A stretch of DNA of 64,000 bases. Source: Bacteroidota bacterium (lineage in GTDB: Bacteria; Bacteroidota; Bacteroidia; UKL13-3). Where the stretch lies: the NCBI GenBank assembly GCA_947457395.1, contig CANGVA010000003.1, positions 2,063-66,062 on the forward strand. Reading direction: 5' to 3'. The notes beneath the pieces are model-generated. The model was not told the origin of the DNA. It ran no database searches and saw only the letters and a list, made by a program, of their open reading frames with translations. Positions 1 to 64,000 of this stretch are shown in pieces. Each line of letters opens with the position of its first letter. Position 1 is the first letter of the stretch. The position numbers and the translations under genes are program-made.

Positions 1-1
1 G

Positions 2-316
2 TATGATGATTTTGATAAGATAGACTTACGTGTAGGTAAAATTCTGGAAGCAGAGCGTGTGCCTAAAGCAGATAAATTATTAAAACTTACTGTGGATTTG
101 GGTTTTGAAAAGCGTACCATTTTATCAGGTATTGCTGAGTATTACAAGCCGGAGGAGTTGGTTGGCAAACTGGTAACGGTTGTGGCTAACCTGGCACCCC
201 GCAAAATACGCGGTATTGAAAGTCAGGGAATGCTGCTCATGGCAGGAAATGATTTTGGTAAATTATACAGCGTAGGACCTGAGCAGGATATTGAGCCCGG
301 TAGTGTAGTGAAATAA
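2..316 (+). CDS. metG: methionine--tRNA ligase, C-terminal tRNA-binding OB (EMAP/CsaA-like) domain; 5' end lies outside the window
   Basis: The frame is open from nt 2 (YDDFDKIDLRVGKILEAERVPKADKLLKLTVDLG...ESQGMLLMA...GSVVK*). The GTG at 59 in the ORF track is internal. The sequence is typical of the tRNA-binding domain that ends bacterial MetRS. Confidence 0.75.
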   Translation, partial: YDDFDKIDLRVGKILEAERVPKADKLLKLTVDLGFEKRTILSGIAEYYKPEELVGKLVTVVANLAPRKIRGIESQGMLLMAGNDFGKLYSVGPEQDIEPGSVVK

Positions 317-361
317 ACAAAATGGTGTGGCAACTTGATTTGTATAACAGATTGCAGATAT

Positions 362-398
362 TTGCGGCATTCAATGGATAGAATATATGGTCTCGTAG
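362..398 (+). repeat. Copy 1 of a 37-bp direct repeat carrying tRNA-Arg fragments (D-arm-like TTCAATGGATAGAATA, then TAT, then the first 10 nt of the tRNA, GGTCTCGTAG)
   Basis: TTGCGGCATTCAATGGATAGAATATATGGTCTCGTAG is identical at 362-398 and 476-512. This copy is followed by unrelated sequence containing an imperfect hairpin (CGAAAAATAGCAAAC GAT GTTTGCGTAATTTTTCG, about 402-446). Confidence 0.8.
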
Positions 399-475
399 TC
401 CCGAAAAATAGCAAACGATGTTTGCGTAATTTTTCGAGGATGCTCGCGACAGAGCAAAATCAAAGATTTTGACTG

Positions 476-512
476 TTGCGGCATTCAATGGATAGAATAT
501 ATGGTCTCGTAG
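476..512 (+). repeat. Copy 2 of the 37-bp direct repeat; its last 10 nt are the 5' end of the intact tRNA-Arg
   Basis: Exact repeat of 362-398. The 16-mer TTCAATGGATAGAATA occurs three times (369-384, 483-498, and 513-528 inside the tRNA). Confidence 0.8.
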
Positions 513-577
513 TTCAATGGATAGAATAGATGTTTCCTAAACATTTGATACAGGTTCGATTCCTGTCGAGACTACCA
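503..577 (+). tRNA. tRNA-Arg (anticodon CCT), CCA encoded
   Basis: Hand-folded cloverleaf. Acceptor GGTCTCG/CGAGACT (G1-U72 wobble). D-arm GTTC-AATGGATA-GAAT. Anticodon arm GATGT-TTCCTAA-ACATT. Variable loop TGAT. T-arm ACAGG-TTCGATT-CCTGT. Discriminator A followed by CCA. Confidence 0.9.
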
Positions 578-776
578 ATAAAAGCAATTAAAAATTTGAA
601 TTTCAAATAATTCAGGGCTTCTTTGTTTTTGTGAAACTAACCAAGCTACAATTGCTTGAGTTGTTTCATAAAAAAACTAAACCAATTCCGGTTTTTCTGG
701 TTCTTGATACAGATAATAATCTCGTTTTATACACTTAATAATTATTCAACATCTGTTATACAAACATTTTAGTTAT

Positions 777-1916
777 ATGAAAAACCAAATTATTACAGTT
801 GCTGGCATTTTAATTCTGCTAACTCAACTCGTTTCTTGTAAAGAGGGAGATAAAAAAGAGAATACCGTGCCTGAAACACCGGTGGTAGTAGGGCCGGTTA
901 ATCTTATATTAGATACGCTTCTCACAGGTTTAGATCAACCTTGGGGCATGGCCGTATTACCTAACGGTAACATACTAATTGCAGAAAAAACGGGCACCAT
1001 GAAATTATGGCAAAATGGAATCACTGCAACTGTTGCAGGTTTGCCCAATATTAGAAATGCCGGTCAAGGTGGGTTAATGGATATAGCCTTACACCCCAAC
1101 TTTGCCCAAAACAACCTCATTTATTTTACCGCCACAACAGATACTGCAAGCGGTTATAGCACTGCTTTGTATAGTGCTAACTTAACATCCAATCAGTTAA
1201 CAGGAGTTAAAAAACTGTTTCAAAGTACACAGGTAAATACCTCAAATGTGCATTTTGGCAGCCGCATTGTTTTTGATAAAAACGGAAAAGTATATGTATG
1301 TTTGGGTGAACGGAATGAAACCACACAATCACAAAACTTGAGCAATCATGCTGGGAAGGTAATTCGTATCAATGATGATGGAAGTATACCTTCTGATAAT
1401 CCTTTCATCAATACAACCGGAGCAATTAAAGATATTTATTCCTATGGTCATCGTAATCCTCAAGGCATGGTAATGCATCCGCTAACCGGGCAAATTTGGT
1501 TGCATGAACATGGACCCAAAGGTGGGGATGAAATTAACCTGATTCAGCCGGGTGCAAACTATGGCTGGCCACTTGCTTCTTTTGGCATCAATTATAATGG
1601 CACCCCTGTTACAAAAGATACGGCTGTGCCTGGAACCCTTCAGCCTGTGCATTACTGGGTGCCATCTATTGCACCATGCGGTATGGATTTTTATATGTCG
1701 GACAGCATTCCACAATGGAAAGGCAGGTTGTTTATTGGTGCACTGGTAGGCCAGCATTTAAACATCATAACCCTTTCAGGAAATAAGGTTACCAAAGAAG
1801 AGCGCCTGTTGCAGGGCTTTGCCAGGTTCAGGTGCGTAAAGGCAGGTTGGGATGGTTATCTTTATTTCTTAACAGAATCACCCGGTTTATTGTGTCGTTA
1901 TCGTCCTAAAAAGTAA
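777..1916 (+). CDS. PQQ-dependent soluble sugar (glucose/sorbosone) dehydrogenase family protein, secreted or lipoprotein
   Basis: Signal peptide with LVSC lipobox. Beta-propeller GSDH-type motifs: GLDQPWGMAVLPNG, HFGSRIVFDKNG, YSYGHRNPQGM, HEHGPKGGDEINLIQPGANYGWP. Confidence 0.8.
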   Translation: MKNQIITVAGILILLTQLVSCKEGDKKENTVPETPVVVGPVNLILDTLLTGLDQPWGMAVLPNGNILIAEKTGTMKLWQNGITATVAGLPNIRNAGQGGLMDIALHPNFAQNNLIYFTATTDTASGYSTALYSANLTSNQLTGVKKLFQSTQVNTSNVHFGSRIVFDKNGKVYVCLGERNETTQSQNLSNHAGKVIRINDDGSIPSDNPFINTTGAIKDIYSYGHRNPQGMVMHPLTGQIWLHEHGPKGGDEINLIQPGANYGWPLASFGINYNGTPVTKDTAVPGTLQPVHYWVPSIAPCGMDFYMSDSIPQWKGRLFIGALVGQHLNIITLSGNKVTKEERLLQGFARFRCVKAGWDGYLYFLTESPGLLCRYRPKK

Positions 1917-2163
1917 AATACGCTCAGGTTTTTATCTTACCGCAGGCCTTGTTTATTGTGGGTATTTCATCTTACCAAACAATGCTGTTATCCTTCACAG
2001 GTAAATAACACGTATAATTTTCTTGAATAAAACAGGCTTACTTTGCTTAATCACAACACAATTGTTTTAATAGTATTGTTGCATGCGAAATATTTGTAAG
2101 TTGGGTTGTTTATAAATAGCCTCTTTATACATGGATTAGCTATCCATTACACGTGCCCTTGAT

Positions 2164-2418
2164 TTGTATGCCAAAGAACAGTACAATGAAACCATTGTGT
2201 ACTGCGATTCTTTAATTGCTTATAGAACGCAACGTGAAGAGGCCTGGATGCTTAGAGGCAAAGCTCACGTACAACCGGGTTTATTTGTTATGGCCATTTC
2301 AGATTTTACGCAAATCCTTCGTTATAACATAGATCAAACAGAAGCGTATGCCTTGCGTACCGGTGCCCGCCCAGAGTTAAGCATGTGTTATCATAACAGC
2401 GCAGACAATTATCATTAG
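2164..2418 (+). pseudogene. Possible remnant of a TPR-repeat protein
   Basis: Short TTG-initiated ORF with TPR-like helices (EEAWMLRGKAHVQ..., TEAYALR). There is no signal peptide or clear start. Weak call. Confidence 0.2.
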
Positions 2419-2521
2419 ATTCTAATTAGTCATAAGTATTTTATCTGAAAAGGCTTTTTTGATTTATGTCAAAATTCCAATCAGCGGGTTCAATTTTATT
2501 TGTACTTGTAATTTTAAACTT

Positions 2522-3088
2522 ATGATTATTCAAGTAATTCAGATGATTGTTGAGTTGGCACTCACCATTTTATTTGCCGATTTTATTTCAGGATTTGTGC
2601 ATTGGTTTGAAGACACTTATGGTACGGAGAAAACCCCTATTTGGGGTAAATGGGTTGTTAAACCCAATCTGGAGCACCATGTGCATCCGGCAGCATTTAC
2701 CAAAAAAACATGGCTGCAAAGTTCTTGGGATCTTACCTTAATTTCAGGATTAATTGTACTCATTGCTTATTGGAACAATGCACTTACATGGCATGTTTGG
2801 GTTTTTGCCGTGCTTTCAGCCAATGCAAATCAGGTGCACAAATATGTTCATATGCCTGCACGGAAGGTTCCTTTTATTGTTAGATTTCTACAGCAAGTAG
2901 GGTTGTTCCAAAAGCCAAAGCATCATGCTGTGCATCACTCCGGAGAAAAAAATAAATCATACTGCGTGCTTACCCCTTATGCAAATTATATCCTAGATGC
3001 AGTTTATTTTTGGCGTGCTCTTGAGTTTATGTTAAAGCCAATTTTAGGAGAGCCAAGGCTGGCTGAAAAAGAAATGCAGCAACATTAA
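2522..3088 (+). CDS. Membrane lipid desaturase of the FAD4/CarF/TMEM189 family (Lipid_desat domain)
   Basis: Histidine clusters typical of this family: FVHWFEDTYG, LEHHVHP, NQVHKYVH, KHHAVHHSG, within a polytopic membrane protein. The start was moved to the ATG at 2522 (MIIQVIQ...) because the upstream extension has no family-like sequence. Confidence 0.7.
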   Translation: MIIQVIQMIVELALTILFADFISGFVHWFEDTYGTEKTPIWGKWVVKPNLEHHVHPAAFTKKTWLQSSWDLTLISGLIVLIAYWNNALTWHVWVFAVLSANANQVHKYVHMPARKVPFIVRFLQQVGLFQKPKHHAVHHSGEKNKSYCVLTPYANYILDAVYFWRALEFMLKPILGEPRLAEKEMQQH

Positions 3089-3116
3089 CAGCAGGATTTA
3101 TATCTTTATAAATATT

Positions 3117-3677
3117 ATGAGCCTCATTAATCATATTAGTAAATTAACACCCATCAGCGAGTATGCACTAGCTTGGCTAAAACAACATACAGAGGAGTTT
3201 ATATTTAAGAAAAATGAGATTATACTGAATGAAGGTAAAGTATGCAACCATCTGTATTATGTTGTAAATGGATTGGTGGGTAGTTACTATATAATCGATG
3301 ATCAGGAAGTATGTAACTGGATTGCGATGGAAGAAGATATGGCTACTTGTTATTACAGCTTTATCTCCCGTGAGCCCTCTTATGAAACCATTGTAGCATT
3401 TGAGAATTGTACGGTTCAGTCCATAAGCTATCATCATGTTCAGGAGTTATATAAAAAGTTTCCTGAGACAGAAAAAGCCGGACGATTAATTCTGGAAAAT
3501 TATTATTCCAGACTTGAAGAACGTTTAATCTCCATTCAATTTAAAACAGCTAAGGAGCGATACGATATGCTATTTAATAAGCGACCTGAAATATTTAACC
3601 GTGCGCCTTTGGGTAAGGTGGCAACCTATTTGGGAATGAAGCAGGAAACCTTAAGCAGGTTAAGGTCGGGAAAATAA
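3117..3677 (+). CDS. Crp/Fnr-family transcriptional regulator (cNMP-binding domain plus C-terminal HTH)
   Basis: Size and layout fit the family. Beta-roll region FKKNEIILNEGKVCNHLYYVVNGLV. C-terminal HTH KVATYLGMKQETLSRLR. Confidence 0.75.
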   Translation: MSLINHISKLTPISEYALAWLKQHTEEFIFKKNEIILNEGKVCNHLYYVVNGLVGSYYIIDDQEVCNWIAMEEDMATCYYSFISREPSYETIVAFENCTVQSISYHHVQELYKKFPETEKAGRLILENYYSRLEERLISIQFKTAKERYDMLFNKRPEIFNRAPLGKVATYLGMKQETLSRLRSGK

Positions 3678-3789
3678 TTTTGTTTACTTTGGGCCCTTCA
3701 GAAGCGCCAAAGAAAAAATACTTTTTAAATCGCCAGGTTACAGAGCAATAATAAATAGCCTCGCAGGCAATAATGAAATCAGTTTAGCT

Positions 3790-5808
3790 TTATTCTGCTT
3801 CGTCACCCAAAATGCCATCCGGGCTCATTATGGTGTCAACCAGATTAGTATCCGGTGCAAGTTTAATAAACTCTTTTGCTTTACCCGGAATAGGAAATAG
3901 GTGTGTTAGGTTCATGGTATCTTCCGGCATCAAAACTGTTCTGCGAACCATCAAATCAGATAAAAATTTAAACTGCCTGCCTACAAAATCTTTCAGGTTT
4001 CCTTGTTTGTCAAAACGCCACATAAACCCTTTAGGCCTTGGAATAATGGTTGCTAAAAACAAGCTCTCTCCAAGGGTTAGGTCTGAAGGTTTTTTACTAA
4101 AGTAAAAACGTGATGCCTCACCAATACCATAAACATTGGGTCCCCATTCAATAATATTTAAATACACCTCAAACATGCGCTCTTTAGTGGACAAGCGATT
4201 GTTTTCTAAAATATATACCAGCAATATTTCTTCCAGTTTTCGCGATAAGGTTTTTTCTCTTGTTAAGAATACATTTTTAACCAACTGCATGCTGATGGTG
4301 CTGGCACCGCGTGCAAATTTTCTTTTACGAATGTTTTTAATTATTGACTGACGAAAGGCTTCATCAATAAAACCTCGGTGATAAAAGAAAGATGGATCTT
4401 CAGTAGTAAGCACAGATTTTTTTAGGTAGGGTGAAATCTGATCAAGCGGAGTAAAATCAGGATTGGCAAGGCTAACCAGGATGGGGCGCATGGGTCTTCC
4501 GTTTTCAATTGGCACGTGCACAAAATCACTGTTAAGCTTATTTAGATTAGCTTCGCCATATTGTTTAATAAACAGGCCATACTTTTGCAGATTGCTTTCA
4601 AAAAGCAAGTCTTTTGGTTTGTTTTCATTGTAAACAAAATCCATACGGTAATCAAACGAGCCTTCTACCAACATGCCTTGAAAATGGTTGAAGAGCCCTT
4701 CAGGTAAAGATGAAATAAACTCCTGTGCCGGCATTTGCGGTATGCGAATGCCAAGCCTAACAATGGTATCAGGGCTGTTTTCAAATTGTATAAACGGATG
4801 AAATGCTACTTGATTAAAGCGAATAACAGAACTGCTATCTAAACCTATAAAGCTTGCACCTGCCTGCACATGATAAGCAATCGATGCATGGTTTATTACT
4901 ACATCACGTTTAGATATTTTGGGATGATTGATTAAAAATTGCGAAATGGAGGCAGAGCCTTTAACGTGCAATACATCATCTTCCAGGGTTACGGATGCCA
5001 GTGTAAAACGAATTGAATCAAAACCGGTATTCAGATTAAATTTATCTGTAATATATGGTATACGAATACCATCGGTATCCTGATTAAACAATTGAACATC
5101 GGCTTTCTTTTCTCTCGGACTGGCATTACCTTCAAGCACCCAATGCTGCTTAAAATCTCTGGCATTTACAATGATGTCAGAGTGTAGGGCCTCATCTGCC
5201 AGTTGTAACTGCTGCACCTTGAAAGAAACAGTTTGTGCATCTTCTTTAAAACGTAGCTCACATGCTTGTAACAGCAAATTACTTGGCACCTGAGATAATA
5301 TTTTTGAAATCAGGTTGTAAACCGTTTTTGCATAGTTTGATTGCTTATCGGTATTGGCATCTTCGGTTGTTGCTTCTTCATCGGATTTTTCAGGATGCAG
5401 AAAGTAATCAATATTGGTTACTGAATCTGTTTTAACTAATTGTATAAGGCCATTTTCAACCAGTACATCCCTTATCCTAAAATCAAGGAGTAGAGCGTAT
5501 CCTAGCCTAATGCTACTTTGCACGTTTTGTGCATACAGCAAGGTATCCATCCCAGCGGGTACAAGACAAAGCTGCTGAATTTGCACACCGGCCAGCCCGG
5601 TAAATGCAGCGTGGCTGTATGTTAATTTTGTTTGGTAAGTTGTTTGCAGTTTAGCAGCTGCCTTATCCATCACCTTGCGCAAAAGATAATTACGCAGGCC
5701 AAAGAAAGACAACACAGCTAAAAGCAAAAAAACACCGGCAACAATGGCCAGTGTTCTGAATATCTTTTTTGCTTTACGGGCAACAACCATGGATGGTTTG
5801 CTAATCAA
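3790..5808 (-). CDS. Monofunctional peptidoglycan glycosyltransferase (GT51) with a long N-terminal membrane-anchored extension
   Basis: C-terminal GT51 motifs EDPSFFYHRGFIDEAF and RGASTISMQLVKNVFL. One N-terminal transmembrane helix. About 450 aa of unassigned sequence lies in between. Confidence 0.8.
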   Translation of the reverse strand: MISKPSMVVARKAKKIFRTLAIVAGVFLLLAVLSFFGLRNYLLRKVMDKAAAKLQTTYQTKLTYSHAAFTGLAGVQIQQLCLVPAGMDTLLYAQNVQSSIRLGYALLLDFRIRDVLVENGLIQLVKTDSVTNIDYFLHPEKSDEEATTEDANTDKQSNYAKTVYNLISKILSQVPSNLLLQACELRFKEDAQTVSFKVQQLQLADEALHSDIIVNARDFKQHWVLEGNASPREKKADVQLFNQDTDGIRIPYITDKFNLNTGFDSIRFTLASVTLEDDVLHVKGSASISQFLINHPKISKRDVVINHASIAYHVQAGASFIGLDSSSVIRFNQVAFHPFIQFENSPDTIVRLGIRIPQMPAQEFISSLPEGLFNHFQGMLVEGSFDYRMDFVYNENKPKDLLFESNLQKYGLFIKQYGEANLNKLNSDFVHVPIENGRPMRPILVSLANPDFTPLDQISPYLKKSVLTTEDPSFFYHRGFIDEAFRQSIIKNIRKRKFARGASTISMQLVKNVFLTREKTLSRKLEEILLVYILENNRLSTKERMFEVYLNIIEWGPNVYGIGEASRFYFSKKPSDLTLGESLFLATIIPRPKGFMWRFDKQGNLKDFVGRQFKFLSDLMVRRTVLMPEDTMNLTHLFPIPGKAKEFIKLAPDTNLVDTIMSPDGILGDEAE

Positions 5809-5810
5809 AA

Positions 5811-6377
5811 TTAAACGTGCATCAATTCCGCTTCTTTGGCAGCAGTGATATCGTCTATTTTCTTAATATAGTTGTCGGTTGTTTTTTGTATTTGTGTTTC
5901 GGCACCCTTTGCTTCATCCTCGGCTAAACCTTCTTTTTGAAGTTTCTTTACAGCTTCATTCGCATCTTTACGAATATTTCGAATGGCTACTTTGGCGTGT
6001 TCCGCTTCACCTTTTACTTTTTTCACCGTTTCTTTTCTGCGCTCTTCAGTTAGGGGTGGAAGTGTAATGCGCACAATATTTCCATCATTGGTTGGCTGCA
6101 GCCCAAGATTGGCAATCACAATACCTTTTTCAATAGGTTGTATCATGGCCTTTTCCCATGGTTGTATCACAATGGATTTTGCATCGGGTGTACTTACGTT
6201 GGCTACCTGATTCAGCGGCACTAGGCTTCCATAATAATCAACTTTTACGGCATCAACCATGCTGGGGTGTGCTTTGCCTGCGCGAATTTTTGCAAACTCA
6301 GATGCTGCGTGATCAATCGCCTTATCCATGGCTGATTTCAGGCTATCAAAAACTTCTTTTAAACGTGGGTCGCTCAT
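5811..6377 (-). CDS. frr: ribosome recycling factor
   Basis: Full-length RRF-like sequence (FAKIRAGKAHPSMVDAVKVDYYG..., LPPLTEERRKE). Conserved frr-pyrH-tsf-rpsB neighbourhood. Confidence 0.95.
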   Translation of the reverse strand: MSDPRLKEVFDSLKSAMDKAIDHAASEFAKIRAGKAHPSMVDAVKVDYYGSLVPLNQVANVSTPDAKSIVIQPWEKAMIQPIEKGIVIANLGLQPTNDGNIVRITLPPLTEERRKETVKKVKGEAEHAKVAIRNIRKDANEAVKKLQKEGLAEDEAKGAETQIQKTTDNYIKKIDDITAAKEAELMHV

Positions 6378-6443
6378 ATGACGGTGCTATTAATAGGGAT
6401 TCGAAAATAATGAAAAAGTGAATATGAAAAGTGATGAAAAAAA

Positions 6444-7151
6444 TCAGCTTACCAGGGTGCCTACTTTTTTTCCTTCGCAAACCTTCAGAAAATTACCCTT
6501 TTTATTCATATCAAAAACCATGATGGGCATGTTGTTTTCCTGACACAAGGTAATGGCGGTAAGGTCCATTACATTCAGCCCACGTTCATATACTTCGTTA
6601 AAGCTGATTTTATCAAAACGTTTAGCGTTTTTATCTTTTTCAGGATCGGCCGTATAAATGCCATCTACACGGGTGCCTTTAAGCACCAGATTGGCTTCTA
6701 TTTCTACTGCTCTTAAGGAGGCAGCTGTATCTGTAGTAAAATAAGGATTACCGGTGCCGGCACCAAAAATAACTACACGACCTTTTTCTAAGTGGCGCAT
6801 GGCTCTTCTACGAATAAATGGCTCGCATATTTGTTCCATCTTTATGGCGCTGAGCAGGCGTGTTTTTATACCATTTTTTTCCAATGCCCCCTGCAACGCC
6901 ATGGCATTAATAACAGTTGCCAGCATGCCCATATAATCAGCCTGTGCTCTATCTGCAATACCGCCTGAAACGCCTTGTACACCTCTGAAAATATTTCCGC
7001 CTCCTATTACAACTGCTACTTGCACACCTTTATCAAGCACTTGTTTGATATCGTTTGCATATTGTTCTAAAATTTTTGGGTCAATACCATATTGTTGATT
7101 GCCCATCAGGGATTCACCGCTGAGTTTTAGGAGTACACGTTTATACTTCAT
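6444..7151 (-). CDS. pyrH: UMP kinase
   Basis: [14 protein letters not shown] and [11 protein letters not shown] motifs; synteny with frr and tsf. Confidence 0.95.
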
Positions 7152-7188
7152 CTGGGTTGGGTTTGATATAAATTATACAAGTATACGG

Positions 7189-7219
7189 CAAAAAAAATCC
7201 CCCGATAAACGGGGGATTA
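7189..7219 (-). terminator. Rho-independent terminator downstream of tsf
   Basis: On the minus strand: AATCCCCCGTTTATCGGGGGATT followed by a T-run (7-bp GC-rich stem). Confidence 0.75.
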
Positions 7220-7233
7220 AAAAATTTAATTGA

Positions 7234-8067
7234 TTAGCCTAAAGCAACACGTTTAAAGGCTTTTACAACAAGGCCTTTTTCTACGCCATCCAGCATCTGG
7301 GCTATGCTTTTTGAGTTATCTTTTACAAACTCCTGATTCATTAAGGTAGACTCTTTGTAGAATTTACCCAATTTTCCCTGAGCAATTTTCTCAAGCATAG
7401 CTTCAGGTTTTCCTTCGGCACGCGCTTGCTCTTTACCAATTTCAATTTCGCGTGTTACAATGGTAGGGTCTACATCATCTTTATCAACTGCAACAGGATT
7501 AAGGGCTGCAACCTGCATGGCCACATCTTTTCCTGCTACAAAATTGGCATCACTAGGGGCAATGCTTAATGAAACCAGCACACCTAAGCGGTTTGCACCA
7601 TGTATATAGGCAACAATATTTTCGCCTTCCATCAGTTCATAACGCACCACATCAATTTTCTCTCCTATTTTACCAACCTGATCGGTTATGCGTTCAGCAA
7701 GGGTTGCACCATCAAACGGCAATGCTTTAAGCGCATCAGCGTTAGCAGGCATATTAGCCAGGGCCAAATCTGCAATGGCGTTGGCAAATTTTACGAAGTC
7801 TTCATTTTTTGCAACAAAATCGGTTTCACAGCTAAGTTGCACAATCACACCCGCTTTTCTGTCGGCTGTTGTTTTTGCAATAACTGCGCCTTCTTTAGCT
7901 TCACGATCGGCACGTGCTGCAGAAACCTTCGCGCCTTTTTTACGCAGGTTATCTATAGCGGCTTCAAAATCGCCATTGGCTTCGGTTAATGCCTTTTTGC
8001 AATCCATCATTCCGGCTCCTGTCATTTGGCGGAGCTTATTAACATCAGCTGCACTGATAGTAGTCAT
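7234..8067 (-). CDS. tsf: translation elongation factor Ts
   Basis: N-terminal UBA-like ISAADVNKLRQMTGAGMMDCKKALTEANGDFEAAIDNLRKKG. Confidence 0.95.
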   Translation of the reverse strand: MTTISAADVNKLRQMTGAGMMDCKKALTEANGDFEAAIDNLRKKGAKVSAARADREAKEGAVIAKTTADRKAGVIVQLSCETDFVAKNEDFVKFANAIADLALANMPANADALKALPFDGATLAERITDQVGKIGEKIDVVRYELMEGENIVAYIHGANRLGVLVSLSIAPSDANFVAGKDVAMQVAALNPVAVDKDDVDPTIVTREIEIGKEQARAEGKPEAMLEKIAQGKLGKFYKESTLMNQEFVKDNSKSIAQMLDGVEKGLVVKAFKRVALG

Positions 8068-8120
8068 AGTATATTTTCTTAATTATTGATTATTAAATGA
8101 TTAAATTATGAGAAGTATGT

Positions 8121-8150
8121 AAAAAAATCGGCACGCAGCCGATTTTTTTT
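8121..8150 (-). terminator. Rho-independent terminator downstream of rpsB (symmetrical A/T runs, possibly bidirectional)
   Basis: AAAAAAATCGGC-ACGCA-GCCGATTTTTTTT: a 6-bp stem flanked by an A-run and a T-run. Confidence 0.65.
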
Positions 8151-8154
8151 ATGA

Positions 8155-8895
8155 TTAAGCTTCTTCTCTTTCAGCTGCTGCCTCTTTGTTTTCGGCCTCT
8201 GATTCCTTTTCGCGTTTACGCTCTGATAAGCCTTCCACAATGGCATCTGTAATCACACGTGAAATCAGTGCTATTGATTTGGCGGCATCATCATTTGCCG
8301 GAATCGGATAATCCACTACAGTTGGGTCAGAATTGGTATCTACAATACCAAAAGTAGGGATATTGAGTTTGTGTGCCTCGGCAACCGAGATGTGCTCACG
8401 TTTAATATCTACAATAAACAAAGCAGCAGGCAGGCGGTTTAAATCTGCAATACCACCTAACAACCTTCTCAATTTTACTTTCTCACGCTCCACCATCAAA
8501 CGTTCTTTTTTGTTGATGTTTTCGTAAGTACCGTCTGTAGCCATTTTCTCCAGGGCCTGAAGTTTTTTAATGGATTTACGTACGGTAGCAAAATTGGTAA
8601 GCATACCACCAAGCCAGCGCTCAGTTACAAAAGGCATGTTCACGCGTGTTGCTTCATTTTCGATGATTTCTTTGGCTTGTTTCTTAGTAGCCACAAAAAG
8701 CACCTTACGTCCTGATTTTACAATGTTTTTAATGGCTGCTGCGGCCTCATCCAGCTTTACTGCTGTTTTGTTTAGATCGATGAGGTGGATTCCGTTCTTT
8801 TCCATAAAAATATATGGGGCCATTTTCGGATTCCATTTGCGGGTTAAGTGTCCAAAGTGAACACCCGCTTCCAATAATTCTTCCTGTTTTACCAT
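8155..8895 (-). CDS. rpsB: 30S ribosomal protein S2
   Basis: [24 protein letters not shown], with the acidic C-terminal tail common in Bacteroidota S2. Confidence 0.95.
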
Positions 8896-8933
8896 TTAGA
8901 TTAAGTGTATATTGATTCGTTAAAAAATAGAGA

Positions 8934-9320
8934 TTAACGTTTAACGAACTGGAAGCGTTTACGTGCTTTTTTCTGACCTGATTTCTTACGTTCAACCATA
9001 CGTGGGTCGCGGGTAAGTAAACCAACAGCCTTCATAGCGGGCTTCAGTTCTGCGTTGTATTTTACCAATGCACGTGCAATAGCCAGTTTTACTGCATCAG
9101 ACTGGCCGGTTACACCACCACCATCTACATTACAGTTAACATCAAACTGGCCGGCCGTACCGGTTACTTCAAAAGGTTTATTTACGCTGTTTTGCAGCAA
9201 TACAGTTGGAAAAAATACGTTAGCTTCTTTTCCGTTAACTGTAATTTTACCTGTTCCGGCAGTCATGTAAATGCGGGCTACAGATGTTTTTCTTCTTCCT
9301 AATGCGTTTATCGCTTCCAT
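8934..9320 (-). CDS. rpsI: 30S ribosomal protein S9
   Basis: GRRKTSVARIYM...GGGVTGQSDAVKLAIARAL..., ending in KKARKRFQFVKR. Confidence 0.95.
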   Translation of the reverse strand: MEAINALGRRKTSVARIYMTAGTGKITVNGKEANVFFPTVLLQNSVNKPFEVTGTAGQFDVNCNVDGGGVTGQSDAVKLAIARALVKYNAELKPAMKAVGLLTRDPRMVERKKSGQKKARKRFQFVKR

Positions 9321-9323
9321 TGA

Positions 9324-9767
9324 TTAGAATTTTAAAGGTTTAGGCTGTTGTGCAGCATGCGGATGCTCAGAACCTGCATATACATATAGGTTTCTGAAAA
9401 TTTCGCGACCCAGTTTATTATTTGGCAGCATACCATCTATAGCGTGCTCCACAACATATGTTGGTCTTCTTTCCAGCAAATTTTTGGCTGTTTCAAAACG
9501 CTGTCCGCCAGGATAACCTGAGTAAAACACATATTCCTTTTCATCACGCTTGTTTCCAGTAAAACGGATTTTATCTGCGTTGATGATGATGACATTGTCT
9601 CCACAATCTACATGAGGTGTAAAATCAGGCTTATGCTTGCCTCTTAAAATGTTTGCCACTTTACTGGCAAAGCGGCCTAATGTCTGGCCTTCTGCATCAA
9701 CAATAAACCACTCTTTTTTTACGGTGGCGCTGTTGGCTGAAACGGTTTTATAACTTAAAGTATCCAC
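9324..9767 (-). CDS. rplM: 50S ribosomal protein L13
   Basis: KEWFIVDAEGQTLGRFASKVANILRGKHKP. The start was moved to the in-frame GTG at 9767 (V-DTLSYKT...), which gives a canonical L13 N-terminus. The 22-aa upstream extension in the ORF track looks spurious. Confidence 0.9.
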   Translation of the reverse strand: MDTLSYKTVSANSATVKKEWFIVDAEGQTLGRFASKVANILRGKHKPDFTPHVDCGDNVIIINADKIRFTGNKRDEKEYVFYSGYPGGQRFETAKNLLERRPTYVVEHAIDGMLPNNKLGREIFRNLYVYAGSEHPHAAQQPKPLKF

Positions 9768-9925
9768 AATAGATAATATTAATTCAGTTTTATTAAAGGG
9801 GTGGCAAAAATATGGCAAGGTTTTGTAATTCACAACTAAATGTGAAAAAAAGTAAAATCAGTAGGTCATTTATCGCTTCTTCTGATTTTCAGATAGTTGT
9901 AACCCGGTGCAACGCACCGCATGCC

Positions 9926-10399
9926 TCAAAGAATTTTAACAAACCTTTTGGTACGAAAAATGCCATCAGAATTGTATACATAAACAATATAGCTGCCAAT
10001 TGTTAAATAGCTGATATTGATATCAAACGAAAACCAGGGTGCAGCGGTAATTTCCTGCTCTATCCATAATCTGCCCCAAATATCAAACACAAATAGCCTG
10101 GAAAACTTGGGTGTACTTTGCTGAATGGTAAAGGTAATACTGGATTGGGCATAGGTGGGTAAAATATCTATTTCATAGCCGGTGCATGAGCCATCGGTGT
10201 AGGTGCGCACACCGTTTCTAAGTTGCGCATCACAAATGTTCCGGTAGGTTTTGTTATCGCATCCGCAAACCGGCCTAAATTCTGTTGGGCACGGAAAGCC
10301 TGGGCTTATACTTAAAGAATCTATGCAGCCCCATTGTGCATGAGCCAATGTGGTAACCATGCACCCTATAATAGTTAAACAACGAAGAATCAGCTTCAC
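9926..10399 (-). CDS. Secreted Kazal-type protease-inhibitor-domain protein with a T9SS C-terminal sorting domain
   Basis: Signal peptide ...TLAHA|Q. Kazal signature CPTEFRPVCGCDNKTYRNICDAQLRNGVRTYTDGSC. C-terminal roughly 80 aa are beta-rich and end in GSYIVYVYNSDGIFRTKRFVKIL (T9SS CTD-like). The GTG start overlaps the pyk stop by 1 nt. Confidence 0.7.
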   Translation of the reverse strand: MKLILRCLTIIGCMVTTLAHAQWGCIDSLSISPGFPCPTEFRPVCGCDNKTYRNICDAQLRNGVRTYTDGSCTGYEIDILPTYAQSSITFTIQQSTPKFSRLFVFDIWGRLWIEQEITAAPWFSFDINISYLTIGSYIVYVYNSDGIFRTKRFVKIL

Positions 10400-11835
10400 T
10401 ATTTAATTTCAGTTATTTTTAATGCATTGGTTCTTGATCTTTCTTTAATAGGCATACTTGCCGTATTAATTACCAAATCACCCTTTTTTATAAAACCCAT
10501 TTCAAGCAGTGTATCATTAACGGTTTGAATGGAGTGATCTGTGCTATCAAAACCCTTATAATAAAATGCGCGAACCCCCCATACCAAATTAAGAGTTGAG
10601 ATTAGTCGCACGTTGCTGGTAAAAATAAATATGGTGGCACGCGGACGAAAAGATGATATTTTATAGGCAGTATAACCGGAAAAAGTCATGCTTACGATTG
10701 CTGCAGCTTTCAAATGGTCAGAAATGCGCACAGCTGTAAAACAAATTTCATCACTTAAAAATGTGGGTGATTGCTCTGATGGCCTATTGCCTTTAAAAAA
10801 GGGAGCATTGGTTTTTTCTGCTTCTGTTATTGTTTCGCGCATGTATTTAACGGCAAGCACCGGATATGCACCAACAGAGGTTTCGGCACTGAGCATTACC
10901 GCATCTGCACCATCCATCACCGCATTGGCAATATCATTTAATTCAGCACGTGTAGGAGAGGGGCTTTGAATCATGCTTTCCATCATCTGGGTTGCAATAA
11001 TTACGGGTTTGCCTTTTTCAATGCACTTCTTCACAATCATCTTCTGAATAATGGGCACTTGTGCCATAGGCATTTCTACACCTAAATCACCACGCGCTAC
11101 CATTACCCCGTCTGTTACCTCTAAAATTTCGTCAAGATTTTTAACTGCTTCAGGTTTTTCAATTTTGGCAATCACCCGTGGCTTCCATTCATACTGCTCA
11201 ATTATTTGTTTGAGCTCAATAATATCCTCTGCCTTGCGCACAAAAGAAAGCCCTATCCAATCTACTTTATGCTCTATGCCAAACAATAAATCAGCGCGGT
11301 CTTTTTCTGTTAATGCCGGAATGGATAGATTGGTTTGTGGTAGGTTAAAACCTTTTTTTGAGGAAAGTACACCACCAAAATTCACCTTACATTTTATTTC
11401 ATCCACACCATTGCTGGAGAGTACTTCCAACTGCAGCTTGCCATCATCCAATAAAATAAGTTCACCGGGTTTAACGTCTGCCGGCAACGTATTAAATTTA
11501 ACCGAAATTCTTTCCGCTGTTCCGATTTCCGGTTTTGTAGTTACTGTAATAATGGAATCAGTTATGAGGGTAACTTTTCCTTCCTTCATTTCACCCACAC
11601 GCAATTTGGGCCCCTGCAGGTCGAGCAGTTTTGCTACAAAAGTGCCCTTGCTTTCATTTACGGTATTAATATTGTCTATTACCTGTTTGTGGTCTTCATA
11701 ACTTCCATGCGAAAAGTTAAGTCTGCATACATCCACACCCTGATCTATAATGGCTGATAGGCCGTCAATAGAGGAAGTAGCAGGGCCAATGGTGGCCACA
11801 ATTTTGGTGCGGTTAAAAAACGGGGTCTGTTTCAT
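10399..11835 (-). CDS. pyk: pyruvate kinase
   Basis: TKIVATIGPATSS, NFSHGSYEDH, MVARGDLGVEMP, and full-length collinearity with the PK family. Confidence 0.95.
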   Translation of the reverse strand: MKQTPFFNRTKIVATIGPATSSIDGLSAIIDQGVDVCRLNFSHGSYEDHKQVIDNINTVNESKGTFVAKLLDLQGPKLRVGEMKEGKVTLITDSIITVTTKPEIGTAERISVKFNTLPADVKPGELILLDDGKLQLEVLSSNGVDEIKCKVNFGGVLSSKKGFNLPQTNLSIPALTEKDRADLLFGIEHKVDWIGLSFVRKAEDIIELKQIIEQYEWKPRVIAKIEKPEAVKNLDEILEVTDGVMVARGDLGVEMPMAQVPIIQKMIVKKCIEKGKPVIIATQMMESMIQSPSPTRAELNDIANAVMDGADAVMLSAETSVGAYPVLAVKYMRETITEAEKTNAPFFKGNRPSEQSPTFLSDEICFTAVRISDHLKAAAIVSMTFSGYTAYKISSFRPRATIFIFTSNVRLISTLNLVWGVRAFYYKGFDSTDHSIQTVNDTLLEMGFIKKGDLVINTASMPIKERSRTNALKITEIK

Positions 11836-11845
11836 GGATACAAAG

Positions 11846-12262
11846 TTAAAAATTCAAATATTGTCTTTGTTTTAATTGTTTGTGATGCAATGCTGATATG
11901 AGTTGAACTTCCGGTATGGATTGTATGTGGCGTGTAAAGGTAGTCTTTTCAAAGAATTCTAAACCACCTTTAATGATGATAAGATAATCGATGTTTCTTA
12001 ACTCGTGCATCAGTATCAGGGAATCATCCCTGTTTTGTAACAAATAAATAGAAAGGTGGTTTATTTCATCTTCGTAAAAATAACGGTGATGTAGCTGTTG
12101 TATTTCCTCACCGGAGTATATCGTAAGATCATCATCTGAACGAAGATTATAACCGAGATGTTTGTTGATGAGCCAAGCCATGCGGTGTGGTTTTTCCTGC
12201 GATACGATGCCGAAAAGCAGAAAATCATCGTCATATCCGGTGTCGAGAAATATTTTTTTCAC
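11846..12262 (-). CDS. Conserved Bacteroidota hypothetical protein (IPExxxVDY-family-like)
   Basis: DDFLLFGIVSQEKPHRMAWLINKHLGYNL and a C-terminal IPEVQLIS motif resemble the IPExxxVDY family, which I recall being often found next to pyk. The start was moved to the GTG at 12262 (VKKIFLD...). Assignment is from memory only. Confidence 0.5.
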   Translation of the reverse strand: MKKIFLDTGYDDDFLLFGIVSQEKPHRMAWLINKHLGYNLRSDDDLTIYSGEEIQQLHHRYFYEDEINHLSIYLLQNRDDSLILMHELRNIDYLIIIKGGLEFFEKTTFTRHIQSIPEVQLISALHHKQLKQRQYLNF

Positions 12263-12454
12263 CAGACAAAGGTTAGCATTGTATATGAATAAATAACATC
12301 TGCCACCCAAATATTTTCAAGCATACCAAGGTACCAATGTATAAAAAGAATGACACCTTTTAAGGGCTAATATTTTCAAAAAAATGAACCTTTTGTCATT
12401 TTCTTTAAAAAAATACTTTATTTGCACCCTCAAAACCTTTTAAACCAAACAACA

Positions 12455-12694
12455 ATGTCAGACATCGCAACAAGAGTAAAAGCTATCATTATGGATAAGC
12501 TTGGAGTAGAAGAAAGCGAAATCACCAACGAATCAAATTTTACCAATGATCTTGGAGCTGATTCGCTCGACACTGTTGAACTTATCATGGAATTTGAAAA
12601 AGAGTTCAACATTGCCATCCCTGATGATCAGGCTGAAAAAATCGGCACGGTAGGTCAGGCTATCTCCTACATTGAGCAGAACGTAAAAAGCTAA
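12455..12694 (+). CDS. acpP: acyl carrier protein
   Basis: [12 protein letters not shown]...[16 protein letters not shown] (phosphopantetheine Ser in DSLD). The start is the ATG at 12455, not the TTG at 12422. Confidence 0.95.
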
Positions 12695-12729
12695 TTTTTA
12701 CCAACTCATTTAAAAAAAAAGACAGTTCA

Positions 12730-13977
12730 ATGTCACCTCGCAGAGTAGTTGTTACGGGAATTGGAGCTTTAACGCCCATTGGTAACAATTTACAGGAGTA
12801 TTGGAACGCATTGTCGAACGGAGTGAGCGGGGCAGCCCCCATCACCCGTTTTGACGCTTCCAAATTTAAAACCCGTTTTGCCTGTGAATTAAAGAATTTT
12901 GATGTCAATCAGTTTATTGACAGAAAAGAAGCCCGCAGAATGGATCCATATACCCATTATGCCATCATCACTTCAGATGAGGCTATAAAGGATTCTGGAC
13001 TTGACCTTGAAAAGGTAAACAAGGATCGCGCAGCGGTTATCTGGGCTTCCGGCATTGGAGGTTTAACCAGTTTTTTTCACGAAGTAGTTGCCTTTGGTAG
13101 GGGTGATGGAACACCTCGATTTAGCCCGTTTTTCATTCCCATGATGATTGCCGACATCGCAGCCGGACTCATCTCAATTAAATATGGTTTCAGAGGCCCC
13201 AACTTTGCAGTGGTTTCCGCCTGTGCCAGTTCAACAAATGCTATATCAGAAGCTTTTCATTATATACGCATGGGCAAGGCAGATCTGGCCATCACAGGCG
13301 GTTCTGAGGCTTGCGTAAATGAGCCTGCCATTGGTGGTTTTAATGCCATGAAAGCCCTCTCAGAAAGGAACGACAGCCCTGAGACGGCTTCAAGACCATA
13401 CGATAAGGACCGAGATGGATTTGTGTTGGGAGAAGGAGCAGGCGCACTTATACTTGAAGAATATGAGCATGCGCTAGCACGCGGAGCAAAAATTTATGCA
13501 GAGATTGTAGGTTGCGGAGCATCCGGAGATGCTTACCACATGACGGCTCCTCACCCTGAAGGTTTAGGCGCAAGAAATGTGATGCATATGGCATTGAATG
13601 ATGCCGGATTGAAACCGGAGGATGTTGATTATATCAATGTGCATGGCACATCTACACCGCTTGGCGATCCGCAGGAAATTAAAGCCATACAGCATGTGTT
13701 TGGGGAACATGCTTACCAATTAAATATTAGTTCAACCAAATCAATGACCGGCCACTTACTGGGCGGTGCAGGTGCCATTGAATCTATTGCCTGCTTGCTG
13801 GCAATTAATAAAGGTATTGTGCCTCCAACCATTAATCATTTTACGGATGATCCGGAGATTGACCCTAAGTTAAATCTTACTTTTAACAAGGCACAGAACC
13901 GTGAAGTGAATGTGGCTTTAAGCAATACGTTTGGCTTTGGCGGCCACAATGCTTCAGTTATCTTTAAAAAAGTGTAA
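12730..13977 (+). CDS. fabF: 3-oxoacyl-ACP synthase II
   Basis: Active-site Cys in VSACASSTNAI. HGTSTPLGD, GHLLGGAG, FGFGGHN. Lies directly after acpP. Confidence 0.95.
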   Translation: MSPRRVVVTGIGALTPIGNNLQEYWNALSNGVSGAAPITRFDASKFKTRFACELKNFDVNQFIDRKEARRMDPYTHYAIITSDEAIKDSGLDLEKVNKDRAAVIWASGIGGLTSFFHEVVAFGRGDGTPRFSPFFIPMMIADIAAGLISIKYGFRGPNFAVVSACASSTNAISEAFHYIRMGKADLAITGGSEACVNEPAIGGFNAMKALSERNDSPETASRPYDKDRDGFVLGEGAGALILEEYEHALARGAKIYAEIVGCGASGDAYHMTAPHPEGLGARNVMHMALNDAGLKPEDVDYINVHGTSTPLGDPQEIKAIQHVFGEHAYQLNISSTKSMTGHLLGGAGAIESIACLLAINKGIVPPTINHFTDDPEIDPKLNLTFNKAQNREVNVALSNTFGFGGHNASVIFKKV

Positions 13978-13989
13978 ACCCAATATAGT

Positions 13990-14727
13990 TTGGTTAAACG
14001 TTTACTCAACAGCGTTTTCATTATTCCTTTCTCAGGGCACAAAAAATTGTGCAACAGCATCACGCATATATCAGGTGTTGCTCCTGTTAATGTTAAATGT
14101 TATATACAGGCACTCAGGCACCATTCTGTTTCAAGTACCATTCATGAAAACGGTTCAAAGGACAGCAATGAGCGTTTAGAGTTTTTAGGTGATGCCGTTT
14201 TAAATACTGTTATAGCAGAATACCTGTTTAAAAAATATCCGTTTAAAAGCGAAGGTTTTTTAACCGAAATGCGCTCTAAAATTGTGAGCAGGGAAAGTTT
14301 AAATGAACTGGCATTAAAGTTGGGTCTGAATCATTTGGTAGTGTATGATAGAAGAGCACTGGGTATAAATAATAAGAATACCATTTTTGGTAATGCACTA
14401 GAGGCTTTTATAGGTGCTATTTTTTTAGATGCAGGCTTTTATGCTGCAAAAAAGTTTATAACACAACGGCTACTTGCACATCTTGATATTGATAAAATAC
14501 AACATACCGAAAAAAACTTTAAAGGTAAACTAATAGAGTGGGCGCAGAAAAACAGCCATTCTATTGAGTTTGAAAGCACGGAAGAAATGAGCGGCAAACA
14601 AAAAATTTATACCGTGAGTGTAGTAATAAATAAAGAAACAAAAGGATCTGCCGAGCATATTTCTAAAAAGAAAGCTGAACAGATGGCATCTGAAAAAGCA
14701 GCTGACCTGCTGGGGATTGCACTATAA
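13990..14727 (+). CDS. rnc: ribonuclease III
   Basis: RNase III signature NERLEFLGDAVLN plus a C-terminal dsRBD. TTG start as in the ORF track (uncertain). Confidence 0.9.
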   Translation: MVKRLLNSVFIIPFSGHKKLCNSITHISGVAPVNVKCYIQALRHHSVSSTIHENGSKDSNERLEFLGDAVLNTVIAEYLFKKYPFKSEGFLTEMRSKIVSRESLNELALKLGLNHLVVYDRRALGINNKNTIFGNALEAFIGAIFLDAGFYAAKKFITQRLLAHLDIDKIQHTEKNFKGKLIEWAQKNSHSIEFESTEEMSGKQKIYTVSVVINKETKGSAEHISKKKAEQMASEKAADLLGIAL

Positions 14728-14752
14728 AACACCGGCTTTAACCTGCAGTTAG

Positions 14753-16147
14753 TTATGAAGTAACCGGATTGGTTGTGCCCTCAAATTCCAGATTTAGGTT
14801 GCGTATGTTGGCAAATCCGCCATATACATTTTTAATCAGGGTAAAACCTTTTGATTTAAGAAAGGATGCCGCAATCATACTGCGATAACCACCTGCACAG
14901 TGCACCAAGTATTCCTCATTTTTATCCAGATTGCTATAGTCTTTAGTAAGCGAATCAAGCGGAAAGTTTAATGCAGTTTTCATATGCAACCCTGCAAACT
15001 CACCCGGCTTGCGCACATCCAACACTTTTACATGTGTATTCTTTACATCAAGTGCAAACTCTTCATCATCAATGCTTATTACCATATCATAGCGCTTACC
15101 GGTATCTTTCCATGTATCAAAACTTCCTTTCAAATAACCCTTGATATGCTCAAAACCCACACGCGTTAGCCTTTCTATGCTTTCTCTTTCTTTCCCTTCA
15201 TCTGCCACAATCACAAGGGGTGTTTGAATATCGAGTAGGGTAGCAGCCCAGATGGCATACTGCCCGTTTAGTCCGAAATTGAGTGCACCTGGAATAAATC
15301 CTTGTTCAAACACATCCGGTATGCGTGTATCAATTATGGTGCATCCTTCTTGCATACATTTTTCAAATGCATCAACACTAAGCGGAGTTAAGCCGGTTTT
15401 AATAATCTGTTCAATTGGGGTATAGCCTTGTTTATTTAATCGGGCATCTTTAAAAAAGTAGGCAGGGGCAGGCTGTATGCCATCTGTTACAGTTTGAATA
15501 AATGTTTCCTTGTTCATAGGTTGCAAAGCGTAGTTGCTTTGCTTTTGCTCACCAATAGTTGAGTATGTTTCTTTGCCAATATTTTTACCACAGGCACTGC
15601 CCGCTCCATGAGCCGGGTAAACGATTACTTCATCAGGCAATATCATGAGTTTGTTGCGTAAGGAATCATACATCATCCCGGCAAGTTCTTCCTTGGTCAT
15701 TACACCATCCAGTAAATCAGGTCGGCCTACATCGCCAACAAACAGTGTATCACCAGTAAAAACGCAGTGTGCTTTACCTATTTCATCAACCAATAAAAAG
15801 CAGCTTGATTCCGGGGTATGGCCGGGCGTGTGCAACACTTTTATAGTGAGTTTTCCCAATTTTATTTCTTCGCCATCCGTTGCTACGTGGACCGGGTAGG
15901 ATGTTTGCGTAGTAGGCCCGTAAATGATTTTTGCACCTGTTTTATTTGCAAGGTCTATGTGTCCGCTAACAAAGTCGGCATGAAAATGTGTTTCAAAAAT
16001 ATATTTGATATTGGCGTGATGCGATTGCGCAAGTTGCAGGTATGCATCATAATCTCTTAGCGGATCAATGATGGCGGCTTCGCCTTCCGATTCAATATAA
16101 TATGCTGCCTGTGCAAGGCAATTGGTATAAAGTTGTTGTATAAACAT
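14753..16147 (-). CDS. MBL-fold hydrolase fused to tandem rhodanese domains (persulfide dioxygenase-sulfurtransferase-like)
   Basis: Metallo-beta-lactamase motif ETHFHADFVSGH. C-terminal rhodanese active-site loop VHCAGGYRS. The start was moved to the ATG at 16147 (MFIQQLYTNCLAQAAYYI...), which removes the overlap with the upstream gene. Confidence 0.8.
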   Translation of the reverse strand: MFIQQLYTNCLAQAAYYIESEGEAAIIDPLRDYDAYLQLAQSHHANIKYIFETHFHADFVSGHIDLANKTGAKIIYGPTTQTSYPVHVATDGEEIKLGKLTIKVLHTPGHTPESSCFLLVDEIGKAHCVFTGDTLFVGDVGRPDLLDGVMTKEELAGMMYDSLRNKLMILPDEVIVYPAHGAGSACGKNIGKETYSTIGEQKQSNYALQPMNKETFIQTVTDGIQPAPAYFFKDARLNKQGYTPIEQIIKTGLTPLSVDAFEKCMQEGCTIIDTRIPDVFEQGFIPGALNFGLNGQYAIWAATLLDIQTPLVIVADEGKERESIERLTRVGFEHIKGYLKGSFDTWKDTGKRYDMVISIDDEEFALDVKNTHVKVLDVRKPGEFAGLHMKTALNFPLDSLTKDYSNLDKNEEYLVHCAGGYRSMIAASFLKSKGFTLIKNVYGGFANIRNLNLEFEGTTNPVTS

Positions 16148-16202
16148 GGCTATTAACGTTAGAATGCAAATATACAAACGAGCTGAATAGTATGAACACA
16201 GT

Positions 16203-17534
16203 TTACTCCAGGCTAACTGTTTCGTCCCCATTGGCATATGGTAAATACAACAATACCAGCCTCATCATCTCGCTTTCTTCATTCATGCCCCACTCAAATA
16301 AAATATCTTTAGGCGGTGAAAACGGATTTTCAGGATTCTTGGATGAGTTATCATACTCAGCTTCGGCATGTAACACCGAACCTGCAGATATCTTAATTAG
16401 GGTTCTGAAACGGTAAAATTCTTGCCAGTTATGATCCCACTCAGGTATGTGAATGAGTTTAATCGTATCCTGTGCTGGGGTAACGGCATATGCGAGGAAA
16501 TTTTTACCCAACTGATGCATGTGTGGATTGATTGCCAAAAGGGATACATCATTATGAAATCTGACGTTTATATGTGATTTGAATTGACTATCGTTGGCAT
16601 GTATAAGCCACTGTCCATCCGGTGTCGGATTTTTAGGTTTAAATGCTGCAAATCCGATTTTGCGATCCGGTACTGATGAGGCAAAGTACAGGTAAAATGA
16701 AGATTGGTCTTGTTGCGCTACCGGTGTAGGTGAATAGTGAAAGTTTCTAATCAGTATCACTCCTTTTTTAGGCAGGTAAAACCCCATTTTTTCAGGATAT
16801 ACCTGAGCCGATGTTCCCGGCAACCATCCATTGTGATACAACTCAATAGGCATTTGATTGCCTTCGCCAATAAGATTGAAATACGCATAGTCGTGATCAT
16901 CTCTTACACGATTTAATGTATCTGCATCGTATACAAAATAATCAGGACCTCCATACATATTCACATCCGGTGCTACAGCTATAATCTGATAGCTGGCATG
17001 GTGCACCACTGCTTTATTGCCTGGTATAAACTCAATTCCGCTTACAAAAGTATCTTGGTCTATTTCATAAGGAATTTTATAGCAGATATAAGTATTTTTA
17101 TTGTTACCAGGTACAGTAAATGGTTTAGGCATACGCACTATTAGGTCTGGTTTTCTAAGCACTTGTGAGCCTTGGGCAAAAATAGTAGGTTGAATAAGTT
17201 GCACATTCATGCCCGGCATATCTGCTTCCAACCATTTTAGCAGCAGTTCTTTTTCGTGCTTATTTAATGCTTTGCTATTGGAAAAAGAGCGGTAATGCTC
17301 ATCGGCTTTCCAGGGGGGCATGATGTTTTGTTGAATAACATAGGAGATAAATTTTTTCCGTTTCAACCAGTCGTCTTTTTTTTCGAGGCCAAACGGAGCA
17401 TATCCATTTGTGCGGTGACAGGAGAGGCATTTTTGTTCAACGATTTGTTTTATTTCCCGATACTCTTCAGGTTGGGCATGAAGAAAGCCGGAGGCGAAAA
17501 GTAGGATAAAACAGAGGAGTTTGTATATACTCAT
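16203..17534 (-). CDS. Secreted cytochrome c domain fused to a copper type II (PHM/DBH-like) monooxygenase-like two-domain protein
   Basis: Signal peptide ...FLHA|Q. Haem c site CLSCH. PHM/DBH-like copper ligand pattern VVHHASY, NPHMHQLG and SEMMRLVLLYLP (compare HH...H, HxH...M and the DEMC..YYP region). The start overlaps the Rieske stop as ATGA. Confidence 0.6.
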   Translation of the reverse strand: MSIYKLLCFILLFASGFLHAQPEEYREIKQIVEQKCLSCHRTNGYAPFGLEKKDDWLKRKKFISYVIQQNIMPPWKADEHYRSFSNSKALNKHEKELLLKWLEADMPGMNVQLIQPTIFAQGSQVLRKPDLIVRMPKPFTVPGNNKNTYICYKIPYEIDQDTFVSGIEFIPGNKAVVHHASYQIIAVAPDVNMYGGPDYFVYDADTLNRVRDDHDYAYFNLIGEGNQMPIELYHNGWLPGTSAQVYPEKMGFYLPKKGVILIRNFHYSPTPVAQQDQSSFYLYFASSVPDRKIGFAAFKPKNPTPDGQWLIHANDSQFKSHINVRFHNDVSLLAINPHMHQLGKNFLAYAVTPAQDTIKLIHIPEWDHNWQEFYRFRTLIKISAGSVLHAEAEYDNSSKNPENPFSPPKDILFEWGMNEESEMMRLVLLYLPYANGDETVSLE

Positions 17535-18169
17535 ATAATTATGCTAATTACCCGATGATTGAGATAATGCACAACTGTATAGGTTGTAAGCGGCTTTTCT
17601 GCAGGGCCTTTTTGCACTTCTCCTAAGGTAGTGAACTCCGAACCGTGGCAGTTGCAAAACAAACCTGTGCGATTGGCAACAGCTATGGCACAACCATTGT
17701 GTGTGCATTTCATGGATAGGGCTCTGAAATTGTTTGCACCATCTTTGTAAAGAGCAATTTGCTCAGATACAGTATTGATAATAGCAGGCATACCCTGATC
17801 TAGTAAGGCTACGTAAGGTGTTAGCGAAACTTTTATACCTGTTATTTTTTTGATTAAACCTGACATCTTTTTCTTCCCGTTTATGAATACCTCAACGGGA
17901 GTATCTGCAGTTACTTCAGGTATAATTAGTTGTGCGGTTCCAGTTCCCTCTGCACGTGCAATAAGACTAGTGGAATTGCTATCGAAAAGCTGAACGGAAA
18001 AATTGCTTTGCTCATTTATGGTTACCAGGTTTACACAACCGCCAATAAAGAAATCACCAGCTTTTGGAAAAAGTATTCCCGGGCTGTTCTCCTCGTCTTC
18101 TTGCTTTTGGCATGCACTAAGGATTACTAAACTTCCTGTCAACAATCGGATAAATTCACCTCTGTTCAT
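17531..18169 (-). CDS. Rieske [2Fe-2S] domain protein, probable exported lipoprotein
   Basis: Rieske ligands CTHNGC...CNCHGSEF. N-terminus MNRGEFIRLLTGSLVILSAC is Tat-like with a lipobox. The start was moved to the ATG at 18169, 1 nt after the upstream stop. Confidence 0.75.
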   Translation of the reverse strand: MNRGEFIRLLTGSLVILSACQKQEDEENSPGILFPKAGDFFIGGCVNLVTINEQSNFSVQLFDSNSTSLIARAEGTGTAQLIIPEVTADTPVEVFINGKKKMSGLIKKITGIKVSLTPYVALLDQGMPAIINTVSEQIALYKDGANNFRALSMKCTHNGCAIAVANRTGLFCNCHGSEFTTLGEVQKGPAEKPLTTYTVVHYLNHRVISIII

Positions 18170-18170
18170 T

Positions 18171-20156
18171 TCAGTAGGTCCCTCCAACGGCACGCTTATT
18201 TAATTTCGGTTCATGATTAAACAACGGTAAAGCTGTGGGTACAGCTGTTAAACCAACTGTATCGGTTAAGCTCACCATAAAAGCAACGAGTGCGCTCTTT
18301 TCTCTCACGGTTAAATTAAGGCTGTCGGGTGATAATGTTTGATGCGGTACATGCAGCCCCATACCGGCACCACCTCCATTATTATAAAAATTAATGACAT
18401 CATCTAGCGTTCTATATGCGCCATTATGCATATAGGGAGCAGTTAGTGCAGTATTTCGTACCGTAGGAGTTTTAAATGAGTAGCGATAAAAATCAACAGA
18501 CTCCTTGAGTTTCCCTTTTATCCTTCCTTCGTCTTTATCTAATACAAGTTCTTTTCTATAAGGATTTTCAAGCACTCCCAGCACTTCGCTTTCACTTTCG
18601 GTATAATAGGGCGGTACGGTACCATTAAAAACCGGTGCAAAGTGGCAGGTGCCACAAGCTGCTTTACCCATAAAGATGTTAAAGCCAAGCTTTACTTGTT
18701 CGGGTAGGTTGTTGGTTTCATTTCTTGCATACCTATCAAATGTGGAGTTAAAACTATTAAGTGAGCCAACATAGGCAGCCATTGCAAAAGCTATTGTTTG
18801 TTTACTGATGGGTTGAGGATACATTGGGAAGCATGTTTCAAATCTGTTTTTATACTCATCGCTTTTGGCTAGCCTGGAAGTTATTTCAAAAAATGTAGTA
18901 TTGAATTCCTTTTCGCTTATCACTACATGCTCTATTTGATCTTCGAGTGCATCGGCTCGTAAATCATAGAAGAACCGTTCGCTATAAACACAATTAATCA
19001 GCGTGGGTGCATTGCGGTCAACTGTTTCATCAGTACCTGATGACGCTTTACTTTTTGGCAGCCCGTCAGTAAATGCTTTACCGGGTTGATGGCAGCTAGC
19101 ACAACTTTTATCGTTATTGATGGAGAGCACAGGGTCATAAAAAAGCAAGCGGCCAAGTTCGGTAAGTTTGGCTGATAGAATGGCATCAGGTATTTGTAAG
19201 TAAGTGGAAGCATCAAGTATGGTATTATCAAATAAATTGCCTGCACGATAATTGAATGTAAAACGGGTATTTGATACCGTTTCATAAATGCTTTCAATAC
19301 CCAGTAATTCCTGCATTATTCTTAACTCATTAAATAGCGGATTTACATAGCTTCTTAAAAAAGTTAACCGGTCAAATTCATCAAATTGATGATGTTTTAG
19401 CAGGTAAGTGGTGCCCATTTCTGATTTTTTACGGATGGATTCTGCCAACTTCTTATCTTTAACTAACACCGGCTTGTAATAGAGTATTATTGTTTTTTCC
19501 AATTCTTTCCATACAACAGTTGCATCCTGCAAGCTCCTGTCTGATGCGGGAACATCAAACCCAGTTAATCCGAGCGTGAAAAGGCGAATGAGTTCCATTC
19601 GCGAGGCGTCAATAATTTGCCTGTCGTTTACTTTACCCGGCAAAGGATATAGCTGTATGGCTTCATTTAACTTAGCCGTAATTTCTTTTAGATGCATCCA
19701 GTCGATGGAATCACTAAAGAGTAGCTCATCAAGAACCTGCAGTCCTTTAGGCTCAACAATCAACATGCTTGGTGCATTCTTATCCAGTTTTGGAAGGGGT
19801 GCACCATTAATCCATTCTTTCACATAAGTTGGATCTAAATATTCCCAAATAAACTCCGTTCGTTTAAAAGCATCACGCAATTGATAGTAAAGCGGTAGTA
19901 GCTTTCGGGCATCCTTTTCAGGTTTAGCGTTGCGGCAACATTCATTAAACGTGGCCGATACTTTTTTTAGTTCCTGAAAGTTGTTTTGGATCATAGTCGT
20001 TACCTCAATGGAAGGGCCAACCGGTTCGGCATAGCGTCCCGAACCGAAAATGGTAAGAAGCGATATGGCCATCATTATAAAAACGAAACCATGTTTAATG
20101 TACAATATATTCATAAGCCAACAGGTTATTTCATTTACACAAAAACCCGGAGGCAT
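18171..20156 (-). CDS. Di-haem cytochrome c peroxidase (CCP/MauG family) with a roughly 330-aa N-terminal helical extension
   Basis: Two CxxCH sites (CASCHQPGKAFTDG, CGTCHFAPVFNG) and PTVRNTALTAPYMHNG, typical of bacterial CCP. The alternative ATG start at 20114 gives a better signal anchor. Confidence 0.8.
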   Translation of the reverse strand: MPPGFCVNEITCWLMNILYIKHGFVFIMMAISLLTIFGSGRYAEPVGPSIEVTTMIQNNFQELKKVSATFNECCRNAKPEKDARKLLPLYYQLRDAFKRTEFIWEYLDPTYVKEWINGAPLPKLDKNAPSMLIVEPKGLQVLDELLFSDSIDWMHLKEITAKLNEAIQLYPLPGKVNDRQIIDASRMELIRLFTLGLTGFDVPASDRSLQDATVVWKELEKTIILYYKPVLVKDKKLAESIRKKSEMGTTYLLKHHQFDEFDRLTFLRSYVNPLFNELRIMQELLGIESIYETVSNTRFTFNYRAGNLFDNTILDASTYLQIPDAILSAKLTELGRLLFYDPVLSINNDKSCASCHQPGKAFTDGLPKSKASSGTDETVDRNAPTLINCVYSERFFYDLRADALEDQIEHVVISEKEFNTTFFEITSRLAKSDEYKNRFETCFPMYPQPISKQTIAFAMAAYVGSLNSFNSTFDRYARNETNNLPEQVKLGFNIFMGKAACGTCHFAPVFNGTVPPYYTESESEVLGVLENPYRKELVLDKDEGRIKGKLKESVDFYRYSFKTPTVRNTALTAPYMHNGAYRTLDDVINFYNNGGGAGMGLHVPHQTLSPDSLNLTVREKSALVAFMVSLTDTVGLTAVPTALPLFNHEPKLNKRAVGGTY

Positions 20157-20197
20157 TGCTGTCTCCAGGTCTTGTACAATTGAATGGATATGGAAAT

Positions 20198-22084
20198 TTA
20201 CTCTACTACTACTTTTATTTTTTCTCCTTCTGTATTCATGATCAAATAGGTACCTGATTTCAAATCGCTCATATCGATTTTGATTACATCTCTTAATACT
20301 TTGATTCGTTTACCTGTCATATCGTATATAGCAACATCACTCAATCTGTTCAGTGTTAACTCGGTAGCTACAGGATTAGGGTAGGCACTGAATGAATTAG
20401 CGCCTTGTTTTTTACTCATATATTCGGCAATAGATGTAGCTATACCATCCCAACCACTTATTGCATATGTTAATGAGTTGTTGTATGGGAATGTATTGTT
20501 ACCATCTGGATGCTGTGAATTAATAAGCATTGTTTTTGTGTCGAGAAAAATACCACCAGTAATTTCGGCACCCGGAGGGCAGGCAGTGAAACGCACCAAA
20601 TTACTGAATGTAGGATTAGGAATGCTCATATCCAGTAAAAAGGATTCACATACGGTTTGGCTTCCCGACTGGTATTCGGCAGGCATACGGTTCCAGTTAC
20701 GTCCGTTCAGGTCTTCCTGAATTACCATGTATGTTTTATTGCCAATATAGGCAAAGTTTAAACCATCAGGGTTTGAGAAGTGAATAGAAGGATATGAAGA
20801 AACGCTCTGAGATGTTGTACCTGTGTGCAGTGGACCTCCTTCAATGTAAGTTTTGACTTCACCTGTAGCCGGATCTAGTTCCAATACACGTCCGTAATAA
20901 TCGCGGAATGCACCATTTCTTACGGAGTCAGCAGCAGCTGCATCTGTTCCGGGGAATGCTGTTCCGTTTACAGCCTGATAACGATTTTTGTAAGCCACAA
21001 CTAAATGAGGGGCAATAGTACCGAATGCCGAGTTGCCGTTTTTAAATGCAGTACCAGGGTTGTCATTGCCGGTTTCGGTGATGTAAATTTTCCCATTTGT
21101 ATTATTCACTGCACCCCACTCTAAACGGGTGTACATGGTTGCACCCCTTCTGAGAGCTACACTTCTCAGGTTTATTAAGGTATCTAAATTATTTTCTATC
21201 GTAACCCATTTGCTTGGTGCAGATGCATTGTGTACATAAAGTTGACCGGTGGTAAAATCACCTGCAGTGTTGGCTACGAATTTAACAAGCATTCCGGGTG
21301 TACCATCTTCAAACAGATAAACTGTTTTATTATCGTTCATCAAAACGCCACCTTCCCAACCTCCACGGCCCCAGTTGTATTGTTTTCTGATAGCTTTGCC
21401 TTGCTTAGGATCAATTTCAACCATCCAGTTCAGGTTTTGAAATTTTTTAATGGTTCTACCGTTAAATCCCGGGAAACCTGCAGGTGTTGTGGTACCTATA
21501 GTAAAGTCTGCTGTGTCGCGCACACCTCCATTAATACTGGCATTGCTCGATTGCATCCACTCTTCAGCTGTCCATATTCTTCCATTATCTGCTGAAATAC
21601 CTCCGCAGTTCATTCCGGTTTCGCCTACTGTGTTAACAAAATCAACATTGAAGAATTTTCCGCTTCTTCCGTCTATTAAGGTTTGTGGTACAAGCTCCAA
21701 TACGTTTCCTTTTAATCTTCGAAGTTTAAAAACAGTCATACCACCACCATCACCTACTTTATCATTCTTTTCTATCATTTCATGATTCACCGTTACCCAT
21801 CCTAAATCACCAGCAGCGATTTTTGCCTGGTCTGTTTCTTTGGTAAATCCGATAAAATCGTGCCACTGCTTAGCCACTGTGGAGCCGGCAGGGTTTCCAT
21901 ACGTAGCGGTTGTTTGTACCGTATCGGTTCCTCCCACAAAAATAGTTTGATACTTTAATGGGCTTTTCGGCATCCATACTGTTTTAACCGACCATGAAGT
22001 GTCGATATTTACAGGAAATGGAATTTGCGCATTGCCAACTATCATGCTAGATAGGGCAAAAGTTGATAGTAATATTTTTTTCAT
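20198..22084 (-). CDS. PhoX-like (DUF839) beta-propeller phosphatase-family protein with a T9SS C-terminal sorting domain
   Basis: Signal peptide ...VGNA|Q. WVTVNHE and GMNCGGISADNGRIWTAEEW resemble the PhoX/DUF839 core (NCAGG..PWGT...EE). The C-terminus YPNPVATELTLN...GTYLIMNTEGEKIKVVVE is a T9SS CTD. Start at the ATG at 22084 (MKKILL). Confidence 0.65.
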   Translation of the reverse strand: MKKILLSTFALSSMIVGNAQIPFPVNIDTSWSVKTVWMPKSPLKYQTIFVGGTDTVQTTATYGNPAGSTVAKQWHDFIGFTKETDQAKIAAGDLGWVTVNHEMIEKNDKVGDGGGMTVFKLRRLKGNVLELVPQTLIDGRSGKFFNVDFVNTVGETGMNCGGISADNGRIWTAEEWMQSSNASINGGVRDTADFTIGTTTPAGFPGFNGRTIKKFQNLNWMVEIDPKQGKAIRKQYNWGRGGWEGGVLMNDNKTVYLFEDGTPGMLVKFVANTAGDFTTGQLYVHNASAPSKWVTIENNLDTLINLRSVALRRGATMYTRLEWGAVNNTNGKIYITETGNDNPGTAFKNGNSAFGTIAPHLVVAYKNRYQAVNGTAFPGTDAAAADSVRNGAFRDYYGRVLELDPATGEVKTYIEGGPLHTGTTSQSVSSYPSIHFSNPDGLNFAYIGNKTYMVIQEDLNGRNWNRMPAEYQSGSQTVCESFLLDMSIPNPTFSNLVRFTACPPGAEITGGIFLDTKTMLINSQHPDGNNTFPYNNSLTYAISGWDGIATSIAEYMSKKQGANSFSAYPNPVATELTLNRLSDVAIYDMTGKRIKVLRDVIKIDMSDLKSGTYLIMNTEGEKIKVVVE

Positions 22085-22322
22085 TTTATAAATATTGATG
22101 TTGCAAAAAAACAAGTACAGATTTATCTGAATCTTTAAGAATCGTTATGATTTAGAAAAGCAAACGTTAACGGAATGTCATTTACTTAAAATTAAATTGA
22201 GATTATCCAAATAGCTTTCAATCGAATTGATATTTGCATAACATTAGTTTGATTTAAAAATAAAACCGGGATAACAATTTGATGGCTTTTCCAAGCCTAT
22301 TTCGTAGCTCATTATAATACAT

Positions 22323-25300
22323 ATGAGCAGAAAAAATTTACTCCTGTTTACAGGCGTTGTGTTCGCACTGATTAGCGCAACACCATTCATCGCCTCCGCA
22401 CAAATTAATGTGCAGTTTCTTGGAAGATATTCTATTGGTACCTATAATTCAAATGGTGGCGTGGCTGAAATATCAGCTTATGACCCAAGTACCAAACGAA
22501 TGTATATTGTTAACGGACCGGACACTTCATTCAGAATTGTGAATATGGCCAATCCGTCTAATCCTGTTCTGATTTCAACCATCTCTGTTAAACCTTATGG
22601 TATTGATGTAACATCTATAACTACAAATAAAAAAGGATTGGTTGCCATTGCGGTGATAGATTCGAACGGAAAAACAAACCCCAGCAGCATCGTATTTTTA
22701 GATGCAAATGGAAATTTCATCAGTAAGGTGAAAGCAGGAGCGAATGCTGACCATATTATCTTTACACCGGATGGTAAAAAATTATTGTGTGCCAATGAAG
22801 GAGAGCCCAATGTTGGATATACGATAGATCCTGAAGGTTCTATCTCTATCATAGATTTATCAGGTGGTGCTTCATCGCTTACACAAGCCAATGTGCAAAC
22901 AGCAGGCTTTACTGCTTTCAATGCTCCTGCCACCATTAATCCCAATATCCGCATTTTAGGAAGAATACAAAGCGGAGGCGCTTTCCTACGCAACTCAACA
23001 GTAGCTGAAGATTTGGAACCGGAGTACATCGCTGTTTCTGATGACAACAGCACAGCGTGGGTAACTTGCCAGGAGAATAATGCACTGGCAGTGGTGAATA
23101 TAAATACAGCTACAGTTACAGCACTTTTACCGCTAGGTTTCAAAAACCATAATTTGGCTGGCAATGGCCTGGATGCATCCGACAGACAATCTTCTACATT
23201 ACCGGGAATAATCAATATCCGCACCTTACCTGTATTCGGCATGTATCAGCCCGATGGCATTGTTAGCTACCGTGCAGGCAGTCAAACATTCTTGGTAACT
23301 GCAAATGAAGGTGATGCCCGCGCAGATTGGGGCAGTGCCAATAATGAAGAAGTAAGAGTAAATAACGCCTCGTTTATATTGGATACAGTTAAGTTTGGTG
23401 GGGCAGCGGCAGTAGCAGCAATAAAAACCGATAGTGTATTAGGCCGTTTAAATGTAACCAACCGCTGGGGCGATTTCAATAATGACGGCAGAATAGATAG
23501 TATCTTTACGTTTGGCGCACGTTCATTTTCTGTCTGGAATGCAACTACCGGTGCATTGGTGTGGGATAGCAAAGACGATTTTGAACAACGCATTGCAGCG
23601 CTTTTCCCGTCAAACTTTAATGCAGGCCACACCACCAATGCTTTGGATGATCGCAGTGATAATAAAGGTCCCGAACCCGAAGCTGTTACTGTTGGTCGCA
23701 TACTGGATTCGACCTATGCATTTGTTGGTCTTGAGCGTATTGGTGGTTTCTTTGTTTACAATATCACCAATCCCAATAATCCGTATTTTGTTCAATATAT
23801 TAACACCAGAAATTTTAGCGTAACACCCAGCCAGGCTAATTTAGCAACAGTAGGAGATTTGGGTCCTGAAGGCATAGTGTTTATACCACGAAACGAAAGC
23901 CCCAACGGAAAAGATTTGATAATGCTTTCCAACGAAGTAAGCGGCACCGTTGCAATTTATCAGGTCAATTCACGTAGCGCTTATCAGATGCAAATTTTAC
24001 ATTCATCAGATATGGAGAGCAGTGTTTCTGCAGTAGTGGATGCTCCGAATTTTGCAGCCGTTGTGGATGAGCTGGAAGACCGCCACACCAATACACTTAT
24101 CCTTTCTTCAGGCGATAATGTGCTTCCGGGTCCGTTTTTGTCATCAGGTGAAGATGCTTCATTGCAAACACCTCTGCGCACAACGGCATCATCTTACTGG
24201 TCGGGAAACAGCGGTCAACTACGGGCTGCTATTGGCCGTCCTGATATTGCTATCATGAATGCAATTGGATACAATGCATCTGCTTTAGGAAACCATGAAT
24301 TTGATTTGGGAACATCAGAATTAAACAGTCAGATTGGTGTAGATATAAGAAGTAGTGGGGCAGACAGGCGCTGGATAGGTGCTCAATTCCCGTTTGTATC
24401 ATGTAACCTTAACTTTGCAAATGATGTTAATTTAAGTTATCTGTATACCAACCAGATATTATCAGATACAGCATTCAGAACTTCACCAACCATTACTGCC
24501 AACTCACAAAAAAGAGGTATTGCACCTTCTGTAATTATTGAACGCGGTGGTGAGCGCATTGGTATAGTAGGTGCCACCACTCAGGTTCTTGCATCCATTT
24601 CTTCTCCCGGTGCAACTACCATTATCGGCCCTACAACAGATAATATGCCTGCGTTGGCAGCCATTATACAACCTGTAGTTGACTCACTCCGTTCGTTGGG
24701 CATCAATAAAATTATTTTACTCTCACACCTGCAGCAAATTGCCAATGAAAAAGGGCTGGCCCCTTTGCTCAGGCATGTGGATATTATTATTTCGGGGGGT
24801 AACCATGCATTCACTGCAGATGGTAATGATCGCTTAACTCCGGGCCATGTAGCTACCGAAAGATATCCTATTTTAACGACCAACAATAACGGACAGCCTT
24901 TGGCTATTCTTAACACCACCAGTGAGTGGAAATATGTTGGCCGTTTTGTTTGTGATTTTGACACAGCGGGTGTGTTGTTGCCTAACTTGCTCGACTCAAC
25001 CATAAATGGTGCCTATGTAGCCGATACGGCAATGGTTACATCACTTTGGGGCAGCTATGCTGCTGCATTTGCAACCGGAACTAAAGGAGCCAATGTAAGA
25101 ACATTATGCAACGCGGTTGGTTCTGTTATTACCGCAAAGGATGGCAACAAATTCGGCAGATCAAACGTGTTTCTGGAAGGCAGAAGAAATTTTGTTAGGA
25201 CAGAAGAAACAAATTTTGGTAACCTTACATCTGATGCCAACTTGTGGTATGCCAAACAATATGATCCTCAGGTGAGGATTTCTATAAAAAATGGCGGAGG

Positions 25301-28295
25301 TATTCGCTCAGCCATCGGATATGTAAATGCTGTAGGCTCTAATGTAACACTGGAGCAAACGCTTGCCAACCCAAGTGCCAATAAAAACAGAGGCGATGTA
25401 TCGCAACTGGATATTGAAAACTCTTTACGCTTTAACAATGGTTTGGTTATTGGAACGGTTAATGCTGCCGGCTTAAGAAGAATATTAGAACATGGTATTT
25501 CAGCAACGGTGCCGGGTGCAACACCGGGTCAATTCCCTCAGGTAGGTGGGGTGCAGTTTAGCTACGATACCACGCGCCCGCGCGGCAGTGAGATACTTTC
25601 GCTGGTTGTTACCGACTCAGCCGGAAACCGCTTGGATACCATTGTGCGCAATGGATTGCTGGTGGGCGATACCACACGTACGTTTAAATTGGTAACCCTT
25701 AACTTCCTGTTCACAGGGGGCGATTCGTATCCGTTTCCTGCCAATGCTACCAACAGGGTAAATCTGGATACAGCAATAAAAAATACAGGCATCGCCACAT
25801 TTGCCGCTATTGGCAGTGAGCAAGATGCGTTTGCCGAATACATGGGTACTTTTCACACGGCTACTCCTTTCAATGTAAGAGATACTTCATTGATTGGCGA
25901 CAGAAAAATTCAGCTGCTCAACGCAAGACCTGATGCCATTTTCCCTGAAACAAATCCTGCTGTTTCTATACAGCAGGCCCGCAATATTGCTGCGCCAAAC
26001 TTGGTACGCATACGTGGGGTCATAACAAGGGCTTGGGGCCGTTTCATTTATGTTCAGGATGCAACAGCCGCCATAGGAGTGCGTCAGTCATCCGGTGCTA
26101 TGGTTGATTCAATAGTTACAGGTGGATTGAGAGCAGGGGATAGCGTAGAAGTAATTGCCAATAGAAATGACTTTAATAATTATGCGCAAATACAATTGGT
26201 AAGCGGTGCTTACACACCAACAAATACTATCATTAAACTAGCTACAAACAGACCACTGCCAGCAGCACAAACGATTACCGTTAAACAATTTTTAGCTAAC
26301 CCTGAAAGTTTTGAAAGTGAACTCGTACGTATTGTAAATCTGAGAACTGGCAGTACTGGTAATTTTGCAGCCAGCACTAATTATACCGTATGGGATGGAA
26401 CCACCACAGGCGATACCACCGTATTGAGAGTAATTGCAGCAGCCGATACCGAAATAGATGATGCACCTGCATTGGCTATACCTTCAGGACTGTTTACCTT
26501 TGAAGGTACTGTTATCCAGTTTTGTTCTTCACCTGCAAGCGGATGTGCCACCGGTTATCAATTGCAGGGTGTACGCAAATCAGAAATTATTCCGCAATTG
26601 GGAGCATTTAACCTGATTGGTCCTGCATCGGGCACACGCCTGGTTACTTCATCAGGAAATGCTAATAATGTAGTCATCAACTGGACTCGCTCTTCAAATG
26701 CCATTCGTTACCGCTGGTACTTGGATGTTCCTGCCGGCAGCTTTAATCCCGGCTTGTATTCACAGCTTTCAAACAACAACGGAGCTGATACCTTGCTAAC
26801 ATTAACTGTTTCACAAATTGATGCACTGCTGGGTTCACTGGGTGTGCAACAAGGTGATTCCATCAATGTAAAATGGACAGTAAAATCATTTACTGCTTCG
26901 GACTCATTAAATGCAGCTCAGTCTTTTAATTTATTGTTGGTAAGGCAGGCACCTGCCCCACAATTGGGTGCATTTAATTTATTATCACCAGCCAACAATG
27001 CACGTTTGGTGATTTCATCAGCAAACCCCGGAAGCGCAGTAATTAACTGGACCCGCTCTACAAATGCTATACGCTACCGTTGGTATTTGGATGTACCTGC
27101 CGGTAACTTCAATCCGGGTTTATACTCGCAGTTGTCTAACAACAGCGGTGCCGATACAGCTCTAACATTAACCATTGCGCAGATTGATGCATTACTTGGA
27201 ACACTGGGCGTGCAACGTGGCGATTCCATCACAGTGAAATGGACAGTAAAATCATTTACTACCACCGATTCATTAACGGCCACACAATCGTTTAACCTAA
27301 AACTGGTTCGTGAAAGAATACTGGTTGCCTTCTCGCTAACTTCGCCTGCTAACAACAGCAGAGTTGTTGCAGAATCAGGCAATACAACACCAGTTAGTAT
27401 TACCTGGGGCAATGGTCAGGCTGTTTCATATAAATGGATGGCTACTCTGCTAACAGGAAATTTCAGCAATCCATTGCTGGTTCTTCCATCTGATGCAGCT
27501 GGTACAGCTACCGCATTAACCCTTACGTCAGGCGTGTTGCATGCAACCCTAGGAACCCTCGGTGTTAAGTTAGGCGATTCAGTAACTGTTAGATGGACCG
27601 TATTCGGATATCGTGGTGTAGACTCACTTAAGGCATCTAATGATTTTGTTTTAAACTTGGTAAGAAAACGCAACCTGGGCACGTTTGGCTTATTATCTCC
27701 TGCTGATAATGCGCGCATTGCGGTTAAAGATAATGACACAAGTAAAGTTGTGATTACCTGGCAGGCTTCTGCAGCTGCTACTCAATACAAGTGGCTGATT
27801 GATTTGCCTACAGGTAATTTTGCTAATCCCATTGCCAGTCTGCTTTCTGATAATTCCGGAACAGCAACTACACTCACACTATCATCAGGTGCCATCAGCA
27901 CATTACTTGGCAATGCAGGTGTAGCTAAAGGGGATTCCATTAACTTGAAATGGACTGTGCGTGCGCTAGAAACGAATGTAGATTCTATTCTTGCCAATAC
28001 TTCATTCCAATTAAAAGCTGTAAGACTCAAAGATGTTAACATCGGATTAGCTAAACAATTGGGTAAAGGTATTCACTTATATCCTAACCCTGTTACAGAT
28101 AAATTGCATGTGAGCAATGAGTTGGGCATATCAGTAAGTTATACATTGTTTGATGTAAATGGTAAGGCACTCAGAAGTGGTGTATGCGATAATGAGATGA
28201 TAATTGATATGTCTGAGTATGCCAATGGAATATATTTGATAGTGCTAGCTAACGGTGATGCCAAAACACATCATAAATTAATAAAGAACCAGTAG
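22323..28295 (+). CDS. 1990-aa T9SS-secreted multi-domain phosphoesterase. Domain order: N-terminal beta-propeller-like region, then 5'-nucleotidase/metallophosphoesterase, then OB-fold-like region, then four roughly 120-aa repeats, then the T9SS CTD
   Basis: Signal peptide ...IASA|Q. Metallophosphoesterase motifs ILHSSDMES, SSGDNVLPG, ALGNHEFD. 5'-nucleotidase C-terminal-like EETNFGNLTSDA, IKNGGGIR, FTGGDSYPF. The C-terminus LYPNPVTDKLHV...GIYLIVLANGDAKTHHKLIKNQ is a T9SS CTD. The N-terminal 550 aa tentatively resemble the 'choice-of-anchor I' or phytase-like esterase families (from memory). Confidence 0.85.
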   Translation: MSRKNLLLFTGVVFALISATPFIASAQINVQFLGRYSIGTYNSNGGVAEISAYDPSTKRMYIVNGPDTSFRIVNMANPSNPVLISTISVKPYGIDVTSITTNKKGLVAIAVIDSNGKTNPSSIVFLDANGNFISKVKAGANADHIIFTPDGKKLLCANEGEPNVGYTIDPEGSISIIDLSGGASSLTQANVQTAGFTAFNAPATINPNIRILGRIQSGGAFLRNSTVAEDLEPEYIAVSDDNSTAWVTCQENNALAVVNINTATVTALLPLGFKNHNLAGNGLDASDRQSSTLPGIINIRTLPVFGMYQPDGIVSYRAGSQTFLVTANEGDARADWGSANNEEVRVNNASFILDTVKFGGAAAVAAIKTDSVLGRLNVTNRWGDFNNDGRIDSIFTFGARSFSVWNATTGALVWDSKDDFEQRIAALFPSNFNAGHTTNALDDRSDNKGPEPEAVTVGRILDSTYAFVGLERIGGFFVYNITNPNNPYFVQYINTRNFSVTPSQANLATVGDLGPEGIVFIPRNESPNGKDLIMLSNEVSGTVAIYQVNSRSAYQMQILHSSDMESSVSAVVDAPNFAAVVDELEDRHTNTLILSSGDNVLPGPFLSSGEDASLQTPLRTTASSYWSGNSGQLRAAIGRPDIAIMNAIGYNASALGNHEFDLGTSELNSQIGVDIRSSGADRRWIGAQFPFVSCNLNFANDVNLSYLYTNQILSDTAFRTSPTITANSQKRGIAPSVIIERGGERIGIVGATTQVLASISSPGATTIIGPTTDNMPALAAIIQPVVDSLRSLGINKIILLSHLQQIANEKGLAPLLRHVDIIISGGNHAFTADGNDRLTPGHVATERYPILTTNNNGQPLAILNTTSEWKYVGRFVCDFDTAGVLLPNLLDSTINGAYVADTAMVTSLWGSYAAAFATGTKGANVRTLCNAVGSVITAKDGNKFGRSNVFLEGRRNFVRTEETNFGNLTSDANLWYAKQYDPQVRISIKNGGGIRSAIGYVNAVGSNVTLEQTLANPSANKNRGDVSQLDIENSLRFNNGLVIGTVNAAGLRRILEHGISATVPGATPGQFPQVGGVQFSYDTTRPRGSEILSLVVTDSAGNRLDTIVRNGLLVGDTTRTFKLVTLNFLFTGGDSYPFPANATNRVNLDTAIKNTGIATFAAIGSEQDAFAEYMGTFHTATPFNVRDTSLIGDRKIQLLNARPDAIFPETNPAVSIQQARNIAAPNLVRIRGVITRAWGRFIYVQDATAAIGVRQSSGAMVDSIVTGGLRAGDSVEVIANRNDFNNYAQIQLVSGAYTPTNTIIKLATNRPLPAAQTITVKQFLANPESFESELVRIVNLRTGSTGNFAASTNYTVWDGTTTGDTTVLRVIAAADTEIDDAPALAIPSGLFTFEGTVIQFCSSPASGCATGYQLQGVRKSEIIPQLGAFNLIGPASGTRLVTSSGNANNVVINWTRSSNAIRYRWYLDVPAGSFNPGLYSQLSNNNGADTLLTLTVSQIDALLGSLGVQQGDSINVKWTVKSFTASDSLNAAQSFNLLLVRQAPAPQLGAFNLLSPANNARLVISSANPGSAVINWTRSTNAIRYRWYLDVPAGNFNPGLYSQLSNNSGADTALTLTIAQIDALLGTLGVQRGDSITVKWTVKSFTTTDSLTATQSFNLKLVRERILVAFSLTSPANNSRVVAESGNTTPVSITWGNGQAVSYKWMATLLTGNFSNPLLVLPSDAAGTATALTLTSGVLHATLGTLGVKLGDSVTVRWTVFGYRGVDSLKASNDFVLNLVRKRNLGTFGLLSPADNARIAVKDNDTSKVVITWQASAAATQYKWLIDLPTGNFANPIASLLSDNSGTATTLTLSSGAISTLLGNAGVAKGDSINLKWTVRALETNVDSILANTSFQLKAVRLKDVNIGLAKQLGKGIHLYPNPVTDKLHVSNELGISVSYTLFDVNGKALRSGVCDNEMIIDMSEYANGIYLIVLANGDAKTHHKLIKNQ
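26595..28028 (+). repeat. Four tandem in-frame domain repeats of about 366 bp inside the 1990-aa gene; the first two are nearly identical at the DNA level
   Basis: R1 begins at 26595 (QLGAFNLIGPASGTRLV...), R2 at 26961 (QLGAFNLLSPANNARLV...). R3 and R4 (ILVAFSLTSPANNSRVV, NLGTFGLLSPADNARIAV) are more divergent. The R1-to-R2 period is exactly 366 nt. Confidence 0.9.
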
Positions 28296-28319
28296 TAGAT
28301 TATTTCATATGACGAATTT

Positions 28320-28349
28320 CCCCGCCTTAGTGCGGGGTTATTTGTTTTT
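28320..28349 (+). terminator. Rho-independent terminator after the 1990-aa gene (overlaps the convergent tsaB stop)
   Basis: CCCCGC-CTTAGT-GCGGGG followed by TTATTTGTTTTT. Confidence 0.65.
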
Positions 28350-29018
28350 AGGTGTAGTGCCTACAAAATCTTTCAAGTAATAAGGTTCAACATACGCCAC
28401 ATCTTCAAACCGTTTTTGGACAAAAGCAGCCTCAGCCAGTGCAGCCATTCCGCTTGCAGAGCATTGTATGTTTGCCAGGTAATGCAAATTGGGGTGCATA
28501 AGTGTAGCAACACATTTGGCAGCACCATTGCCAAAATAATAGGAAGGAAATTGCATAGAAGCAAAGCTACTTTCATCTATGATATGGGCGTGGGTGGCTG
28601 TGCTTTCTTCAAGTAAATGATTGTAAGCGGCCGTGAATACCTCCATGCGTCTGGCATCAATCATGGGAATCAGTGTATATGGTTTTTTGGAGCTGATTTG
28701 CTTTTGGGCCAAAGCTGCCAGTGCCTGTAAGGTAGGAACCGCAATAAGTGGCTTATCCAATGCATAGCATAAACCCTTGGCTGTGCTAATGCCCACGCGC
28801 AATCCGGTATAACTTCCCGGCCCTTTGCTTATCGCAACCGCATCCAGTTGGTTAAATGTATGGCCGTTTTCTTTTAATATCTCATCAATCAGCGGAGATA
28901 GCAATGAAGCGTGCCTGTTGGGTTCTGCTATTTCTTTTACTGCCCATGCATGACCATCTCTGCTCAGGCAAACTGAGCAAACTTCAGTGGATGTTTCTAT
29001 ACATAGTATTAAACCCAT
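28338..29018 (-). CDS. tsaB: tRNA threonylcarbamoyladenosine (t6A) biosynthesis protein TsaB
   Basis: N-terminus LILCIETSTEVCSVCL, then ISKGPGSYTGLRVGISTAKGL. YeaZ/TsaB family size. Confidence 0.85.
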   Translation of the reverse strand: MGLILCIETSTEVCSVCLSRDGHAWAVKEIAEPNRHASLLSPLIDEILKENGHTFNQLDAVAISKGPGSYTGLRVGISTAKGLCYALDKPLIAVPTLQALAALAQKQISSKKPYTLIPMIDARRMEVFTAAYNHLLEESTATHAHIIDESSFASMQFPSYYFGNGAAKCVATLMHPNLHYLANIQCSASGMAALAEAAFVQKRFEDVAYVEPYYLKDFVGTTPKNK

Positions 29019-29161
29019 GCGGCAAACTTAGGCAAGTGCCTGCAAAAAAAATCTATCAGGCAGCATGCTTAGCCGTTCTTCTGCATAAAAATAGCTGTTT
29101 CAGGGGCTTAGCAAATAAATAAGCAAGGTTTGTGTAATTCATTTAAATTCGCCTGACAACT

Positions 29162-30868
29162 ATGAGTAAACGCTGGATACCAAAACCTGAACCCGATAAC
29201 CAAACCTTGGAGCACTTGTCTGCAGGCATCAACCTCAACAAAACGCTCACAGGCATTTTGGTGCAGCGTGGTATACATACTTTTGATCAGGCAAAAAAGT
29301 TTTTCAGACCGCAGTATGAAGACCTGCATGACCCTTTTTTAATGAAGGGCATGAAAACAGCAGTGGATCGCATTAAAACCGCTATCAGCAATCAGGAAAA
29401 AATTCTGGTTTATGGTGATTATGATGTAGATGGTACAACATCTGTTGCAACGGTTTTTGGTTTTTTTAAAGATTATACCTCGCAAATTGACTACTATATT
29501 CCGGATAGGTATACCGAAGGTTATGGCATTTCTTTTATGTCTATTGACTGGGCAAGCACCAATGGATTTAAACTCATCATTGCGCTTGATTGTGGTATCA
29601 AGTCTATTGATAAAGTGAAGTATGCAAATGACAGAGGAATTGATTTTATTATTTGTGATCACCATTTACCGGGCGAAGAAATACCCGCTGCAGTTGCGGT
29701 TTTAAATCCCAAACAATCTGATTGTACTTACCCGTTTAAGGAACTATCGGGTTGTGGCATTGGCTTTAAGCTCATACAGGCTTATGCTGCAGCTCATCAG
29801 ATTGTATTCTCAGCTATTGAGAAATATATTGATCTGGTAGCTGTTTCCATTTCTGCCGATTTGGTGCCTATTCTGGATGAGAACCGCATCCTGGTTCATT
29901 ACGGACTGAAGAAACTAAAGCACAATCCCAATAATGGATTAAAAGCTTTGCTTGAAACATATGCAGAGCGACCCGATTATCAGGTGAGTGATGTGGTTTT
30001 CTTTATTGGTCCGCGTATTAATGCAGCAGGTCGCATAGCAGATGCCAAGGATTCAGTGCGGCTTATGATTTCGGATAATACAGATGAGGCAAGGAAAATT
30101 GCCAACCTGGTAAATCAGCACAATACCGAGCGCAGAAGTTTTGATTTATCGATAACTGAACAGGCGTTTGATATGATTGAAAAGGATGCCGCATTTCACG
30201 AAAGAAAATCAACTGTACTTTTTCATAGGGAGTGGCATAAAGGGGTGATTGGAATTGTAGCTTCCCGACTCATAGAAAAATATTACCGTCCCACCATTGT
30301 GTTAACAGAATCAAACGGCATGGCCACCGGTTCGGCACGTTCAGTAGATGGGTTTGATTTATACAACGCCATTGAGGCCTGCAGTGATTTGCTGGAGCAA
30401 TACGGAGGACATACCCATGCAGCCGGACTTACACTTAAAATTGATAATGTACCTGCCTTTTCTCAAAAATTTGAAACAGTTGTTTCAGGCAGCATTAAAG
30501 AGCGAAGCCTTACTCCGGAAATTGAATATGATGCAGAAATACCGTTGAGGGCTATTTCTCCAAAATTTTTCAGTGTGTTAAAGCAATTTTCACCTTTTGG
30601 TCCGGGTAATATGAATCCGGTATTTATGAGTAAAAATGTGTGGGATGTAGGTGATGTGATGATTGTAGGAAACAATCATTTAAAAATGAGTTTAACACAG
30701 GAAGAGGGTGGACGTATATTTAAAGCCATTGCATTTGGCTTAGGAGAGCACTATGACAAAGTTTCACAAGGCATATCATTTGATATTTGTTATACAATAG
30801 AAGAAAACCATTTCAACGGGCATGTAAATCTTCAGCTCAATATTAAAGACATTACCTTCAGAAGCTGA
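29162..30868 (+). CDS. recJ: single-stranded-DNA-specific exonuclease RecJ
   Basis: DHH family motifs YGDYDVDGTTS, ICDHHLP, GGHTHAAG. Typical length. Confidence 0.9.
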   Translation: MSKRWIPKPEPDNQTLEHLSAGINLNKTLTGILVQRGIHTFDQAKKFFRPQYEDLHDPFLMKGMKTAVDRIKTAISNQEKILVYGDYDVDGTTSVATVFGFFKDYTSQIDYYIPDRYTEGYGISFMSIDWASTNGFKLIIALDCGIKSIDKVKYANDRGIDFIICDHHLPGEEIPAAVAVLNPKQSDCTYPFKELSGCGIGFKLIQAYAAAHQIVFSAIEKYIDLVAVSISADLVPILDENRILVHYGLKKLKHNPNNGLKALLETYAERPDYQVSDVVFFIGPRINAAGRIADAKDSVRLMISDNTDEARKIANLVNQHNTERRSFDLSITEQAFDMIEKDAAFHERKSTVLFHREWHKGVIGIVASRLIEKYYRPTIVLTESNGMATGSARSVDGFDLYNAIEACSDLLEQYGGHTHAAGLTLKIDNVPAFSQKFETVVSGSIKERSLTPEIEYDAEIPLRAISPKFFSVLKQFSPFGPGNMNPVFMSKNVWDVGDVMIVGNNHLKMSLTQEEGGRIFKAIAFGLGEHYDKVSQGISFDICYTIEENHFNGHVNLQLNIKDITFRS

Positions 30869-30883
30869 TGAATTTATTGTAAT

Positions 30884-30911
30884 AAAAAACCCCGCACGTG
30901 CGGGGTTTTTT
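30884..30911. terminator. Bidirectional Rho-independent terminator between convergent recJ and the DUF2795 gene
   Basis: AAAAAACCCCGCACGTGCGGGGTTTTTT: a perfect 8-bp palindromic stem flanked by an A-run and a T-run. Confidence 0.85.
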
Positions 30912-30912
30912 A

Positions 30913-31134
30913 TTACAATTCGTCTTCGTTGTAAAAATAATCTTCGTTGGTTGGGTAATCCGGCCAAACTTCTTCAATACTTTCAAACGGCTCACCATCG
31001 TCTTCAAGCTCCTGCAGGTTTTCAATAACCTCCAGCGGTGCTCCTGAGCGTATCGCGTAATCTATTAATTCATCTTTCGTTGCCGGCCAGGGCGCATCAT
31101 CCAGGTAGGAAGCCAATTCAAGTGTCCAGTACAT
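30913..31134 (-). CDS. DUF2795-like small acidic protein
   Basis: PATKDELIDYAIRSGAPLEVIENLQELEDD matches my recollection of DUF2795. Start at the ATG at 31134 (MYWTLELASYL). Confidence 0.6.
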   Translation of the reverse strand: MYWTLELASYLDDAPWPATKDELIDYAIRSGAPLEVIENLQELEDDGEPFESIEEVWPDYPTNEDYFYNEDEL

Positions 31135-31223
31135 AGTGGTATCTTTTTCTAAACGCGAATATAAAATTATTGGTATTTGAACGTATAAAATTTTCGCAAT
31201 GTGCAAAAGATGTTTAAATGCCT

Positions 31224-32294
31224 TTAAATGAGGATGTTTTGTATGGTTTTTTGCTTATTGATTTTGTCACCCGCTGTTTTTACAAATGCTTTGGCTACCA
31301 AAAACGCTTTTGGAACAGCATAAGCAGAAATATTTTTTTGGATGGCGCCTTTCCATTGTTCAAGGATTTTTTCATCAGGTAAATTACCTTCAAACACGGC
31401 AATAATTTTTTCTCCCAGTTTTTCATCAGGCACTGCAGTTACAAAAAACGTAAGTTGAGGTGCCAGTTGCTCAAGCCATATTTCAATTTCTCTGATATGA
31501 AACTTAATGCCTCCGCTATTCACCACTTCATCTGCTCTGCCAATAATAAAAAAATGTGTTTCATCTACTATTGTTGCCATATCATTTGTAGCTAACCATT
31601 GGTTATGTGTTGCAACATTGTTTATACCTAAACAACCACGTTCATCGAGTTTAATACGTGTGCCGGGCAAGGTTTGGTATGCAGTATCTTTTACATTTCT
31701 GAGTGCAATATGACTAATGGTTTCTGTCATACCATAGGTATGCCAAACAGATGCGGTGCATGTGGTTAGTATATTATTGAGCTTACCTGCTACATGTGCA
31801 CCACCAATGAGTATGTGTTTAAACCGGTTTAGTTTTTGCAGCAATGCGCTGCTGTTTTCTTCTAATAGGGTAGCCAGTTGCAAAGGCACAAATGAGGCAA
31901 ACGTATAGTTATGTTCTACCGGAAGTTGATAAAGGATTTGTGCGGAGGGCTCTATAAGCGAAACTCGGCAGCCCAATACCATGGCTCTTACCAGCATCAT
32001 GGCACCACCAATCATGTGCGGGTTTATACAAAGTAGAATGTGTTCGGTTGAATTGAGATGCAAGGCATCGATGGTATTTTGTGCGCTCCATAACATCTGC
32101 TCGCGACTCACCTCTATGGCTTTGGGAGTGCCTGTAGAACCTGATGTATGAAAGATAAAACTGCTTGTTCCTTGTAACCACTGTTTGCAAAACGTAAGCG
32201 CAAAACGGCCTGTTTCGCTATACGATTGAAAGCGGATTTCATCAGCTTTTTTTAATTCATCCCAGCTAAAATTGGTATCTTGCGCGTGTATCAT
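31224..32294 (-). CDS. Short AMP-binding (adenylate-forming) enzyme, O-succinylbenzoate-CoA ligase-like
   Basis: AMP-binding motifs FHTSGSTGTPKAI and YGMTET. At about 356 aa it has the short MenE-like format seen in Bacteroidota. Start moved to the ATG at 32294 (MIHAQDT...). Confidence 0.6.
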   Translation of the reverse strand: MIHAQDTNFSWDELKKADEIRFQSYSETGRFALTFCKQWLQGTSSFIFHTSGSTGTPKAIEVSREQMLWSAQNTIDALHLNSTEHILLCINPHMIGGAMMLVRAMVLGCRVSLIEPSAQILYQLPVEHNYTFASFVPLQLATLLEENSSALLQKLNRFKHILIGGAHVAGKLNNILTTCTASVWHTYGMTETISHIALRNVKDTAYQTLPGTRIKLDERGCLGINNVATHNQWLATNDMATIVDETHFFIIGRADEVVNSGGIKFHIREIEIWLEQLAPQLTFFVTAVPDEKLGEKIIAVFEGNLPDEKILEQWKGAIQKNISAYAVPKAFLVAKAFVKTAGDKINKQKTIQNILI

Positions 32295-32307
32295 CACATG
32301 CAAAGTA

Positions 32308-32793
32308 ATGACAATTGATATTATTTTATGGTTATTCGTTTTTCTGCTTTTTCTGGCAGGTTGTGCAGGTAGCTTTTTACCCTTATTACCAGGACCACCA
32401 TTGGCATATGCCGGATTGTGGTTAACCACATTTACTACACAACATCCCATTGGTTACACAGCGTTGGTATGGTATGGCGTACTAACCATTTGTATAGTTG
32501 TATTGGATTATTTCTTACCGGCATGGAGCACCAAGCTTTCCGGTGGTACCAAGGCAGGAGCCAGAGGTGCTTTATATGGTACGTTTATTGGCATGCTTAT
32601 ACCCGTACCGCTGGGTATGTTTTTAGGAGCCTTTGTTGGGGCTTATTTTGGAGAACGTTATGCCGGCAAAAATGAAAAACAAGCATTGATTGCTGCTGCA
32701 GCCAGTTTTATCGGATTTATGGCAGGCTCGCTTATGAAGTTGTTATTTTGCGTATTGATGGGTCTGCACTTGTTACTGAGTTTGCTGCTATAG
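32308..32793 (+). CDS. DUF456-family membrane protein
   Basis: Four hydrophobic helices. The N-terminus GSFLPLLPGPPLAYAGLW is typical of DUF456 (from memory). Start at the ATG at 32308. Confidence 0.55.
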   Translation: MTIDIILWLFVFLLFLAGCAGSFLPLLPGPPLAYAGLWLTTFTTQHPIGYTALVWYGVLTICIVVLDYFLPAWSTKLSGGTKAGARGALYGTFIGMLIPVPLGMFLGAFVGAYFGERYAGKNEKQALIAAAASFIGFMAGSLMKLLFCVLMGLHLLLSLLL

Positions 32794-33513
32794 ATCAGAC
32801 TTAGCTAACTTTTTTCGCTCAGCCTCCTGCATTTCTTCAAATGCAATTCCCTTGGTTATATCAAACATATCTAGTAAAAATTGAGTGTATTTTATTTTTT
32901 GCCCTTTGGCCATAAACTTCTGTTCGTAATAGGTTTTAATTTCCCTGAGGTAGGCAGATGCATTGGGGTTGTGGTGCACATCATGGTCAATGGCTAAGGG
33001 AGTAATACCTACTTGTGGCAACATTTCTATTGTAAAATGAAACAACTCATCAGAGTCGGTTTTAAAGTTAACCAACCCACCGGGTTTTAAGATTTGCTTG
33101 TATAGCGTTAAATATCTGGGATGTGTTAAGCGGTGTTTGGCATGACGCAGTTTGGGAAAAGGGTCGGGAAAGGTTATCCAAATTTCATCTACTTCTGCCT
33201 GCTCAAAAACCTCTGTAATTTTATACATGAGTAAACGAGCAAATGTAACATTGTACAAACCTTGTTCTTTTGCAATGCCCGCACCACGCCACATACGGTT
33301 ACTTTTAATATCAATGCCAATAAAGTTTTTATCAGGAAAGGCAGCAGCCAATGAAACGGAATATTCGCCCTTGCCGCAACCCAATTCCACTACAATGGGA
33401 TTATTGTTTTTAAATACATCACTTCGCCATTTCCCTTTTAATTCATAAGGAAAATCAAAACAATGATCGAACTGCTTAAACTCCGCAAAACGTCTGATTT
33501 TATCTTTAGGCAT
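32788..33513 (-). CDS. trmB: tRNA (guanine46-N7)-methyltransferase
   Basis: SAM motif VELGCGKGEY, WITFPDPFPK and KHRL motifs. Start at the ATG at 33513 (MPKDKIRRFAEF). The upstream 72 codons in the ORF track merely translate tandem repeats. Confidence 0.9.
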   Translation of the reverse strand: MPKDKIRRFAEFKQFDHCFDFPYELKGKWRSDVFKNNNPIVVELGCGKGEYSVSLAAAFPDKNFIGIDIKSNRMWRGAGIAKEQGLYNVTFARLLMYKITEVFEQAEVDEIWITFPDPFPKLRHAKHRLTHPRYLTLYKQILKPGGLVNFKTDSDELFHFTIEMLPQVGITPLAIDHDVHHNPNASAYLREIKTYYEQKFMAKGQKIKYTQFLLDMFDITKGIAFEEMQEAERKKLAKSDL

Positions 33514-33574
33514 ACGGCTGCAAATAAATAAAAAAAGAATGGAGAAGCGAGAGACGAGAAACGAGACAAAAGAA

Positions 33575-33664
33575 GAAAGACCGCTACGCTCAAAGAGGAA
33601 AGACAAAAGACCGCTGTACTCAAAGAGGAAAGACAAAAGACCGCTGTACTCAAAGAGGAAAGAT
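33575..33664 (-). repeat. Three tandem copies of a 30-bp unit (GACCGCTGTACTCAAAGAGGAAAGACAAAA on the + strand)
   Basis: The period is exactly 30 bp (33581, 33611, 33641). One inverted copy is present at 39455-39490. Confidence 0.9.
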
Positions 33665-33679
33665 GCGAGAGATGAAACA

Positions 33680-34016
33680 GAATTTTCTAACCTTCTAATC
33701 ATTAACCCGCAATCACAAACCGCAATCATTAACCCGCCATATCAAATCTTTCAATCTTTTAATTTTTCAATCTTCTAATAACAAACCCGCAATCACAAAC
33801 CCGTAATCATTAACCCGCCATATCAAATTTTTCAATCTTCTAATAACAAACCCGCAATCACAAACCCGTAATCATTAACCCGCCATATCAAATCTTTCAA
33901 TCTTCTAATAATTAACCCGCAATAAATAACACTTAATAACAAACTCGCAATATTTAACCCGTAATAATTAACCCGCAATCTCTAATCCTTCAATCTTCTC
34001 CTAACAAACGTAACCC
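33680..34016 (-). repeat. Tandem array of a 65-bp unit (about four copies, plus degenerate ends), starting directly after the stop codon of the HAD gene
   Basis: Unit CAATCTTCTAATAACAAACCCGCAATCACAAACCCGTAATCATTAACCCGCCATATCAAATTTTT, with copies starting at 33768, 33833 and 33898. The + strand is G-poor. Related modules occur at 39372-39440 (inverted) and 42439-42588. Confidence 0.9.
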
Positions 34017-34640
34017 CTACTTCGCAAGTGCTCCTTTTAGTTGTTTCCAGAGATCTTCACCCAGCGGCTCATGTGCATGCAATGTGTTTAATCCTGCAGA
34101 TGCTGCTCCTTTTATATTGGCCAAACTATCATCAACAAATAAGCATTGTTCCGGTTGCGTTCGAATATCAGCGGTTACAAATTCATAAATATCGGTATTG
34201 GGTTTGCGTAGTCCTATTTCATAGGAATAATATATCTTATCAAATAATTGAACCCACCTTTCCGGCTTATATTGCTGCATGAAGTAGGCGTTAAATGCAT
34301 CAATATGAATGCTATTGGTATTACTTAATAAATATACCTTATGCGTTTTTCTGAGATGCTCAATTGCTTTCAGCCTGTGCTCAGGCAAATCGAGTAGCAT
34401 GGCGTTCCATGCTTTATCAATTGCTATATCTGATGTCTCTTCATTTAAATGGGTTTTTATGCCCGATCTAAAATCTGATGCAGTTATTTTTCCTGTTTCA
34501 AAATCCGTAAAAATGCTGCTGTTAAAATTTACTTCCGATAAATCCAGGCCTAAGCGCTGAAATGCACGAAGTGTGAGGTCCTGATTAAGATTCAGAATTA
34601 CACCGCCCAAATCGAAAATAACTGTAGATATTGTTGACAT
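34017..34640 (-). CDS. HAD-superfamily hydrolase (subfamily IA-like)
   Basis: Motif I VIFDLGGVIL. Motif IV LFVDDSLANIKGA. Start at the ATG at 34640 (MSTISTV). The longer ORF-track version reads through the tRNA trailer repeats. Confidence 0.8.
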   Translation of the reverse strand: MSTISTVIFDLGGVILNLNQDLTLRAFQRLGLDLSEVNFNSSIFTDFETGKITASDFRSGIKTHLNEETSDIAIDKAWNAMLLDLPEHRLKAIEHLRKTHKVYLLSNTNSIHIDAFNAYFMQQYKPERWVQLFDKIYYSYEIGLRKPNTDIYEFVTADIRTQPEQCLFVDDSLANIKGAASAGLNTLHAHEPLGEDLWKQLKGALAK

Positions 34641-34761
34641 AGTACTACCTAAATTAATGTTTGCAGGATAGTTTATCTGAGAGGTCGTCCGAAGGTGTTT
34701 GCCCCTAAAAAACTTACCTCCGCAATTCGGGATAAACTTCTTCCCCAATAACGGTTTTTTT

Positions 34762-34796
34762 AAATAAAAAAACCGGGTCAGCCTGCGCTGCCCGGT
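34762..34796 (-). terminator. Rho-independent terminator (duplicated copy)
   Basis: On the minus strand: ACCGGGCAGCGCAGGCTGACCCGGT followed by TTTTTTT. Confidence 0.7.
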
Positions 34797-34890
34797 CCCA
34801 CGTTGTGGGCCCACTTGGGATTCCCGAGTGCCTTAGCTGCGCTTACCTCCGCAATTCGGGATAAACTTCTTCCCCAATAACGGTTTTTTT

Positions 34891-34925
34891 AAATAAAAAA
34901 ACCGGGTCAGCCTGCGCTGCCCGGT
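34891..34925 (-). terminator. Rho-independent terminator directly downstream of tRNA-Met
   Basis: The same hairpin, ACCGGGCAGC-GCAG-GCTGACCCGGT, plus a T7 run, 10 nt after the tRNA 3' end. Confidence 0.75.
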
Positions 34926-34934
34926 CCCACGTTG

Positions 34935-35008
34935 TGGGCCCACTTGGGATCGAACCAAGCACCCCCTGATTATGAGTCAGATGCTCTAACCGAATGAGCT
35001 ATGGGCCC
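34935..35008 (-). tRNA. tRNA with anticodon CAT (elongator Met, or Ile2 if lysidine-modified); CCA not encoded
   Basis: Reverse complement: GGGCCCA TA GCTC ATTCGGTTA GAGC A TCTGA CTCATAA TCAGG GGGTG CTTGG TTCGATC CCAAG TGGGCCC A. G1-C72 is paired, so this is not an initiator tRNA. Confidence 0.9.
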
Positions 35009-35063
35009 TAAATGAAAAACGGGATGCGAAAATATATCTTTTCGCTTATTAATCAAACCCGGT

Positions 35064-37115
35064 TCAATATTTCAATAATTCTTCTATTTTCTCTGCTACC
35101 TTCTCTGCATTGGGCAACATGGCTGCCTCCAAACCCATATTCAGTGCTACAGCCGGTAAATTTTTTGAGCCAACCGTTGCTACCGGTGCATCCAGGTATC
35201 GGAAGCACTGCTGTGAAATGCGGCCTGCAAGCGATTCGGCAAACGAGTTAAGTAATGGCTCCTCTGTTACAATCATTACCTTACCGTGCTTCTTTGCCAT
35301 TTGCATAATCATGTCCTCATCCAGTGGCTGCAATGAACGCAGGTCTAACACTTCAACACTGCCATTAAATCTTTTAGCTGCAGCCATGCTCCAGTATACC
35401 CCCATTCCCCAGGTTATTATAGCACATGATTGGCCATTATCTGCTGCATCATCCGTTGCCTCCAATACAATTTGTGCCTTGCCAAATGGTAATATATAAT
35501 CTTCATCCGGTTCAATGCATTTTGCACCTTCCGTTCCCGGATTTTTACTCCAGTACAATCCCTTATGCTCTAACATAATGACCGGATTCCCATCATAATA
35601 GGCTGCCTTCATCAAGCCCTTCATATCAGCAGCATTGCTTGGATAAGCTATTTTTATTCCTTTAAGCGTAAGCAAAGTAGATTCAATACTTCCGCTGTGG
35701 TAAGGACCACCGCCTCCATAGGCACCAATGGGTATGCGAATAATGGCGCTTACCGGATATTTTCCCATGGTTAGGTAGCACGATTTGGTTATTTCACATA
35801 CCAGCTGATTTACTCCGGTCCACACATAATCGGCAAACTGAATTTCTACAATCGGCTTCACACCCACGGCACTCATACCAACCGTAGAGCCTACAATATA
35901 TGCTTCTTGTATGGGTGTATTAAACACGCGGTTATCGCCATATTTTTTGGCCAAGGTAGCCGCTTCGCGAAAAACCCCACCTAAACGTGCACCCACATCC
36001 TGCCCGTAAAAAATACACTCCGGATGCTTTGCCATCAACTCATCCACGGCATGTAATGCCGCATCCACCATCACCACCGGTTCTTTTCCATTGGGTTTAC
36101 GGTTGCCTGTTTCCTCCGTTGCTCCGCTTGGTGTAAACACATGCTCTTCAACCGTTGCAGGGTCTGGCTCTGCAGCTTCTACAGCCTGCTTAAATTGTTG
36201 ATCAACTTTATTGGCAGCGTCTTTTTCAATTTCAATTAACTCTTTTTCTTCCAATCCTATCTCAAGTAACAGCTTGCGCATTTTGGGAATGGGATCATCT
36301 TTGGCGTGTTTTTCCAAATCATCTTCACTTCGGTACCATTCCTTTCTAACGCCTGATGTATGATGCCCCAACAAAGGAATACGCGCATGAACCAATATGG
36401 GCTTTCTGTTATTTCTTACATAATCAATAGCTTCTGTCATGGCTTCATAGGCCTCAACAAAATCACTTCCATCAACCCGCATGCGTTTTAATCCTTTAAA
36501 GCCTGCTGCATACTCATAGGCATCCATGGCACGCATTTCATCTGCACTGGCCGAAATTCCCCACTCGTTATCCTGCACCAGATAGATAATGGGCAGCTGC
36601 TTAAGTACAGCCATTTGAAAAGCCTCGGCAACCTCCCCTTCTGTTACTGAGCCATCTCCGAAAGAACAAAGCACTACCGGATATTCTCCTTTTTTATTAA
36701 TTCCTTCACGCTCTTTATAAGCTATGCCATGAGCCATGCCGGTGGCCGGAATGGCCTGCATACCAGTGGCGCTGCTTTGGTGTGGCATTTTCGGGAACTC
36801 TTCTCTGTTTAGGCTGGGATGTGCATAATACGTGCGTCCACCGGAAAACGGATCATCCGCTTTGCCCAACAATTGCAGCATTAACTCATACGGACTAAGC
36901 CCCATACCCAACAGCATGGATTCATCACGATAGTAGGGTGCGGCATAATCATAAGGTTTCAGCTGCATGCCTGTAGCCAACTGTATGGCTTCATGTCCCT
37001 TGGAAGTGGAGTGCACATACTTGCAAATATTGCGGTTGGCATCATACATTTCTGCCATAGCCCTTGCCGTGCACATCAGGGAGTAAGCCTCTATTAATAT
37101 ATCTTTTTTAACCAT
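35064..37115 (-). CDS. 2-oxoacid dehydrogenase E1 component, fused alpha/beta subunits (TPP-dependent)
   Basis: TPP-binding GDGSVTEGEVAEAFQMA in the N-terminal half and a transketolase-like pyrimidine-binding and C-terminal domain in the second half. At 683 aa it is a fused form, which I recall being common in Bacteroidota. Confidence 0.85.
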   Translation of the reverse strand: MVKKDILIEAYSLMCTARAMAEMYDANRNICKYVHSTSKGHEAIQLATGMQLKPYDYAAPYYRDESMLLGMGLSPYELMLQLLGKADDPFSGGRTYYAHPSLNREEFPKMPHQSSATGMQAIPATGMAHGIAYKEREGINKKGEYPVVLCSFGDGSVTEGEVAEAFQMAVLKQLPIIYLVQDNEWGISASADEMRAMDAYEYAAGFKGLKRMRVDGSDFVEAYEAMTEAIDYVRNNRKPILVHARIPLLGHHTSGVRKEWYRSEDDLEKHAKDDPIPKMRKLLLEIGLEEKELIEIEKDAANKVDQQFKQAVEAAEPDPATVEEHVFTPSGATEETGNRKPNGKEPVVMVDAALHAVDELMAKHPECIFYGQDVGARLGGVFREAATLAKKYGDNRVFNTPIQEAYIVGSTVGMSAVGVKPIVEIQFADYVWTGVNQLVCEITKSCYLTMGKYPVSAIIRIPIGAYGGGGPYHSGSIESTLLTLKGIKIAYPSNAADMKGLMKAAYYDGNPVIMLEHKGLYWSKNPGTEGAKCIEPDEDYILPFGKAQIVLEATDDAADNGQSCAIITWGMGVYWSMAAAKRFNGSVEVLDLRSLQPLDEDMIMQMAKKHGKVMIVTEEPLLNSFAESLAGRISQQCFRYLDAPVATVGSKNLPAVALNMGLEAAMLPNAEKVAEKIEELLKY

Positions 37116-37206
37116 GATAAAGTGGCAAGTTTACTAAACCTATCGGCAAATACATAACAGAAAATTAATCTGTAATTGGTAAGCTTAGATTTATATTTTT
37201 GTATGC

Positions 37207-38082
37207 ATGAGCAATATTGAGAAAAAGCCTGTTTATCCGTTTGAAAAAATTGCAGTTGCGGTAGCATTCTCCCCAAATATAGAAGCCATTATAGCTGCCT
37301 CTAAAAGGCTGCAGAATATTTTTAACGTATCTATACTTTTTATACATGTAGGCAATCACGATGCAGCGCAGGAAACCTATCTGAAAGAATTGATTACGCG
37401 TTTTGCGTTTGAGCAGAATAACCATGAAATAATTTGGGAAACAGGCGATACCGTAGATAAAATTCTGGAAGTTTGTAAAGCACGGCAGGTTGATTTGCTG
37501 GTTGCAGGTGCACTGGAGAAAGAGAGCCTACTCAAGTATTTCCTGGGCTCTGTAGCACGCAAACTATGTCGCAGAGCCAAATGCAGCATATTGATGCTGA
37601 GGGATCCGGATTTGCTTAACAAACCTGTTCAACGCATTGTGGTAGAAGGAAGCGATCATCCCAAAACGGTTGCTACCATTGAGGCAGCCATTTATGTGGC
37701 AAAGGCTACACATGCCCTTGCGGTTGATGTAATTCAGGAAGAAGATCCGGGCAGACTTGCCCTTATCCGTTCTGATGCATTTACAGATAATGAAGCGGAT
37801 AATAACCGAGAAAAAATGCTGAAACATGAAAATGAAAAACTGGAAGAAATTCTTAGTTGCACCGATTGTGGCAACCTGAAGGTGAATGTAGAAAGACTGG
37901 AAGGTAAACCGGGTTTTATGATTACCAAATATGCACGCGAGCATGAGGCCGACTTGCTGGTGCTCAATTCTCCTGATACCAAGCTGAATGTAATTGACCG
38001 GGTTTTCCCGCATGATATTGAATTTGCTTTGGCCGATTTGCCTTGTGATTTGCTTATTGTGCACTCCAGAACTGATGATTAA
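37207..38082 (+). CDS. Universal stress protein (tandem UspA domains)
   Basis: Two Usp-like halves: KIAVAVAFSP...LLVAGALEKE and RIVVEGSDHP...LLVLNSP. Confidence 0.75.
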   Translation: MSNIEKKPVYPFEKIAVAVAFSPNIEAIIAASKRLQNIFNVSILFIHVGNHDAAQETYLKELITRFAFEQNNHEIIWETGDTVDKILEVCKARQVDLLVAGALEKESLLKYFLGSVARKLCRRAKCSILMLRDPDLLNKPVQRIVVEGSDHPKTVATIEAAIYVAKATHALAVDVIQEEDPGRLALIRSDAFTDNEADNNREKMLKHENEKLEEILSCTDCGNLKVNVERLEGKPGFMITKYAREHEADLLVLNSPDTKLNVIDRVFPHDIEFALADLPCDLLIVHSRTDD

Positions 38083-38093
38083 ATAGACAATAA

Positions 38094-39371
38094 ATGAACC
38101 ATGCCGAACTGATAAATTTGTTGTTTTGCTTAGGCATCATGCTGCTGCTCGGCCGTGTTCTGGGTGAGTTTTTTAGAAAACTTAAAATGCCGCTGGTTGT
38201 GGGTGAGCTACTGGCAGGCCTTATTCTGGGACCAAGCCTGTTGGGTAAATTTTACCCGGAACTAAATCAGCTTATTTTTACAACAAAAGGAAATGTGGGC
38301 ATGGCACTAAACGGTATCACCACCATTTCCGTTGTGATGTTACTTTTTGTTGCCGGCATGGAGGTAGAACTTTCTATAATAAGACAGCAAGGCACTACTG
38401 CATTTAAATCCAGTCTGGTTGGATTGCTGATTCCACTTGGCTTAGGCTTTGCAGCAGGATACTATTTTGCAGACTGGCTTGGCGGCAAAGGGCAACATGA
38501 TGGAAAGGTATTTGCATTGTTTATGGGTACAGCCATGGCCATATCGGCCTTACCTGTTATTGCCCGCACCCTCATGGATCTTGATTTGTTTAAAACCAAA
38601 ATAGGCATGATCATTATTGCGGCAGCCATGTTTGATGATTTAATAGGCTGGATTTTATTTAGCGTGGTGTTGGGCATGATACATACCGGAAGTGATCAGT
38701 TTGAATTTTTATACATTCTGGGTTATACCTTTTTGTATGCCATACTTATGCTAACCGCAGGCCGCATTATAATTAACCGCGCGCTGCCCTGGGCACAACG
38801 TAATTTAAGCTGGCCCGGTGGAGTGCTTGCATTCTCCTTTGGACTTGCCTTTTTGGGTGCTGCACTTACCGAAAAAATTGGTATACATGCCATATTTGGT
38901 GCATTTATAGCCGGTGTAGCCATTGGTGATTCTGTTCATCTAAATGAAAAAACACGTGACATTATTCATCAGTTTGTAACCAATATTTTTGCTCCACTGT
39001 TTTTTGTTTCGGTAGGTTTTAAAGTTGATTTTATAAAAAACTTTGACCTGAGTATTGTTACCGTGGTGCTGGTGTTGGCCATTGCTTGCAAATTGCTGGG
39101 AGCAGGATTGGGCGCACTTTGGGGAGGGTTAAGTTTTAGGGAAGCATCGGCAGTAGGATTTGGTATGAATGCACGCGGTGCTATGGAAATTGTGTTGGGT
39201 TTACTTGCCTTACAGGCGGGGGTTATTTCTGAACCACTGTTTGTGGCGTTGGTTGTAATGGCAGTAATTACATCGGTTATGGCAGGTCCCATGCTACAAT
39301 ATTTACTTACCGGTGAAATGAAAGTGAATGTTAAACTAAGAGATATTCTTCCGGTTAAAGAGGGAGAGTGA
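38094..39371 (+). CDS. Cation:proton antiporter (CPA2, Kef/NapA-like)
   Basis: About 12 transmembrane helices. N-terminus LLLGRVLGEFFRKLKMPLVVGELLAGLILGPSLLG is typical of Na+/H+ exchanger family proteins. Lies 11 nt after the Usp gene. Confidence 0.8.
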   Translation: MNHAELINLLFCLGIMLLLGRVLGEFFRKLKMPLVVGELLAGLILGPSLLGKFYPELNQLIFTTKGNVGMALNGITTISVVMLLFVAGMEVELSIIRQQGTTAFKSSLVGLLIPLGLGFAAGYYFADWLGGKGQHDGKVFALFMGTAMAISALPVIARTLMDLDLFKTKIGMIIIAAAMFDDLIGWILFSVVLGMIHTGSDQFEFLYILGYTFLYAILMLTAGRIIINRALPWAQRNLSWPGGVLAFSFGLAFLGAALTEKIGIHAIFGAFIAGVAIGDSVHLNEKTRDIIHQFVTNIFAPLFFVSVGFKVDFIKNFDLSIVTVVLVLAIACKLLGAGLGALWGGLSFREASAVGFGMNARGAMEIVLGLLALQAGVISEPLFVALVVMAVITSVMAGPMLQYLLTGEMKVNVKLRDILPVKEGE

Positions 39372-39500
39372 TTGCAGGGTTGGTTTATTACGCGTTTTGT
39401 TATTGCGGGGTAATTATTAGAAGATTAGAAAATTCTGTTTCATCTCTCGCATCTTTCCTATTTGAGTGTAGCGGTCTTTTGTCTTTCGTCTTCAGCGCAG
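39372..39500 (+). repeat. Single-copy version of the 33.5-34.0 kb repeat family, beginning immediately after the antiporter stop codon
   Basis: 39416-39490 (ATTAGAAGATTAGAAAATTCTGTTTCATCTCTCGCATCTTTCCTATTTGAGTGTAGCGGTCTTTTGTCTTTC) is the near-exact reverse complement of 33611-33700. 39372-39415 resembles the reverse complement of the CCCGCAAT/TTCTAAT modules. Confidence 0.85.
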
Positions 39501-39601
39501 CAATCTTTCCTCTCATTCATATCATTCAAACCTCGAAATTTCCTGTGTGTTACATCTATTAGTAAAAATTTTGTTCTTTTCCCAACTAAAAAATCATTCT
39601 C

Positions 39602-39619
39602 TTTTCAATTAATTGAAAA
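39602..39619. promoter_or_regulatory. Perfect 18-bp palindrome, candidate operator upstream of the DnaB-like gene
   Basis: TTTTCAATTAATTGAAAA is its own reverse complement. It lies about 143 nt upstream of the ATG at 39762. Confidence 0.3.
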
Positions 39620-39749
39620 CCATCTTCATTAATAATTCTCCACAAGTAGTTCTTCAGTAAATATAAGGTGTGTATAACGCAATGGCAATCCCTTTGCGGC
39701 TTTCAGCCATTGTGCATGAATAAGTTGGATTTGGACACCCTACGCATTT

Positions 39750-39757
39750 TAATTTTG
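39750..39757 (+). promoter_or_regulatory. Bacteroidota -7 box-like motif (TAnnTTTG) just upstream of the DnaB-like ATG
   Basis: TAATTTTG fits the TAnnTTTG consensus. At only 5 nt from the ATG it would imply a leaderless or near-leaderless transcript. Confidence 0.25.
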
Positions 39758-39761
39758 TTTC

Positions 39762-41093
39762 ATGGATTTTTCATCAACAGGTCCGGATAGTAAATGGATA
39801 GCTGCTCAGCAAAGGGTGGTGAAGGTACTCTTGCAGCAACCAAGATTATTTTTGCGTTATGCCGAACAATTGCGTGAAGATTATTTTACCGAACCCAATC
39901 TTAAATTATTAATCCGTACTATGCACACGCTGCATGGCACCTTTGGCATATTTGATTTGTATCTGCTTAGAAACAGTTTGCATTATGAACTTGATGAAAC
40001 CACGCTTGCAACACTTCATCAGTGGTCAGCAGCAGTAGTTGAATCCGATGATATAACGTATGATATTTCTTTACTAAAGGATTATGCGGCACGCAGATTG
40101 GTTCATGATTTAGGTAAATTGCTGCAGCAAAAGAGTTTCAATGATGAAATAGAGGTTTCAGAACTCAAAGATTATATACATACATATACCCGTATGCTGG
40201 ATGAGATGCAACCTGCTAGCCAAACGGAAAGTTTAAAACAAATACTGGATCGCATACAAATAGAAAATTCTGTTGCAAACAACTGCACATGGTTTGATAC
40301 GCAGCTGCAGGATTATTTAGGAAACCTTGATCCGGGAGAGCTGGTAGTGATAGGTTCCCGACCCGGTGTGGGCAAAACAGCTTTTATCCATACACAGCTG
40401 GTTCATCTGGCATGTGCCTGTAAGATACCGGTTGGCTATATTAACCTGGTAGAAAATGATCACAATCTGGTGCTAAAATTACTTAAGGTTTCTGAAGGCT
40501 GCAGAGATGAGTTAAAGCATGATACATTGCCTGATCATGAACAGCCATGGCCAATATATATCAGCAATAATTTAGCAGGTAGTCGTTTTAGGGATATTAA
40601 GGCGGCAGCCAATTACCTCAAATATAAATATGATATCCAGGTGCTGGCTATCGACTGCTTTCAGCAAATTACCTATCAGCCTAAAATGAATTACCGTGAT
40701 TATGAACTTGGACAGGTGTTGAAGGAAATAAAACGCATGGCTAAAGAAATGAATATGGCGGTTATACTTACTTCTCAACTGAGCAGAATGACAGAAAAGC
40801 GCGGCTATTTGGGAATGCCCGTATTGAGCGACCTTAAAGAAACCAGCTATCTGGAAGAAGTGGCCGATAAGGTTTTGCTGCTGCACAGATATGACTATTA
40901 TGGTATTACAGTGTATGAGGATGGCACACCAACCGGTAATGACAGCAATGTTTTGATAGCTAAAAATAAGTATGGAAAATCGGGTAAGGTGTTATTATCA
41001 TTTGATAGTAAGTTGGGGAAGTTTTTGCCTAAAGCACAACCACTGCCTATGGTGTTTGAGTTTCCGGCAAACAGGCTAACCGATTTGGAATAA
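39762..41093 (+). CDS. Divergent DnaB-family hexameric helicase-like ATPase (443 aa), candidate retron-associated effector
   Basis: Walker A GSRPGVGKTAF. Possible catalytic-Glu motif INLVEN (compare FSLEMS). Walker B VLAIDCFQQI. SQLSRMTEKRG and LSDLKETSYLEEVADKVLLLHRYDYYG (compare DnaB LSQLSR and LSDLRESG.IEQDAD.V.FL.R). The N-terminal QQRVVKVLLQQPRLF...FTEPNLKLLIRTM is DnaB-N-like. It is shorter and more degenerate than typical Bacteroidota DnaB. Confidence 0.75.
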   Translation: MDFSSTGPDSKWIAAQQRVVKVLLQQPRLFLRYAEQLREDYFTEPNLKLLIRTMHTLHGTFGIFDLYLLRNSLHYELDETTLATLHQWSAAVVESDDITYDISLLKDYAARRLVHDLGKLLQQKSFNDEIEVSELKDYIHTYTRMLDEMQPASQTESLKQILDRIQIENSVANNCTWFDTQLQDYLGNLDPGELVVIGSRPGVGKTAFIHTQLVHLACACKIPVGYINLVENDHNLVLKLLKVSEGCRDELKHDTLPDHEQPWPIYISNNLAGSRFRDIKAAANYLKYKYDIQVLAIDCFQQITYQPKMNYRDYELGQVLKEIKRMAKEMNMAVILTSQLSRMTEKRGYLGMPVLSDLKETSYLEEVADKVLLLHRYDYYGITVYEDGTPTGNDSNVLIAKNKYGKSGKVLLSFDSKLGKFLPKAQPLPMVFEFPANRLTDLE

Positions 41094-41110
41094 ACATATT
41101 CGGTGCACCA

Positions 41111-41259
41111 TTACACAAATACAATGAAGACATGCTAAAGTCTTGTAACTGTTGTTTCTGCAGTTGATTTAAAAATAGCCGGTGGCAGCCAACGAACAAG
41201 TTTCACTTCGTTCACTTGTTCGTTGCTTCAGGGGGTTAAATAGATTGTATTTGTTGTAA
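41111..41259 (+). ncRNA. Retron msr/msd-like non-coding RNA (predicted)
   Basis: a1 TTACACAAATACAAT (41111-41125) pairs with a2 ATTGTATTTGTTGTAA (41244-41259) with one bulge. G41126 directly follows a1 (branching-G position). Short hairpins AAGAC/GTCTT (41127-41144) and AACTG/CAGTT (41147-41165). A perfect 12-bp stem CAACGAACAAGT/ACTTGTTCGTTG (41190-41201 and 41214-41225) has a 12-nt loop. The region ends 34 nt before the RT start. Confidence 0.6.
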
Positions 41260-41293
41260 TGTGTGCCCGATTTTTAACGATGAATTTTTGGTG

Positions 41294-42295
41294 ATGAGAT
41301 CACTTGAAGAACTTTTAAAAATATTAGCAATTTCTTCGGAGCTTTTGCAACAATTACTTGCAGCACCGGAGTATACGATATACCATATTTCCAAAAAAAG
41401 CGGAGGCACACGCACCATTCAGGCGCCTCAGGGATTGTTGCGTCAAACACAGGTTCTGCTGGCAAAGTACCTTCAGACAGTTTATTCCCGCCATCACTTG
41501 CCATGCATACATGGATTTGTTCCATCAGCCGGTTTGCTAAAATATGGAGTTCTGTCAAATGCAGTACCTCATTTAAATAAGCCCTTTGTATTAAATATGG
41601 ATATTAAAAACTTTTTTGAAAGTATAACGGCAAAAAAAGTGAAGAAAAGCTTGTGTGAATTTCCATATTATTTTAATGAAGAAGTGGCAACAGCTATTGC
41701 ATTGTTGTGCACGTATCAAAAACAATTGCCTACAGGCGCTCCTACTTCTCCCGTATTATCAAACATGGTATTTTATATTCCGGATGTGGCTTTGTTGCAA
41801 TGGATAACAGATGTGAACGAGACAAAGCAAATTGATGAAACAGGCATTAGTTATACCAGATATGCAGATGATTTAACTTTTTCAGGATCGGCAAATCTGG
41901 TGCTTTCACTGCAGGCTCGCATCATATCATTTTTTGCTACTGAGGGATTTGAAATCAATGCAAAAAAAACAAGGGCACAAACACCTCATGGACCTCAATG
42001 GGTGACGGGAATAAAGGTGAATGAAAGATTAAACATTAGCAGGTATTATATCAGAAACCTGAGAGCTGTCATACATCAGATGCGGGTTCATGCTGCAGAA
42101 GCTGTTGTGTGCAGGTATTTAAAATTACCGGCTACAACGCAAATAAATACTGCGCATGTAAAAAAGATGTTGAGCAGTGTACAATCAAAAATAGCATGGG
42201 TAGGAATGGTAAGAGGCAAAGCAGACCCGATATATCTGCGTTTACAAACTCAATTTAATGTAGCAAGGGAGGTGATGCTGGTAAAAGAATCTTGA
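41294..42295 (+). CDS. Retron-type reverse transcriptase
   Basis: YHISKKSGGTRTIQAP (RT1/2). SNAVPH (retron NAxxH). VLNMDIKNFFESI (RT3). LPTGAPTSPVLSNM (RT4). YTRYADDLTFSG (RT5, YADD). FEINAKKT (RT6/7). WVTGIKVN (retron VTG). Collinear with Ec86 RT as I remember it. Start moved to the ATG at 41294, because the ATG at 41261 would overlap a2. Confidence 0.9.
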   Translation: MRSLEELLKILAISSELLQQLLAAPEYTIYHISKKSGGTRTIQAPQGLLRQTQVLLAKYLQTVYSRHHLPCIHGFVPSAGLLKYGVLSNAVPHLNKPFVLNMDIKNFFESITAKKVKKSLCEFPYYFNEEVATAIALLCTYQKQLPTGAPTSPVLSNMVFYIPDVALLQWITDVNETKQIDETGISYTRYADDLTFSGSANLVLSLQARIISFFATEGFEINAKKTRAQTPHGPQWVTGIKVNERLNISRYYIRNLRAVIHQMRVHAAEAVVCRYLKLPATTQINTAHVKKMLSSVQSKIAWVGMVRGKADPIYLRLQTQFNVAREVMLVKES

Positions 42296-42438
42296 AGGGG
42301 AATGCGGGAATTAGGTGTTAGGTCTATGCAACTTAATATTCAACAATGAGTATACAGCTGTTGGCCTTTGGCTGTTTGAAGTTTTTTAACGTAGTGTCTA
42401 ATGCTTGGGATTTGGGTATTAGGTGTTGATGATTTGCG

Positions 42439-42588
42439 ATTAAATATAAATATCTAAATTACTCAATCTCCTAATTTTCTAATCTTTTAATCTTCTAATA
42501 ACAAACCTTCTAACCTTCTAATCTTTCAATCTTCTAATAACAAACCTTCTAACCTTCTAAACTTTCAATCTTTTAATCTTCCAATCTT
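42439..42588 (-). repeat. Repeat-family locus 3, abutting the pyrF stop codon; two 39-bp tandem units plus degenerate copies
   Basis: AATCTTCTAATAACAAACCTTCTAACCTTCTAATCTTTC at 42489 and 42528. It shares TTCTAATCTTCTAATAACAAAC modules with 33.7-34.0 kb. The + strand has no G from 42439 to 42605. Confidence 0.85.
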
Positions 42589-43395
42589 CTAATCTCCTAC
42601 ATACTGCGCCATTTCATCTGCCATTTTTTTAGCTTCGGCTGCAGCAGCTTCGGCAAAATCTTTACCTGATGAGGCATAGATGATGCTGCGTGAGGCATTG
42701 ATAAGCAATCCGCAATCCTGATTCATGCCATATTTTACCACATCGGCCAGACTGCCTCCTTGCGCACCCACACCGGGTACCAATAGAAAATGATCGGGGA
42801 TGAGTTTACGAATATGAGCCAATTCCTCTGCTTTGGTTGCACCAACCACAAACATCAGGTTGCCTGTATTACCAATTTGTGTGGTAGTTGTAATCACATG
42901 CTCATATAACTTTCGGTTACCAATAAGTTGTTGTTCATAGTCGGCACTGCCCGGATTGGATGTAAGCGCAAGTACAATGCCCCATCTGTTGTCGTAGGCA
43001 AAGAATGGTGCTATGGAATCTTTACCCATGTATGGTGCCAGTGTTACGGAATGAAATGGCAATGTTTCAAAGAATGCGCGTGCATACATATTGCTGGTAT
43101 TGCCAATATCTCCTCTTTTGGCATCTGCTATGGTAAAGATATTTTCAGGTATGTGAAACAGGGTGCGCTCCATGCTTTCCCAACCCTTAACGCCATTGGC
43201 CTCATAAAATGCAGTGTTGATTTTATAACTAACACAGTAATCTTTGGTGGCATCAATAATGGCCTTATTAAATTCAAATACAGGATCATCCAGGTGTAAT
43301 AAGTGTGACGGTATTTTTTTAATATCGGTATCTAGGCCTACACATAAAAAACTTTTTTTTAGTTTAATCTGCTTTATGAGTTCTGTTCTGTTCAT
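42589..43395 (-). CDS. pyrF: orotidine 5'-phosphate decarboxylase (long, type 2-like form)
   Basis: FLCVGLDTD, DAKRGDIGNT, VPGVGAQGG. Start at the ATG at 43395 (MNRTELI). Confidence 0.9.
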   Translation of the reverse strand: MNRTELIKQIKLKKSFLCVGLDTDIKKIPSHLLHLDDPVFEFNKAIIDATKDYCVSYKINTAFYEANGVKGWESMERTLFHIPENIFTIADAKRGDIGNTSNMYARAFFETLPFHSVTLAPYMGKDSIAPFFAYDNRWGIVLALTSNPGSADYEQQLIGNRKLYEHVITTTTQIGNTGNLMFVVGATKAEELAHIRKLIPDHFLLVPGVGAQGGSLADVVKYGMNQDCGLLINASRSIIYASSGKDFAEAAAAEAKKMADEMAQYVGD

Positions 43396-43399
43396 GTTT

Positions 43400-44065
43400 T
43401 TAAAATATAAAGCTGAATTCAAAAGCCATGTGCTGCAGGTTTTTGCTCTGATTTACCGGTCCAACGGCAGGTAATAGGCCTTTATTAGCATCAAGTAATC
43501 CGTATTTTACAGCCAATTGAAATCCCACAAATGGCGTATGAAATTGTGCGCCTGCCAGCAGCATCAAATCATGCTTGTTTAGCGCAGGTGATTGAGACTC
43601 CTGAACCTGTGAATTTGTTTTAAACATAATGGAATTAAGCAGGTTTGCGTATTGCGCACCCACAAATACATTGCTTGTGTTTTTTTCATTGAGCCCGTAC
43701 ATCAGCAATACCGGTATATCAACAAAGTAAGTTCGTATGGTTCCGTATTCATCTACCTTATTATCAAACTTGCCTCCTCTGATGCTGATATTAGTCTCGG
43801 TTTGCAATGCCCAATGTCTGTTAAACCGATAGCGGAAATAGCCACCACCAACCAAACCAAAAGTAGGATATGGATTGTTTGCTTCTTCGCCACCCATCAT
43901 AAACAAGCCACACCCTAATTTTACACCTAATTTTATTTTTTCGTTGATAGGAGGGATGACCAAAACACCAGGATCATCTTCTTCATTAGCCAGGCTGTCG
44001 GCTTCCTGAGCAAAGGCAGGCTGCAACAGAAATAAACAGGCTATAAAAGCTAATAAGTATTTCAT
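43400..44065 (-). CDS. Outer-membrane beta-barrel (porin-family/OMP_b-brl-like) protein
   Basis: Signal peptide ...QPAFA|Q. Alternating beta-strand pattern with an aromatic C-terminus (FEFSFIF). The stop is 4 nt before the pyrF start. Confidence 0.6.
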   Translation of the reverse strand: MKYLLAFIACLFLLQPAFAQEADSLANEEDDPGVLVIPPINEKIKLGVKLGCGLFMMGGEEANNPYPTFGLVGGGYFRYRFNRHWALQTETNISIRGGKFDNKVDEYGTIRTYFVDIPVLLMYGLNEKNTSNVFVGAQYANLLNSIMFKTNSQVQESQSPALNKHDLMLLAGAQFHTPFVGFQLAVKYGLLDANKGLLPAVGPVNQSKNLQHMAFEFSFIF

Positions 44066-44112
44066 TACAAGCAAAACTAACTAAAAAAAAGAAGTGTTAG
44101 CTTAATGTTTTA

Positions 44113-45111
44113 TTAAAAACCCGGAAACAATCCATCCGCATCGTCCTCCTCTCCGTTTTTACTTGTTTTAAATGCATTGCGCATATTGTTTAATGCAGGG
44201 AGCCAAATAATACCAGCCTGAATCAATATGGTTGGATGGGTATCGGCACGATAATAAGTTTCTCCATCTCTGTTTCCATCTTCGGTAAAAGTAATTCGTT
44301 GTTTAGTTATTAGGTAAATACCCGCCTGAAGCCGAAGGTTGTTTTTTGCCTTGTAAATGCCTGCCATACCTGTTTGTAAAGAGCGTAACCTATGCACAGC
44401 AATGCTTGCAGCAGTGCCAGCAAAATAATTTCTGTTCTCAAAACGGTTGATGCCACCATTGGGTCGCATCAGCAATACAAGGCTCCATTGCTTGCTTAAT
44501 GGTTGCCTGTAGGAAAGTTGCATAGGCAATAATACTGATAAGCGTGAACCACTTGAAAACTGATAACATGCACCTAATAGGGGCAAGGCAAGTCCTTCGC
44601 CAAACTGAAATGTATAAGTCATGCCTGACTGTGTAAGTAGTTTGGGCGACCATCTATAGGAGTATATAAAAACAGAGCTAAAACGCATGGTAGGGTTTGA
44701 AATGGTAAACTCATCTTCATTCCATTGCGGTCTGATTTGTGCTAGCAACATATGTTTATTGCCAAAACCTGCATACCCTCCAACTCCTGCACCTGCATTG
44801 ATGAGCAAACGTGATTGCTGCACAAGGCTGATATCTGCCTTGCTCAGTTGCAGTATAGGGTTTAAAAAGAATCCTAAGTTAGTGGTGTTTTCTGATCCTG
44901 TTGCCTTAGACCATATAGGTATCAATGCACCCACTTGCAGTGCTTGGTAGGCAAATGTTTGTTCTGCGCTGTCTTTTGCAGCAGTTATGCTGCGATTACC
45001 ATATTCTAGCTGAATGCGGGTAAAGTTAAAACGGCCGGTTTCCCTGCTTTGTGCTGAAGTGAAACCAAGCAACACGGTTTGAGAAAGTATAATTGAGAAG
45101 AATTTAAGCAT
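44113..45111 (-). CDS. Hypothetical outer-membrane beta-barrel protein
   Basis: Signal peptide ...GFTSA|Q. Amphipathic strand pattern and a C-terminal Phe (GLFPGF). No family recognised. Confidence 0.5.
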   Translation of the reverse strand: MLKFFSIILSQTVLLGFTSAQSRETGRFNFTRIQLEYGNRSITAAKDSAEQTFAYQALQVGALIPIWSKATGSENTTNLGFFLNPILQLSKADISLVQQSRLLINAGAGVGGYAGFGNKHMLLAQIRPQWNEDEFTISNPTMRFSSVFIYSYRWSPKLLTQSGMTYTFQFGEGLALPLLGACYQFSSGSRLSVLLPMQLSYRQPLSKQWSLVLLMRPNGGINRFENRNYFAGTAASIAVHRLRSLQTGMAGIYKAKNNLRLQAGIYLITKQRITFTEDGNRDGETYYRADTHPTILIQAGIIWLPALNNMRNAFKTSKNGEEDDADGLFPGF

Positions 45112-45185
45112 TTATTTAATGTAGCAGTGCGAATATTCAAATATTTATTTATTAAATTCGGATTTAATTAACAACCAGGCTTACT

Positions 45186-48100
45186 ATGAAAAACACCTTA
45201 CTAACCTTAGCTATTCTTACTGTATGCATACAGCATGCGGGCGCACAAGTGCATAGCACCCCTGTGCAGATAATTAATAACCTGCAGCACCAGCGCGTAT
45301 GGAATGCACAAACACCAGCCGGTGCTTTTGGTAAAACCACCAACTGTGGGCCTGATACGGTAAACTATACCTTTAATAAAACTACGCAGTTTAACGCCAT
45401 TGCATTAAACAATACAACCAGTGGAAATACATTTTATCAGTGGTATCCTGCGCCACAATCCTTAACCATTAATGGGTTTGATTTTTATGCCTGGCAATCG
45501 GCCAATACCAATGCTGTGGTGCCTATTACCTGCAGGATTTACAGTGCAAGTATTATCGACTCTTTACCCGCATATTCCGGAACACCGCCTACAACTAATC
45601 CACCACTGGCTACGGTTATTGTGAATGTTGACTCAACTTTTGGTGGCGGTTTGTTGTCTAATTTGCGCAGAAGAGCAGTATTTAGTGTACCTGTAACAGT
45701 AACCGGTCCGTATATCATCAGCATAGAAAATAGCAGTGCAACAAACGTTTCTGTTATCACAAACAGTTGGACAGCAGGAAACGGTGCAAGTGAGTGGCTA
45801 AGTTCAGTTAGAATTGGAACTAATATTATCAGAAGTTATAATGTTAATGTAGGTGGTCCGGTTTTCAATGCTGATTTTATTTTCTGTCCATACACCAGCT
45901 ATTCACTCACGTCTGATTTCACGGTATCACCGGCATGTAATCAGGGAGGAAACCTTATGACCTACACCAATACTTCATCTCCAATAAATTTTAACAGATT
46001 TTATAGTTTAAGGGCATTTCAAAATCTACCTCAATTTATGTTTACCTGGGATTATGGTGATTCATCGGGAACGTTTTTTGCTGTGAACGGATCACGCACA
46101 TATAATTACCGTGTGCCATATACAGTAAGTTTAAAAGATTCAATTATTGGCTGGACAAGAGGCTGTGTTGATACAAGAACCAGGCTAATCAATCCGGCTC
46201 CGTCAACGCCAAATGCTACCAATAACGGGCCTTTATGTCAGGGAGCAACTTTACAACTTACTGCAGACTCAATTCCGGGCGCAACATATTACTGGACCGG
46301 TCCTAATAATTTTACATCCACGCTTCGTAATCCAAGCATTGCAGGGGTAACATCTTTGCAGGTCGGCACTTATAACGTAAGAGCCATTTCCGGGCAATGC
46401 TCATCTATGGTTGCTTCTACCAATTTCGGTATCATCGCTACACCAAATGTGCAAAGCAACTCGCCACTTTGCGTTGGTCAAACTCTTAACCTAGCTGCTA
46501 CGGCTATTACAGGTGCCGTTTATGCATGGAGTGGACCAAACGGATTTACATCTGCACTTTCAAATCCGAGTAAAGCCAATATGCAGCGCTCGGATACCGG
46601 CACATATAGCGTTACCATGACGGTTCCCGGTTGCGGAAACATTGGGCCTTTCTCAACGTATGTTTCGGTAAATCCGGTGCCACCAACACCAACGGCAAGC
46701 AACAATGGTCCTCTTTGTGCAGGTGATAACCTAAACTTAACGGCAAGTAGTTTTGCAGGAGGCAGCTATGCATGGACCGGCCCTAATGGATTTAGTTCAA
46801 CACAACAAAACCCCAGCAGGCCAAATGTTACCACTCTCATGGCAGGATCTTATTCGGTTACCTTAACCGCCAATGGATGTTCATCCCCTTCGGTATCAAC
46901 CACAGTTAATATAAACAATATACCTGCTGCGCCAACTGCAGGTAGCAACGGGCCTTTATGTGCAGGTCAGTCGCTGAGTTTAACGGCCACTTCTATTCCA
47001 GGAGCAACGTATACTTGGAGCGGCCCCAATAATTTTAGTTCCACTTCACAAAATCCAACCCGTACCAATGTAGGTACAATTGATGGCGGTGTATACAGTG
47101 TGTTTGCAACCGTTAACGGATGTCCATCAGCAACGGCAACCATTACGGTAAACATAACTACCAATACTCCAACACCTGTTGCGGGTAGCAATGGTCCATT
47201 GTGCCCAGGACAAAATTTACAACTTACCGCATCTAATATTACTGGAGCAACCTATAGCTGGACAGGTCCAAATAGTTTCACATCAAACCTGCAAAATCCG
47301 GTTATTAATAATGTAACTGCTGGTCAGGCGGGGTTATATAGTGTTACGGCCACTACATCAGGTTGCGGAACATCTAGCCCTGGAACGGTAAATATTGCAG
47401 TTAATACATTACCGGCAGCACCAACGGTTTCAAATAATGGTCCTTTATGTGATGGTCAAAATATCAACCTAACAGCCTCAACTGTTACCGGAGGATCATA
47501 CAACTGGAGTGGCCCTAATGGTTTTTCATCAACTGCTCAAAATCCTATTATAACCAATGCCAGTTCATTAAAAGCAGGTAACTATTCTGTTTCAGTAACT
47601 GTTGCCGGTTGCGGCACATCGCCTGTAGCCAATACAAATGTTATTGTAAGAAGAAATCCTTCACAACCGACAATTACTGCAAATAATCAGGTTTGTGCAG
47701 GAGATACCTTAAGGTTCTCCGCATTAAGTAGCACGGCAGGACCCAATGCAACTTATTCATGGAGTGGCCCTGGTGGATATACCTCAAGTAATAGAACCAA
47801 TGAAATTGCAAATGTTTCGGCAGCTGCCAATGCAGGCACGTATAGTGCTATTGCATCTGATTCAGGCTGCAGCTCACCACCAGCTTCGGTAACGGTTTCT
47901 GTTAAAGCCCTGCCTGCAACGCCTGTTGCCAGCAACGGAGGTAATGTATGTGAGGGGGCCAATATCAATTTATTTTCAACAACCATTGCAGGTGCAACCT
48001 ATAAATGGATTGGTCCAAACGGTTTTAGTTCAGGTGCCGAAGATCCAATTATTATTGGCGTTACACCAGCTGCATCCGGTTCTTATACCGTTCAATCAGT

Positions 48101-49184
48101 TGTAAATGGTTGCGCATCTGCTCCTGCCAGCACATCTGTTTTGGTTAATCCTAAACCTGCATCACCAACCGCAGGTAACAACGGGCCAAAGTGCACCGGT
48201 GATAACCTTTCACTTACTGCCTCTGCCATAACCGGTGCAAGCTATAGTTGGAGTGGCCCCGGAGGTTATTCATCAAATCAGCAAAATCCTGTATTAACAA
48301 ATATCACTACTGCCTTGGCCGGCACATACAGTGTGGTAGCAATTGTAAGTGGTTGCGTTTCCGGTGCATCAACAACAGATATTGTGGTAGGTACACCGCT
48401 GCCTGCTCCAACCCTTAGTAATGATAAAGGCTCACAATTAATTTGTGCCGGAGATAGTATTCAGTTTTTTGCAACATTTGTAAGCGGTGCAACTTATGAA
48501 TGGACTGGCCCTGCAGGTTTTCAGTCCGCACTTAATAATCCTAAAATTACCAATTTAACTCCGGCTAATTCAGGAACATACAATGCAGTAGTGAACAAAA
48601 ACGGATGCGCTTCTGCACAGGGCAGTATAGCAATTAATGTAAACAGCAGGCCAAATACAAGTGCAATATCCGGTCCGGATACAGTTAGAAACTTCGAAAC
48701 ACAAACAACGTTTTCTGTAACACCAACAACAGGCTCCATTTACCAATGGAGTGTAACAGGAGGCGGAGTTATTTTCAGCGGCCAAAACACCAGTCAGATA
48801 AAAGTAAATTGGGGTGCAGTAAACAACGCCCAGGTTAAAGTTACAGAAACAAATATTGGTGGCTGCAAGGGAACAGAAAAAGTTCAGAATGTGCGGGTGA
48901 AATCAACTGTGGGTGTGGCTGAGTTGAAGAAAACCGCACAGCCTAAAATTTATCCTAACCCTGCAAATAATGATTTGTATGTGGAGATAGAAGCAAAACA
49001 AAAATCTACATTGAGCATCAATATCCTGAATTTAGTTGGACAGGTAGTGGAACACCTAGATGCAGTTTCGGTTCAGGGATTAAATAAATTACATCTCGAT
49101 ACGCAACACCTGAAGGCGGGAATTTACTTTGTGCAGGTAATGCTGGGAGAGGAAACCTTTACTCAGAAAATAACCATTCAGTAA
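45186..49184 (+). CDS. 1332-aa T9SS-secreted surface protein with ten Ig-like roughly 78-aa tandem repeats
   Basis: Signal peptide ...HAGA|Q. The repeat motif is NNGPLC.G..L.LTA....GA.Y.W.GPN.F.S..QNP.......G.Y.V.....GC.S. The C-terminus KIYPNPANNDLYVEIE...GIYFVQVMLGEETFTQKITIQ is a T9SS type-A CTD. Confidence 0.85.
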   Translation: MKNTLLTLAILTVCIQHAGAQVHSTPVQIINNLQHQRVWNAQTPAGAFGKTTNCGPDTVNYTFNKTTQFNAIALNNTTSGNTFYQWYPAPQSLTINGFDFYAWQSANTNAVVPITCRIYSASIIDSLPAYSGTPPTTNPPLATVIVNVDSTFGGGLLSNLRRRAVFSVPVTVTGPYIISIENSSATNVSVITNSWTAGNGASEWLSSVRIGTNIIRSYNVNVGGPVFNADFIFCPYTSYSLTSDFTVSPACNQGGNLMTYTNTSSPINFNRFYSLRAFQNLPQFMFTWDYGDSSGTFFAVNGSRTYNYRVPYTVSLKDSIIGWTRGCVDTRTRLINPAPSTPNATNNGPLCQGATLQLTADSIPGATYYWTGPNNFTSTLRNPSIAGVTSLQVGTYNVRAISGQCSSMVASTNFGIIATPNVQSNSPLCVGQTLNLAATAITGAVYAWSGPNGFTSALSNPSKANMQRSDTGTYSVTMTVPGCGNIGPFSTYVSVNPVPPTPTASNNGPLCAGDNLNLTASSFAGGSYAWTGPNGFSSTQQNPSRPNVTTLMAGSYSVTLTANGCSSPSVSTTVNINNIPAAPTAGSNGPLCAGQSLSLTATSIPGATYTWSGPNNFSSTSQNPTRTNVGTIDGGVYSVFATVNGCPSATATITVNITTNTPTPVAGSNGPLCPGQNLQLTASNITGATYSWTGPNSFTSNLQNPVINNVTAGQAGLYSVTATTSGCGTSSPGTVNIAVNTLPAAPTVSNNGPLCDGQNINLTASTVTGGSYNWSGPNGFSSTAQNPIITNASSLKAGNYSVSVTVAGCGTSPVANTNVIVRRNPSQPTITANNQVCAGDTLRFSALSSTAGPNATYSWSGPGGYTSSNRTNEIANVSAAANAGTYSAIASDSGCSSPPASVTVSVKALPATPVASNGGNVCEGANINLFSTTIAGATYKWIGPNGFSSGAEDPIIIGVTPAASGSYTVQSVVNGCASAPASTSVLVNPKPASPTAGNNGPKCTGDNLSLTASAITGASYSWSGPGGYSSNQQNPVLTNITTALAGTYSVVAIVSGCVSGASTTDIVVGTPLPAPTLSNDKGSQLICAGDSIQFFATFVSGATYEWTGPAGFQSALNNPKITNLTPANSGTYNAVVNKNGCASAQGSIAINVNSRPNTSAISGPDTVRNFETQTTFSVTPTTGSIYQWSVTGGGVIFSGQNTSQIKVNWGAVNNAQVKVTETNIGGCKGTEKVQNVRVKSTVGVAELKKTAQPKIYPNPANNDLYVEIEAKQKSTLSINILNLVGQVVEHLDAVSVQGLNKLHLDTQHLKAGIYFVQVMLGEETFTQKITIQ
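46221..48640 (+). repeat. Ten in-frame tandem repeats of about 234 bp encoding the Cys-containing Ig-like modules
   Basis: Repeat 1 (NNGPLCQGATLQL) starts at 46221, repeat 2 (SNSPLCVGQTLNL) at 46455. The period is about 234 bp and the copies are diverged at the DNA level. Confidence 0.85.
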
Positions 49185-49204
49185 TTATTCTGTATGGTTA
49201 AATT

Positions 49205-49240
49205 AAAGGAGGACTGCTATGCTGTTCTCCTTTTTTATTT
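49205..49240 (+). terminator. Weak Rho-independent terminator after the 1332-aa gene
   Basis: AAAGGAG (49205-49211) pairs with CTCCTTT (49227-49233), followed by TTTTTTATTT. The 15-nt loop makes this a modest call. Confidence 0.35.
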
Positions 49241-49302
49241 ACAGGGCTGTCATTTTTTATTTCGTTTCCTTTTTATATGTTTACGAACTAAGTTTAATTA
49301 CA

Positions 49303-49947
49303 GTGAGTAGTTTTTGGGATTTGTTTAAACCACAGGAGTTGATTGAGTACGGAGGTCTTGCCCTTGTTCTTATCATTATTTTTCTGGAGAACGGTGTGTT
49401 TTTCGGATTTTTTCTTCCGGGAGATTCGCTCCTTTTCACAGCTGGTTTGCTTTGTTTTCCCGGTGAAAATCAGTTGTTACACACCGAACTTAGCACCTTG
49501 ATTGCAGGTATAGCTGTAAGTGCTGTGTTGGGGTATTATTTTGGATATTTTTTTGGGTATAAAACCGGGCAAGCCTTATACAAAAGAAAAGACTCCTTAT
49601 TTTTTAAGAAACAATACATCATTACAGCAGAGAAATTTTACCAAAAATACGGTGGTTTTGCCCTGATATTGGGCCGCTTCTTACCCATTGTTCGAACCTT
49701 TGCTCCCATACTTGCGGGTGTGGTTCGCGTTAATCATGCTACGTTTTTTCTTTATAACATAACAGGGGCGGTGTTGTGGCCACTCACCATTGTTAGTGCT
49801 GGTTATTATGTGGGGAGCGTTTTCCCGGGAGCACTGCAGTATCTGGATTACATTGTGATTGCTTTTATCGTGGTAACTAGCATACCAATCATTAACAATA
49901 TCAGGCAGCAGCGCAAAGAAAAGAAGGAAAGCGAAAGAGAGGTTTAG
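49303..49947 (+). CDS. DedA/VTT-family membrane protein
   Basis: FLENGVFFGFFLPGDSLLFTAG signature. The GTG at 49303 is preferred as the start because the ATG at 49219 sits inside the upstream terminator hairpin. The start remains uncertain. Confidence 0.75.
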   Translation: MSSFWDLFKPQELIEYGGLALVLIIIFLENGVFFGFFLPGDSLLFTAGLLCFPGENQLLHTELSTLIAGIAVSAVLGYYFGYFFGYKTGQALYKRKDSLFFKKQYIITAEKFYQKYGGFALILGRFLPIVRTFAPILAGVVRVNHATFFLYNITGAVLWPLTIVSAGYYVGSVFPGALQYLDYIVIAFIVVTSIPIINNIRQQRKEKKESEREV

Positions 49948-49948
49948 T

Positions 49949-50773
49949 TTATTTCCAAGCCTTTACAATTAAACCGGTTCCGGTTTTATGATTGCCATAA
50001 GTATCCATCCAGTTTAAAACATATGCAACCGGATAAGTTATCAAATAATACAGCGGTAGTATTACAAAAAATAGTTTGGTAGCGTTTAACATCTGCATCG
50101 GGTATTTCATACTTAGTTTCCATGCTATTTTCCCCGGAGTTCCGTAGCTGTATTTGATATCTATTTTTTCAAATCCGGCTTTTATCAACTTTTCACGCAT
50201 TTCTTCAACCGGATATCCATCACGCACATGCTCACCAATAAATGATTCGCCATGTTCATCGGCATTGCTGCCACCCTGGTCGCTGGGGGTGGAAATGAGA
50301 AGCATGGCACCGGGTTTCATACTTTTATTAAAATGTGTAAATACATCTACATCTTCTAAAATATGCTCCATTACATCTACGCACAAAATCAAATCATATT
50401 TATTGGTTGCATGCGGTTTGGTTAAATCGCCAAAAGCAAAGGTTACATTATTTAAACCACATTTGCTGAAGAATGCATTACAATCTTTAATCTGCTCTTC
50501 TTTTACATCTACTGCGTCAATGGTGCACTGACGATTGCGATTGGCAATGTAAAAGGAATATTGACCAAAGCCGCTGCCCGCATCCATCATGGTAAATGCC
50601 TGTTTAAATATTGGCCAGGCTTTCAATTCTTTATGCACGTGCCAGGTGCGAAGCAATAATAAGTCAAGTAGCTTATAAAATAACTTGCGTAATGCCACTG
50701 ATTGATTAAACACTTTACCAAGGTCGTTTTTTATAGGATCGTATTCCATGTAGGTTTTAGAAATTTCGGGCAA
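49949..50773 (-). CDS. Class I SAM-dependent methyltransferase
   Basis: Motif I MMDAGSGFGQYS and post-I DAVDV. Methyltransf_11/25-like size. Substrate unknown. Confidence 0.7.
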   Translation of the reverse strand: MPEISKTYMEYDPIKNDLGKVFNQSVALRKLFYKLLDLLLLRTWHVHKELKAWPIFKQAFTMMDAGSGFGQYSFYIANRNRQCTIDAVDVKEEQIKDCNAFFSKCGLNNVTFAFGDLTKPHATNKYDLILCVDVMEHILEDVDVFTHFNKSMKPGAMLLISTPSDQGGSNADEHGESFIGEHVRDGYPVEEMREKLIKAGFEKIDIKYSYGTPGKIAWKLSMKYPMQMLNATKLFFVILPLYYLITYPVAYVLNWMDTYGNHKTGTGLIVKAWK

Positions 50774-50866
50774 TATATCATTTATGCCTATAAAAAAGCA
50801 ATATAGCTCTCGTTAGGGGCTAAATTCAAAGGCATGAAATTGATGTTAAACTTAAACAATAATGGA

Positions 50867-53800
50867 TTAGTCACCAACAAGATGTTTAACGGTGTATTCC
50901 TCGTTTCCGTCATTAATCCATACAAAATACATTCCTTTTGCCAATTGGTTTGGCAAGCTTAGTTTTTCATATGGAGAGAGTTTGAGTTCATTGCCAACCT
51001 GTTTACCATCTACTGAATATATTTTGACACCTATTATGTTATTGAATGGATTTACAAGTACAATATTGCCATTTGATGGGTTAGGTGATACAAATATATG
51101 TTTCTTAGCGGATGATTCATTGATTCCAACATTGGTTGATGGCTGAATAATGGTGAGCGTTTGCTGCAACGTACCCGCAGAAAATGTGATGGTAGATTGC
51201 CTGGTGGTTCCTGTATTATTCCTTTCGGCAACAATTACATCTAAAGGATTAATGCCTGCACTGCCTGAGGTTTTATCCAGGTAATACCAATTATGCTGAC
51301 TGGTTGATGTCCAGTTTAAATTGGTTTCAAGTAATAATGGGAATGTCTCCTGAAGTGTATTTGACAATGTGATTGAACTCTTATCCAATAACAATGCTTG
51401 TGCTTCAATACCGATATTTTGCTCGGCAGTATCACCTTTGCAGCCAACAGAATCGGTTTCAACAACTCTGATTAAACCTGCTCCTGCTGCACCCCATCTA
51501 ACGGTTATAGAAGCGGTATTGTTTCCAGACATCTGCGTTCCATTTGACAACAGCCATGTGTAAGTTGATAAAGGCTTTGATGTTACATCATAAGCATGCG
51601 TGGTTCCTGAAACAACCAAAGTATTACCAGTTATGCCAATGCCGGCAGGCTTAGGGTTAATTTTTACCTGTATCACATTAGATGTATCACGGCACCCGGA
51701 TGTGCTGGTTCCTACTAATGAGTAAGCCGCTGATGAGGTAACAGTATAAGAAGCACTGCTGATTAATGGAATAATCAAACTACCATTTCTTAACCATCTG
51801 TATGAATTCAATGGTGTGTTAGCACTATCGGTATAATAAAGCAAAGTGGTTTGCCCGGTGCATAATTGTGTGCCTCCTATATCTGCTATTTGAATATTTG
51901 GAGTGATGCCCTTTAAAATGCTTCGAGCAGAAGTAGATGTGCAACCTGAGGTATTGGTAAAAACCACTTCGTACCTGCCACTATCTTTTGCAAAATAAAA
52001 AGTATCTGTAGCTCCCGGTATAAAATTACCCTTGAATTTCCATTGGTAAGTAACTGTACCTAATGGTCTAGGAATTCGTAATAACAAACTATCATTGTTG
52101 CAAATAACCGATGAGGATGCTTGAATAGAAAAAGCAGTTGGGTTGCTATTAATTGTAACTTGTATGGTTTTTGAGGTATCAATACATCCAAAGATATTGG
52201 TAACAACTGATTTGTACTGCCCTGTTTGAGTTACTGTTAATGAATCTGTTCTGGGAGTTAAAAGCAGGTTGTTTCTAAGCCATCTGATATTTGTAACCAA
52301 AGCACCAGAATCAACTGATAAAATGATAGAAGAAGGATTACCCGAACAAAAACTAGTATCGGTTGCAGGTTTTAAATTAGCTAAAGATTTGGGGTTAACA
52401 GTTATTTGAATAGCCGCAGAGGTATCTGCGCAGCTTAAAGTATTATTCTGAACAACCGCTCTGTATGAACCTGAGTTTACTGATTTAATGTTCCAGCTAT
52501 TTGAGTTTACTACAGGTGCGTTATTTAATAACCATTGATAAGAATATTCATTCCCTCTTTGGGTAAAGAGCTGAATGGTATCTCCTGAACATAAAGGCTT
52601 GTTGTGCGTAAAAGTAGTTAGTGCTTTACATGTATTCATTAATACTGCCAGCCTACCTGTTTGTTGATTGTCTATACTATCTAAGAAGCCTGATAATATT
52701 AATATTTCATAGTTTGCATCTTTATAAACCTTAGTAACAATTCGGTTAGAAACTCTGGAAGGCACCGTGTTTCCTGTTGAGGTTAAAAAGCAAGTAACAT
52801 AACGTGTGTTTTGTGCAGCTATGTTGGTAAAATCACCTCCAACAAACAGTGAGTCGCCTAACAATGCCATTGAATTTATTTTGGCATTGGCATTTGGATT
52901 CCAAGCATTGGCATTTCCGCTAGTCAAATCTATTTCCGCTAACCTGTTTCTAATGGCACCGCCAATACTGGTATAATTTCCACCTACAAAAGCACTGTTG
53001 TTTTTAAGTACCAATGAGCTGATTTCAGCATTGGCATTGGGATTCCAAGAATAAACAGTTGCTGAATTTATATTAAATGAGGCAATATTGTTTCTGGTTA
53101 TTCCGCCTATCAAAGTAAACGCACCAACGCAATATGCAGTATCGTTTCTAAATGAGATATCATTAATTCTGTTATTTGTATTTAGTGTAAAAGCATCTAC
53201 ATTATTAGTTGCCAAATTAATAACTGCAAAATCTGAACGTGAAATACTATTGATGGTAGAAAAGTTACCTGAAACATATAATTTGTTTTGATAATGTTTT
53301 AGAAGCGTAATATTAGAAACATTGCTTAACGAAAGTGTTGTGGAAGATCCATCTGAAATTCTTAACCCTCTAAGTTGATTGGTTGGGCTGCCTTCAATAA
53401 TAAATAGAATTGAGTCGTTGGCATCCATGGCAGTAACAGCAGAAGTAGTAGTGCCATTCCAATTGTATTTTAATTGTCCGTTTACACCATCTAATGCCGC
53501 TAAACCGTTTACAAATTTACCCCCTGCAGAACTAAAGCTACCTGCAATAATACTCTTACCTAACGAATCAATATACACATCATGCAGAGTGGTAGAAGAT
53601 ACCGCTATCTGATTGTTAGTTAAATAACTACCCGTACGGCTAAATACTTTGATTCCTTCTAAAAATGGACCTGTAAAATATAGCCTGTTGGCATATTCAC
53701 GAATATTAAATACAGATGTCATTTCTTGAGCAGAAGGGATGGAGAAGCTGGTAACGGTACCTGCTAAAGCAGTGTCAATTGCAAAAACGCTTTTTCTGCT

Positions 53801-54694
53801 ATTGGCATTAACTGTGGTAAAAACGCCCCCTACAAACAGTGTTCCTTGACTAAAATGCAAACAGGTTACACTAGCATCTGTGTTGGCTGTAAATCCTGTA
53901 GCCACCCCTGTTATTAAATTAACACAGGCCAGCCTAGACCTAGATGTAGAACCAACCGTTGAAAAATCGCCACCAATGTATATTTTATTGTCAACTGGTG
54001 CCATTGCTAAAACGGCTTGATTCACATTTGGGTTCCATGCAGATGCGTTTCCTGTGGTTATATCCAATTCCGCCAAACGGTTTCTGTTTTGGCCACCAAT
54101 ATTGGTAAATGTGCCGCCAACGTACATTTTGTTATTGTAAACACTCATTACATTTACATCATTGTTTGCGTTTGGATTCCAGTTGGTGATATTTCCATTG
54201 GTATCAATAGCGCATATCCTAGATCGTGTAGTGCTATTTACAGTAGTAAAACTTCCGCCAATAAAAAGGGTGTGGTTATAAAAAACCATATCTCGAATGG
54301 TGCCGCCACTAATGGTAGGATTCCATGCATGCAAAGTGCCATCTGCATTGATGCGAGCCAAGCCACTTCTGTTTTGATTGTCAATTTGCGTAAAGGTACC
54401 TGCAATATACCAACCCCCATTTCCATCACCAATTACACGCAAAACAGTTCCATTAGGTTTAGCAAAGGTATAGGCAGGTTCATTGGTGTTTGTGTTGTAT
54501 GAAGCTAAATTTTTGTTTTGAGGACCTATATAGGTAAAGCTACCACCAATGAAAATTGTATTCTCCTTTCTTACAATTGAGCTCACTTGGCCATTTGGCT
54601 GCCACCAATTTTGCTGCAGCTTTAATGAGGCTTGAGCTACTATATTTCCAATTAAGGTGAATAAAAGGACAAAAGTTAAAATCAACTTTTTCAT
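50867..54694 (-). CDS. 1275-aa T9SS-secreted protein: N-terminal multi-blade beta-propeller repeats, then Ig-like modules, then the T9SS CTD
   Basis: Signal peptide ...NIVA|Q. At least 10 repeats of the form GG.FT.IGG..RN.LA..D..TG....WNPNAN..V (delta-60/DUF5122-like propeller repeats, from memory). The C-terminus VSPNPSNGNIVLVNP...GMYFVWINDGNEEYTVKHLVGD is a T9SS CTD. Confidence 0.85.
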   Translation of the reverse strand: MKKLILTFVLLFTLIGNIVAQASLKLQQNWWQPNGQVSSIVRKENTIFIGGSFTYIGPQNKNLASYNTNTNEPAYTFAKPNGTVLRVIGDGNGGWYIAGTFTQIDNQNRSGLARINADGTLHAWNPTISGGTIRDMVFYNHTLFIGGSFTTVNSTTRSRICAIDTNGNITNWNPNANNDVNVMSVYNNKMYVGGTFTNIGGQNRNRLAELDITTGNASAWNPNVNQAVLAMAPVDNKIYIGGDFSTVGSTSRSRLACVNLITGVATGFTANTDASVTCLHFSQGTLFVGGVFTTVNANSRKSVFAIDTALAGTVTSFSIPSAQEMTSVFNIREYANRLYFTGPFLEGIKVFSRTGSYLTNNQIAVSSTTLHDVYIDSLGKSIIAGSFSSAGGKFVNGLAALDGVNGQLKYNWNGTTTSAVTAMDANDSILFIIEGSPTNQLRGLRISDGSSTTLSLSNVSNITLLKHYQNKLYVSGNFSTINSISRSDFAVINLATNNVDAFTLNTNNRINDISFRNDTAYCVGAFTLIGGITRNNIASFNINSATVYSWNPNANAEISSLVLKNNSAFVGGNYTSIGGAIRNRLAEIDLTSGNANAWNPNANAKINSMALLGDSLFVGGDFTNIAAQNTRYVTCFLTSTGNTVPSRVSNRIVTKVYKDANYEILILSGFLDSIDNQQTGRLAVLMNTCKALTTFTHNKPLCSGDTIQLFTQRGNEYSYQWLLNNAPVVNSNSWNIKSVNSGSYRAVVQNNTLSCADTSAAIQITVNPKSLANLKPATDTSFCSGNPSSIILSVDSGALVTNIRWLRNNLLLTPRTDSLTVTQTGQYKSVVTNIFGCIDTSKTIQVTINSNPTAFSIQASSSVICNNDSLLLRIPRPLGTVTYQWKFKGNFIPGATDTFYFAKDSGRYEVVFTNTSGCTSTSARSILKGITPNIQIADIGGTQLCTGQTTLLYYTDSANTPLNSYRWLRNGSLIIPLISSASYTVTSSAAYSLVGTSTSGCRDTSNVIQVKINPKPAGIGITGNTLVVSGTTHAYDVTSKPLSTYTWLLSNGTQMSGNNTASITVRWGAAGAGLIRVVETDSVGCKGDTAEQNIGIEAQALLLDKSSITLSNTLQETFPLLLETNLNWTSTSQHNWYYLDKTSGSAGINPLDVIVAERNNTGTTRQSTITFSAGTLQQTLTIIQPSTNVGINESSAKKHIFVSPNPSNGNIVLVNPFNNIIGVKIYSVDGKQVGNELKLSPYEKLSLPNQLAKGMYFVWINDGNEEYTVKHLVGD

Positions 54695-54853
54695 AGGTTA
54701 ATGTATTAATGTTCAAATATATTTAAATTTTGAATTTCAGCTTTTACTCATTCTTTTTTTTGAAATTTTAGGCATAATCCACACCTGCCCATAACTTGTG
54801 TTTTTACACAAAAGGTTTTTGTGTTACCATTGAATCATCATAATTCTTAACAC

Positions 54854-56287
54854 ATGGCATTAAGTAGATTTTGGTCATATATAATTGTTTGCAGCGTGGT
54901 ATACATTTTTTATCTGCTGGCAACCGATCAATTATATCAACTGGGTCAATTGGTAAATGGCAAACAAAACGATGCACTGGTTATAGCAGAAGTGCAAAGC
55001 AGCACTATTGAACAAGTTGATAGTACATTGTACAATAATTTGGCTGCGGCAAAGGCCAGTGGCTATCAGAACGGTGATACCCTGTACCGCTTGCTGGATA
55101 ATGGAATTGTAGAGGTTTGCAGGGGCAAACAACCTGCCGATGGTATTTTTGCTACCTGTAAAAATACCATGACCGATTTATGGTTGCCGCTTATTGGTTA
55201 CCTTACTTTTTTTTGCGGATTGCTAAACCTGCTTAACGACTCGAACGCCATAACCAAACTGGCTGGGGTTCTCACCCCATTTTTTGTGCGTATTTTTCCT
55301 GAGTTACCCAAAGGCCACAATGCCTATGGTTTTATGACCATGAATTTTGCCGCCAATTTTTTAGGGCTGGATAATGCTGCAACACCTTTTGGTCTCAAAG
55401 CCATGGAAAGTATGCAGGAGGTAAACCCAAACAAAGAAAAAGCAAGCAATAGCCAGATTATGTTTTTGTGTTTGCATGCAGCCGGGCTCACCCTTATTCC
55501 AACATCCATTATTGGTTATCGCGCTGCACAAGGGGCAGCCAACCCTTCTGATATAATGTTGCCTTGCATCATTACATCTTTTGTAGGCACATTGGCTGCG
55601 CTGATTTTTGTAAGTATCAAACAGCGTATTAATTTGGTTAATGCTGCCGTGCTGGGTTTTGTAGGTGTAGTAAGTGCCATTATTGGTGTGCTTATGTATT
55701 ATATTACCAAACTGGATGGTATTGATAAAATGCATTTTACAGGTAATTTAAGTAACAGTGTATTGCTTGTTATTATTTTACTGATTGTATTATACAGCAT
55801 ACTCAACGAGAAAATATTTAAGCAAAACAATACCAACCTGTTTGATTCATTTGTGCATGGAGCAAAGGATGGATTTACCACAGGTGTGCGCGTATTACCC
55901 TATATGATAGCCATGCTGGTGGCATTGAGCATTTTTCGCAACTCAGGGCTTATGCATATTGTCATGGGAGGGCTATCCTCGGTGTTGGCAGCTTTTGGTG
56001 TAAATGAGCAAATTATTCAGGCTATCCCCGTGGCGCTGATGCGGCCTTTCAGTGCAGGTGGCTCACGCGGGTTTATGCTGGATGCCATGAAAACTTATGG
56101 TGCCGATAGTTTGGCAGGGCAACTATCCTGCCTGTTTCAGGGTGCTGCCGAGACGACTTTTTATGTATTGGCCCTGTATTTTGGGTCGGTGAATGTAAAG
56201 GATAGTAGCTACACATTGGGTATTATGCTGCTGGTTGATTTGGTTTGTATTATCACTGCCATTGCAGTTTGTCTGATGTACTTTTAA
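54854..56287 (+). CDS. Nucleoside-recognition (Gate) domain membrane protein, SpmA/SpmB-like fusion
   Basis: A polytopic 477-aa protein. NFAANFLGLDNAATPFGLKAM and PFSAGGSRG resemble Gate-domain proteins (from memory). Confidence 0.5.
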   Translation: MALSRFWSYIIVCSVVYIFYLLATDQLYQLGQLVNGKQNDALVIAEVQSSTIEQVDSTLYNNLAAAKASGYQNGDTLYRLLDNGIVEVCRGKQPADGIFATCKNTMTDLWLPLIGYLTFFCGLLNLLNDSNAITKLAGVLTPFFVRIFPELPKGHNAYGFMTMNFAANFLGLDNAATPFGLKAMESMQEVNPNKEKASNSQIMFLCLHAAGLTLIPTSIIGYRAAQGAANPSDIMLPCIITSFVGTLAALIFVSIKQRINLVNAAVLGFVGVVSAIIGVLMYYITKLDGIDKMHFTGNLSNSVLLVIILLIVLYSILNEKIFKQNNTNLFDSFVHGAKDGFTTGVRVLPYMIAMLVALSIFRNSGLMHIVMGGLSSVLAAFGVNEQIIQAIPVALMRPFSAGGSRGFMLDAMKTYGADSLAGQLSCLFQGAAETTFYVLALYFGSVNVKDSSYTLGIMLLVDLVCIITAIAVCLMYF

Positions 56288-56384
56288 AGGCAAAAACCTG
56301 CTAATTTTTCCACTTATTTGTTTGGGTTTAGGCATTTGTGTAAGTTTGAGCCTTAATAGTCAAAAACAAGATAATTTAATTTTT

Positions 56385-56765
56385 ATGGCACTAGATATTT
56401 CAGGAAAAATTGTTCAGAAAATGAACAAAACAGAAGGAATTAGCAAAGCAGGTAAACCCTGGAGCAAACAGGAATTTGTGATTGAAACATTTGATACCTA
56501 TCCGCGTAAAGTTTGCTTAAGCGTAATGAACGATAAGGTAAATGAATTGGAGCGCTATAATGTAGGCGATACCATCAATGCATCACTCAATATCGAATCA
56601 CGTGAGTATAACGGTCGTTGGTATACCGATGTACGCGCTTGGAAAATAAACTCGGCCCAGGCGGCCACAAACGGAGGTAACAGCCAAACAGGTACAGATA
56701 CCTTCCATGCCGATCCTGAGCCCGGATTCAGCAGCGATGCAGCTTCTGATGATTTACCATTCTAA
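56385..56765 (+). CDS. DUF3127-like small OB-fold-like protein with an SSB-type acidic C-terminal tip (DDLPF)
   Basis: MALDISGKIVQK...GKPWSKQEFVIETFDTYPRKVCL...NIESREYNGRWYTDVRAWKI, followed by a Gly/Gln/Thr-rich linker, ending in SDDLPF*. Start at the ATG at 56385. Confidence 0.6.
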   Translation: MALDISGKIVQKMNKTEGISKAGKPWSKQEFVIETFDTYPRKVCLSVMNDKVNELERYNVGDTINASLNIESREYNGRWYTDVRAWKINSAQAATNGGNSQTGTDTFHADPEPGFSSDAASDDLPF

Positions 56766-56848
56766 AAAAATAAATGAGTAAAAATGGAAATGGGTAAATC
56801 TTATTTGCCCATTTTTATTTTATAAACCATGCCGATTCATCTTTTATC

Positions 56849-58315
56849 ATGAGTGAAACATTAAGCATATACAATACCCTTACTCGTAAGAATGAAATAT
56901 TTACTCCATTGTATCATGGAATGGTGGGTATGTATGTTTGCGGGCCAACGGTATACAATAATGCTCATCTGGGTAATGCACGTACCTTTATTTCTTTTGA
57001 TGTAGTGTTTCGCTACCTGCAGCATTTGGGCTATAAGGTGCGTTACGTACGCAATATTACAGATGCCGGACATTTAGAAAGCGATGCAGATGAAGGGGAA
57101 GATAAAATAAGCAAGAAAGCAAAACTGGAGCAGCTGGAGCCAATGGAAATTGTGCAACGTTACACCATAGATTTTCATGATGTAATGCGTGCGTTCAACA
57201 CCTTGTCTCCAAGCATTGAACCTACGGCTACCGGGCATATCATTGAGCAAATTGAAATGACCAAACAAATTATTGCCAATGGCTTTGCGTATGAGGTAAA
57301 CGGCTCAGTTTATTTTGATGTAACCAAATTTGCACAAACCCATCCATACACTGCTTTATCTAATCGAAATCTGGATGATTTGCTGAATAATACACGTGAA
57401 CTTGACGGGCAGGATGAGAAGCGCGGAAGATTGGATTTTGCACTTTGGATAAAAGCCAAGCCTGAACATATTATGCGCTGGCCAAGCCCATGGGGCCAAG
57501 GTTTTCCGGGTTGGCATTTAGAGTGCTCTGCTATGAGCAGAAAATATTTGGGCGATGTATTTGATATACACGGGGGTGGTATGGATTTAATTCCCACCCA
57601 TCACACCAATGAAGTGGCACAAAACGTTGCTTGCACAGGCCAGCATCATCCGGTAAAATATTGGATGCACACCAATATGCTAACGGTAAATGGGCAAAAA
57701 ATGAGTAAGAGTTTGGGTAATTCATTCCTGCCTTTAGAATTGTTTACCGGCAGTCATGCATTGCTAGATAAGGGCTACAGTCCAATGACTGTAAGATTTT
57801 TCATGCTTCAGGCGCACTATCGCAGTACGCTCGATTTTAGTAATGAAGCCCTTCTGGCAGCTGAAAAAGGATTTGCACGATTAATGAATGCCATACGTTT
57901 AATAGATAGTTTAAAAACCGGTGCTGCAACCACATCCAATATTGAGCTGCTTAAGCAAAACGTATACGCAGCTATGAATGATGATTTCAACACACCCATT
58001 GCACTCGCACATTTATTTGAAGCCGTGCGCATCATCAACAGCGTGAATGATGGTAAAGAAACGCTGAGTGAAGCAGATAAGCAAACGCTTAAAAAATTGA
58101 TGCATGAGATGGTATTCGATGTGCTGGGATTACGTGAGGAGCAAGCGATAAATACTGATAAAATAGACGGACTGATGCAGATGATTTTAGACCAGCGTAA
58201 AGACGCTAAGGCCAGAAAAGATTTTGCATCTTCTGATTTAATCAGAGATAAATTAAAAGAGCTGGGCTTTGAGATTAAGGATGGTAAAGACGGAACAACC
58301 TATAGTATTGTTTAA
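56849..58315 (+). CDS. cysS: cysteine--tRNA ligase
   Basis: HIGH-type motif [16 protein letters not shown] motif QKMSKSLGN, and the Zn-binding Cys context WHLECSAM. Confidence 0.95.
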
Positions 58316-58317
58316 GT

Positions 58318-59316
58318 ATGCAATTGTATAACTTGTTTAAAGCATTAACTTTTTTAGCATTGCTAATGCTTGCTGCATGCGGTGGTGGCGGGCAATCAGG
58401 TAAAACAGCACAAACCACGCAGCAAACAGCTGAACAGCCAAAAGCCTATAAACAATTATCACCAAATTTTAATGCCGATAGTGCCTACTACTTTGTAGAT
58501 AAACAGGTTTCTTTCGGTCCACGTGTAACCAATTCTGAGCCGCATAAGAAATGTGGAGATTGGTTGGTGGCTGAGCTAAGAAAAATGTGCGATAATGTAA
58601 TTGAGCAAAAAACCACACTTACCAATTATGATGGCAGGCAATTAAACATCAGAAATATCATTGCAGAAATAAATCCAAAAGCTGATAAGCGTATTTTACT
58701 TTGTGCCCACTGGGATAGCAGGCCCTTTGCTGATGAAGATACCAAAGATACAGATAAACCTATTTTAGGAGCCAATGATGGAGGCAGCGGAGTAGGGGTG
58801 TTAATGGAAATTGCGCGTATCATTAAAAACAATCCACTTTCGTTTGGAATAGATATTGTGTTATTTGACGCAGAGGATCTGGGAAAATCTGAGCATAACA
58901 ACTCCTATTGTTTAGGCTCACAATACTGGAGCACCAATTTGCACAAGCCCGGCTACAAAGCAGCGTATGGAATATTACTGGATATGGTAGGAGCGGCCAA
59001 TGCCAAATTTGCTTGGGAGGAGGTTTCGGTTACATATGCAAGACCGATATTGGAAAAAGTTTGGGCTACTGCTCAGGCCTTGGGTTATCCGCATTTTGTG
59101 TATTACAACAAAGGAGGCATCATTGATGATCATGCCTATGTGAATAAAAATGCAGGTATTCCAACTATTGATATCATACATTTTGATACGCAAACACAAA
59201 CTGGTTTCCCGGAACACTGGCATACACACCGAGACAACATGAATGCTATAGACAGAACTACGTTAAAGGCTGTTGGCCAAACCTTGCTGGAAGTGATTTA
59301 TTCTGAAAAATTCTGA
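58318..59316 (+). CDS. M28-family lipoprotein, glutaminyl-peptide cyclotransferase (type II QC)-like
   Basis: Lipobox LLMLAAC. CAHWDSRPFADED, GANDGGSGVGVLMEIAR, LFDAEDLG, IIDDH. This is the metal-ligand pattern of M28 and animal-type QC. Confidence 0.7.
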   Translation: MQLYNLFKALTFLALLMLAACGGGGQSGKTAQTTQQTAEQPKAYKQLSPNFNADSAYYFVDKQVSFGPRVTNSEPHKKCGDWLVAELRKMCDNVIEQKTTLTNYDGRQLNIRNIIAEINPKADKRILLCAHWDSRPFADEDTKDTDKPILGANDGGSGVGVLMEIARIIKNNPLSFGIDIVLFDAEDLGKSEHNNSYCLGSQYWSTNLHKPGYKAAYGILLDMVGAANAKFAWEEVSVTYARPILEKVWATAQALGYPHFVYYNKGGIIDDHAYVNKNAGIPTIDIIHFDTQTQTGFPEHWHTHRDNMNAIDRTTLKAVGQTLLEVIYSEKF

Positions 59317-60134
59317 TCGGCATCTGTTTTAAATGCCAATAAGGGTACACCTACTTTTGCTGCTAAACTACTGATAATGCTTGTACAAAGTACCCTGTCC
59401 GTTGAGTTTCTGGTATGAGATAAAATTGCAAGCAAATCAGGATGATGTTCTTCTACAAAGGATTCAATTGCGGTTGCAGGCTCATTGCTCATCACCGCAT
59501 CAAAGGAAATAGCTTTGTATTGAAACCTGCGTTGCAAATCTTGGGCAATCAGTTCAGGGCTGAAATTGGAGGCATTGATTACTTCCGGAAAAATATGCAG
59601 AAAACGTATATGTGCTCCAAAGATTTTGGCCAATGCAACCAGTGCCTGTCCCTCTAAATCAGTATCTGAAAAATCGGTGGCATACACAATATTTTTTAAG
59701 CCATTAAATATTGCATACTTAGGTACTGATATAATGGGTCTGGCGGAGGTGGTTATCATAAGTGAAGTGTGGCCTCCCCAAAAAATATGGTTATTATCTG
59801 ATGCACCGGTTGATGCCAGGATGATAATATCTGCTTTACTCTTCTCGGCATAAGCATTTATAACTTCGGCAATCTGCATTCCATGAGCAGTATGGAAATG
59901 AATAGATGCAGGGATGTTTCCTCTTTGTTCCTTAATCTGCTGAAGGGTTTTGTCAAACTGCTGCTTTATTTCCTGATGTAATTCTTTGCCAAATGCATCG
60001 GCTGCATCTGAACCTTCATAGTAGGTTATATGAAGTAGATCATAGGATGCATCCTGCTTAAACATATTAAATGCATAGCATATCGCATTTATTGCGGCAT
60101 CAGAAAAATCAATTGGAATAAGAACCCTGAGCAT
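59298..60134 (-). CDS. Universal stress protein (tandem UspA domains)
   Basis: VLIPIDFSDAAINAI...IIILASTG and NIVYATDFSD...LLAILSH. Start at the ATG at 60134 (the ORF-track start at 60152 is TTG). Confidence 0.7.
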   Translation of the reverse strand: MLRVLIPIDFSDAAINAICYAFNMFKQDASYDLLHITYYEGSDAADAFGKELHQEIKQQFDKTLQQIKEQRGNIPASIHFHTAHGMQIAEVINAYAEKSKADIIILASTGASDNNHIFWGGHTSLMITTSARPIISVPKYAIFNGLKNIVYATDFSDTDLEGQALVALAKIFGAHIRFLHIFPEVINASNFSPELIAQDLQRRFQYKAISFDAVMSNEPATAIESFVEEHHPDLLAILSHTRNSTDRVLCTSIISSLAAKVGVPLLAFKTDADQNFSE

Positions 60135-60188
60135 TTTAAAAATAACATGCAAAGGTATTTTTGGCCTAAGGTAAAAAAATGATGGTTA

Positions 60189-61247
60189 TCAGTTTTTCAT
60201 CTTTTTCAGTTTTTCCATATTCAGAAGGGTAATTTGCCTGGCCTTTATGTCAATCAACTGCTCATCTTTAAAGTCTGATAATGTTCTGATAACCGTTTCT
60301 GTTGAGGTTCCAACCAGGTTGGCAAGGTCCTCCCGATTAACTGCCATTGAAAAGGGATCCTTTTTTTCTTTATTATATGTTTTTTCAAGGGTAAGTAATC
60401 CTTCTGCAACCCTTTTACGTACAGAATTATAGGCCAGTTTTAGCATTCTGTCTTCCATTTCCATAATGTTATTGCTCAGCATTTTTATAAATCGGTTAGC
60501 CACATCTCTGTTTTTAGCAATTAATTCATGAAAATCTTCATTGGGGATGAAATAAATTTGGGATTCTTCCATGGCTTCTGCTGATTCCTGATAGGGCCTT
60601 TCCTCCATTAATGATAGATAGCCGAAAAAGTCGCCCGTGCTATATAATCCTACAATAATATCTTTACCATCTTCATTGGATTTAAATGCTTTAACTTTTC
60701 CCTGTTGAATGAAATAAATCCCTCTTGGATAATTACCCGCATGGTAAATGTATTCTTTCTTTTTAAACACATGCGTAGTGCGGTTTTTTGACAGATTATT
60801 GAGGTCTTCGAGTGACCGAGCTTGTGAAATAAAGCTCTCTATCCCATCTGCCGATCGCTGAAAATCTGCTTTAAGCAACTCATTCCTTTTTAATCTGGCT
60901 TCAATGGCGTTCAGAATATCCGCTTCATCAAATGGCTTGGTAATATAGTCATCTGCACCAAGCGTCATGCCTTTTCTAATATCCGTACGTTCAGTTTTTG
61001 CTGTAAGAAAGATAAATGGAAGATAGGCGGTTTGCGGATTATTGGATAACTGTTTCAGTACTTCATACCCATCCATTTCGGGCATCATAATATCACAAAT
61101 AATAAGATCCGGCTTTTCTGTTCTTGCTTGTTTAACTCCATCTGCACCATGCGCAGATTTACTAACCTTATATCCGGAGAGTTCAAGCAGCTCTGCAGTG
61201 TTCTCTCTAACATCTTTATTGTCTTCTATAATTAATATGTGTTTCAT
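60189..61247 (-). CDS. Hybrid response regulator: CheY-like receiver fused to a Crp/Fnr-type cNMP-binding domain and HTH
   Basis: Receiver ILIIEDNKD...PDLIICDIMMPEMDG...LTAK. Then YIYHAGNYPRGIYFIQQGKVK (cNMP beta-roll) and C-terminal DLANLVGTSTETVIRTLSDF (HTH). Confidence 0.8.
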   Translation of the reverse strand: MKHILIIEDNKDVRENTAELLELSGYKVSKSAHGADGVKQARTEKPDLIICDIMMPEMDGYEVLKQLSNNPQTAYLPFIFLTAKTERTDIRKGMTLGADDYITKPFDEADILNAIEARLKRNELLKADFQRSADGIESFISQARSLEDLNNLSKNRTTHVFKKKEYIYHAGNYPRGIYFIQQGKVKAFKSNEDGKDIIVGLYSTGDFFGYLSLMEERPYQESAEAMEESQIYFIPNEDFHELIAKNRDVANRFIKMLSNNIMEMEDRMLKLAYNSVRKRVAEGLLTLEKTYNKEKKDPFSMAVNREDLANLVGTSTETVIRTLSDFKDEQLIDIKARQITLLNMEKLKKMKN

Positions 61248-61251
61248 AAAA

Positions 61252-62871
61252 TTAAGATTTAATGGGTATGCTGATATAAAAAGAAGTTCCTTTACCTAAT
61301 GTACTTTTAAATGAAATTTGTCCTCCAAGCAATTCAATGTATTTTTTAATGATGTTTAGCCCCAACCCGGTTCCCTGAATATTTGATGCATTGGAAGCCC
61401 GATAGAATCTCTCAAACAAATGCCGTTGGTCTTCCTCAGGTATGCCCAAACCCTCATCACTGATGCTAAGCAGGAGTTGTTGTTGGTTAGTCTGCAATTC
61501 AATATGTATGCGGCCACCTTTAGGGGAGTATTTGATGGCATTGGAAATGAGGTTTTGAATAATGGTTCGGTAAGCTTTTTTATCCATCAACATTTCCTTA
61601 TGAATAAGATTCGATGTGAATTGAATCTGAAGGTCATCATCTATTGTATCGCGCATTTCGGCCACAAAATCCAAAGTAAAATTCTGAATATCCATTGGGC
61701 TGTATTCCAGTTTTACCTCACCGCTTTCAAGTTTCTCTACAGATAAAAAGTATTCCAATATTTCTGTTAGATTGGCAATTGATGCCTTCATCTTTTTTGC
61801 ATGGGTTTTAACTTTATCCGTTTGTTGGTTTTCATGGTAGCGCAGCATCAGGTTAAGCGATGATAATATTGTGCTGAGTGGGGTTCTGAACTCATGTGAA
61901 GCCATAGAAATAAAGCGTGATTTCATTTCATTTAACTGAGTGGCTTCATCAAGTGCCTGCTTCATTTTCTCTTCCGCTTCTTTCATTGCAGAAACATTGA
62001 GTACCACCGCTACCATGCGGTTTATTTCACCACTATCTTCCAGTATTGGTGTGGTATTCATTAAATAACTTTGGCCGGCAAAACTGATTTCATAAGAGGT
62101 CTCTTCTCCGGCAATAGTTCTTTTAAAGTAATATTCATGAATAGACGCATTCTCATGACCGGCAAAGGATTCGGTAATTTTTTTTCCAAGAAAATCTTCT
62201 CTGGTTAATCCAATCCGCTCCAACTCTTTGCCTTCAACAAACTCACACACCATATCACGGTTAAAAATACAGATGGTGCCATTGGGATAATTTTTGGCAA
62301 TGCTGGAAAACAACAGCTGGTTGGTAAGCAGCTCCTGTTCTGCCCTTTTGGTTTCCTTATACTGGTTTTCCAAACTTTGGTTGGTTAGCTCAAGCGCTCT
62401 TACCACGCCTCGAATCTCCTGCGTTCTTTCTTCAACCACCCTTTCCAATTGTTGGGTATACCGGTTGGCTTTCTCTCGGGCATCGGTTAAATCACTTACA
62501 TCACGCATTACCCCGGCAAATACCTTGCGACCTTCGGGCAAAAAAACTTCGCTCACACTTAGGAAAATCGGGAATATGGAACCGTCTTTCCGCTTTCCGC
62601 TTACCTCTCGGCCAATTCCAATTACTTTTTTCTCTCCTGTTTGGTGGTAGTTGTTTAAATATTTATCGTGCTGGCCGTGGTAGGGCTCAGGCATAAGCAT
62701 GGCAATATTTTTACCCAGCATTTCTTCTCTATTATACCCAAACAACCTGATAACTGACGGATTTAACTGTTCTATGATTCCACGCTCATTAATAATAATC
62801 ATGGCATCAATAGCATCATTAAAGATTGCCCGTAAAGAGATTTCGTCAATATTGGGTTCTTGCTGAATCAT
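61252..62871 (-). CDS. PAS-domain sensor histidine kinase (cytoplasmic; no transmembrane segment seen)
   Basis: Two PAS-like regions. H-box MASHEFRTPLSTI, N-box NLISNAIKYSP, G-boxes DEGLGI and GTGLGLNI. Lies 4 nt upstream of the response regulator gene. Confidence 0.85.
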   Translation of the reverse strand: MIQQEPNIDEISLRAIFNDAIDAMIIINERGIIEQLNPSVIRLFGYNREEMLGKNIAMLMPEPYHGQHDKYLNNYHQTGEKKVIGIGREVSGKRKDGSIFPIFLSVSEVFLPEGRKVFAGVMRDVSDLTDAREKANRYTQQLERVVEERTQEIRGVVRALELTNQSLENQYKETKRAEQELLTNQLLFSSIAKNYPNGTICIFNRDMVCEFVEGKELERIGLTREDFLGKKITESFAGHENASIHEYYFKRTIAGEETSYEISFAGQSYLMNTTPILEDSGEINRMVAVVLNVSAMKEAEEKMKQALDEATQLNEMKSRFISMASHEFRTPLSTILSSLNLMLRYHENQQTDKVKTHAKKMKASIANLTEILEYFLSVEKLESGEVKLEYSPMDIQNFTLDFVAEMRDTIDDDLQIQFTSNLIHKEMLMDKKAYRTIIQNLISNAIKYSPKGGRIHIELQTNQQQLLLSISDEGLGIPEEDQRHLFERFYRASNASNIQGTGLGLNIIKKYIELLGGQISFKSTLGKGTSFYISIPIKS

Positions 62872-62986
62872 AGCTTAAAAACCGAATGTATGAAAACCCC
62901 GATAAAATAAAAAGTAATTTTGGATAATTTGTATTGCGAGAGGCTATCTCTTATCGCACTTATCTAAGCGCTACAGTTTAAATTAA

Positions 62987-63727
62987 TTACTGAATAGCTG
63001 CTTTCAGCGAGGGAATTAGCGAAGGGTTTTTTTCGATGGCGTTACCAACCACTACTACGTCTGCTCCTGCCTGGCAAGCTGCCCTTGCTTGTTCCGGGGT
63101 GCGAATGCCGCCACCAATAAAAAGAGGAACGGATATTTGTTTTTTTACGGCCTGTATCATTTCGGCTGAAACTGGCTGAATAGCCCCGCTGCCTGCATCC
63201 ATATAGATACAACGCAGGCCCAGCATTTCACCTGCCATGGCTGTAGTTGCCGCAATGGCATGTTTATCGGCCGGCATGGGTGTGGTATTACTCATATAGG
63301 AAACAGAAGTTATGCGGCCTCCGTCTACAATAATATAACCGGTTGGAATAACCTCTATGCCACTTTTTTTAAGCACCGGAGCAGCCAATACATGCTTACC
63401 AATTAACAAATCCGGATTGCGGCCGGAAATAAGCGAAAGAAATAAGATGGCATCAGCATCCGGATTTACCTGCATAATGTTACCGGGGAAAATGATAACC
63501 GGTATGGTGGTGTGTTTTTTGATGAGTGATATGCACTTATCAAAAAAGCCGTTTGTTATTAGGCTGCCACCAACCAAAATCAAATCAACACCGGATATAT
63601 TGCAAGCCTCGCATGTATCAGTAAGCATTTGTTCGCTGCTTACACTATCAGGGTCTATTAATACTGCTAGCTGCTTTCTACCTGCAGCAGCAGTTTCCAT
63701 AAGATGCTTACCAATATCGTTTTTCAA
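62987..63727 (-). CDS. Geranylgeranylglyceryl/heptaprenylglyceryl phosphate synthase family protein (PcrB/GGGPS)
   Basis: TIM-barrel family motifs LILVGGS, IIFPGN, YMDAGSG, LFIGGGIRTPEQA, VVVGNAIE. Confidence 0.75.
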   Translation of the reverse strand: MKNDIGKHLMETAAAGRKQLAVLIDPDSVSSEQMLTDTCEACNISGVDLILVGGSLITNGFFDKCISLIKKHTTIPVIIFPGNIMQVNPDADAILFLSLISGRNPDLLIGKHVLAAPVLKKSGIEVIPTGYIIVDGGRITSVSYMSNTTPMPADKHAIAATTAMAGEMLGLRCIYMDAGSGAIQPVSAEMIQAVKKQISVPLFIGGGIRTPEQARAACQAGADVVVVGNAIEKNPSLIPSLKAAIQ

Positions 63728-64000
63728 GGTGGTGTTTTAATAGTGCGGGCGCTAACCCTCAACAAATAAAAGGTTTTTAAACGAATATTTGCGCGGCTAA
63801 AGCCAAAATCACCATTATTCATACCATAAACCTTCGTATGATAAGAAAAAGTATGTATGATTACTCCATCATTTTAATATTTGTAAGTTGCTGATTAAAA
63901 GTATGCTGTCCTTTTATCAAGACAAACCCCCTTAATTATCAGCATGCTACCAAAATCAACAACCCAACAAAATCAACCCTTTTCATGTGAATAAATTACA

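Follow-up and report, generated by a model that had tools for sequence, protein, structure and literature searches.

The window, as the whole 64-kb stretch of Bacteroidota DNA is called here, contains a compact three-part locus of about 2.6 kb. A gene for a DnaB-family ring ATPase (39762-41093, 443 aa), a retron ncRNA (msr-msd, 41098-41274) and a gene for a retron-type reverse transcriptase (RT, 41294-42295) follow one another on the forward strand. A retron comprises an RT and a small RNA, generally within an antiviral system, and here its partner is a diverged DnaB helicase where a toxin would be usual. The initial annotation had described an islet between convergent core genes, and the neighbours were confirmed as a Na+/H+ exchanger gene on the left (38094-39371, forward strand) and pyrF on the right (42589-43395, reverse strand). 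The left boundary is marked by one arm (39392-39492) of a 101-nt inverted repeat whose partner lies at 33623-33723. This arm carries, in inverted orientation, a copy of the short AATCTTCTAAT-type repeats, an array of which forms the right boundary between the RT gene and pyrF (42459-42609). Contigs L258 and L259, from other samples, stop shortly past pyrF, where the right repeat array would come. In related genomes the retron module lies at the same chromosomal position, and a search for an empty site next to pyrF in close relatives found none, every place with a 268-aa PyrF and enough flanking sequence carrying the retron. Core genes lie on either side of the locus and defence-island context is absent from the window.

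A conserved region upstream of the helicase gene (39681-39757, forward strand) is its putative promoter or leader. The region consists of a hairpin, GCAATGGC...GCCATTGTGC, at about 39681-39716, and a Bacteroidota-type -7 box, TAATTTTG, at 39750-39757, with a match to the TANNTTTG motif at 39750. In the three syntenic loci compared (the window, L003 and L091) the hairpin stem and the TAATTTTG box are invariant and the hairpin loop is variable. Scans for sigma-70 promoters and for terminators gave sites no more numerous than in shuffled sequence, and the Bacteroidota -7 motif was not enriched over the 64-kb window as a whole; the promoter assignments are therefore tentative.

The helicase ORF was confirmed as real. 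The protein has a DnaB-N-like domain at its amino end (residues 1-110), a helical hairpin and linker helix (residues ~111-175), a RecA-like DnaB_C domain (residues 176-421) and a family-specific C-terminal tail ending in ...PMVFEFPANRLTDLE (residues 422-443, 41025-41090). The full DnaB layout claimed by the initial annotation was borne out, as all of the motifs that it quoted are present and the Pfam and structure matches agree. The motifs GSRPGVGKT (40353-40379), INLVEN (40440-40457), AIDCFQQ (40647-40667), SQLSR (40773-40787) and SDLKET (40827-40844) all lie on the forward strand. Pfam identified DnaB_C (1.1e-37, residues 181-421) and the DnaB N-terminal domain (1.1e-5, residues 13-106). Additionally, the family profile matched the solved DnaB structures 2vye, 2r6a and 4nmn (~1e-60, residues 8-422). 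The AF2 model of the single chain (pLDDT 88.6, pTM 0.72) was used for a Foldseek search, which aligned about 430 columns to the DnaB chains 4esv, 7t22 and 9dls (E ~1e-26), indicating a full-length DnaB fold. Solved DnaB complexes with lambda P and with DnaG were among the structure matches.

Across the helicase family, the alignment showed little or no variation at Walker A K205/T206, Walker B D298, Q301 and SQLSR. The fold, the linker helix, Walker A and B and the ssDNA-binding SQLSR motif of DnaB are thus kept. The canonical catalytic set is incomplete: in all 12 close-family helicases the arginine finger position is occupied by Lys359, and the position of the catalytic glutamate by Val230, with Glu231 one residue later. 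The lysine-for-arginine finger and the shifted glutamate suggest an ATPase that works slowly and as a switch, not as a processive motor. Moreover, the Walker A lysine has been lost in one relative, P0095, and because of these three changes motor activity may not be what matters; the motor motifs are mostly kept across the wider family.

The RT is a protein of 333 aa when read from the ATG at 41294, and its ORF is open from a GTG at 41261 (344 aa). The ATG is most likely the start, since the a2 repeat of the ncRNA (41256-41269) overlaps the GTG; the NCBI product in a sister genome is an RT of 333 aa. Pfam found RVT_1 alone (5e-16), with no fused effector domain. The protein was matched by 64 PADLOC retron RT models (best 1.2e-82), the best being RT-Protease_XI, RT-TIR_XII and RT-Toprim_I-C, over the RT part only. 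The YADD box (41861, residue 201) and the retron-specific NAxxH and VTG regions (NAVPH at 41558, residue 100; VTG at 42002, residue 248; residues counted in the ORF from 41261) are all present. With these motifs, the RVT_1 domain and the PADLOC matches, the earlier assignment of a retron RT on the strand of the helicase holds.

The ncRNA between the two genes (forward strand) was delimited by its fold, a consensus structure and a covariance model. Just upstream of the RT it has the a1/a2 inverted repeats, msr hairpins and msd hairpin of a retron ncRNA. The family-conserved a1 arm (41101-41114) pairs with a2 (41256-41269), and an inner extension of the a1/a2 stem that is specific to the window pairs ~41111-41125 with 41244-41256. 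The msr hairpins lie at 41127-41144 and 41146-41166, the msd hairpin at 41191-41224 and a U-run at 41271-41275. The initial annotation had rightly placed a retron ncRNA on the same strand, but its distance of 17 nt from the helicase gene to a1 did not stand: the family-conserved a1 begins 7 nt past the stop codon, and 17 nt is where the window-specific inner extension starts.

The minimum free energy of the ncRNA was -63 kcal/mol (z = -6.25). In the consensus structure of 37 pairs, compensatory changes were found in 32, compared with 7-13 in slid controls, and 95% of the alignment cells were paired, both figures coming from an alignment fitted to the model. The covariance model R1 places the ncRNA after the helicase stop codon in three sub-clades. 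The candidate branching G, in the TGAAG right after a1, is not invariant and is replaced by A in L014. An Rfam scan of 39300-42700 gave two noise matches only, and the ncRNA is therefore not a curated Rfam family.

The association of the helicase with the RT was evaluated in 121 non-redundant DnaB-like loci. A retron RT lies just downstream in all 20 clusters that bear the C-terminal tail motif and in one of the 101 tail-less clusters (Fisher 6e-22 for tail vs no tail, the tail motif having been defined post hoc). Every tail-bearing relative examined is followed by both the ncRNA and a retron RT. The tail marks the RT-linked proteins and is missing from ordinary DnaB. The order helicase, ncRNA, RT on one strand is kept in differing genomic neighbourhoods, namely next to pyrF, hutU, a type I restriction-modification locus and an island with HigB, GIY-YIG and SLFN-like helicase genes. 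The three parts have been inherited together across at least three sub-clades, which include full-length proteins of 432-464 aa and proteins of ~350 aa without the N-terminal domain. Furthermore, helicase identity and RT identity are strongly correlated (r = 0.90, 190 pairs). The initial annotation had suggested looking for co-occurrence with retron RTs and had supposed a specific pairing; the tail-RT linkage and the co-divergence agree with both, and they support the view that the helicase is the dedicated partner of the retron. PADLOC has no model for the helicase. A metagenome scan, in which the matches listed were mostly ordinary DnaB, added at least a few RT-linked loci. The matches listed for IMG/VR viral contigs were also mostly ordinary DnaB and included no family member. 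For two intermediate relatives, P0014 and P0091, the contigs break off at the helicase gene and are uninformative.

In the ~350-aa and intermediate clades the tail closes with a stretch of acidic residues and then Pro-Phe; in the window's clade it stops at ...NRLxDLE, without the acidic-PF tip. T7 gp4 and the C-terminal tip of SSB have acidic tails that bind a polymerase or other partners. The arrangement at the locus is analogous to that of T7 gp4 and gp5 in that a DnaB-superfamily ring helicase with a C-terminal tail adjoins a polymerase gene. The likeness to the gp4 and SSB tips is limited to the ~350-aa and intermediate clades and is a resemblance, not homology, and an interaction of this kind is putative here.

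The window's helicase is 57.5% identical to a counterpart where the RT and PyrF are 100% identical and E1_dh 98.7%. Between alleles that share an identical RT, the N-terminal domain is 37% identical and the ATPase domain 68%. A recombination junction zone was located at helicase codons ~385-396 (40931-40950); to its right the window is ~100% identical to L003 and to its left only 45-80%, the last mismatch being at 40931. A second, independent junction at the same codons separates L003 from L091. In these comparisons the C-terminal segment of the helicase travels with the RT: two helicase alleles that are 58% identical adjoin an identical ncRNA and RT, and at a third locus, conversely, a similar helicase body is joined to another tail and RT.

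The possibility was considered that a helicase cassette had been swapped against a constant RT. This interpretation was dropped, as the divergent tract of the window runs on into the neighbouring genes for Usp and the Na+/H+ exchanger (dS 1.3-1.7). The mosaic of the window and L003 may reflect one larger recombination import, and the position of both junctions may be due simply to high nucleotide homology there; the coupling of tail and RT seen at the junctions is therefore suggestive only. In the window's clade the N-terminal domain is the fastest-diverging part of the protein, and it is dispensable in the ~350-aa clade; we interpret it as an accessory for specificity or regulation and not as the core.

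The resemblance to replicative DnaB (Geobacillus 4esv and 2r6a, E. coli 7t22, Aquifex 4nmn) extends to the full-length fold, the domain order, Walker A and B, the conserved glutamine, SQLSR and the helical hairpin and linker helix through which hexamers assemble. The differences are the low identity (~22-27%), the lysine at the arginine finger, the glutamate displaced by one residue, the extra conserved tail, and the rarity, RT linkage and fast divergence of the family. The helicase scored 159.7 bits against the replicative-DnaB equivalog TIGR00665, compared with a cutoff of 385.25, and 117.7 against the phage_DnaB model, compared with 498.65. Close relatives were found in 4 of 185,579 species genomes. 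About nine representative clusters stand above the plateau of ordinary DnaB, and identity among the relatives drops from 46% to 30% after ~13 clusters. In NCBI records the closest relative bears the name 'DnaB-like helicase C-terminal domain-containing protein'. A search of the 64-kb window for a second DnaB homologue found none, a result that is uninformative for the whole genome. The equivalog score, the rarity and the 57.5% identity beside identical RT and PyrF indirectly support the earlier proposal that this protein is not the chromosomal replicative helicase.

The claim that the pairing was an unrecognised one did not survive comparison with the literature. A preprint by Toro (bioRxiv 10.64898/2026.05.14.725207, May 2026) already describes protease-less type XI-like retrons with DnaB_C partners, termed TXI_noncan_h and forming a monophyletic branch, and reports both the RT-DnaB_C association and an ncRNA with an a1/a2 double stem-loop. 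The study is computational only and assigns DnaB_C no role. Its tables include two of the related loci retrieved here, L033 (CAIYNF01) as typeXI plus DnaB_C and L029 (CAIKXD01) as a low-confidence 'type I-C3'; in the tables as available, the close-family genomes JAJTFA01, CAZRVA01, CANHBJ01 and JAGPCI01 do not appear.

The locus resembles TXI_noncan_h in several respects. In both, the RT is stand-alone, type XI-like and devoid of a protease and has the NAxxH and VTG motifs, DnaB_C is encoded by an adjacent gene of its own, and the hosts are Bacteroidota, aquatic ones included. The ncRNA of that group lies 22-104 bp upstream of the RT start, and a2 here ends 24 nt before the ATG at 41294. The gene order differs, since DnaB_C of TXI_noncan_h is mostly at +1, downstream of the RT, whereas it is upstream in every locus retrieved here, with the ncRNA between. 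The locus probably belongs to the same protease-less type XI-like retrons (RT clade 8) with a stand-alone DnaB_C. The preprint's sections on these lineages, its DnaB passages and parts of one table make no mention of the tail motif, of two helicase architectures, of altered catalytic sites or of recombination junctions. The tail signature, the full-length clade with eroded catalytic residues and the two junctions near codons 385-396 are apparently new.

In the RT relatives of types XI, XII and I-C, a fused C-terminal domain is the putative effector, and RT clade 8 also includes Toprim fusions (PMC7736814). In contrast to these fused-effector relatives, the only other gene at the present locus is the DnaB-like one. 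The match to RT-Protease_XI (1e-82, RT part) fits RT clade 8. Canonical type XI differs in that the RT here (333-344 aa, RVT_1 only) has no protease domain and covers positions 5-321 of the 510-position RT-Protease_XI model. Moreover, type XI was described as having no recognisable ncRNA (PMC7736814), whereas here the ncRNA is clear and the partner is a separate DnaB-like gene. The RT is also close to those of type I-C (Ec67-like, RT-Toprim) and type XII (RT-TIR), with PADLOC values of 1e-71 to 1e-76 and NCBIfam Retron_TIR and Ec67 as its top matches. These scores are below the family cutoffs (219 vs 600 and 195 vs 450), no Toprim or TIR domain is fused, and the partner has a gene of its own that precedes the ncRNA.

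The locus is best explained as a compact retron operon of a DnaB-like ATPase, an msr-msd ncRNA and an RT in which msDNA would hold a ring ATPase, a reading that we consider fairly probable. The RT would make msDNA from the ncRNA. The DnaB-like protein would form a ring whose central channel binds the single-stranded arms of the msDNA, and its C-terminal segment would anchor the ring to the RT-msDNA complex and thereby keep it inert. A phage that perturbs the msDNA or the complex would free the ring ATPase to engage replication forks or replisome partners and to halt DNA replication, an outcome equivalent to abortive infection. The N-terminal domain would add specificity or regulation. The effector role, together with the earlier idea that msDNA holds the helicase in check until forks are poisoned, is a plausible inference. 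To our knowledge, the characterised retron effectors are nucleases, enzymes that attack NAD or nucleotides, membrane proteins or proteases; that a DnaB paralogue has no obvious toxic activity was counted against the effector reading. The missing defence-island context in the window, the failure to find an empty site in close relatives and the mostly downstream position of DnaB_C in the preprint were counted against the explanation as a whole.

It is also conceivable, if rather unlikely, that the ATPase helps the RT. It would unwind the structured template, remove RNA from the msDNA or, like T7 gp4 with gp5, lend processivity, and the output would then reside in the RT-msDNA or in an unlinked host factor. 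The co-divergence of RT and helicase, the C-terminal segment that travels with the RT, the acidic Pro-Phe tails of the ~350-aa and intermediate clades with their likeness to the gp4 tail and the SSB tip, and the motor motifs largely kept in the wider family would all suit such a helper. The erosion of the catalytic residues in the window's clade fits poorly with a needed motor, and other retrons, as far as is known to us, make msDNA without a helicase. Furthermore, a helper would leave the effector slot empty, because the related RTs of types XI, XII and I-C carry a fused putative effector.

The protein could instead be a decoy or guard of the replisome, although this is unlikely. As a mimic of the host DnaB it would be bound by phage loaders, primases or inhibitors, and the N-terminal domain would sense the binding and relay it to the RT-msDNA complex, leading to arrest. 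DnaB is known to bind its partners through the N-terminal domain, the helical hairpin and the linker. All of them are kept here within the full fold, the N-terminal domain is the most divergent part where the RT is identical, and eroded catalysis fits a bait. However, the ~350-aa clade keeps the same operon without the N-terminal domain, which excludes this domain as the core sensor. The locus has no evident killing module of its own, and the case is purely inferential. A doubtful variant would have the msDNA dock the DnaB-like ring as a replisome mimic, so that helicase loading is guarded. The N-terminal domain and ring surfaces would then serve as bait, engagement by a phage protein or loss of the msDNA would be the trigger, and release would block forks or sequester primase or loader, making the helicase paralogue sensor and effector in one.

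That helicase and RT replicate a small mobile element or satellite, and serve its propagation and not host defence, is improbable. The module is found in differing chromosomal contexts and is flanked by repeats, and phages and plasmids commonly have DnaB-like helicases in their replication modules (PHROG 19). The conserved unit nevertheless comprises just a pair of genes and an ncRNA, and lacks an integrase, a primase and an origin-binding gene. Its RT has retron-specific motifs and is accompanied by an a1/a2 ncRNA, it stays at the same chromosomal site in related genomes, and the IMG/VR matches listed held no member. Finally, that the cell's own replicative DnaB lies beside a retron by chance is scarcely credible: the full-length architecture, the label 'replicative DNA helicase' given to relatives by JGI pipelines and the lack of a second homologue in the window are set against the equivalog score, the altered finger and glutamate, the few species and clusters, the divergence beside identical PyrF and RT, and a helicase that is always RT-linked.

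A retron operon with an msDNA-held ring ATPase, the preferred reading, would place a paralogue of the replicative helicase in the effector slot, a pairing whose sole report is a computational preprint. The short conserved C-terminal tail on every RT-linked helicase is an obvious candidate docking element. The natural variants could speed experiments; besides the two alleles and the third locus described above, they include forms that have or lack the N-terminal domain and forms whose catalytic residues are intact or eroded. If the helicase is indeed the effector or the sensor, retron immunity would be tied directly to the replication machinery.

The ORF at 39762-41093 on the forward strand encodes a full-length, DnaB-family helicase of 443 aa. 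Every motif quoted for it in the initial annotation was confirmed, and the full DnaB layout proposed there is borne out by profile and by fold. Pfam DnaB_C matches residues 181-421 (1.1e-37) and the Pfam DnaB N-terminal domain residues 13-106 (1.1e-5), while the solved Geobacillus and Aquifex DnaB structures align with the helicase-family profile over residues 8-422 (about 1e-60). An AlphaFold2 model (pLDDT 88.6, pTM 0.72) has an N-terminal domain, a helical hairpin, a linker helix and a RecA-like domain, and its Foldseek matches are DnaB chains at E of about 1e-26. The nucleotide-binding site is intact, the SQLSR ssDNA-loop motif is conserved and the hexamer-forming linker helix is present. 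In all 12 close relatives compared, a Lys (SDLK) replaces the Arg finger of SDLRESG, and Val or Ile stands where SLEM has its catalytic Glu, followed directly by a Glu. The Lys finger and the shifted Glu suggest slow, switch-like ATP hydrolysis in the window clade.

Downstream on the same strand lies a retron-class reverse transcriptase (RT) at 41294-42295, as had been noted from its sequence. Its RVT_1 domain and its NAVPH, YADD and VTG motifs support this assignment, as do the top PADLOC models (RT-Protease_XI, RT-TIR_XII and RT-Toprim_I-C), whose matches are confined to the RT portion. Translation of the RT probably begins at ATG 41294, giving 333 aa, because the a2 repeat overlaps the GTG at 41261; NCBI calls a 333-aa product in a sister genome too.

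Between the two genes is a 177-nt ncRNA (41098-41274, forward strand) with a predicted fold of -63 kcal/mol (z = -6.25). It comprises an a1/a2 closing stem (41101-41114 with 41256-41269), which is extended in the window, msr hairpins at 41127-41144 and 41146-41166, an msd hairpin at 41191-41224 and a U-run at 41271-41275. The a1 repeat was originally placed 17 nt beyond the helicase; that spacing describes an inner a1 specific to the window, and the conserved a1 begins 7 nt past the helicase stop. A covariance model trained on six close relatives matches the ncRNA in more distant sub-clades as well, and every match lies in the gap from the helicase stop codon to the RT. In the alignment, 95% of cells pair and compensatory changes occur in 32 of 37 pairs, as against 7-13 in slid controls, figures biased toward structure by fitting to the covariance model. 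No Rfam family matches the ncRNA. Since a U-run follows a2 in nearly all members whose sequence extends that far, the a1/a2 stem and U-tract resemble an intrinsic terminator between ncRNA and RT, which could set the ncRNA:RT ratio. A terminator scan made no call at this element.

In a protein search, about 13 clusters with proteins of 432-443 aa at 46-58% identity formed a close helicase family, beyond which identity falls to 30% or less; among 185,579 species genomes the family occurs in 4 Bacteroidota MAGs. An RVT_1 gene follows the helicase in 7 of 7 members looked up, where the contig reaches far enough, and the neighbourhoods of these seven loci vary (pyrF, hutU, a type I R-M locus). Proteins of about 350 aa form a second clade, which lacks the N-terminal domain and is 29-34% identical; its loci again have the order helicase-ncRNA-RT, with RTs 32-38% identical to that of the window. 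Its members come from Crocinitomicaceae, Flavobacteriales, Bacteroidales and one Verrucomicrobia MAG. Because it is hypervariable in the window clade and absent from the second clade, the N-terminal domain seems to be an accessory module that confers specificity or regulation. Intermediate forms have 444-464 aa; one of them, P0093, is encoded on a circular contig of 3.28 Mb, followed by ncRNA and RT and adjoined by HigB, GIY-YIG and SLFN-like helicase genes. The canonical catalytic residues are mostly kept in the second clade and the intermediates. Another intermediate member from the representative library, P0095, has GMGTQA for the Walker A GxGKT and SLKTP for SLEMS with the tail kept, and is probably a catalytically dead ring.

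All RT-linked helicases share a C-terminal tail, approximately [FY]-x-[FVI]-x(2-4)-R-x-x-[DE]-[LIF], that ordinary DnaB proteins are without, and only about 9 representative clusters exceed the ordinary-DnaB plateau in an exhaustive profile search. With clusters collapsed at 90% identity, phylogenetically related, and the motif set post hoc, an RT lies directly downstream in 20 of 20 tail-bearing clusters and is absent in 100 of 101 tail-less ones. Pairwise identities of helicases and RTs correlate with r = 0.90. This co-occurrence supports the proposal that the helicase is the retron's partner, and helicase, ncRNA and RT form a conserved three-part operon. The tail continues in the second clade and several intermediates to an acidic stretch ending in Pro-Phe (such as ...EDEDPPF or ...EDVPF), noted in L015-L034, L085, P0089, P0092 and P0093 and absent in the window clade. 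This tip resembles the one at the C-terminus of SSB, and also the tail of T7 gp4.

In the mechanism we favor, the RT would make msDNA whose single-stranded arms would be the ligand of the helicase ring. The tail region would dock the ring to the RT-msDNA complex, holding it inert, and phage perturbation would free the ATPase ring to interfere with replication. Alternatively, the DnaB-like protein may be a helper in msDNA synthesis or a replisome-decoy sensor, or helicase and RT may together be the replication module of a mobile element. The possibility that the protein is the housekeeping DnaB, doubted from the outset, is very unlikely on indirect evidence: it scores 159.7 bits against a 385.25-bit cutoff for the DnaB equivalog model, its catalytic residues are altered, and it is only 57.5% identical to its counterpart in the Sphingobacteriales MAG JAJTFA01 beside an identical RT (dS 0) and an identical PyrF protein (dS 0.03), with E1_dh 98.7% identical (dS 0.17). 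In NCBI, the closest relative carries no more specific name than 'DnaB-like helicase C-terminal domain-containing protein'. No second DnaB homologue occurs within the 64-kb window, which weighs little on this question.

Alignment with the JAJTFA01 locus (L003) showed about 100% identity from 40931 to about 42300, a stretch that takes in the ncRNA, the RT and the final 50-odd codons of the helicase. The remainder of the helicase gene is 45-80% identical, and the proteins are 37% identical in the N-terminal domain and 68% in the ATPase domain. Between L003 and a third syntenic locus, L091, the pattern is reversed: the helicase body is 83-95% identical while tail and RT differ, and the junction falls at the same helicase codons, about 385-396. 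The dN/dS of this body is 0.10-0.23, by which measure it is under purifying selection. A functional tie of the helicase C-terminal segment to RT and ncRNA is only suggestive, because the divergent tract runs on into the Usp and exchanger genes and crossovers tend to land in conserved sequence. Usp and the Na+/H+ exchanger (37207-39371; 81% and 74% aa identity to L003, dS 1.3-1.7) are much more diverged than the adjoining E1_dh or the genes beyond the retron to the right. The chromosome around the islet thus appears strongly mosaic.

A 101-nt inverted repeat, 91% complementary (arms 33623-33723 and 39392-39492), encloses about 5.7 kb with the genes for HAD, E1_dh, Usp and the Na+/H+ exchanger, and this block is inverted relative to sister genomes L002-L006. 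Short repeats of the AATCTTCTAAT / AACCCGCAAT type form arrays (33681-34009, 39396-39434, 42459-42609) that flank the islet on both sides and recur where the inverted block ends away from it; they are candidate REP/MITE-like elements or recombination substrates. Two contigs from other samples (L258, L259) stop shortly past pyrF, where the right-hand array is expected. A 30-nt unit (AGAGGAAAGACAAAAGACCGCT...) is repeated three times in tandem at 33564-33663, with an inverted copy at 39452-39492, and a perfect 109-nt direct duplication (34713-34821 and 34842-34950, starts 129 nt apart) carries the palindrome CGGTTTTTTTAAATAAAAAAACCG in each copy. Defence-type genes were not seen in the window itself. 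They adjoin relatives at L261 1284-17389 (HigB/HTH, GIY-YIG, SLFN-like/UvrD_C helicase, a 1901-aa AAA_11/12 protein), L008 1-4218 (type I R-M hsdR/hsdS and DUF4062) and L029 8406-8981 (Zeta toxin). At the close-family locus L012, a WYL-WCX protein gene (2537-3544) lies directly upstream of the helicase; WYL proteins are the partners that a preprint gives for TXI_C2like, its other protease-less type XI-like lineage besides the DnaB_C-associated one (Toro, bioRxiv 10.64898/2026.05.14.725207).

No helicase is mentioned in the 13-type retron classification, where type XI comprises clade 8 RTs that carry a fused trypsin-like protease and for which no ncRNA could be recognised (Mestre et al. 2020, PMC7736814). 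The initial annotation considered the retron-DnaB pairing unrecognised. However, it had already appeared in a single-author preprint of 14 May 2026, a survey of SPIRE genomes that defines TXI_noncan_h, protease-less type XI-like retrons with DnaB_C partners, an a1/a2-flanked double stem-loop ncRNA lying 22-104 bp ahead of the RT, and hosts in Bacillota and Bacteroidota, and that assigns DnaB_C no clear role (Toro, bioRxiv 10.64898/2026.05.14.725207). The pairing is therefore not new, and the window locus is a further case of it, probably within this very recently, and only computationally, described DnaB_C-retron lineage. Literature searches returned no further paper on it. In the portion of the preprint's supplementary table consulted, CAIYNF01 (L033) is entered as typeXI-low and CAIKXD01 (L029) as 'type I-C3 low', both with DnaB_C, and the four genomes of the window's close family are absent. 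The preprint's text on these lineages and on DnaB, together with parts of one table, contains neither the tail signature nor the split between full-length helicases and those lacking the N-terminal domain, the catalytic-site erosion of the window clade, the uniform helicase-ncRNA-RT order or the recombination junctions. The natural combinations of alleles at the related loci make this putative DnaB-like effector class directly testable.

Follow-up and report, generated by a model that had tools for sequence, protein, structure and literature searches.

The locus described here is a retron whose putative effector is a diverged member of the DnaB helicase family, a reading that is given a probability of roughly 85%. 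It is located within a stretch of 64,000 nucleotides of Bacteroidota DNA, referred to below as the window. On the sequence evidence, a dnaB-like gene (39762-41093), an msr/msd RNA (41099-41270) and a reverse transcriptase (RT) gene (41294-42295) together make up a three-part retron operon of about 2.9 kb. The preliminary description of this DNA was right about the retron RT and its RNA but overlooked the conserved DnaB-like gene directly upstream, and its span of 41111-42295 leaves out the effector gene. It is the DnaB-like neighbor that makes the locus unusual. The features of the module are listed in Table 1.

Table 1. Features of the retron module, in window coordinates.
Feature	Position	Strand	Basis
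Module left edge, presumed promoter region	39412..39761	+	Homology to L001 begins at 39412
Putative retron effector, diverged two-domain DnaB-family protein, 443 aa	39762..41093	+	Pfam, NCBIfam, AlphaFold, synteny
Predicted retron non-coding RNA (msr-msd)	41099..41270	+	Fold, covariance model, covariation
a1 arm	41100..41125	+	Pairs with 41244-41270 in MFE and centroid structures
Candidate branching (priming) guanosine, unpaired, directly 3' of a1	41126	+	Fold; assignment inferred
msr hairpin 1, AAGAC / GTCTT, 5 bp	41127..41144	+	Fold, covariation
msr hairpin 2, 7 bp, conserved loop TGTTTCTGC/TGTACCTGC	41146..41166	+	Fold, covariation
msd stem-loop, predicted msDNA hairpin template	41176..41238	+	Fold, covariation
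a2 arm, overlapping the GTG at 41261	41244..41270	+	Fold, covariation
Retron RT, 333 aa, clade 8, type XI-like, no fused effector domain	41294..42295	+	Profiles, structures, motifs

The RT is classified, from its profile, structure and motif matches, as a retron RT that falls in Mestre clade 8, is closest to type XI and is without the protease fusion. Its translation contains VLSNAVPHLNKPFVLNMDIKNFF, YTRYADDLTF and QWVTGIKVN, and the YADD, NAxxH (SNAVPH) and VTG (WVTGIKVN) motifs on which the preliminary description relied are all present and are invariant among 20 homologues (N89, A90, H93, Y190-D193 and V237-T238-G239, numbered from the ATG at 41294). The best PADLOC match is RT-Protease_XI (1e-82, 276 bits), followed by RT-TIR_XII and RT-Toprim_I-C, and the top 25 PADLOC matches are retron RT models throughout. 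The alignment to the RT-protease profile spans only positions 5-321 of 510; the fused RTs L029, L033 and L037 align along the full profile. The 12 top solved structures are also retron RTs, including Ec86, Ec67, Kva2, Ec83 and Ec78 (5e-28 to 4e-11), with that of Ec67 the second closest (1e-26). A group II intron RT structure, by comparison, reaches only 3.5e-05, and the Drt2 and Drt3a profiles only 1e-07 and 3e-06. An NJ tree with PADLOC-typed RTs, which acts as a proxy for the reference phylogeny, places the RT beside types XI, XII and I-C, and with the profile order of XI > XII > I-C this locates it in clade 8. Within the tree the DnaB-linked RTs form a single clade of their own, apart from the fused XI, XII and I-C RTs. 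The profile ranks and the structure matches support the earlier assignment of the enzyme to the retron RTs, and not to those of group II introns or DRTs. Two other types of element were considered and rejected for the locus: a DGR, since no template/variable repeat pair occurs in 39300-42700 and the RT profile matches are to retron models, and a group II intron, since there is no match to an intron RNA family and the score with group_II_RT_mat, 53 bits, falls short of its cut-off of 300.

The start of the RT is placed at 41294, as had been argued from the overlap of a2 with an upstream start at 41261, because 41261 does fall within a2 and the alignment of homologues starts only with the Met encoded at 41294. 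The codon at 41261 is, however, GTG and not ATG. The intergenic gap amounts to 200 nt, from the stop codon at 41091-41093 to the ATG at 41294; the 183 nt given previously had been counted from 41111.

The RNA has the full layout of a retron, and its helices covary. The region 41094-41293 folds with an MFE of -63.8 kcal/mol (z = -5.05), and none of 200 shuffled sequences is as stable. The a1 and a2 arms form an outer stem of 25 bp with three bulges, and the 15/16-nt repeat first noticed here (41111-41125 with 41244-41259) is real but represents merely the inner part of this stem. The G at 41126, picked out earlier for its position directly 3' of a1, is found to be unpaired, and folding recovers both of the short msr hairpins (5 and 7 bp) that had been proposed. 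No other element of the family is as well conserved as the second of these. The perfect 12-bp hairpin, in which 41190-41201 pairs with 41214-41225, constitutes the core of the longer msd stem-loop. The msd loop harbors a conserved motif, CACTTCGTT at 41204-41212, which occurs in 21 of the 32 family loci while its background rate is 0.06 per kb, and the reverse complement of the msd, when folded as DNA, generates a 14-bp hairpin (z = -4.5).

A covariance model of the RNA, built from close relatives, matches the window at 41099-41269 and gives full-length matches in the gap between the dnaB-like and RT genes of distant loci (from L053 at 4e-07, through L015, L011, L027 and L021, to L013 at 0.03). 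Across 14 aligned loci, compensatory (double) changes are found in 35 of the 39 pairs and 94.7% of the cells are paired, as against 31-45% when the partners are slid and with none of 500 shuffles as high, although these counts derive from an alignment that was fitted to the model's own structure and is biased toward it. By helix, such changes affect all 14 pairs of a1/a2 in the 14 loci, all five of msr hairpin 1 in distant loci, four of the seven of msr hairpin 2 and all 11 of the msd stem. An enclosing a1/a2 stem, made from unrelated sequences, is seen in nearly all of 24 folded loci, where those outside the 14-sequence alignment are represented by individual MFE folds in which the parsing of the outer stem is noisy wherever AT-rich flanks have paired. 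The matches to the model and the compensatory changes indicate that the a1/a2 pairing and the msd hairpin are conserved and covarying in related loci, as the preliminary description required if its retron reading was to stand. RT profile placement, RNA fold and covariation thus all agree that the locus is a retron.

It could still be argued that the RT uses the RNA in a manner different from that of retrons, either in the synthesis of template-repeat or untemplated cDNA or as a scaffold, and that no branched msDNA is made. Mestre et al. found no ncRNA for type XI (PMC7736814), and a permissive Rfam search of 40500-42800 returned no retron msr family, only chance-level matches of the eukaryotic snoRNA type. 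The branch position is a G in 12 of the 14 aligned loci and an A in L007 and L008, and the RT scores under every curated cut-off of the NCBIfam retron models (219 vs 600, 195 vs 450 and 170 vs 235). Non-retron use of the RNA is nevertheless quite improbable when set against the invariance of the retron-specific NAxxH and VTG motifs, the Drt2 and Drt3a matches of only 1e-07 and 3e-06, the complete order of a1, G, msr hairpins, msd hairpin and a2 directly upstream of the RT, and the validation of clade 8 type XI ncRNAs in an experimental census (PMC10849725).

From its N-terminus onward, the DnaB-like protein consists of a helical domain, a linker, an ATPase domain of the RecA-like type and the C-terminal tail FEFPANRLTDLE, which is specific to the family. 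Pfam detects both DnaB_C (1e-37) and the DnaB N-terminal domain (1e-05), and the AlphaFold model (pLDDT 82) matches full-length DnaB structures (E ~1e-25, ~430-450 aligned columns). The protein scores 159.7 bits against the NCBIfam DnaB model TIGR00665, which has a cut-off of 385.25, and it is likewise under the cut-off of the remaining DnaB models; none of the PADLOC models matches it. It is 22-27% identical to canonical DnaBs, from which it is separated in the tree, and the RT-linked DnaB-like proteins form one clade.

Among 24 DnaB-like sequences, the Walker A lysine and the Walker B aspartate are invariant. The Walker A GKT/S and Walker B D..Q motifs, SQLSR (strictly S-Q/H/S-L/V-S/N-R) and SDLRESG..E..AD (in the window, SDLKETSYLEEVAD) are kept, with conservative substitutions, in essentially all of them. 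The arginine finger, which is AKxRNG in DnaB, reads AKNKYG in the window (K403) and AKNTDG in a sister clade, and most of the distant family members retain the R. The position of the canonical catalytic Glu is occupied by V, with an E at +1. With its arginine finger replaced and its Glu shifted, the effector may be catalytically impaired. The family also has an extra C-terminal motif, FxF[PS]xxR[LM]x[DE]L, and in most members the tail is acidic and ends in PF, with an aromatic last residue. Many members are only ~330-350 aa in length and are without the N-terminal domain. The N-terminal domain differs strongly between near-identical strains that have an identical RT-ncRNA cassette: the DnaB-like alleles of the window and L003 are 58% identical (42% differ), as compared with 100% for the RT and 93-96% for the flanking DNA.

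In each of the 35 related loci whose upstream flank is long enough, a DnaB-like ORF is the gene immediately upstream of the RT and is on the same strand. Loci with this arrangement include L001-L003, L005-L009, L011-L018, L021, L023-L027, L032, L047, L053, L077, L095, L096 and the P0006 contig. The flanking genes vary from one such locus to the next and the genomic contexts are unrelated. The related Bacteroidota loci with the DnaB-like gene have RT identities of 35% to 100%, and the carrier clade is made up of environmental Sphingobacteriales and Chitinophaga-like MAGs. A Mantel comparison of the DnaB-like protein with the RT gives r = 0.945, a value that is equaled in none of 2000 permutations. 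The DnaB-like gene is an obligate and co-evolving partner of the RT. The Clostridia relative L010, with an RT at 32% identity, was excluded from the family; its locus is without a DnaB-like gene and matches the RNA only weakly (E = 0.27). A metagenome scan with generic RT patterns mainly returned relatives of no more than 41% identity instead of the 53-59% clade, and served to type the wider family. Searching phage and plasmid collections with the RT by tblastn gave nothing above 38% identity; the best plasmid match, in Herpetosiphon pHAU01, is a fused RT of 584 aa with no DnaB-like neighbor, and the search revealed no carrier among cultured organisms.

The operon belongs to a Sphingobacteriales genome. 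Its neighbors in the window encode a universal stress protein, a Na+/H+ exchanger and pyrF, a housekeeping setting and not a defense island, and no integrase, replication or phage genes were found in the window beside the dnaB-like gene. A short copy of the AATCTTCT repeat, in inverted orientation, is present near the module's left edge (39414-39434). A sigma-70 promoter scan, with a consensus that is ill-suited to Bacteroidota, found sites to be no commoner than by chance, and a terminator scan showed no excess over shuffles, the sole 'terminators' belonging to the msd hairpin and being on the wrong strand. In several relatives the neighbors are of a defense type, with a second RT and a WYL gene in L002 and L009, WYL in L013, and Abi_2 together with Fic in L095.

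A real retron with a DnaB-like partner might also operate outside immunity, in the replication or priming of a selfish element, in DNA repair or in housekeeping. The effector does come from a family of replication proteins, the window locus is outside a defense island, and a 'replication-related function' was raised by the author of the one preprint on such retrons (10.64898/2026.05.14.725207). Phage defense is, however, the role of all characterized retrons (PMC13402713, PMC12640716), and the defense-type neighbors of relatives are matched by CRISPR-Cas in 17% of the preprint's loci. Allele swapping and a fast-evolving N-terminal domain are typical of immune genes, and the distribution is patchy with flanks that change at each locus, so that a non-immune role is judged very improbable. 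Least probable of all is that the retron RT and RNA are real and the DnaB-like gene is unrelated to them, as the replicative helicase of the host or of a mobile element: the full two-domain fold with its conserved nucleotide-binding motifs, the label of 'replicative DNA helicase' attached to relatives by some sources and the housekeeping neighbors are outweighed by a score of 160 bits against an equivalog cut-off of 385, the low identity (22-27%) and separate clade, the adjacency to the RT in every examined locus whatever its flanks, the co-evolution with the RT, the absence of the N-terminal domain from many members, the lack of adjoining integrase, replication or phage genes in the window, and an allele divergence of 42% within flanking DNA that is 93-96% identical, which is not the slow, vertical pattern of an essential gene. 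Judged from these sequence comparisons, the DnaB-like protein is not the replicative helicase of the cell.

A computational study has described, under the name TXI_noncan_h, type XI-like retrons that have no protease and are accompanied by accessory DnaB_C proteins (Toro, bioRxiv 10.64898/2026.05.14.725207, May 2026). The retron with a DnaB-like effector reported here resembles these in having a type XI-like RT of clade 8 that stands alone and contains NAxxH and VTG, a separate adjacent gene for a DnaB_C-domain protein, a candidate a1/a2-flanked RNA that ends 22-104 bp before the RT start (here 23 nt, from 41270 to 41294), a Bacteroidota host and a module without a WYL gene. There are also differences. 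In the preprint DnaB_C is downstream in 14 of 20 loci, whereas here it is upstream and on the same strand in 35 of 35; the RNA of the preprint is a compact double stem-loop of 23 bp, whereas that modeled here has four covarying helices, 39 pairs and a long msd hairpin; and the preprint stresses gut Bacteroidota and Bacillota, as opposed to the environmental Sphingobacteriales and Chitinophaga-like MAGs found here. Compared by description, the locus likely belongs to TXI_noncan_h, although the two may not be identical lineages because the order of the DnaB_C gene differs.

Type XI retrons proper have an RT with a fused trypsin-like protease (Mestre et al. 2020, PMC7736814). The present RT has its best-scoring profile and clade 8 in common with these, but ends after the thumb at 333 aa with no protease and has a separate DnaB-like effector instead; its msr/msd RNA is also readily identified, whereas none was recognized for type XI in 2020. 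Ec67/Eco2 (type I-C, RT-Toprim) and type XII (RT-TIR) similarly belong to clade 8 and have the msr/msd RNA upstream of the RT, but their effector is a fused nuclease or TIR and not a separate DnaB-family ATPase encoded upstream of the RNA. Ec78/Ec83 (PtuAB) and Eco8 (OLD-family nuclease) share the tripartite composition of RT, msDNA (here predicted) and NTPase-containing effector, and in these the effector is kept inactive by RT-msDNA until triggered by phage factors (PMC12640716, PMC13402713). The ATPases of these systems belong to the ABC/OLD type and are coupled to nucleases, whereas the present protein is homologous to RecA-fold ring helicases and has no nuclease domain, and their RTs are only distantly related to that found here (E 1e-12 to 3e-05). 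With DnaB and phage T7 gp4 the effector shares the two-domain DnaB fold and the Walker A/B, SQLSR and SDLRES motifs, but it differs from them in K403 at the arginine finger, the Glu shifted by one, the extra C-terminal motif, and a family that is always RT-linked and fast-evolving.

In the retrons Eco1, Eco7 and Eco8, the effector is held in check by RT-msDNA until phage factors trigger it (10.1101/2023.08.16.553469, PMC12640716, PMC13402713). By analogy, the RT here would prime from the 2'-OH of G41126 and copy the msd region leftwards from about 41243, to give a branched msDNA that would be some 60-75 nt long and contain a 14-bp hairpin. The RT-msDNA would then bind the DnaB-like ring and hold it inactive. 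A phage nuclease, SSB or methylase could free the ring by way of the msDNA; alternatively, the effector's fast-evolving N-terminal domain could be the target of a phage helicase loader or primase. The freed ring would bind ATP and would probably be a poor motor, because its arginine finger is replaced, and it could load on single-stranded DNA or forks and block replication such that the infection is aborted. As a specific mechanism for the effector this is put forward tentatively, with a probability judged well below even.

A more elaborate and more doubtful version envisages the effector as a replisome decoy that combines an N-terminal sensor, a docking tail, an msDNA parking strand and release as a roadblock. 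The N-terminal domain of DnaB contacts primase and helicase loaders, and the fast-evolving domain of the effector might in this way sense phage replication proteins. The acidic tail of most family members, with its aromatic end, recalls the C-terminal tail by which the T7 gp4 helicase docks on its polymerase and also the C-terminal tip of SSB; the family tail could dock the effector on the RT, or else on partners of the SSB tip. The ring would be parked on the single strand of the msDNA that has the conserved loop motif and, once triggered, would move to replication forks as a roadblock, one that would not translocate because the arginine finger is defective. Were this true, a mimic of a replicative helicase would for the first time be serving as the effector of a retron, or of any defense system.

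The combination of a retron with a DnaB-like helicase has so far been the subject of one computational preprint, from 2026 (10.64898/2026.05.14.725207). The locus is probably a member of this recently described lineage, previously known from computation only, and the loci assembled here outnumber the 29 of that sole prior description. They provide new details in the form of the variation in the N-terminal domain of the effector, the replaced arginine finger, the family's own C-terminal tail and the conserved msd motif. To our knowledge, the retron effectors characterized to date are nucleases, enzymes that target NAD+ or nucleotides, membrane proteins and proteases. The operon offers a number of experimental handles, including its compactness, a defined ncRNA with a predicted branch G, natural swaps of effector alleles on an identical cassette, the substituted arginine finger, the conserved C-terminal tail and the conserved msd motif, and the locus could supply a new Bacteroidota retron scaffold for msDNA-based genome editing. 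An effector that is a ring ATPase of the DnaB family would represent a different output for a retron, possibly direct interference with the replication fork.

The reverse transcriptase (RT) is clearly related to those of retrons. Its translation includes SNAVPHLNKPFVLNMDIKNFF, YTRYADDLTF and QWVTGIKVN and matches Pfam RVT_1 at 5e-16, and the NAxxH, YADD and VTG motifs noted in the preliminary description can all be read in it, with N89, A90, H93, Y190-A191-D192-D193 and V237-T238-G239 invariant in 20 homologues. In PADLOC, each of the best 25 profiles among the matches listed is a retron RT model, with RT-Protease_XI (1.2e-82), RT-TIR_XII (4.6e-76) and RT-Toprim_I-C (2.2e-71) in the lead, and the protein covers positions 5-321 of 510 in these fusion profiles, which is the RT part only. 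Retron models are also its best NCBIfam matches, all of them under their cut-offs, with group II intron RT, Drt2 and Drt3a models scoring far lower. The 12 best solved structures are retron RTs (Ec86 5e-28, Ec67 1e-26, Kva2, Ec83, Ec78 and others), and the first group II intron RT is found at 3.5e-05. These rankings, together with the invariant motifs, keep the enzyme inside the retron clade. Types XI, XII and I-C form clade 8, whose members normally carry the effector as a C-terminal fusion to the RT, and no recognisable ncRNA was found for type XI by Mestre et al. 2020 (PMC7736814). The codon at 41261, previously read as ATG, is GTG and lies inside a2, and homologue alignments begin only at Met 41294, which for these reasons is the likely start, as had been proposed.

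The RT gene is preceded by a structured RNA with the canonical retron layout. Because the upstream ORF has its stop codon at 41091-41093, the intergenic distance to the ATG at 41294 comes to 200 nt, not the 183 nt first given. The RNA fold of 41094-41293 reaches -63.8 kcal/mol (z = -5.05), and 0/200 shuffles fold as well. The pairing of the 15/16-nt a1/a2 arms, the terminal inverted repeats, is recovered, although these prove to be only the inner part of a longer terminal stem; the G directly 3' of a1, the two short msr hairpins and the perfect 12-bp hairpin at 41190-41225 all appear in the fold as described. When folded as DNA, the reverse complement of 41168-41243 gives a 14-bp hairpin (z = -4.5), the predicted msDNA stem being expected to take this form.

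Features of the retron locus
Feature	Coordinates	Strand	Detail	Basis
DnaB-family protein ORF	39762-41093	+	same strand as RT; ends 6 nt before RNA	
Terminal stem	41100-41125 / 41244-41270		25 bp, three bulges	RNA fold
Unpaired G	41126			RNA fold
Hairpin	41127-41144		5 bp	RNA fold
Hairpin	41146-41166		7 bp	RNA fold
Long hairpin	41176-41238		perfect 12-bp core, 41190-41201 / 41214-41225	RNA fold
RT ORF	41261 (GTG) or 41294 (ATG) to 42295	+		translation

This architecture is conserved in related loci. The RNA layout is shared by nine close loci (RT 52-100% identical), with the outer a1 and both msr hairpins nearly invariant and compensatory changes in the inner a1/a2 stem and the msd stem. A covariance model, R1, built on eight of the nine sequences, finds full-length matches in distant loci with RTs about 35-41% identical, in each case in the gap that separates the RT from the DnaB-like gene (L053 4e-07, L015 8e-07, L011 8e-06, L027 2e-04, L021 3e-04, L013 0.03). 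In a 14-sequence alignment, fitted to the model's own structure so that its covariation counts favour that structure, standard pairs occupy 94.7% of cells versus 31-45% once the partners are shifted by 1-3 columns, and both-sided changes occur in 35/39 pairs versus 12-14 in the shifted controls; 0/500 shuffles reach the observed values. Compensatory changes affect 14/14 a1/a2 pairs and 11/11 msd-stem pairs, so that both elements are conserved and covarying. Independent MFE folds of 24 loci give an enclosing a1/a2 stem in nearly all, with stem sequences that are unrelated across loci (GCACCAUUAC, GAGCCGUUG, CAGGCAGGCC, UUGUUGCCC); in a few, AT-rich flanks pair outside it. The position after a1 is G in 12/14 aligned loci and A in L007 and L008, for which reason G 41126 is likely, though not securely, the branch point. 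Set against the covarying stems and the retron rankings of the enzyme, use of this RNA by the RT in some non-retron way is improbable.

A further element of the retron RNA is the motif C[AG]CT[GTC]CG[CT]T, which is present in 21/32 family loci, in the window and in the msd regions of 20 others, compared with a background frequency of 0.06 per kb, and is kept across the family while the surrounding stem sequences vary freely and are unrelated. The window copy lies in the msd apical loop (41204-41212), and the motif could serve, within the template or the msDNA, as a signal for recognition or termination. It is often doubled, as in CGCTGCGCTGC.

The gene upstream of the RNA encodes a DnaB-family protein, with Pfam matches to DnaB_C (1e-37), AAA_25 and, weakly, the DnaB N-terminal domain. 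Full-length DnaB structures align with its AlphaFold model (pLDDT 82) across ~430-450 columns (E ~1e-25). The protein scores 160 bits against TIGR00665, for which the cut-off is 385, and is 22-27% identical to canonical DnaBs; judged by sequence, it does not qualify as a standard replicative helicase. In many family members the N-terminal domain is missing and the protein is only ~330-350 aa long. Every related locus with sufficient sequence upstream has a DnaB-like ORF immediately before the RT and on its strand (L001-L003, L005-L009, the P0006 contig, L011-L013, eighteen metagenome loci, L095 from Parabacteroides sp. and L096, a Crocinitomicaceae MAG), and in clade members without a detectable one the contig end cuts the locus off. 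The genes around the pair change from locus to locus. A neighbour-joining tree groups the DnaB-linked RTs in a single clade, apart from protease-, TIR- and Toprim-fused RTs typed by PADLOC, and within the DnaB family the RT-linked proteins form a clade of their own; the two distance matrices are correlated (Mantel r = 0.945; 0/2000 permutations as high). From the constant adjacency, the matching clades and this correlation we conclude that the DnaB-like gene is the third component of the retron.

Only conservative substitutions are seen across 24 family members in Walker A (GKT/S), in the Asp of Walker B and the Gln after it, in SQLSR (strictly S-Q/H/S-L/V-S/N-R) and in SDLRESG..E..AD (window: SDLKETSYLEEVAD), and the retention of these motifs argues for nucleotide binding. 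The arginine finger position, for which the trans-acting AKxRNG of DnaB served as reference, is R in most distant members, K403 in the window subclade and T in a sister subclade. At the canonical catalytic Glu position (SLEMS) the window clade has V or I, with E one residue later. All RT-linked members carry a C-terminal extension, FxF[PS]xxR[LM]x[DE]L, that is absent from canonical DnaBs, and in most a short acidic segment with PF-COOH at its end comes next, such as EELEEPF or DDDSVPF (L011, L013, L014, L017, L018, L023-L027, L047, L053, L095 and L096); in the window clade these last residues are missing and the protein stops at NRLTDLE. T7 gp4 has an acidic tail with a terminal Phe that docks on T7 polymerase, and a resemblance of the PF tail to that tail and to the C-terminal tip of bacterial SSB offers a lead.

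The effector gene appears to evolve unlike the remainder of the cassette. A genome-collection scan found a Sphingobacteriales MAG contig, JAJTFA010000003.1 (L003), whose RT protein is 100% identical to that of the window. Window 40941-42300, comprising the last ~50 DnaB-like codons, the RNA and the RT, is 100% identical in DNA to L003 4650-6010 except for one small RNA-region difference near 41175. The flanks are 93-96% identical and 39760-40940 only about 50-80%, with a sharp recombination breakpoint within the effector gene. Protein identity is 33% in the N-terminal domain, 47% in the linker, 56-74% in the ATPase domain and 100% after residue 383. Two very different effector alleles thus sit on one RT-ncRNA cassette in close relatives, a pattern consistent with recombination and with diversifying selection acting on the effector, above all on its N-terminal domain. 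The DnaB-like protein has no match among PADLOC defence models. With the allele pattern in view, a genuine tripartite retron with a role other than immunity is very improbable. A housekeeping or mobile-element helicase that merely adjoins the retron is hardly credible, since the allele pattern does not fit a housekeeping role and the pair stays together among changing neighbours.

Several repeats lie beside the module and elsewhere in the window. The 8-nt tandem repeat AATCTTCT is present in ~17 copies at 42465-42599 (+), just downstream of the RT, in a short inverted copy at 39414-39434 (-), the exact left module edge (homology to L001 starts at 39412), and in the intergenic region at ~33.7 kb (33683-33979); there are 17 matches in the window versus 1.8 expected, and the arrays could be recombination or insertion hot-spots. 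The ~150-nt segment just past the RT stop (42296-42470) is single in the window and has two or three diverged tandem copies in L001 (7193-7474). A perfect intergenic tandem duplication at 34713-34950 (129-nt unit, 1.8 copies, 100% match) lies upstream of a dehydrogenase gene. A 30-nt tandem repeat at 33569-33663 (3.2 copies, 92% match), beside other short arrays, is not a CRISPR array, its copies running head to tail without spacers.

For the tripartite retron, with its three linked and co-evolving parts and defined RNA architecture, characterised retrons suggest by analogy that the RT would prime from the 2'-OH of G41126 and copy the msd from just upstream of a2, giving a branched msDNA with a hairpin. 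The RT-msDNA would keep the effector inactive until a phage factor frees or activates it. Eco1 provides a precedent for such restraint (10.1101/2023.08.16.553469), and the trigger is a phage nuclease for Eco7 (PMC12640716) and phage SSB for Eco8 (PMC13402713). We further propose that the msDNA-RT complex may hold the DnaB-like ring or serve as its parking site, and that the ring, once freed, would bind single-stranded DNA or forks, translocate poorly and block host and phage replication. This proposed action of the ring is tentative, with a probability of roughly one in four. Phage replication proteins may touch or evade the ring at its variable N-terminal domain.

No helicase or DnaB effector is among the types listed by Mestre et al. 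2020 (PMC7736814). A literature search gave one relevant source, a bioRxiv preprint by N. Toro of May 2026, which defines 'TXI_noncan_h' from 29 SPIRE loci in Bacillota and Bacteroidota, with a DnaB_C neighbour that is mostly downstream and upstream in 5, and a candidate a1/a2-flanked RNA 22-104 bp upstream of the RT; the account is computational throughout and calls the meaning of the DnaB_C link unclear (10.64898/2026.05.14.725207). By its features, the window locus matches this description. However, the DnaB-like gene is always upstream in the loci sampled here, and the RNA extent differs. A second stand-alone type XI-like RT (398-403 aa, opposite strand) lies a few kb upstream of the DnaB-type retron in L002 (614-3214, adjoined by a WYL/WCX gene) and L009 (686-1897); it is probably the preprint's other lineage, TXI_C2like, which would place two related retrons side by side.

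The window RT lacks the protease fusion that defines canonical type XI, and the locus should therefore not be filed there. We rate it as a further case of a recently described kind, so far computational only; measured against the peer-reviewed scheme of 13 types, it would be a variant not yet listed. The original observation and its retron reading stand, with coordinates and start codon slightly corrected. The chief gain lies in the DnaB-like effector and in the features described above, namely allele swapping on an identical RT-ncRNA cassette, a replaced arginine finger, a conserved tail and an msd motif.
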